Origin: Pavona decussata
Taxonomy: Eukaryota
Reading direction: 5' to 3'
Length of the DNA: 64,000 nucleotides
NCBI GenBank assembly: GCA_977016875.1
Contig: CDRNST010000214.1
Coordinates: 3,162,001 to 3,226,000, forward strand
The position numbers and the translations under genes were made by a program. A model generated the notes under the pieces. It saw only the letters and a list, made by a program, of their open reading frames with translations, was not told where the DNA came from and did not search any database. This document shows, in pieces, positions 1 through 64,000 of this stretch; position 1 is the first letter of the stretch; every line of letters begins with the position of its first letter.

Positions 1-3000
1 GACTCTACTAACTTCAAATTAAACAAGGAGAACAAGATGCTCTCTTGCTTTCAGTCTGTGTGTTATGAATTGAGTATTGTTACAAACAACAACAAGGTTT
101 TTATTTTACAACTTAAGAAATAGGCGGCAAAAAGAGACTCCGACATACCAACCCTTCTTCCGTCTTTGCCATCGTGATCAGATCATAATTTGTTTATTTT
201 CAGTTTAAGCTTATTTGTTGTTTGGCCAGGTCGAATTTTAGAGGAGTTTCCAATTAACCCATTAGATACCTATCTGTATTCAGGTCCAATTCACACAGAC
301 GTGTTTTCAAACCTTTTGGTTTTCACAAGTTTTTGTTTTCAAACGATTCCACTTTGAGAGACCGTTTCCAAAAGATTGCCTTGAGAGACCGTTGTGTTTT
401 CGAAGCGTATTTGTGTCTATAGTAACATAACAGGGAAGAAAGTTCGTGTTTTCAAACGGAAGCTCAGTTTATTTTCACACTTCCTGGTGCGGGAAAGTCC
501 GCTTGGCGTGCGTCAGCGTTGAACCCGGAAAAATAATTAGCTACAATTAATCGCATCACGAGTCAGATGACGCCCCGTCCCAATCTTTTAAGCTGATTTT
601 CAAGCCTCGTTAAATTTTCACTAGCCTACGAAAGCATATGAAACAGCTAAAAAGGCACGGGATACCGTCGAGGGATACATCAGTTGACGACTATACAAGC
701 CAAATAAATTTTAATCACATTTTGTTGGGTACGCTTGTTACGGGAAGTTTTCCTGGCGATCTGATTTCACCACTTCGCGACAGTCTGAAATTTTCGCGGG
801 TTTGAAGAATTTGTTGACATTATTCTAATAAATTCAAAACAACTGAAAAAGTGAACTCATTTCTCTCTCTCCCTCTTTTTCCTGTGACATCGAATTTTTG
901 CGCTTCTAACAAAATCATGAAAAGCGCGAGGATTTCCTGTAAAGGCCAACTAACATACGGACGACATTTGGGTACAACTCCAGTGTTGCACAACAAAAAG
1001 TATCACCTCCTCCGCCCGCAACAAACTTTCAAGCTGCAAAAAGTAGACGTCGTTTCTACTTTTTGCAACGTAAAAGTTTGCTGTGCGCGCATTTGCCGAT
1101 GATATAATGCGGGCAACAAACGGCTGCACCCTCCGAAGTAACTTTGTTCCGCGTCAAGTTGTAAGAAAATGTTTTGCCACGTATCTTTGATTTTTGGGGA
1201 GAAAAACTTCACTTTGACGCCATGTTTAACAATTAATAGATGAAATCAGTTTTATATTGATTGTTTTAAATCAAAAAAATGTTCGGTGTTGTTGTTTGAG
1301 CAGTTTTCGGTATAGCTTACCGATCATTCAGTAAAATGCTTAACGTATAATATAACAGGTTTTAGCAACTTTAAACTAAAGAAAACTGTGCTAATAATAT
1401 TGTCTCCCTTCTTGTATTTGTAGTACAGCCTGTATGGAAAGGCTGGACATCGGTACCTGCGGCATTTTTACCTGGGTGCGAAGTGATTAAATCTGTTAAA
1501 GTACAAAGTTTAGAGATTATTTATGTAATAACAACTGTATCCATTCTTGGATGACGGCAAAAATTAAGCTTTTTTGATGTGTTTTAAGGAGTTTTAAGGA
1601 TAATTTTACCCCAATTTAGTTTCTGTAGAACGAAGATTTCGAAACCACTGGTTTCCAACGACTTCTGTCAGAGAGTATACCATGCACTGATCAAATACGG
1701 TAACTACGCGTTTTCTTGAGATGGGAACTGCTGTACAATAATGTACCGTACCTCTATCGCCGGTACAGTGACGCTGTAAAGTGAAATTTATACGCGGCCC
1801 AGTCTTTGACTACTGGCGGCTAAATTGTCGGCCTGTTTGACGGAGTTGAACCCCTTACGGAAAATCTTCTCCTGCTCTGGAACTCAAATTAGTTAAACGA
1901 CGACTCAGTTTATTCCATACTGATGGTACATTACTCAACACTGATTTAATATCGCGAAACAATCAGTTTGAGAGTCGACTAAAGTTTATAAAGATTTGTT
2001 GACGCCCCGATTAATTTCTTCAGGATGTTTTCTTCTGCATGAGCCTGTTGAACGTTCACTTATTCAGGGCCGGTTCAGAAAGACATTATCCGCCGCACTA
2101 GAGAAAATAGGATTAAATTGTGAAGAAACACAAGCGCCTTCTTTAGCGAAAGATCACCTCAAACTTTCGCAGCATTGAAAAACGAATCCCTTTTGTTAGT
2201 TTTCGGAGGGGCAAATATATGTCGTTGAAAGCCAGCCGAAAAAAGGCGGGCAGCTGACATTTTCGGAAAGACAACAACACAAGGTCATATCACTATGTGG
2301 GAATACAGGAAGTGAAATACATTTGCTTTGCTTTGATGTTGTCAATGACACGTGTGTGACCCAAATTTACTTAATGGTATAATCATAACACCTGAGTTTA
2401 TCCTGTTCAACAACATCTGTAAAATGTGCTGAATGACCTTTTGCAACATTATCATAGCATGATACAATGTATAGTAACATTTGTTGCACTGGAAACAGTC
2501 GCAACTATTTTGATCAATACACGCTGATCACGATTAAAGCAATTCTAAATTCAATCACGATCTGATGTAAAACAGTTAACACTGATAGTTTGTTCAAGGG
2601 GCGCCGCCCCTTTGGCAACGTACAATTAAGGCGAACGTGAATGTATCTTACAAACAAATTTTAGATTAAGTCACTTAGTGTTTTGAATTGTCATGTTTTA
2701 ATGGTAACAGTTTTTCGTTTGGTTGGTCTGTTTAATCGTTCCCTACAGAAATCTCAGCCGTAAAGTCAGACTTACTTCAATCTTTCAGCAAGAACAAAAA
2801 CTCATTTTCTCAAAGCAAACATTTCGCTCTCTGTGATTCCTTGTACGGTCACCTTTGGCTAAATCAGTTGATGTCGTTTTACTGAGCAAAAAGCAAAGAA
2901 ATCCAATTTATTGATGACTTGTTCACTCAGACAAAAAGCCAGAAAAAAATTCTTGAAAGAAAACATGCCAAAAAAATGGCTGAATCAGCAGAAAAGTGCT

Positions 3001-4363
3001 GGAAATAGATCTTATTAAATACAAAAAGGATTTTCATTTCTGCCTCTGATCTTTTATGGAAATAAAACTGACCCTTGTAGAACAAATTATAGGAGATGAG
3101 GTTTTTGACATAACTAATGGAAGTAATAATCGTCTGAAATACATTTTTCCCAACAGGAATTCTTCAACTCATGATTCCAGGAAAAAGTTTCATGAGCTGC
3201 GAGTTCCTGTTTCGCCGAAGAAGTGTTTTATTATTTTTTTACGGAGAACAACAGAAAAATAAAGAACGAATTAGGAAAACGAAGAAGATAAAACATTCTG
3301 CAGATATTTTTGTTTTGTTTTTGTGAATGTTGGTTGGCAATCTTTCTTCAGTGAGTATCTAAGCGTAAGCAATCATCGGATATGACGAAAAAACTGAAAA
3401 GTATAACGTTCGAGCCGTCCCCGTGATCGATAACATACACTGAAATTACTGAAGTCTCTTCTAGAAAGTTCTAAAGACCTTCATTTGTTGATACTGGTTC
3501 AAACAACCTCTCTCAGTGTAATTCAACTAAAAGCAAATGAGCAGAAAGACTTAAGAAAAAGTAGAGGATAATGGAAAACTTTGATAAGTGCTATTGGCGT
3601 TTTAAACAACTCAACTTTTCGAAATTTTTCGGACAGAACAAACCGTCCGAAAATTAGGTTGTCCAACATTTTATCCATGCAGAGTACTTTTTTTTCAGTT
3701 TTTTTAATCAACCATTAAACATCACATCAAAGTATAGAGAACTATTATTGTTGTCCAAAAGAATATAACTGCTATTTTCTCTTATGCCACCTCAAAACTC
3801 TACTGAAAACAGCTTTGTTGTTAGAATAGCTAATGAACTGTTCATTCGATTCGGTTTGTCAGTTAGCATACTGCATCAGTGAATGAGATGCCCGAACTTC
3901 AGTTAATTTTTTTTCTTTGTTGTAATGCTGTAATGCTGTATGCAAGCAAAATTCTTAATTGTCAGTGGATGAAATGAAATTTTAACGATCCAACTTATCG
4001 TTCATTTACTAGAAGTCTACTTTTTTTTTTTTTTACTATTTTTACCATTTTTTACTCTACTATTTTTAACCAGAGAACGTTTTTAAAAATTTTTAATCAT
4101 TATGAATCCTGGTTACGGCTCTTCAATTTTTTTTAGAACTCTACTGTGTGGCTATCACCCCGAGAAGAACTTCAGTGATCAAGAGAATCGCTTAAAATAA
4201 TAAGAACAGCAAGTCCGAACCGGTATGCCAAAAACGTAATTTTTTTTTCGAATTCAAAGAATTGAGGAATATCAACCGCACGCGCTGCACCATCCGTTAC
4301 TGTCAACCGCGCGAGCAATATGGACGATATTCAACACAGAGTTGAACTGGAAGCTAGGATATT

Positions 4364-4818
4364 AGGGCCTGTTTGCATGAGTGATCTCGTCCCGGGAGGA
4401 GTTTTATGCCCAGATTAGTTTCATCTCGATGTCTGGTTATTTGTTTTTAACATGATGTTTATATATGATACCGATGTGGAACGTGTTCGTCCTCGGATAA
4501 TAGTGATTTTAACCTGTGTTCAGCACGGATCGTAAAAAGGATTACGATACCTTTCTGCGTCCCGGGATGAACATTCGACGAAAACATTGTGATATTATCA
4601 ATGCAATGACTATATACAGCAGGAAACAACACTTTACACCAAAAGACCACCGACCAAACAGTATTTAACAGTATCCTTTAATTTCGACGAATTTAATCTC
4701 GGGCGAGATGAAGTTCGTCTCGGTGAAACCACTCATGTTATATGTCAACAAACATGTATTTTCAGGGACTCAGCTCATACCACTATATACGAAACTCATT
4801 CCGTGTAAACTCAGCCTT
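4364..4818. mobile_element. Degenerate PIF/Harbinger-type MITE
   Basis: Imperfect TIRs gggcctgtttgcatg / cgtgtaaactcagcct. Confidence 0.45.
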
Positions 4819-7270
4819 AGATACAGTCTATCTACTCGGTTATAAAGGGGTACCCAGGCGTCCTGAAGGATTGAACAGGCGATAAATTCAATTTCGCCAG
4901 AAAGGCCGATTTAAACAATGAACTTCCTCAAAACTGAGTCCGTCTTTCAAAGTACTCAAAATAATATTATTTCCTAGCACTCAATTATTAGAAAAGTATC
5001 GATGATGATTATCGCGAACTGTGTGCCACCGAACCGAACCGTCCACACATAATCCAACAAACTTTTATCAGGGGTAACTCAGTGTTAAATTTTTATGCGA
5101 CCCGGAGTGTCAATGCATTGTTTTTCGTTACCTGAAAAGGGCGCCTTGAAAACGATAGAAAGGGCAGAAGTTTGAGGGAGTTGTCTTAAATAGCGATAAT
5201 AAAGTTCCGTAAATTCAGGAATCTTTCACGCAGACGTCTATACTGGAACACGGGGGAAACCTCTATTAAAAATGTTTAATCTTAACGAAACTATATCTTC
5301 CCTATTTTAAAAAGACAAGAGTTAAACTTGGCTTTTAACGTAATTTAAAGGTGCTCTTTCCAGAACTATCAACTGTCATAACTTTACCAGGCTTACATCA
5401 AAATTTTAGATTAGTGTGATAACGAAGAATGCCCTCGATTGCCGCAATTTTCAACCATCAAGTGTAGGGTATATTACCAGCCTACTCCCTACTCAGTTGG
5501 TGTTTTGTTATGCTAGCGTTCAAATATTACAATAGAGCACCTTTAATGAACATTACGTACAAGGCCCTGCCAAGTCAATGCATACCTTTTCATCGCCTGA
5601 AGTGTAGGAACATTGTCAGTCACCCGTCTCAACCAGTTGTCTTACGCCATTTTGTTTCCAATCTATGCCAGTGAATCAGTTCGCGGTTTTCATTTTCGCG
5701 ATGCGCTACAATGGCCGTTAAAAATAGCGAAATTAAATTCGCGCGGAAAGTGAAGGTATTATGGTACATGTTTTGTGATTAAAAAGTCCCGGCGTTTATA
5801 TATAAAGGCCAGCTACATGGGAGGGTTACTGCAGAACCCGGCGGCGAGTATGACGGCCATGTACCGCTTTTTTTGCCGTTACCGTTTTGTATTCCGTTTG
5901 GAAAAGCAAAATTAAACTAAAAAACGACTCTTAGTGACAACATTAACATTGGAATATTTTGAAATATCATTGCTCGTTCGTCTCTTGACAAAGAACTTTT
6001 ATAAATCAGTGCTTTGCAAACTCCAGTCAGAAAGAAAATGCGGGTGAGAGTCGGCAGAAAAAGGGGAGCCTGATTTTCTGACAAATTTGACGTTGTACTA
6101 TTAGTGAAGTCAACGAAAATGCAAAACAACTTATTTTAATGCTCACAATTGGGAAATCTTTTGCGGCCTTTGCAACAATTTTGTGTTTAAAAAGATCTAA
6201 AAAGGCGGTTACAGAACAAAGTAAATTGAATTGCATGCGGTGGGGGTAGAAAAATTGCCGGTTATTCACCGCCCGGCAGATAATCAAGAAAGCGTGATGT
6301 GTGTTTTCTGTTTTCTATCTTTGATTCTGTTCTCTCTCTTTTTTTTTGTTCTTTCTATTTTTCTATTCAAATTGCAAAACGGAACTTTTTTTCTCACCGT
6401 TTGCCCTTCCGTTTACACGTAAACAGTTAGCAAAAAAAGATCATTGAAACGCACCGTAAACGGAGATGTGGTGGAGCACGATTATGTAAGCGAGCTTGTG
6501 AAAACTTTTCATTTTACCTTCTCACGTACGATAACTGAATCTCCGTTTCAAAAATATCCAGTTTTTTGCAGTGGTTTTTGAAAAACTCCGTTTAAGGTAC
6601 GTTTTTGACCATTTTCAATTTGCTACGTGTGGAGTGAAATTTTAGGAAGCACGTTGCCCGAAGAAGAAAACAATAAAACTCTACTAGCACTCACATAGAA
6701 TATCTTGAAAAACTATGTGAAAGTGTTATGAAAAAATAGCGTTTAAAACCATGGTTACTATTTGAAAATGCCCTTAATCCACCTCTTCATGATCCATGCG
6801 ATAATCTCCCAGTTTTACCGTTTTAGACGTCATCAAATTTTTTGGCGCGGAATAAACGCGGTTAGCATGGTGTGACAGAAATAAACTTGTGGAAGTTGAA
6901 TATTGCTTCTTGGTTATAAATAGAACCGAAAAAGTAAAATTCGAACTATTTTGGTAACACCATGGGTCGTTTTTCCTATAAAACAACGTGCGCCGGGAAA
7001 CAAGTGCTTTTATCTTTCAACTGAACGGACTCGATCAGTTGCGCGCAAGAAGTTGCGTGACTTGTCGCTTTTGAATCCTGACGTATCGAATTGCAGAGTA
7101 GCCATTGACCCGTTGACGTTTTCAGTTCAACGAACCTGAAACTGTCTGTGATCCGATTGCAATGACGCGCATTTTCCTTTCATGAATAAATGAGATAGGC
7201 TCTGGTGGATTCCATCTGATAAAACCGTTCACCGTTTCACAGCAAGACTTCGGGGAGCGTTATAACAGCC

Positions 7271-10200
7271 ATGGCAGTCGAGAAAGGACAAAAAGGTAAG
7301 CTAAAATGTTTTATTGACCTTTTATTTTTTAACCCAGCAACACTGATGAGTGTCATATGCCGTGCTTCGTTCATCGTTTACATAAAACTTATTCATGCAT
7401 CGAAATTCGAATTGACGAAGTCACGTTACATGTGTATGACTTCTTTCAGTATTATTCAACTATAAACCAATGAGTAATTTCGCACTTTGTTATGTAAATA
7501 AAATAAGAGCATTATACTTCGGTCAACTCCTTCAGAGGTTTATTCCCTCGGAAGTCACATGCAAAACAATTAAATCGGGGTTAAGGTGTGACCAACTAGA
7601 CAAATAAATTCGTTCTCGATGTTATGACCAAATATAGATTTGCCCTTGGGTATATAAAAGGGGCTGATTTTCGTGAAGGACGCAAAATGCTATAAAGCAG
7701 ATCGCGGCTGTTTCGTTTCTGAAGAGAGGCTTTGTCTCGGCAAGGCAAAGAAAGCGAAATACAAATTGCTGACAAGAAAGCTTGGAAGGAAATGATGGAT
7801 TTCCTTCTACATCTCCTGACAGGAACACATTCCCATATAGGAAACGGTAAAAATTATCTCCATTTTGTTTGAAGTGATTTACATTTTCTCAATGATTTTG
7901 TCTGTAAAATTATCGAGAGTTAATGATTACTTTTATTTCTGGAATATCAAAAAATCGCACGTGCCGTAAGTTGCCACGCTGTAAACAATGTTGACCAATC
8001 AGGGCTTAGAATTCTGACCGTGGAGTCAGACTTTTTTGACACGAAAAAGGAAATATAACAGGCTTTTCGAGACATCTGGCTCTCAGCTTATTTTAACGTC
8101 CGTGCAGTTCTTTCCTCTGTTTCCTTACTTTTTTGGAGCAGCAAAAAATGTATTTTAGATTTTACACTTTGCACAGCTCCCGTCTTTGTTGACATTTCGA
8201 ACTCAACTCCGATAATTTTGTCTCTGACGTCACTTGACATCCGGGTACTTTTGTCATGCCGTGCCCCTCAGAGGGGTTTTGTATGAGGAAACTCGAGAAA
8301 TAGTGGAAGACACTCGAATTAATTCGAGTTTTATACAAAAACTTGCTTCTTCAACATGTCTTGGAATATTCAGAGACCTGAAGCCGTCCGAGGAATGGCA
8401 GCCTCGGAGCATCAACCGAGTATGAGCCACGAGCAACTCGTGAGCAATAGAGATGGTGAGACATATTGCTACAGCCTAGCTAGGAGTTATTATTTTGGTT
8501 TTCGGCGACCTTTCCTTTGTCTACGAGTTAGTTAGAGGAATTGAAGGAAATTTCTGATGATTTATCCTTATGGTTTCGTCTTCATTTCGCTGTTTGAAGT
8601 ACTGAATGCGTAAAAATTTCGTTGCAGCTTTGGAGAGAAAGCTCTCCCAACGAGGACCTAGAAAAGAACTCGTGAGCAGAGGAATTATGCCAGGTTTGTT
8701 CGGTCGCTTGTCATCTATCCTTTTTTGAGGACTATTATAAATATCTTTGTTTATTTGTCGTTTTAGCGGTCAGTGCAGCACCAGCAATTCTTTCTCAGAG
8801 GACGAAACTCGAAAGAGCACAGGTAAGTTCTTACGTACGTGGTGCATGTTGAACATTTTGTACTTTGTGTTGGAACTACTGCAGACTATTGGCGCGAAAT
8901 CAATTGTCTGTCGCCATTTATTCTGGATGTTTTGGTTTTCAGACTGGTGATTATCTACAAAAGAAAATACGAGCGAGACCAACTCGTTGTCAACTTGTTC
9001 AAAGGGCTATTTTAAAAGGTAAATTTTAAATAAGCTTATGTGAAAGTTAATACATTTCATTGTCCGACTTGTCAAACCCCCCCAGCTGTAGGATGAGCAT
9101 TGTGGCATGATGCGGCAATTTCAATATGTTATGACTGCAGTTTTATACAGAAGATAAATCTGACTTTCAGTCGATTTTAATCAAGTGAAATTTCGATTCA
9201 TGATTATGAAATTTACCTTAGTCTCTTCGACTTGTCAGCAATATTAAACGTTCGGATTGTTTTGAACAAATATTTGTTTTTGTATCGGGATTCTTCCATT
9301 TATTTTTCCTCCAAATGAATGTGCCCAGTCATTGAACAGGATCTAAAATGATTTCTTCGATGTGTATAAACTGTGTCAATCAAGTGCTGTCTTTTGTGTA
9401 GTGCGAAATTTGATTTTGTGTCTCGGTTTTAAATTTCGATCAAATGCAAGTGTTGGTTGCAAGTTTCACTTTCCGTGATATCATCATTAACGATTGAATG
9501 AAAACATCATGATCACGGCCCTTCATGATTCCTTTTCTTACATCTGTTCACTCTAGTTTCTCTGAAAAAAAATTGAATTCAGACACGACTTTGTTGTTTT
9601 TGTACTTTTAGCTTCTATTTTTTTTTGTGGACGTGCTTCGTAGTCGGTATTGGTCATCAACACCGTATCCATTTCATGCAATGGAATTTTGACTTTATGT
9701 CGAAAATTTTAATTCAAAACAACATCTTTAAGCTACAGCAACAAATACCTCAGATGCAGCCTGCGTAGTTAGGTGTGACCAGAATTTTGTGCAATTCTCA
9801 ATATGATATTTAATCAATGTTATCCCCAGTTAATTCCAGAGAATTTAATATTTGATTAATTGATCTGACCACAATTAAGAGCGTGGGATGTCTGTCTCTT
9901 GCATGGATTCATCTTTCGACTGCAAACAGTGTACATATGGCTAATTTGGTTGATTTGTGGAATCTTAAGACGGCCATTGTAAATATCCATTTGTTCGACA
10001 AAACAAAGCGAAAACATTTATCGTTATCTGTTGATTTTGCTGTTAATGACAGCTTCAACTTTTAATGCATATCATGTCTGGTGACATTGATATCAGGTGT
10101 GTTCTTTAGACTTGTTATCACTGGTATTTTTTATTTTCATGATTGTTCGGTGGATACAGGTTCAATTCATCCGGTGACTTTTTGATTGGTGGAACATTTG

Positions 10201-13200
10201 GTTAATGAAAAACACCACCGTTCCTGGCAATTTTTGTTGACAAATAAATCAATACAACTTATTTGTCAAAAGATCAAACATTCATGAGATTATGTAACTA
10301 ACATCTAATGGACCACCTTGTTTTAAACACAGAATATTATTAGATTGAAGCAGAGCTCAAGTTCTAACTCAGTGTAAGAACTATTGCACATGAGAATTAT
10401 GTATTATTTAGTGAGTGACAACCAGGCATACTAGGAACAAAGGAAATCTGAGTGCTTCTATCAGGAGTCGAACCTAAGACCTTCTGATTACTAGTTTGGA
10501 TGCTCTACCACCAAGTGAAAAGAGACTTGTGGGAGCTAAGGCCATTAAACTAGGTTCATGGGACAAAAGTCCTGCATACTTCTAGGATTTGAATGTCAAT
10601 GTGTGGCATATGCACAATGGAATTGTGTATACGTTCTACACATCTTGGGATGGGAAAGAAACATGGATTTCTTGCAGTAAGGACGGTGCCAACTATAAAA
10701 ACTAAGATTATTTTTTGCACAGTTTTTGACTATGTTCGAAAAGCAGATGTAAGTGCGCAAAAATACCTCTATTAGGAGGCATTGTCACTCAGGCAGAGCT
10801 GTACAGACACTGTAGCAACAAGACCAAATGCTAGGATGAGTAGTTGCAAATCCGTCTTAGTTTTTTGATTAGGAACTTTTAACTTACTGCCCAGGGGCCA
10901 GTCATTCCCAGTACAAGAAATAATTCGGGGCATATCTAATCAATCTGTTTGATACTCAGTAAAAATCAGTTTTAATCAATATATTCACTTATCAAGTAAT
11001 ATTAGAAATCAATAAAAATCGATTGATCGACTTCTAGTGATTATCAGTTTTGATCAGTTTTTGTAATAATTATTATAGGGTTTGGCTGATCCTCATCAGT
11101 ATGAATCTCAATCAATTTGCTGAACAAATTTGACACTGTCAATACTTTAGACATCATTTCTAGGATTCTTGCCCATAAGTACAACTAGTACAGTTTCCTT
11201 TGTAAATTAATAGTTTTGTACATCGCTGTCTTGAGCCTGAACTTGTCAGGTTTTCTAGTCATCTGTGGTACTTGATAACTCATGTGACTTGGAAATTATA
11301 AGAATCTGCCCTGTGTGTAGAGGTTACCCGTTAATCGTGGAGGAAAAAGTAGGAAATAGCAAGCATTGCAGACTGCACTTATGTGGCCTTCACACATTCT
11401 CAGCTTGCAAGTGGCAAAGCATTTCATTTCTTTCCAGAACTAATTCTGAGTGCTCCTATCAGGAGTCGAACCTAAGACCTTCCGATTACTAGTTTGGATG
11501 CTCTACCACTGAGCTACAGGAGACTCGTGGGAGCTAAGGCCATTAAACTAGGTTCATGGGACAAACATCCTGCATACTGCTAGGATTGGAATGTCAATTT
11601 GTGGCATATACGCATTGGAAACAATGGATGGAATACGTTAAGCCTGGCGAATAAATGAGAATGATGTATCAATCAGTAAATGACACAGGCATACAGTCTC
11701 GGAAACGAAAATAGGATAGGAGCACTCAGATTTTTTTTCTGAGTATGCCTGTGTCATTTACTGATTAATACATCATTCTCAAAATTGATTTTGTGATTAT
11801 CAATTTTTATGAATTAAGTTCACTAATCAATCTTCAAATATTGAGTTGATAAGGGGGTTTGTTTATAAAGAAACTGTGGTGTTGTGTTGGTGGGGAGTGG
11901 AAATAAATGGTTGGCTTTATCAATAGAGTTTAAAAAGGTAATTTGGCCATGGTAAAGATATTCAAGTGCTGACGTTTCATGCTTTAGCCTTTCGTCAGAG
12001 CGAATCCAGAGAGTCAGAGAGGGGCTGTTGCTCAAATTGTCAGCACTCGAATCTCTTTATGGTGGCCAAATTACCTTTAGTTATCAACTCTGTTGATAAA
12101 ACCACGGAAACATACAAATATCTAGTATTATCAAGTGTTGTGTAATGTTTAAAACGCGACCAACAGTGTTTTATCTGGATTTAAAACCACGAGGCACAGC
12201 CAAGTACTTTTAGACCTGATAAAACGTGTGCTGCGAATTTTTTGGAGGGCTTCAAAAACATTCCTGGAAAAGCGCGTGTTAATAAAGTTCATAACAATGA
12301 TGCTTTTGTGAACATTGGAATTTAGCATACGAGAAAAACATTAAACACCGCATACTAATAAGGAGGAGGTTTAATCGGGTTTTAAAACCACTGCATGCGA
12401 TGTTTTATCAACCATTCGATAGGTCAATGGGCCTATTATTATTAATGAGTTTTTGAAGAATAATATTAATCAAGTAGCTTTCAAATGATCAATTTCTATT
12501 GATTAGATATGCCCTTTAACAGCTATATTTTGCTTTTCATAGAAACGCCTGGTGCTGTGGATCCATCGCTGATTGACAAACAGATGAGACTGAAAAGAAA
12601 AAAACTAGAAGATAACCTCAATGACAAATTGTCGTTTAGACCTGGGCCACTTGAACTTGTAAAGCAGAATATTTTGGAAGCTGGCACTGAAATGAGCCAT
12701 GCAGTACAAGAGGGAGCTGTACCTTTTACAGACACCACAGCAGATTATCTAGATTCCTTTTCGCCAGAAAGCATTGACTCACCAGAGCCTTCTCCTGAGC
12801 CAAGTCAAATTGGATCACCTCCAAGTGTTGCATCCTCACCAGGATCAACATGCATAACATCCACAGTGCAGGCTCTTGCATCACTGCAGGCGCAAACTCG
12901 CAAGCATTCTCAGGAACAGCAGGAGCAGCAACAGCAACAGCACCAGCTGTTTTTACAACAACAGAATGGCCAACAGCAACCTCTTCCTTCACAGTTGCCG
13001 GTTTCATCCGTTGGAACGAGAAAAGAGGCCAGGTCTCGTAAGAAGACAGCTAAACCAAAGGTTAAGAAGTACAAGTATCATGAGTATAGGCCACCCAACG
13101 GCCAGGTGCAGAAGTCTGAGTTACCATCTGATTCACCTTATGGGCTGCTACTACAGCAGCAACAACTTTACCTTCAGCTGCAGGTGTTGTTCCAGAACTA

Positions 13201-16200
13201 TCCCCAGCACTGTATGCTGCCGGCTATTCCGGAGAATGTTAAACTTGGTGCAAATGGGACCAAGAACAGTAATAAGGAATCAGACTCGGAGAAGAGTGTG
13301 AAAATTGAAGACATGAGGGTTGTTGATATGAGAAGAGCTCTGAAAGAACGTGGGCTTCCAGTGTTTGGTTCTAAAACTGATTTAATTAAGAGACTAAAGG
13401 ATTGTGGAGGCCTTCCTTCTACTGAGTCGAGCACCAGTAGCGCAGCAAACTCTGTTGTGGCCTCTACACAGGGACAGATAACAACATCAGCACCAAGTTT
13501 TTCCCAACCTCCATCTCTTTCACCAAATACAGTCCATTCTTCATTACAACGATCAAATTCAGTACCTTCACAGAATATAAATTTGAACACTGTGCAACAG
13601 CTGCAGATGCAGATATTGGCAAATAACCAGAGTCTACAACAGCTCAGTGTTCCACCTGAGGTCCAGCAGCAACTGCAGCAGCTGCAATATCTGAATCTAC
13701 AGCTGCAGCTTCAACATTTGAACATCCAGCAACAACAGAATATACAACCAAAGCCTAAGGAGATACCAGTTACTAGTCAAACCACTACAGTGAAAAAAGA
13801 GACTCTAACTGACAAGAACTGTTCCTTTCAAGGCAGATCAGTTGATCAGTGCCAAACCGCAGATAAGAAGCCAGGTTCATTTGGTTTGCAGCAGCAAAGT
13901 CCGTGCATGCAGATGTTGCCAGGCAACCTCAATCTGCAGCAGCCAATGCAATCACAGGTGCAAGTGCAGCTACAACAAGTAGACAGTACTGATCAGGCTT
14001 TGGCGCATTTGCATGAACAGGCTCAGTCACTGGACAGTATAGACTCTAACCCAGGCAGTGTCGACAGTCAGATTCTGTCATGGGATCAACAGCACCCGTT
14101 GTTTGATGGAGAGAGTGAGTCATATCCATCACCAGGTTCACAGCGCTCAGACTTGTCAAGTTTATCCCCATTGCAAGTTGACCAACTTTCTCACAGCATG
14201 GATGCAATACCGAACACTAATCTCTTTCAAGGAAATACCAAGCCAGATAATCCTCATATGCAGAGGTCTTACTCTGAGAGGTCTCCAGAAGCCCCAGATG
14301 ATTACTTCTTGCTACTTCCCCAAACAAAACCCAGGTCACTGTCTGAGCCGCAGTTCCCTGTTTCAACGCATAAGCGTTCCTCTTCATTTCCATCAATCCC
14401 TTTTGCCACTCCCCCACCCAGCTATGAGGCCCATATGGCTTTCCACTCACAAAAGCAGCAACATCAGCAGCATCGGAACATTGGACTGGGGGGACCTATA
14501 GTTGGTGGTTTCCCTGTGACAAATGACGTCAGTCCCAAGCCTGATGATTTGGATTTGCCACTGGATTCTGTTATCCAAGACAAGGAACTGAGTCAAGAAT
14601 TACAAAAGGTTTGCTTATCTGTCTGCTAAATACTTAACTTGAACTGTGAAATTCCTACTTGTGAAATGGCATAAACACTTCTGAAATAAGCACAAAAAGT
14701 ACTTTCGTACTTGTTTTGACCACATAAATTTCTTATGTTTTTGGTTGTGCATACTGTACTTGTGAAAACCAGGCTTTAGATTTGACAATTCTGTTGACAC
14801 GTAATTGTCTTTCACTAGGAAAGATAAGGATAAATAAGTGACATATAAAATTCTGTGATTCCGTTTTCCTTCAGTGACTTTCATTATCTTAACCAAGGCT
14901 TAGCTTAACACATTCACATCTAGTTGGTGTAAATTGGATATAAGATGTCACCATAACAAGATGCAAAATTAAGGCTTGAAATACACCAGTCTTACCAACC
15001 TTGCAGGCAAAAGTCCTAACCACTGCACCACTGCCTGTTAGCAAGTTTATGCTCCTAATAATTATTATATTCCAAAGTATTCCATGATTAAATAAAATCT
15101 GTTTCCCAACTTTTTAGTATTATTGTTTGATTTGAATGTTTTTTTTCTGTAGGCCATGATGAAGAATTTTGGTTCCCTTAATCATGATGACATACTTGAA
15201 CTTCTTGGAGGTAAGCGCACATTTCTTTTCTGGTTACACTAATAATAATATTTGGATTTCAACCTTTTGTCATGTTTGCATTCAAGCTAATGCACCTTTC
15301 TGTGGTGCCATTCATTACACTGACAAGGTGGTCCTACCTACAGTCAACTCCCTTTATAATTATTGCGGACACCCTTGGGACCTTGAGTTAGTGTCCTTAA
15401 CCCTTTAACCCCTAACATCAAAACACAAATTCTCCTATGTTGTCTCATAATTTTCTTATAAAAGTACTGGAGAGAAGATATTAAAATATCAAGAAAATTT
15501 ACCTTGGGTGATCATATCCTTTATTCTCATGACCTCAGTAGTTGAGTAAGCATTGATATTACAAGGAGAAATTTGATGCTGATCACTTTTAGGGCTTTAA
15601 GGGTTAATAGCGAGAGTCCTTCATGGCGGGAATTTATTTCAGTCAGACGTCTGTGATTTAGTTTTACCAGGGATTAAGTTGGTGTCCGTATCATCAGGGT
15701 GTCCGTAATAGTGAGTTGTCCGCAAGGCAAGGGTTGACTGTACTGGATTTGTAGATGAAATTCAAAAGCGTGATTGTAATAATGAAAGCTGGCTTATGGC
15801 TCTACCTTATGGAGGTACTCACACCTTTTTCCTATTATTTCTTTTTCAGAGCCTCGTGGTCAGTTACCAACAACTAGCATAACAACTTCATTTGCTGGAA
15901 TAATGTCACCCTCCCAATCCTCACCAGGAACCCGCTTGACTCCAACAATGAGCAAGTCACCGAGCTATGGAACATACCTTGGCCAACGCATTATGCCAAG
16001 CCACAACTCTCCCGGAAGGATGTCAAAAAGTTGCGAGGATGTGAGTCACTTGCCTGTCGGCAACAGGGTGGATAACAATGCAATGCCTGAAATTGATCAT
16101 TATCTCATGAGCCCGTTGTCCCCTATGAAAATTGACTCCTGTGATGTGGATGATCATTCAAGCTTACTGTGTCACTCTTCTAATTCCATACCTATTCCGT

Positions 16201-16457
16201 CATCAAATGGCATTGTTGGAAGGACTGATAATCTGGGATGGCTTGACTTGAGTGTGTCACCAAGTTCACACAATATGTCACATAGTAATGTTGAAATGCA
16301 TAACAACAACCACAAAGGGACGCCACCCCAGAATTTGTACGACCCTGCTTCAACTTTCAAAGATGAACATTTTCCATTGTCGTTATTTGACTTAGAAACG
16401 CCTACTGCGCTTCATCCACCCAGTGACTTTGGAGAAACAATGGATTACTGTGTTTAG
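7271..16457 (+). CDS. MRTF: Myocardin-related transcription factor (MRTF/MKL/myocardin family), 7 exons, ~984 aa with exon 1a
   Basis: Phase-consistent GT-AG exons: 7271-7295 (MAVEKGQK), 8628-8693 (LERKLSQRGPRKELVSRGIMP, RPEL1), 8767-8822 (AAPAILSQRTKLERAQ), 8943-9018 (TGDYLQKKIRARPTRCQLVQRAILK, RPEL2), 12543-14608, 15153-15210, 15850-16457 (GWLDL-containing C-terminus). The large exon carries RPEL3 RPGPLELVKQNIL, basic KPKVKKYKYHEYRPP, Q-rich LLLQQQQLYLQLQ, SAP domain MRVVDMRRALKERGLPVFGSKTDLIKRL and PPPSY. Total 2955 nt, in frame. Confidence 0.93.
8356..8455 (+). CDS. MRTF: MRTF candidate alternative first coding exon (1b)
   Basis: aacATG at 8356 follows in-frame stops; MSWNIQRPEAVRGMAASEHQPSMSHEQLVSNRD then G|gtgag phase-1 donor, compatible with the 8628 acceptor. 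Confidence 0.65.
10390..10623 (-). mobile_element. tRNA-containing repeat, copy A
   Basis: Reverse-complement match to 39597-39833, including the tRNA-like core. Confidence 0.8.
11445..11781 (-). mobile_element. tRNA-containing repeat, copy B, with an inverted 3'-end duplication
   Basis: Minus-strand unit 11445-~11712 (tRNA-like core 11451-11523: TAGCTCAGTGGTAGAGC, CTAGTAA loop, GGTTCGACTCC) followed by a plus-strand copy of the tail at 11716-11781. Confidence 0.82.
11851..12102 (-). mobile_element. Penelope-like element terminus (pseudo-LTR) with an inverted partial copy
   Basis: Minus-strand 11851-12003 and plus-strand 12018-12102 share gtcagcact...ggccaaattacc...aactct.ttgataaa; contains a hammerhead core. 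Confidence 0.7.
11968..12000 (-). ncRNA. Minimal hammerhead ribozyme-like motif
   Basis: Minus strand reads CTCTGACGA-AAGGCTAAAGCAT-GAAACGTCAGC: CUGANGA and GAAA cores with a palindromic ACGT stem III; stem II is imperfect. Confidence 0.6.
12165..12458 (+). repeat. Interspersed repeat family, copy 1 of 3
   Basis: ttttagacc.gataaaac...aacattcctggaaa...attattaatgagtttttgaag shared with 34345-34635 and 34900-35169. Confidence 0.8.
15341..15740. mobile_element. Tc1/pogo-type MITE containing a nested insertion
   Basis: TA|CAGTCAAC...GTTGACTG|TA termini. Confidence 0.8.
15401..15603. mobile_element. piggyBac-type MITE nested in the pogo-type MITE
   Basis: TTAA|CCCTT...AAGGG|TTAA; same family in the opposite orientation at 19997-20202. 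Confidence 0.8.
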
Positions 16458-19400
16458 GTTGTAGTATTTGATTGGCACTGACTTATGTACAGTTAGTAGT
16501 TATTAATAATAGATATTTTATTAATAATTATTAATTAGTTAATAATTAATTAATTTGATAATGACTTAGTTACAAACCAATGTTTGCAAGTTTCAGTCAT
16601 GTCAATATTGTACAGAAAAAAAAGTAACAAGACAAAATACTTTAGAGCCCTCTAAGGGCCTCAGCTATTAAACTAAACAAATTTAGCATTTACAATAATA
16701 TTGTGACTGACTTCTTTTTCATGATACTCTAACAAAAACGTACATTCTAAGGACTGTAGTCACCCTAAACTTGGTACATAAGTACTAGCAGTCAACATCC
16801 TTCCATTTTCTTGCTAAAATTATTAGTCTACATTTCATGTTGCCGTTGGAATTGAAGGATTACGACAAAAGTAATTTAGTTTTACATGTTGTTGTTTTTT
16901 TTATTTCCAGGTTTTGTAATTTTGTAAGTTGTCATTTTGTACGTAAATTTTGTTCTAAACAAATTTACTCTCCTTCGCTTTCATTTACCATCTCAGCGAC
17001 TAAATCTATTGCAGGGCTAGTTCTGTTCATTCATGCTATTTATGTTAGATGACCTGTGTTGAAATTAGCAGTGGCTTTGCCATTGTCTTGTGTGTAGGGG
17101 TAATAATTAGAGGTCTTAGAGGTCATTTTGACTATAATGAAATACCACAGCAATGCTATTGTAATGTTAGTGATACCATTTTGATACCGAGTAGCCATAG
17201 TGCTGGAATTTTTTGTTTTACTTAATGTCCGAAGGTGTACTGTTCTATAGATCAACTACCTGCCACCTTTTTGAATGTAGAAAAGGATCTGGCAACAGGA
17301 CTAGCTACTATTAACAAACAAACACAGCGGCAAACTGTTATTAAACTTTTGCTGCTCATGGTGTCAAATAATGAACAACACTGATGATGAGCAGTGGATA
17401 GGGGCTTATTTTTCAATCTAGGAAAAATAACTGCTAGCTATAGAAAATTTGATAACTATTGAACCTACAGATAGTTGACAAAACTGTTGCAGTAGTTATC
17501 CACATTTGAATTTGTGATCGATGCATTGCTACTGGAACCCTCAATATTATTGTGATAGGTTGACATTGTAAATTTGTTACACTCCAGCATTTTGTGACGA
17601 CCTTTTTGTTGTTTTGTGGAATAAAATGTTAATTTAAGATTTAATCTTTGTGCCCTACCACTAATACCTGGTATCTGTATGTCAGTTATGAAAATCACAA
17701 CCTTAAATTGTAATACTCTTAACACCTAACATAAATGCATAATGCCCTAAAGTTGTTTAGCTTCAAGATTACACTGCAAAACTAATATTGTTCTTTGTCA
17801 AAAATGAATGACATTTTACAAAAGGGCTAAACTATTGCATTAGATAAGAACCTATTATGTTTCAAAAGTTATAGTACGGCTGCAGTCACTCACGTTCTTA
17901 GTTTAGGGACCAGAATTAGTAACACCAATTTGAAACTCTGTTATTTTGGAAACAAAATTTTAAATAAGCGTCTGTTCCACTTATCTCTCCTCCCCTTTCA
18001 CTTATGTTGCAAAATGGCCACCACTTTAAATTTTTTTTTTAGTCAGCCAGACCAACCTCATTTTGAGAGTAAAAACTCTTTAATTGCCTCATCAACAACA
18101 AATGCCAGAGCTGGTTGAAATTTATGCGAGAGTTTTAACAGGCATTTTTCACAAGCTTTATTGGATTTCTTGTCTTTAGTTGCCAAGTCAGATTATTTAA
18201 CTCATTTCTTTTGCACAATGTGAGTTGTCAGAATCTCTGCTTTTTAACAAGCTTTATGGTAAACATTTTCTGTGTTTGTGTCTTGATAGAACTGTAAGAT
18301 CTATTTTAAAATAGTATTAACCACCATTCATTCTTGCACACAATTCACACATGGCTTGTTTTCTAGTAACTAGATACTACACTTACCTTAGAGCACTTTC
18401 CATTTGTCAAAACTGGCTGGCCAAACCGGTCAATTTGCAGATGAAATTCTCCAATTTGAAGGCTTGGTTATATGCCAGCTCTTCAGATTTCTTCCAAAAT
18501 GGCAATTACATTTCTCAGATTATGTAATTTGGAAGAAGTTGTAGATCCCGACCCTTTGGTCCTTTATAAATTGCAAAGTGAACCAAACCTTTATTTCACA
18601 TTTTTCCTCAAACACACAGAGGTTTTCTCCTGCAGATTAACCAAGTTAGAAGTATGTTGCCAATCAAATCTGTTGTCTGTCGAGCTCAGTAGTCACTAGC
18701 TTGCCAGCATCAGCAACCACTTCCAGTGTTCTGACTCTTAGTGGTAGACTGCAAGCAGTCTCTCTTTTGCTCTAAAATCCAGGTGAAGTACGCAAAAAAC
18801 TGAGCGAAAATGATATTCGAGGGGCGAGCGGCAAAGCCTTGAGCTGTGAGTAGCACCAGAACCGGAAGGCTACTCATGGCTCATGGTTTCACTGCTTCTG
18901 CATGAGACTTGCATATCATGCTCGTTCAGGTCCTCACTCAGTTTTTTGCATTCCTACCTGCAGATTTTTTATCAAGAGAGACAGCTTGCAGTTTACTTGT
19001 TGGTAACAAAAACAAGATCAATCTAAAAAACTGGGGGTGGTAGCAGACAACTAGCTGACTTGAGCATCAAATGATTTTGTTTGGGCGTCCAGGCTGCTGA
19101 TTTTTGTGTTCCTTGAATTTTTCTCAAGCAACAGTCTGTAGTAAAAGTAGTAGCCAGGTTTTCCTTTTTTTGCAAGTTCTGACATGTTTGGAAAATCAAA
19201 GTTTGATGAGTACAGTTATAAGATTAACCTGTGTGTCAAACTTAGTAATGATCTAATTGTGTTGTCCAGTTGAAATCTTAAAACAGCCTTACAATTCTCT
19301 TTTGTTGTACCCATTTCCCATTTTTGATAAAAAAGGTAACATTCAATGTTAATATTTTGTTGCATAAACAAACTTTTACTGTTCAACATGTATGCAGTTG

Positions 19401-19996
19401 GAATGTTATTAGAAAATGTAGCTTCTTTTGTCAGGTGTCACAGTAATAATTAAAGAGAAAGTCTCAGTGTAGTTCACTTGAGCAGTAACAAGTAAACTGA
19501 AGTTTCTCTGTCAGTAACTGAATTTGTTGTATGATGGCATTGAAACTAAGATTGGTGTGTTGAGACTGCTACTTGATAACATCCGTGTTCATGACAAAAT
19601 TCTTTTCTTAATGTACTTATCCAGCCAACACAGTCACCTCACATTGCTATCAGCTACTTGAGGTGTTATCCTGAATGACCAAAGAGGCCCCATTAGGAGG
19701 GGGTGGGGGAGGTGCGGGGGGGGGGGGGGGGTTGGTGGGAGAGTGGCTTTAAGCCTCTTAACTTGCCCCTTAACCACTCCCTGCTCAAAGAATATGCTCT
19801 ATTAATTCTTGTCATGGCCTCACTGACATTCAAGAAAAGTTACAACTGTTCTCAACCGATACCATTTGAAACCCTTTCATGGAGACAATGTAAATGAATC
19901 CAGGCTTTGCCTCAACAATGAGAAGGTTTTCATTGACTTACTGACCCTATGATCTAGTTTTCTGTTTACAGCATCCTTAACTGAAGTTCAGTTTGA

Positions 19997-20202
19997 CCCT
20001 TTAAGCCCTAACAGTGATCAGCATCAAATTTCTCCTTGTAATATCAAATGCATGTTCAACCCCTGAGGTCATGAGAATTAAGGATATGATCACCCAAGGT
20101 GAATTTTCTTGGTATTTTAATAACTTCTCCCCAGTACTTTTATAAGAAAACTATGAGGAAAAGATAGGAGAATTTGTTCTTTGATATTAGGGGTTTAAAG
20201 GT
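19997..20202. mobile_element. piggyBac-type MITE, second copy
   Basis: Reverse-complement match to 15401-15603 with decayed TTAA ends. Confidence 0.75.
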
Positions 20203-20641
20203 TTAATTGATTATTATTTGGCAAATTTGAACCAAGAATTACCATATGCCATTAACTAAAAATAGCATTTTGAAAAATCCCCCATTGGTTTGGTAAGTTG
20301 TCATTCTGAGAGAACCAGTAGGAGCAAGGAGAAAAGTGGAAATAGGGGGAAAAATCGCCAGTTTCCACTTTATCTTCACCCTGGCTATCTGTCTCACCGA
20401 GGGTGGGTGAGTTATTAAAGAGGATTTAAGAAATGGACCCCCTGCTCCATACTAAAAGACAGTGAATCAACAGTCCTTTCATGCTGGGATTAGCCATCCA
20501 GAAATATCTTTTTGTTTACCCCCATGTTGGATCATGAAAGTGATATTGGGAGCTGCTAATGAATGAATGGTAACCCATGTTTCATACTGACCAGAGGATT
20601 TCAGACAAAAAAAGAAAAGTTTTGTAAATCGTTATGTTTTT

Positions 20642-21021
20642 GGTCCGGTTCAGATGCTGTACTTCACATGAGCCGAATTGAATTCAACAATTTAAGTTCA
20701 TGTGAAGTGCAGCGTCTGAATCAATTCAGAACAGCCAATCTAATTACGGATTGGCTCAGCTGTTTTTCCCACCTGGCTCAGCCAGGAATAACGGCTGTGG
20801 ACCGGCTTTGATTCAGACGCCATATTTCACAAGAGCCGAATCAAATGCATAAATTATTACAAAGCTGCAATTTTCTTCAGTCGTAATATGCTTCAGTGTA
20901 TTAATTTCGGCTGGATTAAGTTCGGCGTCTGAATCAATTCAGCCGGGATTAATAATTTGGGTCGGTCTAAATAATTAGAATCCAATTCGGCTCATGTGAA
21001 GTACAGCGTCTGAACTGGGCC
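20642..21021. mobile_element. PIF/Harbinger-type MITE
   Basis: ~40-bp TIRs ggtccggttcagatgctgtacttcacatgagccgaattg / caattcggctcatgtgaagtacagcgtctgaactgggcc, with internal reiterations. Confidence 0.8.
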
Positions 21022-21429
21022 TTAAACTTTTTTAATTCCAAGAAAGACTTGAATATAAACTAAGGAAATGCCAGAATTTTGAATTCAACATTGGCTATTT
21101 ATTAACCAACTCGAACCATTTACTGTTTTTCAATAACACACAAGAGTATGAATATGCCATGAAATTGGTACGGTAGAAAACTGATTTGGAGGTAAAATTA
21201 ATAGCTAACTAACTCGTGTGCCCTCATTCCATTTCAGTTTTTCACCATAGTTTTCTTTGCTTTTTACCAGAAAAGGTTTGGATTACAAACCTTTTATAAG
21301 AAGGGTTGGTGTGTAGTATCTCTGTTTATTTTACTCAGTTTGTCTTTTGATTTGTACAACACAACTCGTTAAAACATACAGTGACACTTGTGCTGACAGA
21401 AACAGCTATTATTTGAAATCAGATCGTTG

Positions 21430-21962
21430 TATAATGCAATTCCAGTGATTTGATTGGCTTAGTGGCCGTGGTATATGAGCCATTATACCATACCCAAGAA
21501 GTAGAAACAATTAAATTGTCTTCTGGTAGTTCTTGCAAAATAAATTCAGCAAGATCTAGCAATATTTCTTAATAAAAGCAATTATTCCACTCACACTTGT
21601 TGGATTCGAAATGAATATAGCCAACTCAGTGCTACATTCCTTGTTGGCTATCTATCATTTCATATTCAATGTGCTTGTGGACTAATTGTTAATTATTAAA
21701 ACGTGATCAGTAGATAATGCAATTCCAGGGATTTGATTGGCTTACTGGCCTTGGTATATCAGACATTATACCATGCTGGAGAAATAGCGACCATTAAATT
21801 GTTTTCTATTGTTCTTGCATTTAGCGAAATCAGCAAGATCTAGCAATATTTCTTGGTTGTTTTTAATAAGCCAATATTAGATGATTATAGCCAACTCGGC
21901 GCTATGTGTCTTGTTGGCTTTCTATCATCTCATATCCATTGCATGCTCATGGAATAATTGTT
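21430..21962 (+). repeat. Two tandem copies of a ~280-bp interspersed repeat
   Basis: ataatgcaattccag.gatttgattggctta...gcaagatctagcaatatttctt...tatagccaactc...taattgttaa occurs twice. Confidence 0.75.
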
Positions 21963-21980
21963 AAATGTATTCATGGTATG

Positions 21981-22701
21981 GGTATCCGGTCACCTCGCCA
22001 CCAGGGAGTCTCGCCACCAACCAACTCGCCGCCACGAAACCACCTCGCCACCAACCAACTCAATTAAGAAGGCTTGAGTTTATTTTTTGGATTTTGGCCT
22101 AATTGGAGTTAATTAGCTTCCATTTTGTCCATAAATCTTGTGTTATTTGAGCAGAACACATTGCAAAAGTTCGTCGATTTTCTCAGAGTGAAGCTTTTCG
22201 AGTCCGAGCTTGAAAGTTGGCATGGTGAATGTTTAATAACTATATGTTAAGGCTGTAAAGTAAAATTATCAAAAACTGAGGTACCAGGAACACTTTTGTG
22301 CTGTTAAATATTACCTATATTTCGCCGCTATTTTTAGTGCTCTTCAACGTTTGTGTTAGGTTTGACTTCAACTGAAGTTATTTTAGCAGTGCTTCGTTTG
22401 TGCACCTTATTTTGAACCTTCAGTTGGCCGAAAAACTGCACTTTGACCGCATTTTCAAATTTTTGCCAATCTCTAAAAATTAAAACGTCGCTGGAAGTTT
22501 TAAATATGATTTTTGAAAACAGTTCACCTAAGGGTATTTTTGGACCGAATATGAGCGATTCGCCAAATTGGTCATTGACAGCGAATTCTCGATCCTTACA
22601 GGCAGCCGCTCTTAAGTGGTTCGTTGGTGGCGAGTTGGCTGGTGGCGAGGTGGCGAGTTGGTTGGTGGCGAGACTCCCTGGTGGCGAGGTGACCATAATT
22701 C
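21981..22701. mobile_element. Non-autonomous MULE-type element with repetitive TIRs
   Basis: TIRs built of ctcgccacca units at both ends; flanking duplication atggtatg (21973-21980 / 22702-22709); termini GGTATCC and GAAT as in the 28557 element. Confidence 0.85.
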
Positions 22702-25404
22702 ATGGTATGTGTAGTGCCCCTCAAAAATATGGCCACCCACAAAACACCATGTCTGTTTTCATAGCTAAACACTATGCAGTAAAATGTTGAAAGTGTAACA
22801 CATATACACTATATGATGGCAAAGTATATAATAATTTCAGGCCAGGAAGAATAAGAAGTACGTCTGAATCTCACAACAGCAAAAAAAAAAGAAAAGAAAA
22901 AAAAAAAAACTGGATGAAGTTTGAGACTCTTCACAATATCACCAAAATTGACCATTTCAAGCCCCCCCCCCACCCGTCCCTTCAAAAAAACCCCACACTA
23001 CTCTCCATCATTTTCAACTGGAGCACCATCCCCTCCCTCTACCCAAGAAGTCACTTATAGGCAAATTTTACTGGCTGTAGACGATGGCTCCCTAAAACTA
23101 GCAGTTTCAATAGCACAAACTTGGCAACCATGAGGCACTTATGTCCAAAGGAAACCTCTTCCAATTCATGATTATTTAAAAATTTATGACAACCCATCAA
23201 CACCTTTGCACCCCTGATGGGAACAAATTACCAAGAACAATATGATAATAAAAATAAATTTTATTTGTGAAAGCCTAGGTGATGGTGATATGTAAATCAG
23301 CTTAAAATTCTTTGAAGTCCACCCATGGCAATCAAACTAAATTAAACACCTGTTTTTTTAGTTCTAATAACCAAGAGAAAATTCAATAACAAAAATTTAA
23401 CATGCTGTGAGAAATAATGGCAACGCTTTTTTGAGTTTAGTAAGTATTGGCAATCCAAAATGATTTCTGTAAGTCCAAAAATTGATGACAAAAATTTTTT
23501 TTAGGTGTATATGGGTACATACATGTACTAAGGTTATGGAAGACCCGCCAAAGGTACAGCTGGGTGAACACTAATCTGAATATTTAATCAGCTCTTGTTC
23601 CCAAGTTGTCTGAATCAGTCACTGTTGGCAAACAACAGCAGTAAACATATTATTGTACTGCACACCACACTGAAGAGCTATACTGACAGAGCAGTCCATA
23701 AAATCTATGGTTTGGCAATTTGCTTACCTTTTTTGACATGTTTGGGGTTCACCCATCTAGTATCACTAGCATTTGAATCACTGTCAAGACTGGAGTTGTT
23801 GCCATGAGATTTTTTGTTTTTGTGCTTTGTCTAGAGTAAAAACCTACCATTACAGACATTTTATTTGTTTTTTTGACAATACAAAGTGGAAAGCAGCAGA
23901 TAAATCTTTAAGGCAACACTTTCTGAAGGAACTGAATAATTTCCACATCCAAAAACTCCAGTAAATCTGAGCCAAACCAATAGCAAGCTACTGATCAAAC
24001 TGTACAAGGTTGTCGAGATAGCCCTTGTAAATTAAAGATCCTAAAACATTCTAAAGGGCGAAGTACAGCTTGCTAAAATTTCATCACTGGACACCCTTGA
24101 TATCATAATTATAATGTCACATGTAGTTGTGACATGTAAACAGGGCCTTATACAACACCAGCCATCTTGAAAAAGATCTGTTTTCTTTTTATGTACCATT
24201 GTACAGAAGTTACCGTGGGTTATCTAAACTCCGTTAATGTTTGGAACAGTGGGAGTCTACTGTTAACCATTGTGAGTACATTAGAAGTTTTGTGACATAT
24301 GTAAATTACAAAAATCCTGAGGAAAATGAAATTAGGAGATAAACTTTTCACATTTTCGTGAATTCATGAACATGCTGCAGACAGTTATGTCTGGTTGACG
24401 TAAATGTATCAGACGCTAATAAGAAACAAAATAACAATTTCAATTTTAATTTCCAATATAAAAGTGCTTCCCTGATGGGTAAGTTAATTTACCATTGAAG
24501 TTCAATTTTTTTTAAGTTCTTTTCACCTGAACTTGGTATATTTAAATTCTCTACTTCAGCCGTGTTTTTGTTGCTGGACAAGACAGTCTCTCCTAGTAGG
24601 TGATTTTCTTTCCAAATTCCTATCACCTGTCATCTGATGACACCGCAGAAAAATTGTAAGGAGAAATAGTGTTTTAATCACTTACAATTTATTACGAACA
24701 CGCCATTGTCATTTTAAATGTCCTGTAATTATTACTGGCGAGAGGGCAGCTGTTTCATACAAAAATTTCTATCTCTTATATCTTTTCCTCATTTTACATT
24801 TTTTGGGAAAGTGAAATGATATCTCGCGACTGCGAAACGGTTAAAAAGCATCTAGTTGAAATGACACAAAATAATTCCTAATTACTTTAAAAAATAATAA
24901 ATTATTTTTTTAAGCTATCGTCCCAAAACCTTTCCAATGGTTTTGCAAACTTACCCATTAGAACCAGCTTGGTACGTCTTAGATTAGACGGCGTTTAATC
25001 AATAAAAAGAGTCGTTTGGGGACGAAAATGAAATTGTGACGACTGAAATCGAGTCCCTCGAAGCTGCGTCCAAAATAAACCTCAAGACAAATGTCAACAA
25101 AGTTTCCGCGTTCACCGATCGTGAAGGTGTGGATCACTTGAGTTGTTTATTGCGTTTATTGCTGTCGAACGCAAGTAATAAACTTCATGACGTTTTGGCC
25201 AAATAAATTCTCGCGGTTCTAGCATCACGGCAAAACAACACATTAACTGCCTCTGGAACAAAAACAGCTTTTCTTCAATTCTTCTATATGTGGTGGTGAT
25301 CTTTTTCGTCATGTCGTGCAGGAAAGAAGATCTTGATCACGAACGAGCTATCACACTACACAGGATTACAAATGATCGACGAAATTAGAGACTACAAGGA
25401 AAAT

Positions 25405-26310
25405 CTAGAAAGAGTATGAACTCTCCTCTTTGATGATCCCGTTTTCCTGTTTTTCTTCATGTAATGCAGAGTCAGTTTTTGCCTTCTGTTTAGCCATCTC
25501 TCTTTCCGATTCTACAAAATCGTCAAAGAGACTAGGCCAAGCTTCGGAGTCGTCGTAGTTCTCGAAATCAGGCTCGATAGCCTCGGTGAAATTTAAAAAC
25601 ATGTACCATGTGTCTCGTGAAATCCCCCGTAGTTGTCTGTTTTCCAAATAAGCAAACCACCGATCTAGGACAGCTGGTACGTTCTTTGAGAAAACTAGTT
25701 TCCATAGAGGAAGCGCGATGTTCTTCGGCAAGGCACGCTGGCCTTCTTCGACGTCAAGTCCAAACTTGAACGTGAAGCGATACAAATCCTTGAATTTCTC
25801 GAGATCGTTCGTTACTTCTGCTTCCAATTCAGGGAATCTATTTTGCAGGCTTCTTATGGAGTCTACTTTGAGGGCTTTGAAGCCATCGACAAACTCTGTT
25901 CTTGTAAATCGACACATTTGTGAGGCATTGAACTTCCAGGCCAGAACAAGTACGATAAATTCTGTCGGGTCTACCCCCAAGTCTTGACAAAACTTCTCCA
26001 TACCATCGGCAAGAATGGCATCTTCAGTATCGTCTTTATATTTAGCAAATAAAGCGTTGATCTTTGTAACATCAACCTCTTGCTTTGAATAAGACAACGT
26101 TCTCATAACATCGTGTGAACTGTTTTTCCCAGCCACGACGCCTTTGTCAGCCGCCTTAATCTTGTACGGTTCGTTCATTATGCTGTCGTGTGGTGGATAC
26201 GAGTGATTAAACGGGCTGCTAGTAACAGTGTTTGTGGTTTGCTGCGAAGGCTTTCGATGAGCTGTATCACTAGTTGAGTCGGCCACACAAACTGAACAAC
26301 ACTTACCCAT
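25405..26310 (-). CDS. DCUN1D3: DCN1-like protein 3 (PONY/cullin-binding domain), intronless, 301 aa
   Basis: N-terminal MGKCC lipidation-type motif and no UBA domain; ILADGMEKFCQDLGVDP, LVLAWKFNASQMCRFTR, FKDLYRFTFKFGLD, ISRDTWYMFLNF and YDDSEAWPSLFDDFVE are typical DCNL3 motifs. Confidence 0.93.
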   Translation of the reverse strand: MGKCCSVCVADSTSDTAHRKPSQQTTNTVTSSPFNHSYPPHDSIMNEPYKIKAADKGVVAGKNSSHDVMRTLSYSKQEVDVTKINALFAKYKDDTEDAILADGMEKFCQDLGVDPTEFIVLVLAWKFNASQMCRFTRTEFVDGFKALKVDSIRSLQNRFPELEAEVTNDLEKFKDLYRFTFKFGLDVEEGQRALPKNIALPLWKLVFSKNVPAVLDRWFAYLENRQLRGISRDTWYMFLNFTEAIEPDFENYDDSEAWPSLFDDFVESEREMAKQKAKTDSALHEEKQENGIIKEESSYSF

Positions 26311-28098
26311 AACCTCAGTCCGCTATTTTGGTGTTGTGACGCTCGAAGATCGACTACTTATGGAAAATGTTTGCATGGACAAGCACTGATGATGATGTCG
26401 GTTTCTCGTCGTGAAAGCAAATGACAACTTTTTTCTTGCGCTAGACACCACGTGACCGGATGTTGCTCGTGCACACTAACTTCCGGTTTAGAGACACGCT
26501 ATGAAATTGGTCTCATCCTGCCCAATTACAGGTAATGTGTTTAGTTTTACTAACCTGGGGTGAATATGAATGCAGTAAGCCAAATTGGGCTGAAAAAGCC
26601 GAGGAAATCAATTTAAACTGGAGGTCATTACACAAAAAAACATGTAAAAAATAATGATATCAAATTAAAAGATGATTTCGGTTTCAGAGCTATCTTTGTA
26701 CCAGAAAGTCGTTGCGCTCGAACATTTGGCCAACGCACAGCAAGTTTCTCTTGCCGTTCCGGTCACGGCTGGGATATCACCGGCCTCACATGATGCCACG
26801 TACACTGTTTAATTTTATATATCCCGCACTAGAAAATAAGCCGATCGGCATGCCATATGGCACGAAACCAGGAACTTAACAAAACAACAACTGAACAAGA
26901 AAATGCACATACCTTAAATCCTCGAATAAACGCCCCGCTCAATTAACACCCCCACCCCTCGCCTCCACGCCTCCTCCACCCCTCCTCCTCCCTCTGTTTC
27001 TGTTTGTAAGAGTACTGAAGTGTGAAACTCGTCATTTTGTACAATCGTCATGATCAGTATTAAAAAAAAAAAGAGTTGTCTTGGCTATGCTACTTGTTTT
27101 ACAGCACCAAACTTGTTTCTTTTATTCCAAGTCACATATTACAATTTCCAGGGCCATGTATTTGCATTATTAAAGTGTGCCGCTATTAGAACTCAGTATG
27201 AACAGTTTTCAAGTTAGTGCGCATGTTACCGTGTTTTGCTGTTTGCACGCAAATGTTTCAGTATAATGTTGCAAAAATAAATAACAATCTGGTCACGATT
27301 TGGCAAAAACGAAAGTGACTCTTGCCTTATATTATTTTCATTTTTCAGTTTACTGGCAAAATTTCCTTGTTGGCACAAATTAAAATTGATTCAGTTCATT
27401 GTGGAGGTAAAGTTCTGAAAGTTCGCCAACTGAGTGACACTTAGCTGGTGATTAAGTTAAACTGAAGTATTCAAAAGAATTCGAAACCTTTCTTCAGCGG
27501 ATTTCCTTAATCACTGTATGAACGTAGCCTACTAAAGAGTGAGTCAATTGAGATCCAAGGCTTAATTTTGGTAAAAAGTAATTCAATCATTTCAGTGATG
27601 TAAGATTCCGCTGAATGATGAAAAAAAGATTTATATCATCCTCCAGTGGGATCTGCGGCAAAATTTTGACTGGAAGCTGGAATATGAGCAAAATTTAGGC
27701 TGGGAAATGGGATAGTTGTTCTCGGACAAACACCAGCGGGAAAATGTGCTTATCTGCTTATGTTTCGGAATTTCGTCGGTGGTTTGTAAAGTAAAACCAA
27801 ACGTAAAGTAAAATTAAATTATTTAAAGTTGTGAATATGTACCCTTCTTTGTGAGCAAAATGCTGATTTATTGAAAAAAAAAAAAAAAAAAAAAAAACCA
27901 GCCTCGTCAGGCTTTTCTGCGGTAGGCCACCCCTCCCATGCCTGTCTTCTAGGAGGGAGAAGGACTGAAACTAGCCCCAGTACTATTGGAAGTTGTCCGC
28001 GAAGACCGCCATCTTTGTTTATCAAGGAATGACGGAAGTACTGTGGGGTTGCTGTACTGTGGCAATCTGGAGTTATGCTGATAAAAACTTAGTTATTT
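26311..28098. promoter_or_regulatory. Divergent promoter interval between DCUN1D3 and TAB1
   Basis: Start codons are head-to-head 1.8 kb apart; CACGTGAC (~26448) and ACTTCCGG (~26479) lie near DCUN1D3, CGCCATCT (~28007) and CGGAAGT (~28033) near TAB1. Confidence 0.5.
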
Positions 28099-31000
28099 AT
28101 GGCAGCGAAACGCACCTCAACGCTTGTAAGTATTCAGCTGAGATACTGGTGATGCTCGTTTGTTGCTTTTCTATGCTTAGCGTGCATGAATTTCGAAAAC
28201 TTACGGGGCGTAGATGTACCGATGAATTCGAAATTACCGATGTGTTCGAAGTACCGATGAATGAACCGATGAACGTACCGATGAATTAGAAATTCAACTT
28301 CCACCCACCCCGGGGATTTGAAGTTTTGGATATTGGCTTGTTTTTAAATTCTTGCCTCCCAAGGCCAAAAAAGCCGTTCACCCATAAGTGCTGAGCTCCA
28401 AGGCATTTTCTCCACTCAGGACAAAGTTTCAGTTTCATTCAATCACCGATCATGCTGCAAACAGTGACATATTGATAACACCTTCAGAAACCATTTTCAA
28501 GCCGTTTTGAGTGAGTCATTCACGTGCAGGTTCCTTGGTTACCTTGTGTGCCAGCGGAATGTCAGACAACTCGCCCCCCAGACAACTAGCCCCAGATTAC
28601 TCGCCCCCTGATATATAGACAACTAGCCCCCAATAATGAATATGTAGACGATTAGCCCCCAATGAAAACTTATATTTTTTTGAGCTGAGAAAGTAATAAT
28701 TTCGTGAAAGAAGAATGCTCTGCTGTAAGAGCATACGAGACCAAAGCGTATCGATCGCATCGTTCGTGTAACACATGAACGTGGACATTTTTTAATCCAA
28801 AAATCGAGCTCAAAAATTTAAATCACCTGCAATGAAACAGCTCTTACCGTTTTTGTTTTATAATTAGAAGCACTCTGCGATAGAACAAGATCCAAAACAA
28901 ACACAAATATGTAAAACTAACCGCCATCTTGTTTTAAGCGCGTTCAAGAATTTGCCAGGTCGCTAAGCATATTATGATGTAAACAATGACTTTCCCTTTT
29001 TGACGCCGAATTCCAGTAAATTACTGTGCGGTAGGAATTTTTTATGTAATAATAGATGTGTTGGTCATTGACTTTTGTAGGGTTGGTGGCTCCTAAAGGA
29101 GCCGTTGGTTTTTTTTTGGTTCCTAAAAGAACCGTTGGTTTGTTGTGTGTCATCACTGCATCACTAAGTGGGAGCAGGCATCCAGCAGCTGTTTGGAGTT
29201 CTTGCGGCCTTCCTCGAAGTCATTCCATAGACCAAACAGCTTCTTCTGCATGTTTCGGTAAGTTGTTCGCTGGTGTCTCCGAAGCCTCCTGTCTGACACG
29301 AGTCGGATTTGAAGAGACACAAGTGACGCTTCCTTCTGGAGTAGTTGGATAAGCACGTACAGGGGCAGTTGAGATCTACCTTTGGCGCGTCTGTTTAAGC
29401 CGTTGTGCCATCCTTCTAGATCTTGTGGCCGCAACTGTTGACGCACGCGGTTAGCAGTTCGGTGGAGACTGTCGAGACGGGGTAGGCTGGGGCAAGGAGC
29501 GTCTGGTAACTCGTGGAGCAGAACATTGTTGACAACCTCTGATGCCGGTTTGAAGAGGTCTTTCGAGGCTTCCTGTTTGACAAGGGACTTGATTTTAGTA
29601 GCTATGAGCGCTCCGACTGGTGCGGCGTGGTTGTGGTCGTTCTTCCCCACTTCGAAATGGTTTGATGATCGCTGTATTACGGTAGCCTTGCAGCGGTTGC
29701 CCTGAAAAACAGTAAGAGTAAATCAGTAAATCAACCTAACTTAACCTAATCAATAAAACCTAATAGATAACTATTCGTCAGAGCGAACCTGATTGAGGTT
29801 AGTTAACCATAGTTTAAATTGTTTCCTTCATAAAAGCCGCTTTCGGATTTTACAGAAATAACAGCATAAGTTAAAGTTTACTTGGATCCTATGTCAAAGT
29901 CAGTGGATATTCTGGTTGGTGTGGATGGATATTTAGTTGTATTTAAAATTAATCAATTTCTTACCATAGGTCGAACGGTGCATTGCCAGTCTGTTGCGTT
30001 TACACGTTGTCTCTTAACGTTGTAGCTGTAACCCCAGCTGTCGATCAGTTTTTGTTTTCCTCTCTCGCTGGCACCCTCCACGATTTGAAACGTCAGGGGC
30101 AGGTTGACTGGCTCCACTGGTTGAGGCGTGGGCTCTTCGATCGTGGACTCCTCAATGGACGGCTGAGCTGGGAGATCATATACTGTAGACTCGAACGAGT
30201 CGGCGGCTGATGAGGAAACAGGAGGGTTGAATTCTTCAGACTCAAGGATGTCCGCTGATGTCTCTGAGTAAGCGGCTGATTGGGACACAGGTGGGTTAAA
30301 CTCTTCAGACTCGAGGATGTCTGTTGTGGTCTCTGTTACCGTGGTGCTCTCTGCGATGGGGTGCTCTAGACGACAGGACTGGCAAAACCACACGATATCT
30401 TTACCCGCCTGGACAGCAGCGCGATATTCTGGTTGAGAAATACCTGTGTGAAAAAAAAACAACAACAACAAATGTAAGAATACGGACTGATTTTATCTAA
30501 AGAAAATATGTGACATTCTCACGGCTTGTGTTTGTTGGAATTTTGTTGTTTAAGTGAATGCGATGTTCAGCTATAATAAAAACAAGTTTTAATGTCACTT
30601 ACCAGTGTAACAAGTTCTTTGGTTCCATCTCAGACAACCATCGCACTGAACCCCTTGTTGTCTCTCTCTCACAGGTTCTTTACACAGGATACAATTGTCA
30701 CTTATAGAAGCCATTCTGGTCGTTCGCGTATTGAAAACGTATTCGTTTGGTTATGAGATGTTTCTCGTATGGTGATCAATGATCGGATGAGCGTTTTAGT
30801 AGCTTTTCTGTTCTTATACACACGATGGGTTGTTTAATTAATTCGTTAGGATCACATTAAATTCATCTTAACTGTGATTTGTTGTTTTCATTCATTCATT
30901 TAATCATTTGTCGTTAAAAGGTTAACAATAGCATACATGCGTGTTTTCTGAGAGGTAAGGTAAGTTTTGCTTTGTCTAATTAAATATTAATGACTCGCTC

Positions 31001-34000
31001 ACTTTGGAACACTTTTTTAACATCGTTATTATCAATATTGTCATAAACAAACGTTTTTTTTTTTATGTAAGTTAAAGTTAAGCTAGTTAATAAAGTACTG
31101 CATTTAGCGTTCCCATGTCAGCGGCGTTCCCGCAATTGATAACCCGCGATTGATACGCTCGATCATGTGTGCTTGAAATTTTAGTTTACAAAATGTTCAT
31201 GTGTTACGCCGATTGATACGCTCGATCATGTGTGCTTGAAATTTTAGTTTACAAAATGTTCATGTGTTACGCGATTGATACGCGCGATCATGTGTGCTTG
31301 AAATTGTAGTTTACAAAATGCTCATGTGTTACGCGATTGATGCGCTCGATCATGTGTGCTTGAAATTTTAGGTTACAAAATGTTCATGTGTTACGCGATT
31401 GATACGCTCAATCATGTGTTCGTAAGTTTTGGTTTCATATTTACTTATATTTAGCTTTCTTCTTTAACGAAATTTATTTCTTACTATTATCATCTTTATA
31501 CTGGGGGCTAGTTGTCTAAAGATCGGGGGGCTAGTAGTCTGGGGCTAGTTGTCTGGGGGGCGAGTAGTCCGGATACCATGCCAGCGCGCGTGTAAGAAAC
31601 CTCTGCAAACATCTGTCCGATTCTTTGTTCTGCCGCAAACCTGGACGTGAAAATTAAAAGTCCTGTTTTTTAAGCACTAGTAATCCCAGGTGCAAGTTAG
31701 GCCCTGAGGAACACTTTCTGTTGACACATGTATGGCAGATATAGATTTGGGGCTGGTTCACACTGGTGATGGAATTAGAAAGTATAAGAGACCTTCCGTT
31801 CCAGTGTGAATCAAAAAACGAAGACAGAATCTTTATCGTAAGCTTGACAGAATCAGAATTACAAGGGTCTGAGAGTTTCCTTTTTCTTTTTATTCTGTCA
31901 CATATGATCAAGTGTGAACTGGTTGATTGGAATCAGAAGCGCAAGTAGAAGAATAAACCAATCAAATAGCTCATTCCCAATCCCTTTATGCAAGATTTAT
32001 GATGGAAAACATGGTGGCCTTCTGCCATTTTGAATAAAAGCGCTGCTTCCATTTCTGCTTCCATTGTTTTAAGTCATGCTAGGTCAGAAGATTCTTCTGA
32101 TTCCAACTCCAGTTCCGATTCCGCTTCCATTACTTCTGTTGTTAGAGTGAACCAGGCCTTACATGTATGGTTTACCTCTTAGTCTCAGAGCCCCACTGAG
32201 AACTGGACAGATGATCTTCCAGTCTGCAAGCTGTCTGGTGTGGGTTTCTTAACCAATCAGAGATACAGAGAAGATGGCGGAAGGAGGGAGGAACATGAGT
32301 TTGAGGACAGAAGCTTTCATTTTAATGTAGATGACACATATCTGTATGGTGTGTTCGATGGCCATGATGGGACTAGGGCTTCAGATTTTACTGTTCAGCG
32401 CCTTCCTGCAGAACTCTTACTTGGTCAGCTCACAGGTTTGTGTCTCAACTTTTGAAAGTCTAATACGATGCTGTTCAGTGCTTGACCTTAACTTTTTTGC
32501 TAAATAGTCCTTGGGCTAGTGTGGTATAAAATTTACTAGCCAAAAGTCATTACCTGGAAGCCAAGCCCTGAATCATGTTTGAATAATAATGATGTTTATT
32601 TGTCAAAAATGTGATAAAACCCACTTTCAAAACTTTCTTTTTTCTTGCTTCCTCTTTTGTTAATAGAATCTTTTTATCTTTCTCCTTTACTTATCTTTCT
32701 AAGACATATTCTTAAGGGACCAGCCCAGTGGCTAGTAAACCTCAAATTTTAGTAACCCAAAGCCAATATTTACTAGTCATGGTCCAGTGGACTACTGCTA
32801 AGGTCGAGCACTGCTGTTACAACTTTCAAACCAGTGCAGGGTCCTAAAATTACACTAAGCAACTTACAAACTCTATAGAATAACAGGTAAAAGACAAGCT
32901 GTATTAACAAGCAAAGAATCTCAATGCTTAAAGATAGTTGAATGACTGGTTCTAAGACCAAATTGAAAATACATTAAATATAATAAATTAATAGAAAAAA
33001 TATGTATAACCGTAGTCACTGGATATTTATTGGGGACAGAGAGGCAGACATAGGAAGCGAATGTGGATAAATGAGCACAACTGTGCTTATGTTATTAAAT
33101 ATATACTGGAACGCCCTTGATAATGAGACATACCAGGTAACAGCCTGAATAAAATTTTGCATAACCTTTATAAATTTTTCATTTAGTTAGTTTCATGTCA
33201 CAATGGTGTTTTTCATTTGAGGGAGGGCTTTTTGTAATGATAATTATTGAGAAAATGCAAGTAGTCCAGTGGGGAGCTTTTAAAATAGAGCTTTTATGCA
33301 AAGCATTGGCTGTTTGGTTTCCTGGGCCAGATTCACAAAGTTCTTCTTAGTTAAGGTATTTCCCATGTATTGTTTCTTAAAGTGCGCCTAACCCCAAAAA
33401 ATTTTAAATAAATCTTTGCACCTGTTCATAATGCATTGAGCCTTTTTGCGCCTTTTTTCAACCAAATCTTGACTTTTTATAGGCTGTAAAAGTTACGAAA
33501 TCTAGTCATCATCTGTCCCATGACCGAGCTAGTAAGGGGCATGGGTCTATTCCTTACATGACGTCACAAACAGAAGGAAGGAAGGAATAGACCCATCCCC
33601 CTTACTAGCTCGGTCACGGGACAGATGATGGCTAGATTTCGTAACTTTTGCAGCCTATGAAAGGTCAAGATTTGGTTGAAAAAGGCGCCAAATAGCGCAA
33701 TATGTTTCGAACAGGTGCAAAGATTTATTTAAGAGAAAAACAATTTGGGGGTTAGGTGCACTTTAACAATATCAAGACTGTTGTTGGACTAACAATAGGC
33801 TATTGTCAAGAAACAGTACTTGGGATACATCTTAACTTATGAGGGCCTCATAAACCCAGCCTTTGATTAGTAATTAAGAGTTATTTCAAATCTATTTATT
33901 GTACAGAACTTTTGTCTTTTCTTAATGGATAATCAGATGTCAAAAGACTAAAAACAGTGACTTTAATTTAGCCATATATCTTCTTTTGTTCATCAGCTAG

Positions 34001-37000
34001 TATGAATGATGAACAGATCAAGGCAGCTATCAAACAGGCTTTCATTGGTGTTGAGAAAGGATTTTTCCAGTCTTTTGATGACGCCTTGGCTGAGAAAACA
34101 GAACTCCAGCTACAGATGCCAGAGGTACAACTTACTATCTGTGGTAGTTGTCCTTCACTTAAATGAATAATTGGTTTTATCAATAATTAAATGCCATTTT
34201 GCTTGATTTGAAGATATTTTTCTTTAAGTCATGTGACTCATGAAAGCCCTTTCATACCACAGTTCCTTCTGATTATAAGGTCTTGCATGTTATTGGTTAT
34301 AACCCACATTCCAGAAATATTTTCAAAATTTGCATAATGCTTGTGTTTTATCAGGATTTAAAACCATGAGGCGCAGCTGAGTGTTTTTAGACCCGATAAA
34401 ACACGTGCTGCAAGTTTTTTGAACGGCTTCAAGAACATTCCTGGAAAAGCGTGTGTCAAGAGAGTTCATAACAATGACCTTTGGTGAACGTTGGAAATTA
34501 GCATACGAGAAAAACATTTAACACCAGATACTAATAGGGAGGAGGTTTTATCGGGTTTTAAAACCACTGCACGTGATGTTTTATCGACCATTTGATAGGT
34601 CGATGGGCTTATGAATTATTAATGAGTTTTTGAAGGTCTTGTTACATGCTTGATAAAAACCTATGATTATGGGCAAGATTTCCATTTTTCATTTGCAATA
34701 AAAACCTACATGTCTGATTATGGGCAAAATTTCCAAAATGAAATGCAAAACAGCAAATAAAACATTGGAGCAACATTTCCTGAAGGAATTCAAGGCCACA
34801 AGCAAAAACTCAGATGAATCTGAGCTAAAACAACAAAAAGCGAATATCTGAAAAGTCATTTGGGTCGGTTATGCTCTCAGCTCTTCAAATATCCTGAGTC
34901 TTTTATCGGGATTTTAGACCAGATAAAACACATGCTGCAGGTTTTTTGAATGGCTTCAAAAACATTCCTGGAAATGTGTGTATCAAGAGAGCTCATAACA
35001 ATTATGCCTTTAGGAATGTTAGAAATAATATTAGCATACGAAAAAAATGTTAAACACCGCATACTAATAAGAGGGAGCTTTTGTTGGGTTTCAAAACCTG
35101 ACTGCACATGATGTTTTATCAACCATTTGATAGGTCAATGGCTTATGAATTATTAATGAGTTTTTGAAGTCTACTAGATAACCTCTTAACCAGGTTTCAA
35201 ACAACTGGGGACAGTTTGCAAATATTTTCAGGGTCTGAGCTCTTATGAGGCATACCAGAAGTTTCCAGAACAAGTTAACAGGATACAGGCCTTGCAGGAT
35301 GAGATCAGTGGAGGAACAACAGCTGTGGTAGCTCTCATCTTCCAGAAGAAGCTCTTTGTAGCCAATGTGGGTGACTCCAGAGCACTCTTGTGTAAAGAGA
35401 CACCAGAGGGTAACGTCTCTGTAGAACAGGTAATAATTATTCAACAATGACAGTGATGATGATAATCATAGAGCAGTTTTTAGTTGAGTGTTGAAAGTAA
35501 TTCTCACATGGTAGTGAACCTATGTGCCAAATAAAACTTATTAAGAGTAGTTTGAATTTTGGTTACTAAAAATCTTCATTAGAATAATTAAAACTAATGT
35601 TGTCCAACATTTCAATGTTACTTCCACATTATCAAGGCAAAGTGACTGTTTGTTCATGGCTTTTGTGCTTATGTAAATAGCTTTGCATGGATGAGCACAA
35701 AAGAAACAAAATGTCTATGATATTGTTTATTGTTTTCCTCTTATGTATTCAAACCACAAAGAAACAGTCACTTTGCCTTGATGATGAAATATGATGGAAG
35801 TAACATTGAAGCATCATTGTTTTAGTTTGAATTTTACAAACAAATTTCCACTTACTTTTAGCATACATGTAGTTTTTGACCCGGCTCTTTGACTGGACTA
35901 CTGGCAAATGGTTAATGAAACCCAACCTTATACCTGTAATGCTGGTGGGGTAGGGACCTTGCAATTAATGTTACTAGTTGTTTCTTGCTGCAGAAACATT
36001 CAAATTGCAGGCCTCTAGACCCTCTCTGTAGATCCGTGGTTTGGGCATCTGACTGGTGTTCAAAGAAGATCGTGGTTTCGACTTCCTATACTGAGATTGT
36101 TTTTTTCTTTTTCTCCTGCTCATATGTTGCTTACTGTATCTTTCATATTTGATTAACAAACATGAAATAACAATACAAAAATTATTTAAGGTTACCGTAC
36201 ATACCTTCAGAGGTGTCACGTGTCCAAGCGATGTAGCGCGTCCAGTTTAAACTGTAGATACCTAAACCCCTATATCAAATTAATGCTTATAGAGCTAATT
36301 GTAGCTATCAAACTAAACCAAGAATTTTAAAATAGAATGAATTGTCGAATTTTTTACGACCTCTAAATGCGAGCATCCCAATCACGTTTTGAAAGCTACA
36401 AGTCAAAGCAAATTTTGTTTTTCACTAATTTAATTTGCTCCTCAGTTTCTGGACCCAAAGCGCTAAAAAAAATGTGTCTGCATTTTCCCATATTCAATCG
36501 CAGTGAAAAGTTACAGAACATTTTGGAAATAGGATGAAAAAAAATGTGGAGTGATCGTCCTTAAATCGCTCTCAGAGAAAAAATATTTCGAAAGAAAAAA
36601 TTCGCAGACACGTTTTTGTTGTATATAAACTAGCTACTGTCCAAATTTGAAGGCAAATGAACAAATTCCCTTTGAGTTTTAGCTCTTTAAAGTGTCTCCT
36701 CCAAGTGAAAAAATTCATTCGAGAAAACAGTGCTAAAAATTCGGCAATTCATTTTCAAAGTTCTTGGTATAGTTTGATAGCCAGCTCTATAAGCTTTAAT
36801 TTGGTATAAGGGTTCATGTATCTACCTTTTAAACCGGACGTGCTACATCGCTTGGATGCGAGACACCTCTAAAGGTATACGGTAAACTTAAACCGGTAAC
36901 ATATTTGGTTCTTTATCTTAATGTTGGTCCTGTTTCTAATAAAGTGGCTGTTGTGCATGCAACACTGCTTCTAGTAAATAATACAGAACTGCGCAAATTA

Positions 37001-40000
37001 TACAAGAAAATGTTATTTTCCCATTTATGGCTGTATTTCAGCATTTTGAGTTAATTTCCCATGCAAAGTCTATAAATCGTCATCAGGTTCATGGCTTGGC
37101 TGCCTCTGATAAGGCACTGACATTCCTGTGGAAAAAATAGAGCCTTTTTGTTGAGAGGAAGGGGTGAGGGGCAAGGAAACCTTATCCCACGTTAGGGACC
37201 ATAACCCCAAACTATTCAATGAGCTCAATTGCGTGGGGGAAAGGCTAAAAGGTTAGAGGGGTGTAGACTGGGGCAACAATGTGACCACTTCAAAAGCCTG
37301 TGCAGCTTTGTTGCTTGGATTGTAAAAGACCCATGCTCAAGGACTCAAGATTGTGACAAATAATATATATCCTGGTTTCCTTTCAATTTTAGCTGAGTGT
37401 TGATCATGTCACAAATAATGATGAAGAGCTGAAAAGACTTGCAAACCTTGGCCTTGACATTCAACAAATTCAACGAAACCATAGGATTGGGAACCAGGAG
37501 AACACAAGGAGCATTGGGGACTATGGTGTAAAGGGTGGCTACAAGGACTTTGATATTCTGAGGTACAGAAACGTTCCCTTAAAATTCAGTCGTCTACGTA
37601 ATACGTAATATATCAAACACAAGGCACTGTGTTTCATCACTAATATCATGGGTGACAAATTACTCCTTAATATTGGCATGAAATTTCAGCATTAATTTAT
37701 AATTTCACATGTGAAATTACAAAATTGCTATGGCAACATCCAGTGTTCCAGATAACTTTTAAAATCAGAGAGTCAATGAAGAATTTTGAGGGGTCAATAG
37801 CTCTGGTTCTCTCTAAATCTTCTCAAGTTTACCATTCATTTTGCCAGGTCAGGAAGCCAGGCTTCTCGGGTTTTTGACCTGAGACCCCTCTCTTATCTGG
37901 AATACTGAACGTCTCAGTGCCAAGATGGCATCCAGGTTTAAAGATGTTACAAATGAAAGAAGTTACGGCATTAAAAGACGCTGCAGAAAACCTAAATATG
38001 AGAAAGAGCACAATTAACTGGGTGACGGTTTTTGAGAACTGGTGGGATGAAAATGGCCTTGACAAAAACCCTGAGATGGTTCGTCCTGAGCAGTTGGATA
38101 AAGTATTCGAGGGGTTTTTGCCTGCGTGTGTAAACAAGACGGAACCGACCACGATTGTGAGCATAATTTGTCACCTGTGATTTTAAAACGTAATCAAATG
38201 GTCTACTCGTGAAATTAGGAAATAATTTCACTTGCTTTTTGTCAAAATTCAATTACATAATTATACGTATCAAAGACCGAGAAGAGAGTTGAAAATATGA
38301 TGCGTAGCGGAGAGTATTTTTGACAAACTACGAGGTTTTTGATATTGTGACAAAACACTGTGATGAGTGTTTGATATAACTTCTCAAATAAACTGGGGAA
38401 ATTAAGGATGCAAAAATGAGGAGTCTTTTTATCAGGTATCCAAACACGTCACGGTGCATGATTTCCTTTGTCTTTGGCTTTTGAATTATTAATGAGTTTG
38501 AGAAGTGTATATATATCAAACACGAGGAAGAGTGTCTTATCCAATTTCCAAACATCAAGAAGTGGTTGAAAATATGAGCACAGCCAAGTTATTTTAACCA
38601 GCTTTGAGGTGTTTGGAAATTGCATGAAACACTCTTTCGAGTGTTTGATGTAACTTCTTTAACCATTAATAATTCTTGGAGAAATTCAAAACTAAAATTT
38701 AGTCAAATGTACAGTATAGTTTACGTTTCATCACATATTTGAATGTCACACTTTAGGATTTATCCACAGACTGGAGAGTTCAAATCTTATTACATGTACA
38801 GCATGATAAACATGGCATCACAGACAATTAGCTTTCATGAAATATCAAATGCTCCAACATTTAGAACTTCATCCACACAGTTAGAACCATTTTTTACAGC
38901 ATGCAGTGTTACTTTTTAACAATAAACAGCACAAACACTTGAACTAATGCAGACCACCCTTGCTCATCCCTCTCAAATTATACTGGTAGCTAGTGATTTT
39001 GCCACCTACAGACAATGATTTCCCTATTACTCGGAGGCAGGGATGGCACATTGGTGAGAGCGCTCGCCTCCCACTAATGTGGACCTGGTTTGATTCCCAG
39101 ACTCAACGTCATATGCGGGTTGAGTCTGTTGTTGGTTCCTGTCCTTGCTCCAACAGATTTTTTCGCAGCTACTCCGGTTTTCCCCTCTCATCACAAACCA
39201 ACATTTCCAAATTCCAATTCGATCTGGAGAGTGTCCCCTTTACTGTCAAATGCATTTGATAATCTCATCATGGAATTATGCACTATATAACAAACTACAA
39301 ACTTATTTTTATTTATTTTACTTCTCTAGTTATGTTGACTATTATTTTTAGGGGGGCTGAGCATCTATGGAGGAATTGTCTTAGTAGTTTTTCAGTAAAC
39401 ATGTGTGGAGGGCTGTGTGAGCCATATGATGATGTTTCATGACTCATTAAAAACATCATTGCAATCAAGCAGTTGATAATAATTAACTTTGAAGAGAAAC
39501 AGAATTTACATTAAAAATAAATAAATAAATAAATTTACATGTGTACTCCAGTTTGCTGATATTGAGAACTTTTCAATCATAATATGCCATCATGTTTATT
39601 CCATTGTGCATATGCATACCACTCATTGACATACCAATCCTAGCAGTATGCAGGATGTTTGTCCCATGAACCTAGTTTAATGGCCTTAGCTCCCACGAGT
39701 CTCCTGTAGCTCAGTGGTAGAGCATCCGAACTAGTAATCAGAAGGTCTTAGGTTCAACTCCCGATAGGAGCACTCGGATTTCCTTTTTCCGAGTATGCCT
39801 GTGTCACTCACTGAAATAATACATCATTCTCATAATTTATTTTGTTGGTGTCATTTCTAAAGTGTTGCAACAGAGGAACCAGTGATAGCTGAACCTCACA
39901 TTTGTGGCGGCATCCCAATAGATGAGACATTCTTTGCTCTAGTCTTAATGTCTGATGGAGTGTACAGATCAATTGAAGATGCTGCTGACATTGAAACTAA

Positions 40001-41837
40001 TTCCAACCATGACGTTGTTTGCCTGGTGATGGAAGAGCTTCAATTCCAGAATAATCTGACTGGGGTGGCCCAGGCTGTCGTGGACAGAATAGGAAGGATA
40101 CATCATGATACATACATGAACCAACCGTGCAAGTGCCAGAAGAGAGATGACATGACGATACTCATTAGAATTTTCAAGGAGGAGATCGCTAACAGTTTGA
40201 AGAGCCCAAGAGCCACTGGAAGGCAGACAATGGCAGGTACAGAACTCTTCAGGAAGAAGTTAAAAACTTTTTTTTCCAAGGTCAGGGAAATGATTATCAG
40301 TATAAATTTTATCTCAAAGTTAGTGAATTTTTCTTTTGGCTAACAACTAGGTTCGCAAAAGAGTTTCCTTATTGGCAATGATGAAATGGCATTTCGTTGT
40401 CAATAAGGAGACGTTTTGCTGAGTTTTCATTGACACAAACCAATTTTCACTGTTCTTCCGAGACGAAATAATGCTTTTAGGAATAAAGCCAGCACTGGAG
40501 CTACAATGCTGGTTTTATTGTCAAAGCATTTGTCTTGAATAATAAGGTACTGGCACAACTTTATTGAATATTTATACATTAATCATGAACTTGGCCATTT
40601 CAACTCAGTCCAAAATTACACTGGACCCCCGCTTTCCGGACGCCCACTTAATACACACACATCATTGTTACGGACGCCCGACGTTTTGGTCCTGCACTCC
40701 CCCCCCACAAACCCCCCCCCCCCCCCATACATTTTCCTTAAAATTAACCCGCTTAAGAAGGACACTGATAAAATGGATACTTATTCTGGTCCCAACGATC
40801 TCTGTAATAAGCAAAGTTTGTCTAAATATGCGCGGGAATATAAGTACCCTCCAAAACATCTCCTCTGGTGCACTGAGTTTGGAATAAACACCCCAGGCGT
40901 TTATATTGGTAAATATGGTAACACAGTTCTAGCTTTGATGTCCGAGATGAAATCCCATAGTTTGACCTTTCAAAGAAAGCGTATTGAGCAATACTTTCCT
41001 GTGGTGCTGTTTGTTATGCTGTAAAAGGTTGATCTTTCTTTTTGAGTCGGTGGATGAAATCCTAAATTGTGACCATTCAAATTAAAGTTATTGAATATAA
41101 GATACTTCTGCTTTTGAGTCAATGAAATCCTAAAGTGTGACAATTTGAATGGACGCAATTGAACAGTATTTTCTATGGTGCTGTTTGTTTTTCTACACAA
41201 GTAACACAAAATACTTCTATCTTTTGAGCATGGACGAAATCCTTCAGTTATAAACCATTTCGTATTTTCCCGGAAATGTTGTTAGTTGGAATATCTTAGG
41301 TTGAGTTGAAAGAGTATTGAAATTATTGTAAATACATTAAAGCGCCATAATTTAAATTTTTACCTTTCTCTTTTAGGTATGCCGCCGGTGAGTCCCGGCG
41401 TTCTTCCTGTATCTGTCCCTTACAACCCAGCAAATGCAGTTTCCGGTGGTGCACCTTCCCTATTCATACCACAGGGATTCCAACCCAAACCACAGGCCGG
41501 CAACTCACCAAGCCCAACCACCTCCACCCCCACAAACGCACCGGCGCCGCAATTTGTTGTCACGAGTTCAAGGTCTGACACTCAGAGCTCTGCCTCCTCT
41601 GCGAGCGAGTCTCCTTCCACAATGAATCCAGCTGAGCCTGGAGCCGTGGCTAGAGAACAGGGCGGGGGCTTAAGCGCCGAGGAAACGCAAGAAAATGAAG
41701 GCGAAAGCAAGAAGGATGGTGAAGATGTTAGAGTAGAGCCTTACGTCGATTTCTCGGACTTTTATCGCCAGGTAGCAGAGTATGGAGAAGACTATGTTTA
41801 TGGATGGGATAAGAACGAAACTGAAGCAGCAGCTTAG
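28099..41837 (+). CDS. TAB1: TGF-beta-activated kinase 1 binding protein 1 (PP2C fold), 7 exons, ~536 aa
   Basis: Exons 28099-28125 (MAAKRTSTL), 32183-32435 (WTDDLPVCKLSGVG...QRLPAELLLGQL), 33997-34124, 35232-35429, 37393-37562, 39863-40236, 41377-41837; 1611 nt in frame. C-terminal VLPVSVPY (p38-binding type) and VEPYVDFSDFY (TAK1-binding type) motifs. Confidence 0.93.
29153..30714 (-). CDS. Transposase derivative: PHD-like finger + FLYWCH zinc finger + C-terminal LEGWHN segment, lacking most of the DDE core; 3 exons, ~379 aa
   Basis: Exons 30714-30603 (CILC...QCDGCLRWNQRTC), 30443-29965 (WFCQSC...GKQKLIDSWGYSY...WQC), 29701-29153 (RCKATV...HNH...RPQDLEGWHNGLN); canonical GT-AG sites, 1140 nt open. 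Confidence 0.75.
31145..31420 (+). repeat. 62-bp tandem repeat (~4.4 copies), subterminal in the MULE element
   Basis: gattgat(a/g)cg recurs at 31148, 31211, 31273, 31335 and 31397. Confidence 0.9.
33381..33762. mobile_element. Foldback MITE with TTAA TSD (Kolobok-like termini)
   Basis: TTAA|AGTGCGCCTAACCCC...GGGGTTAGGTGCACT|TTAA; nearly the whole element is palindromic. Confidence 0.85.
34345..34635 (+). repeat. Interspersed repeat family, copy 2 of 3
   Basis: Matches 12165-12458. Confidence 0.8.
34900..35169 (+). repeat. Interspersed repeat family, copy 3 of 3
   Basis: Matches 12165-12458 and 34345-34635. Confidence 0.78.
36190..36887. mobile_element. MITE with ~110-bp TIRs and TTAA TSD
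   Basis: ggttaccgtac...tccaagcgatgtagc...tttaaa inverted at 36780-36887; TTAA on both sides. Confidence 0.85.
37945..38150 (+). pseudogene. Probable Crypton-type (tyrosine recombinase) N-terminal coding remnant
   Basis: LKDAAENLNMRKSTINWVTVFENW...PEQLDKVFEGF resembles the NTxKST-W-F-xxW...ELDxxLxxF region of Crypton/DUF3504-associated proteins; recognised from memory only. Confidence 0.5.
39033..39320 (+). mobile_element. tRNA-derived SINE
   Basis: 5' A/B-box-like head (tggcacattggtgagagcgc...ggtttgattccc), body gctactccggttttcccctctc, (ttta)n-like tail. Confidence 0.75.
39597..39833 (+). mobile_element. tRNA-containing repeat, copy C
   Basis: tRNA-Thr(AGT)-like core at 39700-39772, with upstream and downstream sequence shared with copies A, B and D. 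Confidence 0.82.
40925..41260 (+). repeat. Degenerate ~100-bp tandem repeat
   Basis: Recurrent tgaaatcc(t/c)a...tgac...tg(a)agcaatactttcctgtggtgctgtttgtt units. Confidence 0.7.
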
Positions 41838-43756
41838 CACAGTTGCAGGCAAATTTTAACTGAAAAATTTCTTCGTTGTTTATATGCTCGTGAGAAATAA
41901 GCTACGGTGTGGTTATTGCGCGTACCACACGCCTAAGACGCCTTGGGAGTGCTTGCATGCCAGCAAGCTCTCCAATGCTTCTTATTTTTTTTGCCTGGTC
42001 CCTGTTAGGCTTTTTCCCGGGCCCTCACCATCGATTCGTTTCGTTGACGTGACCAAAGCGAACGGTCGGCCACTCTTTCGCTCGGACCACGTGACCCGAA
42101 ATTAAAAACAAAGAGAGGCCTTTCCTAAGCAACTTATCAGTCTAGGTTGGCACATTTCGCTCAACTTTGTAGAACACCTGGACCTGTTTTTGTGTCAATA
42201 CTTGTTTTTCTTCCTCCTGCATGATGATTCGTACAAAATTTAAAAGTAAGTTAACTTGTTGGAGACCGGGGTTCGATTCCTCGCCGGTGAACCATATTTT
42301 CACCATAGTTGCCTTCAATTGACTATGTTTTCACATAGTACGTAACATCTTGCTTTTACACGTTGACCTACTTTGTACCTTTGATATAACAGATCATTAC
42401 AGTGATCCTGTGTGAAAATATGGCTGATTCACTTAGTATGAAGATTCCCTGGTTTTCGTTTCAAAATTTAAAAGGGTTTTGTATATTTTTTTTTCACACT
42501 AACAATATAAATGGAACATTAGAGGCTTTAGGTGCAGCCATGTTGTGAGCTTGGTTCACCTACCAACAAAGTGTCCACGGAAGAACACTGACGCCCAAAT
42601 CGTCAGAAAATCAAGATTACTGTAGGTCATATAGTAGATGGTCAGAGTGGGAATGAAAGAAAAAGCGCATTAACTTTAATATTCAAAGAGCTTGTTTCTC
42701 ACTGCTTTGAACTGTAGCTCAGTGGCGTGCAACGAAAGTCTCCACCGTAACATCGGCCGCGCAAATGATACACTTCACTTGGGGAATTTTGTCCAACGCG
42801 GACTCCCCAGCCTAACCGGCAGTTTGACAGTAAGTTTCTTTGTCTTGTAAGGTTTTCGTTTTGCCTAACTGACAAGTTTTAGTGACCCGTTTGTACTTGG
42901 CATTTTGTCTAATGTGGTCTCCCCAGCCAATACTGGCATTTCGACGCTAAGTTTGTTTGCTTTGTAAGTTTATTTGCTTGACTGACATATGATCTGTTTG
43001 TACTTGAGGTATTTTGGTCCAAAGCGGACTCTTCAACTCAACTGGCAGCTTGCTTGTGAGAGAAAGTTTGCTTAGCTTTTAGCCTAAGTGGCGACATAAG
43101 ATGGTTATACTCTCAGTCCTTCATTTGACCAGGAACTGGCAAAAGGATCGGCCGATACCAGTTTATTCAAATCAATCCGATACAACTACGATATGTACCG
43201 ATAACGGACATTTTTTCGATTCAATATTGATTTCTATATCGATATAATGACGTGGCAGTTCATAACTTGTTTTGGTGAAAAATATTTGGTACCAATATCG
43301 GCCCATCCTAGCTTATAAAAATACTTGGAATCTGCTTGTTGCAATGTTCCCAACGTTTCTTAATTCTTTCTGTTGAAATGTCCGCTCGGAAGGCCTAAAT
43401 AGTCTCATAGTCTCATGAAAAACTAGCGTTTAATTTCTTTGGTGAAATGTTACATTAGACTTTCAAAAACATGAGAAAATTAGTTGATAATTCCCTTTCT
43501 TTTGGAAAAATTCAAGTGCATTAAAACTTTTTCAATAAAAATGACGCGCCCAAAGTTTTTCCTTAGGGAGGGGTAATGACGTAAGAATTACGTCATTGTT
43601 TATGAACAGCCACCATCTTGGATTAGCTGCATTTCTCGACTTCTTAAAAACTTATGATCAGGAGAGCATTAAAATTGACTCAAACGTTATCAAAACCAAC
43701 CAAGAAACGGTAAAATGACACAAAACATTGCAACGAAAAACTTAAAAAAAGTGACA

Positions 43757-43998
43757 CTTTCGAGAAACATGGCATGCCTCTCGATACGCTTTTGTCGTGG
43801 AAACATTAAATTCCGGGAACAATGACATCCCCTATTAACTTGTTGCCACAGAAATTTTGGGAAGAATAGAAATATCCCATCTTTCGACAAACATGTCATG
43901 CCTCTCAATATGCGTTTGTCGTGGAAACGTTAAATTCCGTGAACAATGACATCCCCTATTGTTGCCACAGAAATTTTTGGAAGAATGAAAATATCCCA
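43757..43998 (+). repeat. 124-bp tandem duplication
   Basis: ctttcga.aaacatg.catgcctctc...gaacaatgacatcccctatt...aatatccca at 43757 and 43881. Confidence 0.85.
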
Positions 43999-44367
43999 GG
44001 TGATTAGGATAAAGTAACTACAATGGTGTACAAAATGGCTGGGGGCAATTGTTTCAATGTACGCCGTTTCGCTTCTAATTACACTCCCCCACCCCTTCTC
44101 CCCAAAACAATGTTGAAGTCCACAAAGCAGTTTGGGTACACGGGTTAACACATTGCAAGAAGGTTGGGGACATGGGAGGGGGGACGGGACGTTTTCATTG
44201 GTGCGTAAAAGTTTCCGGTTGCGTAAGAAAATAACGTGAATGATTACTTGTTGCAATACTTTTGTCGTGGATTGTAGCAGTAAGGTGTGAGTGCTTTGCA
44301 CTGACGTTTTCCCCTTTGTGAGATGCTAAGCTCCACGAATTTTGTTAGTTTTCATGAAGTTCGTTGG

Positions 44368-44461
44368 TAATCTCGTACCCCGATCTCAGTCGTCGGTTCG
44401 GGAATGTCGAAATGTGAGATCTCCCCTCCGCCTGACCGTGGGAGATCTGGGTACGAGATTA
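44368..44461. mobile_element. 94-bp miniature TIR element with 9-bp TSD
   Basis: taatctcgtaccc...gggtacgagatta flanked by gttcgttgg on both sides. Confidence 0.85.
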
Positions 44462-44708
44462 GTTCGTTGGTTCCGCGAGCGAATGACGTACTCCAAGTCG
44501 AAGACAGGCTGCAGGGCAAATTATTTATAGTTTTATGTTGATGTTCACGTCAGAACGAACTTAACACCATCAGTCCTTTATCTCTTCGTAGAGAAAAGGG
44601 TGATCAATTCATTCCCTCCTTCCAAGTTGCTTTCTTTAGGTGTGGTCTATGTGCGCGATAAGGTTCCGCGAGAAAAAGTGAGAGAAAAAGGGGGGACTGG
44701 GACCTCCC

Positions 44709-44770
44709 TAATCTCGTACCCAGATCTCCGACATTCCCGAACCGACGACTGAGATCGGGGTACGAGATTA
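44709..44770. mobile_element. 62-bp miniature TIR element with 9-bp TSD, same family, opposite orientation
   Basis: taatctcgtaccc...gggtacgagatta flanked by ggacctccc on both sides. Confidence 0.85.
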
Positions 44771-45127
44771 GGACCTCCCCTCTCCCTAGTCTGCCCTTTT
44801 CTCGCTCCCCCTCCCCCTCCCCGACTATATAAGGAGGCTAGATCGGTCACAGTAAACGATAACCTTAGATTGTCAACCCAGGCAATTGTCTCAGCCCTTC
44901 TACGTGACCATTAACTAGAAAGGAATGCTTGACTTTGTATCATAATTTAAACAGGAAATTGGACATTGATCACTTTCATTCTGATCACAAAGAGATAATT
45001 CTCATTCTCTCTTGTGATCACTCCTTCATGTTCTGGCGCCGAAATGCTTGCTCTTACAAACTGAAAAATTTTTACTGTTCAACGAAGCCAAATTTCACGG
45101 TGAACTCGTATAATTATTAATTTTTTT

Positions 45128-45613
45128 TCGACGCCATTTTGACGGGTAGGCAAACACGTCTGAAATAACAGTGTTTGTATGGGAATCCGATGTCAAATAA
45201 TTTTCATAAAACATCGCTTCTGAAAAATTCATGAGTTGGAAACTTTTAGCACTAGGAAAAGGATTTTAAGAAAAAAAATTGGAGGGATGTAGCTGTGCCA
45301 GAAAGCGTTCAGTCGTGTTTTGAACTTTCCAAGCATTTCCCTGTATTTTTTTCCCGCGAACTATTTTTAGTAGCAGTTCGCGGCTGGTTCGCTATACAGA
45401 CAAATGTATGGAAAGATAAAAACACGACTAGACGCTTTCTGGCACAGCTACATCCCTCCAATTTTTTTTCTTAAAATCCTTTGCATAGTGTTAAAAGTTT
45501 CCAACTCATGAATTTTTCAGAAGCGATGTTTCATGAAAATTATTTGCCATAGGATTTCCATACAAACACTGTTATTTCAGACTTGTTTGCCTACTCGTCA
45601 AAATGGCGTCGGA
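45128..45613. mobile_element. Foldback element with ~190-bp inverted arms
   Basis: cgacgccattttgacg...tcgtgtttt is inverted as aaacacga...cgtcaaaatggcgtcg, with a ~100-bp spacer. Confidence 0.85.
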
Positions 45614-46187
45614 AACCGTGATAAGGCCTATTGGTCCCTATTAGCCTTAACTACTTGCAGGTAGAGCTGTGATTTACCTAAGCGATTCTCTCTAGAAATG
45701 TGTTTACTTGTCATTTAATTTAATTAATAGCTTAAGCTTGAAAGGTGAATAAAACATTTTCATTTTCATCAGAAATGAAACCGATCAATTGATTTTGGCT
45801 GTTTCAGCCTCGAATATCTTTTCATCATAGCAGAAAAATTGACTCGGTATTTGTTTAGTTTTTAAGGCAGAAATTGATACGTGGCAAGTAAGCAAGCGTG
45901 GGCAAAAAAAATTTCTAGACGGCTAATAAGAGGATAATCCTTAAGAACCGGCCCAAACAACACGAAATCTGGAGTTCACTTTACAGTCATACAACTTTAC
46001 AAAACAAAACAAATATTAAACATCCTTACATGGATCATAACGATTTCCTTTTAGTTGTTTGTCTGAATTTGGAAACGCGGTTGTTAATGACGAAAGCAAT
46101 TTACACTTTATTTGCGGACACGAGCGAATACCGGACAGATTTATTTATTATTTTGTTGACCTCGTACTTGTGATCACATCACGATTG

Positions 46188-46197
46188 CCTTAAATGG
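46188..46197. promoter_or_regulatory. Consensus CArG box (candidate SRF site) upstream of the myosin start codon
   Basis: CCTTAAATGG = CC(A/T)6GG; one-mismatch CCTTACATGG at 46024-46033. Confidence 0.5.
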
Positions 46198-46818
46198 TAA
46201 TTGCCCACACTTCTGGTTTCTTGAAATGCAGGAAAACTTGTGCGTTACGAGAAACCTATGAGGTCATAGCCAGGCTGAAATTTCTCATAAATATTGAACG
46301 AAAAATTTCTTTCTTGATTTAAATATTTGCTCTAAAAACGGAAGGAAACGGTCTGGAATATTTAAAATTCCAATTTTAAAGATAACACAATTCGGACAAT
46401 TCTGGGGCTGAACTTATTTGTTTATACTTCTCAAAGTGATGGTTTGGGGTTGGTTGTTTTGTTTACTACGACAGAAATACGATTCAGGCTATTTCTTTTT
46501 CTTTGAAGACCGATACGAAAGCCTTTCTAATATTCAAATTCAGAGGTGTGTCACCCATTGGCAAGGTTGGGTGATTTCTTTCAAGAGGCAGTGTAGCGGA
46601 ACTGGATTTAACTTGACGTAACGCAATCGATTTTTTCGATCAATAAAAGTTTAGTTCAAGTCTTTGCCCATTTGAAAATACTTCCCGTTTGTTCTGTAAC
46701 TCGTGTCACTCACGTTACAAAACAGAAAACAATGTTAGTAATGGTGAAACGAAACAGAAATTAGCTTTACAGAATATTTTATTTTCCTCACTGATCGAAA
46801 TGTTGCATGACGATTCCG

Positions 46819-46850
46819 CCAATCAGGAGTCAGGTATGACGTCACGTCAC
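46819..46850 (+). promoter_or_regulatory. CCAAT box plus CRE palindrome near the myosin 5' end
   Basis: CCAATCA at 46819 and TGACGTCA at 46837-46844, about 210-230 bp upstream of the ATG. Confidence 0.4.
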
Positions 46851-47050
46851 GGGGGTGAGGCTATTACATCTCGTCGGAGAGAGTTCCTAGGTGGACTCTA
46901 GTGGAAATATTCTAAAATTGTGTTAGGCTTTCTTTTATTTTAGCTTGGTGGAGACCGGTTTGGAGAGCACAGTTTCGTCTCTGTCAATTAAAGAAGTTCA
47001 AAGTGTGTGGTTTGCTGAGCCTAGCTCGCAGTGAGTAGCGACCATCAAAC

Positions 47051-64000
<16,950 letters not shown>

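Follow-up and report, generated by a model that had tools for sequence, protein, structure and literature searches.

TAB1 of the coral Pavona decussata appears to keep the metal center of a PP2C phosphatase, a center lost repeatedly in other animal lineages

In a 64,000-nt window of the Pavona decussata genome (contig CDRNST010000214.1, positions 3,162,001 to 3,226,000), we found a TAB1 gene whose product, as read from alignments, keeps every metal-binding residue of a working PP2C phosphatase. TAB1 is among the standard examples of pseudoenzymes, and the literature usually treats its PP2C domain as a scaffold devoid of catalysis. We regard it as highly probable that the gene is orthologous to TAB1 and that its intact ligand set is ancestral, and a comparison of orthologues indicates that the intact center is not peculiar to coral. 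The "dead" state of human TAB1 looks like a late, repeated loss, with the vertebrates representing one of many independent decays. We tentatively propose that TAB1 began as a bifunctional protein and may still be one in corals and most invertebrate phyla, acting both as an activator and scaffold of TAK1/p38 and as a working phosphatase within the complex. The label "pseudophosphatase" would then fit only the vertebrates and about a dozen lineages, each of which would have lost the enzyme independently. We found no report of the intact-center pattern across invertebrates in the searchable literature.

The gene consists of seven exons on the plus strand (28099 to 41837; 536 codons) and extends a previously recognized set of exons 2 to 6. 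The originally predicted span of 32183 to 40236 covers those five exons, but exons 1 and 7 lie outside it. Each of the six junctions is of the GT-AG type, preserves the frame, and falls at a block border in the matching mRNA contig from a related coral, and the coding frame contains no stops; exon 2, for example, has the acceptor cttAG/TCT and the donor CAG/GTTTGT. Exon 1 was the sole Ser/Thr/Lys/Arg-rich ATG mini-exon with a GT donor and N-terminus likeness; its peptide resembles MASKRSSTI of P0186, a protein from a related coral's transcript, and the sequence flanking its ATG agrees with a related coral transcript (L005). When each exon was scanned alone, Pfam PP2C went undetected in exons 2 and 6. 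TAB1 is a single locus in this coral's genome, and a canonical PPM1A-like gene sits elsewhere in the same genome (L007:1432-2346, minus strand). A comparison of two corals gave a dN/dS of 0.06 over exons 2 to 6, with a dS of 0.74, and a dN/dS of 0.02 for exon 2; coral TAB1 is under strong purifying selection.

Table 1. Exons and motifs of the coral TAB1 gene, in positions of the window
Feature	Position	Strand	Description
Exon 1	28099..28125	+	Start codon, MAAKRTSTL; GTAAGT donor after
Exon 2	32183..32435	+	WTDDLP N-terminus, RREEHEFED loop (motif 1), FDGHDG (motif 2)
RREEHEFED codons	32282..32308	+	Arg-Arg 32282-32287; Glu in Arg33 register 32291-32293
HEFED	32294-32308	+	Motif scan
FDGHDG	32354-32371	+	Motif scan
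D-G-H codons	32357..32365	+	PP2Calpha D60-G61-H62 (metal ligand, carbonyl, general acid); human TAB1 N69-G70-Y71
Exon 3	33997..34124	+	TAB1-typical helical insert; from splice sites and tblastn/blastn block borders
Exon 4	35232..35429	+	GGTTAVV, NVGDSRA; Pfam PP2C E 9.5e-13
GGTTAVV	35310-35330	+	Motif scan
NVGDSRA	35364-35384	+	Asp codon 35373-35375, PP2Calpha D146, third-metal ligand; human Thr
Exon 5	37393..37562	+	TRSIGD; Pfam PP2C E 1.1e-7
TRSIGD	37504-37521	+	Asp codon 37519-37521, PP2Calpha D199
Exon 6	39863..40236	+	LMSDGV, KRDDMT
LMSDGV	39945-39962	+	Asp 39954-39956, PP2Calpha D239; human TAB1 E290
RDDMT	40143-40157	+	Asp 40146-40148, D282; human E356
Second motif-11 Asp	40149-40151	+	PP2Calpha N283; human TAB1 D357
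Exon 7	41377..41837	+	Ser/Pro-rich tail; acceptor ttttAG/GT; stop TAG 41835-41837
p38-docking-like PVSVPY	41406-41423	+	Exon 7, tail alignment
TAK1-binding-like PYVDFSDFY	41739-41765	+	Exon 7, tail alignment

The identification of the gene as TAB1, made at first from its letters, was borne out by per-exon phmmer searches against PDB chains, in which the top match of each exon was human TAB1 and the next was Anopheles TAB1. The TAB1 E values ranged from 1e-21 to 1e-11, with other PPMs far behind, and exon 2 matched residues 15-93 of human TAB1 (2j4o) at 2e-21. The closest named proteins were those annotated [quoted passage not shown] in Montipora, Pocillopora, and Nematostella, and the exons of the window showed 78-82% identity to two corals and 72% to Nematostella. 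An AF2 model of an 87%-identical coral protein (P0186:1-380; pLDDT 89.6) was placed by Foldseek on TAB1 structures with a TM of 0.85-0.91, ahead of active PPMs, for which it was 0.52-0.62 by model length and 0.57-0.80 by target length. The tail docking motifs, also part of the original prediction, both lie in exon 7 and align with those of vertebrate-type TAB1 and other orthologues. The putative TAK1-binding segment RVEPYVDFSDFYRQV at 41730-41774 aligns with the vertebrate-type RVEPYVDFAEFYRLW, and in the orthologue alignment A1 the motif's Tyr and Phe are at least 90% conserved; the putative p38alpha-docking VLPVSVPYNP ... PSLFIPQ aligns, on sequence evidence, with the vertebrate-type PVSVPYSS ... 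SLVMPSQ. The coral protein would be composed of an N-terminal PP2C-fold domain and a disordered tail docking p38 and TAK1, as in vertebrates. By these matches, the locus is the single-copy TAB1 of a scleractinian-type coral.

A motif scan of the three plus frames located all seven catalytic motifs that had been quoted for this gene, each within the frame-consistent GT-AG model. The Asp codon of FDGHDG begins at 32357 as predicted (32357-32359); LMSDGV was found as well, but the position 39951 assigned to it is a Ser codon, and the Asp is encoded three nucleotides later. The human residues given in the original prediction proved correct in the phmmer alignments to human TAB1 chains, which read FNGYDG, NVGTNRA, TRRIGD, MSEGL, and RHEDMT, the last aligned with coral KRDDMT in chain numbering. 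The residue mapping from human TAB1 to PP2Calpha was taken from a published source (PMC8622459). Against the coral's own PPM1A-like ORF, hhalign paired FDGHDG with FDGHAG, in agreement with BLASTP, as well as NVGDSRA with NCGDSRA, IGD with LGD, and LMSDG with IGCDG. The motif 1 loop was not aligned with that ORF by either hhalign or BLASTP; the E-D of coral HEFED aligns with human TAB1 E50-D51, and we read it as PP2Calpha E37-D38 from the conserved ED motif.

The coral protein has the E-D pair, D-G-H, the third-metal Asp (GDS), Asp199, the D-G of motif 8, and the motif 11 Asp of active PPMs, and it lacks a basic phosphate-binding residue at the Arg33 position. Both reservations attached to the original prediction are justified, as counting back from the E-D pair places a Glu at -5 relative to the Asp, preceded by two Arg at -7 and -8, and the final motif is DD rather than DN, the N283 equivalent being Asp in every TAB1 sampled. 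The residue after the DGH His is Asp, and neither of the two residues that active PPMs generally prefer there, i.e., Gly or Ala. The D243 equivalent in the coral protein is Arg; this position takes no part in enzymatic activity (PMC13142519).

We assembled 88 TAB1 sequences, of which 87 were scored for the four metal-ligand Asp residues, and all four were present in 49. The full set was kept in all anthozoans, gastropods (16 of 16), spiders (5 of 5), and hemimetabolous insects (6 of 6) sampled, and was also found in crabs, most annelids, a brachiopod, and a nemertean. On the best tree, ligands were lost in approximately 15 separate places, including vertebrates, ambulacrarians, bivalves, and Hymenoptera, with 17 state changes at D239 and 12 at D282, and the ligand-losing lineages have longer branches. 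Since an intact ligand set occurs across many phyla and was lost so many times separately, ancestral TAB1 probably had an intact metal center, as originally suggested; among the invertebrate phyla, no other state is as common as the intact set.

The M2-side residues D38, D60, and G61 are almost invariant among TAB1s (the D38 equivalent is Asp in 88/88 orthologues and that of E37 is Glu in 87/88), whereas the M1 ligands are labile. Several lineages show partial losses. All ten bivalve sequences covering motif 11 have Gly for D282 and keep D60, H62, D146, and D239, with D199 kept in all but one; every hymenopteran sampled has Arg or Gly for D239 and keeps the rest except D199; and hemichordates carry D239N with nearly all other catalytic residues kept. 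D199 is Asn across arthropods. Arg fills the M1 site in Hymenoptera and barnacles. The Arg33 register is occupied by Glu in most TAB1s and by Arg in none sampled, the His is followed by Asp, Asn, or Glu in most, compared to Ala in PPM1A, and the D243 equivalent is Lys, Arg, or Gln.

The complete PPM center is very probably the ancestral and still the commonest invertebrate state of TAB1, held by selection where it is kept; vertebrates and about a dozen other lineages each lost it on their own. In our proposal, the coral domain would load two, and probably three, Mn2+/Mg2+ ions, bind phospho-Ser/Thr at its bridging-hydroxide center, and hydrolyze it. Besides its scaffold/activator role, the protein would therefore be a genuine phosphatase within the TAK1/p38 complex, although probably a slow one or one of narrow specificity. 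The catalytic part, namely that coral TAB1 loads metal and hydrolyzes phospho-Ser/Thr, seems to us evenly balanced, and we would expect a detectable phosphatase activity about as readily as none. D239 and D282 are invariant across whole old clades, unlike neutral sites, which argues for selection on the center. Loss of the basic residue at the Arg33 position would also weaken activity without necessarily ending it, as the K88A mutation at the corresponding position of PPM1H lowered activity more than 20-fold but left some of it (PMC8567228), and Arg33 itself has been characterized as flexible and as assisting in substrate guidance (PMC13142519).

The strongest alternative, which we consider a real possibility although somewhat short of an even chance, is that TAB1 binds metal but has been catalytically dead from the start, having lost hydrolytic competence at its origin with the replacement of Arg33. 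The acidic residues would then stabilize the fold via metal or hold a phosphorylated partner without turnover, so that the domain reads or traps phospho-sites within the TAK1/p38 complex. The occupancy of the Arg33 register by Glu in coral and most TAB1s, and never by Arg, counts against catalysis and fits this alternative, particularly given that, according to a review, mutating the conserved Arg suffices to abrogate PPM activity (PMC13358185). The acidic or Asn residue after the His in most TAB1s and the replaced D243 equivalent count in the same direction, and so do the approximately 15 losses of M1 ligands and the 17 and 12 state changes at D239 and D282, the latter being unusual for an enzyme whose activity matters. 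Moreover, bivalves (D282G), Hymenoptera (D239R/G), and hemichordates (D239N) have held nearly all their other catalytic residues for hundreds of millions of years, and the first two groups, having lost one ligand and kept most others, indicate that such residues can persist for a noncatalytic reason. The nearly invariant M2 side and labile M1 side would also suit human TAB1, which binds one Mn at M2 yet is inactive (PMC12002173). However, a complete binuclear center that also has the third-metal Asp, the general-acid His, and the Asp paired with that His exceeds what a reader needs, and an accessible intact PPM center is expected to hydrolyze a bound substrate. The residual activity of the PPM1H K88A mutant and the invariance of D239 and D282 throughout the gastropods, spiders, and anthozoans sampled also speak against a TAB1 that was dead from the beginning.

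It is far less probable that the residues are functionless leftovers of a slow lineage, free of selection in their own right. Evolution is slow in corals, Owenia, and brachiopods and fast in the degenerate lineages, and the M1 ligands have been lost many times, all of which would agree with such inertia. However, dS already reaches 0.74 between two corals with so low a dN/dS in exon 2, and the same five residues are invariant in anthozoans and in the gastropods, spiders, and hemimetabolous insects sampled, clades that diverged hundreds of millions of years ago and in which unconstrained sites would be randomized. An artefact, whether from an incorrect gene model, a pseudogene, or the confusion of a canonical PPM paralogue with TAB1, has a negligible chance, the missing Pfam matches of two exons scanned singly rather than as a joined model being outweighed by six in-frame junctions that match an mRNA contig, an open frame at low dN/dS, TAB1-specific tail motifs, and a single TAB1 locus separate from the PPM1A-like gene.

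If the intact center of invertebrate TAB1 is active, corals, molluscs, spiders, and many insects would have a phosphatase built into their TAK1/p38 innate-immunity and stress module, one that vertebrates lack. TAB1 would then also offer a natural set of recurrent changes from enzyme to pseudoenzyme (about 15 on the best tree), suited to asking what goes first and what replaces it, e.g., Arg in M1. If the protein is inactive, a strongly conserved full binuclear center without catalysis would pose a puzzle about the role of metal-loaded pseudo-PPMs.

Human TAB1 (MAP3K7IP1; 2J4O, 2POM, 2POP, and 5NZZ), a PP2C-like pseudophosphatase and the orthologue of the coral gene, is 47-48% identical to the model of the coral-type domain (TM 0.85-0.91). 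In both, the PP2C fold precedes a PVSVPY-type motif for p38 docking and a PYVDF..FY motif for TAK1 docking; they also have in common the E-D pair, the Gly of DGH, and the second motif-11 Asp, and Arg33 is missing in both. In contrast, human N69, Y71, Thr (in NVGTNRA), E290, and E356 correspond to Asp, His, Asp, Asp, and Asp in coral, and the motif 1 loop is RREEHEFED in coral and GTESHPPED in human TAB1. The losses of metal-ligand or catalytic residues that define the human pseudophosphatase (D60N, H62Y, D239E, and D282E) have no match in coral, which shares only the absence of Arg33; with Asp, His, Asp, and Asp at those four sites, the sequence of coral TAB1 argues against classing it as a pseudophosphatase. 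The solved invertebrate orthologue, Anopheles gambiae TAB1 (2IRM), keeps the D-D pair of motif 11 (SRDDVT) as coral does, but both it (MSSGL) and the other dipteran sampled have Ser at the D239 position, where coral has Asp.

The archetypal active PPM, PPM1A/PP2Calpha, and the coral PPM1A-like gene have the same fold as coral TAB1, which carries PPM1A residues at E37, D38, D60, G61, H62, D146, D199, D239, G240, and D282. It differs from PPM1A in having Glu where Arg33 would be and an Arg-Arg pair 2-3 residues before it, Asp for Ala63, Arg for D243, and Asp for N283, along with an extra long helical insert and the docking tail. PPM1H is an active enzyme whose Lys88 occupies the Arg33 position, which shows that a basic residue other than Arg can bind phosphate there (PMC8567228), but it keeps a basic side chain where TAB1 has Glu. 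PHLPP is likewise a PPM-family signaling scaffold whose catalytic residues are found in early-branching relatives and were later lost. For PHLPP, an active ancestor-like protein has been proven by assay, and the loss is placed before animals, while the TAB1 residues persist in most invertebrate phyla and were lost many times.

All seven motifs quoted in the original prediction were recovered where it had placed them in a scan of the three forward frames (see the table). The open stretches that carry them have canonical splice sites at their edges, and a single reading frame runs across every junction; a nine-codon exon 1 and exons 2 to 7 therefore give a coding sequence of 536 codons. The span first proposed for the gene holds exons 2 to 6 but misses exons 1 and 7. 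The window exons were searched singly, without joining, and P0186, a transcript-derived TAB1 protein of a related coral, was used as a stand-in for full-length work because, across the exons, it shares 87% identity with the window and has all the motifs unchanged. It was found by a protein search with exon 6 and a cluster look-up, and its 534 residues are encoded on Logan contigs of 1.9 kb, which come from two sequencing runs. The contig that encodes it, L005, looks like an assembled mRNA. An apparent sequencing-adapter remnant (…AGACGTGTGCTCTTCCGATCT) occupies L005:1-25, so that the contig does not start with coral sequence.

The exon borders are the exact break points of the P0186 tblastn and L005 blastn matches in the window, and the MAAKRTSTL of exon 1 has its counterpart in MASKRSSTI, the N-terminus of P0186. 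Summed per exon over exons 2 to 6, the comparison with L005 gave a dS of 0.74, a dN of 0.045, and a dN/dS of 0.06, with a dN/dS of 0.02 in exon 2. The border match and the low dN/dS exclude a pseudogene or a mis-modeled gene; chance motifs were likewise rejected, given the frame-consistent gene, its agreement with L005 and P0186, and the low dN/dS. Searched in six frames, the whole assembly gave TAB1 at the window locus only, which excludes a second copy.

Features of the coral TAB1 gene (window positions) and of two other PP2C ORFs in the same genome assembly (G000)
Feature	Position	Strand	Remarks
Exon 1	28099-28125	+	nine codons MAAKRTSTL, then GTAAGT
Exon 2	32183-32435	+	carries ED and DGH; canonical splice borders
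HEFED	32294-32308	+	three-frame motif scan
FDGHDG	32354-32371	+	three-frame motif scan; Asp codon from 32357
Exon 3	33997-34124	+	canonical splice borders
Exon 4	35232-35429	+	canonical splice borders
GGTTAVV	35310-35330	+	three-frame motif scan
NVGDSRA	35364-35384	+	three-frame motif scan
Exon 5	37393-37562	+	canonical splice borders
TRSIGD	37504-37521	+	three-frame motif scan
Exon 6	39863-40236	+	canonical splice borders
LMSDGV	39945-39962	+	three-frame motif scan; Asp codon from 39954
RDDMT	40143-40157	+	three-frame motif scan
Exon 7	41377-41837	+	ends in stop TAG
PPM1A/B-like large single exon	L007:1432-2346, contig C6	-	G61, GDS, LGD, CDG likewise at human PPM1A numbering
PP2C-domain ORF, 566 residues uninterrupted	L009:1012-2712, contig C46	-	YDGYSG, NAGNIRA, ATNGVW, SHDNIT

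The introns hold several repeats. Intron 1 spans 4 kb (28126-32182). In intron 3, a unit of about 530 bp occurs twice in tandem (34385-35098), seen as direct repeats 34385-34475/34912-35002 (90% identical) and 34497-34565/35030-35098 (81% identical) spaced by 527 to 533 bp, and repeated FLNGFKNIPG-like open stretches stem from these units. Hairpin-like inverted repeats lie in intron 2 (33442-33695; 114-nt arms with 90% complementarity, separated by 26 nt) and intron 4 (36201-36878; 96-nt arms with 86% complementarity, separated by 486 nt), and both look like MITE-type insertions. A long C-rich low-complexity tract with runs of 8 and 15 C is found in intron 6 (40697-40728).

Single-exon Pfam scans detected PP2C in exons 4 and 5 only; because exons 2 and 6 alone are too short or divergent for Pfam, we relied on phmmer against the PDB. 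The best PDB match of each exon was human TAB1 (2J4O, 2POM, 2POP, 5NZZ, 8XI8; E 1e-21 to 1e-11), followed by Anopheles TAB1 (2IRM), with other PPMs far weaker. An AlphaFold2 model of P0186:1-380 (62-sequence alignment input; pLDDT 89.6, pTM 0.88) superposed on TAB1 structures with a TM of 0.85 to 0.91, active plant and human PPMs coming next. In the exon 7 tail, VLPVSVPYNP...PSLFIPQ and RVEPYVDFSDFYRQV align with the p38-docking and TAK1-docking segments, respectively, of vertebrate-type TAB1, and among named proteins the closest are TAB1-like ones, from Montipora (82% over the exons), Pocillopora (78%), and Nematostella. The PDB matches, fold, tail segments, and named relatives together therefore establish the gene as coral TAB1, as originally proposed.

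Alignment with the PDB structures set coral FDGHDG, NVGDSRA, LMSDGV, and KRDDMT against human FNGYDG, NVGTNRA, LMSEGL, and RHEDMT, which confirms the human motifs originally quoted. By PDB chain numbering, the human positions include N69, Y71, E290, E356, and D357, which are reported to replace PP2Calpha D60, H62, D239, D282, and N283, with Arg33 "missing" (PMC8622459). The same coral genome encodes a canonical PPM1A-like protein (the L007 ORF) with R33, E37, D38, D60, and H62 at human numbering; its open frame continues into an apparent intron before motif 11. An hhalign comparison of the TAB1 alignment with this ORF paired FDGHDG/FDGHAG, NVGDSRA/NCGDSRA, IGD/LGD, and LMSDG/IGCDG. Both lines of evidence bear out the claim that catalytic residues are retained: as aligned, coral TAB1 has the residues of E37, D38, D60, G61, H62, D146, D199, D239, G240, and D282 (PP2Calpha numbering). 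It differs from PPM1A in having Glu in the Arg33 register, with Arg-Arg at -7 and -8, and in Ala63 to Asp, D243 to Arg, and N283 to Asp. By sequence, motif 1 was not alignable to the canonical PPM, as hhalign and exon 2 BLASTP against L007 both begin at DGH. The RREEHEFED loop that leads into motif 1 (32282-32308) hardly varies among corals, gastropods, brachiopods, and spiders, and vertebrate TAB1 has GTESHPPED in its place; a His four residues ahead of the motif 1 Asp is at least 90% conserved, vertebrates included.

The alignment across metazoans first suggested as a check showed the full ligand set to be widespread. We scored by column 88 TAB1 orthologs, gathered from protein searches and named via cluster look-ups. 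All four ligand Asp, mostly with the His, were found in every anthozoan sampled (seven scleractinian-type sequences plus the window, Nematostella, and octocorals, the last with Tyr in place of His). The four Asp, again mostly with the His, were also kept in 16/16 gastropods, 5/5 spiders, and 4/5 annelids, as well as in the brachiopod, nemertean, crabs, mayflies, Orthoptera, stick insect, and hemipteran. Ligands were replaced in vertebrates (three of the four Asp), amphioxus (D282P), and hemichordates and echinoderms (D239N/G/H, Asn occurring in both hemichordates and a crinoid; asteroids and holothurians also D282E). D282G occurred in the sponge Oscarella and in all ten bivalve sequences reaching motif 11, and D239H in Hydra. 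At least one ligand was replaced in the cephalopod, beetle, sandfly, nematode, springtail, barnacle, centipede, scorpion, and mite. Hymenoptera had D239R/G, with Arg in four of five, and the barnacle also had Arg, which places a basic side chain at the would-be metal M1 site.

By column, D38 was kept in 88/88 orthologs, G61 in 87/88, D60 in 84/88, H62 in 80/88, D146 in 71/88, D282 in 64/87, and D239 in 63/88, and the N283 equivalent was Asp in 87/87. Loss on the M2 side is very rare, and the M1 ligands are the labile part of the TAB1 center. After the scored columns had been dropped, 84 rows gave a maximum-likelihood tree on which a "complete versus degenerate" label changed 15 times, only 4 of them forced by well-supported branches, and was strongly clustered (0/500 shuffles as low); the root-to-tip path per clade, descriptive only, was 1.0 for degenerate versus 0.69 (p = 0.002). 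No stand-in role for Arg33 is claimed for the upstream Arg: loss of the Arg at -8 set against ligand-Asp loss gave a raw 2x2 Fisher p of 0.019, but phylogenetically independent pairs were too few to be informative, as they were for His62. Judging from these orthologs, the intact ligand set is not a coral peculiarity, and on the simplest reading, the TAB1 of the cnidarian-bilaterian ancestor had the full set.

Whether coral TAB1 would show detectable metal-dependent activity is, on its residues, about an even bet. A complete binuclear center with a general-acid His, its Asp partner, and a third-metal Asp exceeds the needs of the fold or of a phospho-reader, which favors activity over a metal-binding, nonhydrolytic domain. 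Also in favor, replacing PPM1H Lys88, at the Arg33 place in PPM1A, with Ala costs >20-fold of the activity but not all of it (PMC8567228), and Arg33 has been described as flexible and D243 as having no part in enzymatic activity (PMC13142519). Against activity, none of the sampled TAB1s has Arg in the Arg33 register, and according to one review PPM activity is abrogated when this Arg is mutated (PMC13358185). The many losses of M1 ligands suggest that any activity is dispensable. The nonhydrolytic domain follows close behind the active enzyme as an explanation, since bivalves, Hymenoptera, and hemichordates have one ligand gone and keep nearly all other "catalytic" residues, so that noncatalytic constraint can hold these residues, and human TAB1, though inactive, retains a single Mn at M2 (PMC12002173). 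On the side of activity, the intact center is invariant in several clades that date back hundreds of millions of years, and it lies in the most constrained exon, so selection maintains it where it is kept. Pure inertia or an artifact is unlikely.

Another PP2C-domain ORF of this coral, at L009, has His62 changed to Tyr and D146 and D239 to Asn, making it a candidate second PPM-fold pseudophosphatase. Reviews class TAB1 plainly as a pseudophosphatase, and the full-text literature searched holds no mention of intact catalytic residues in invertebrate TAB1, although an earlier mention in a structure paper or in phosphatome surveys or databases is possible. The nearest parallel to coral TAB1 is a 2025 study of PHLPP2 that follows the same logic and in which an active, ancestor-like enzyme was proven by assay.
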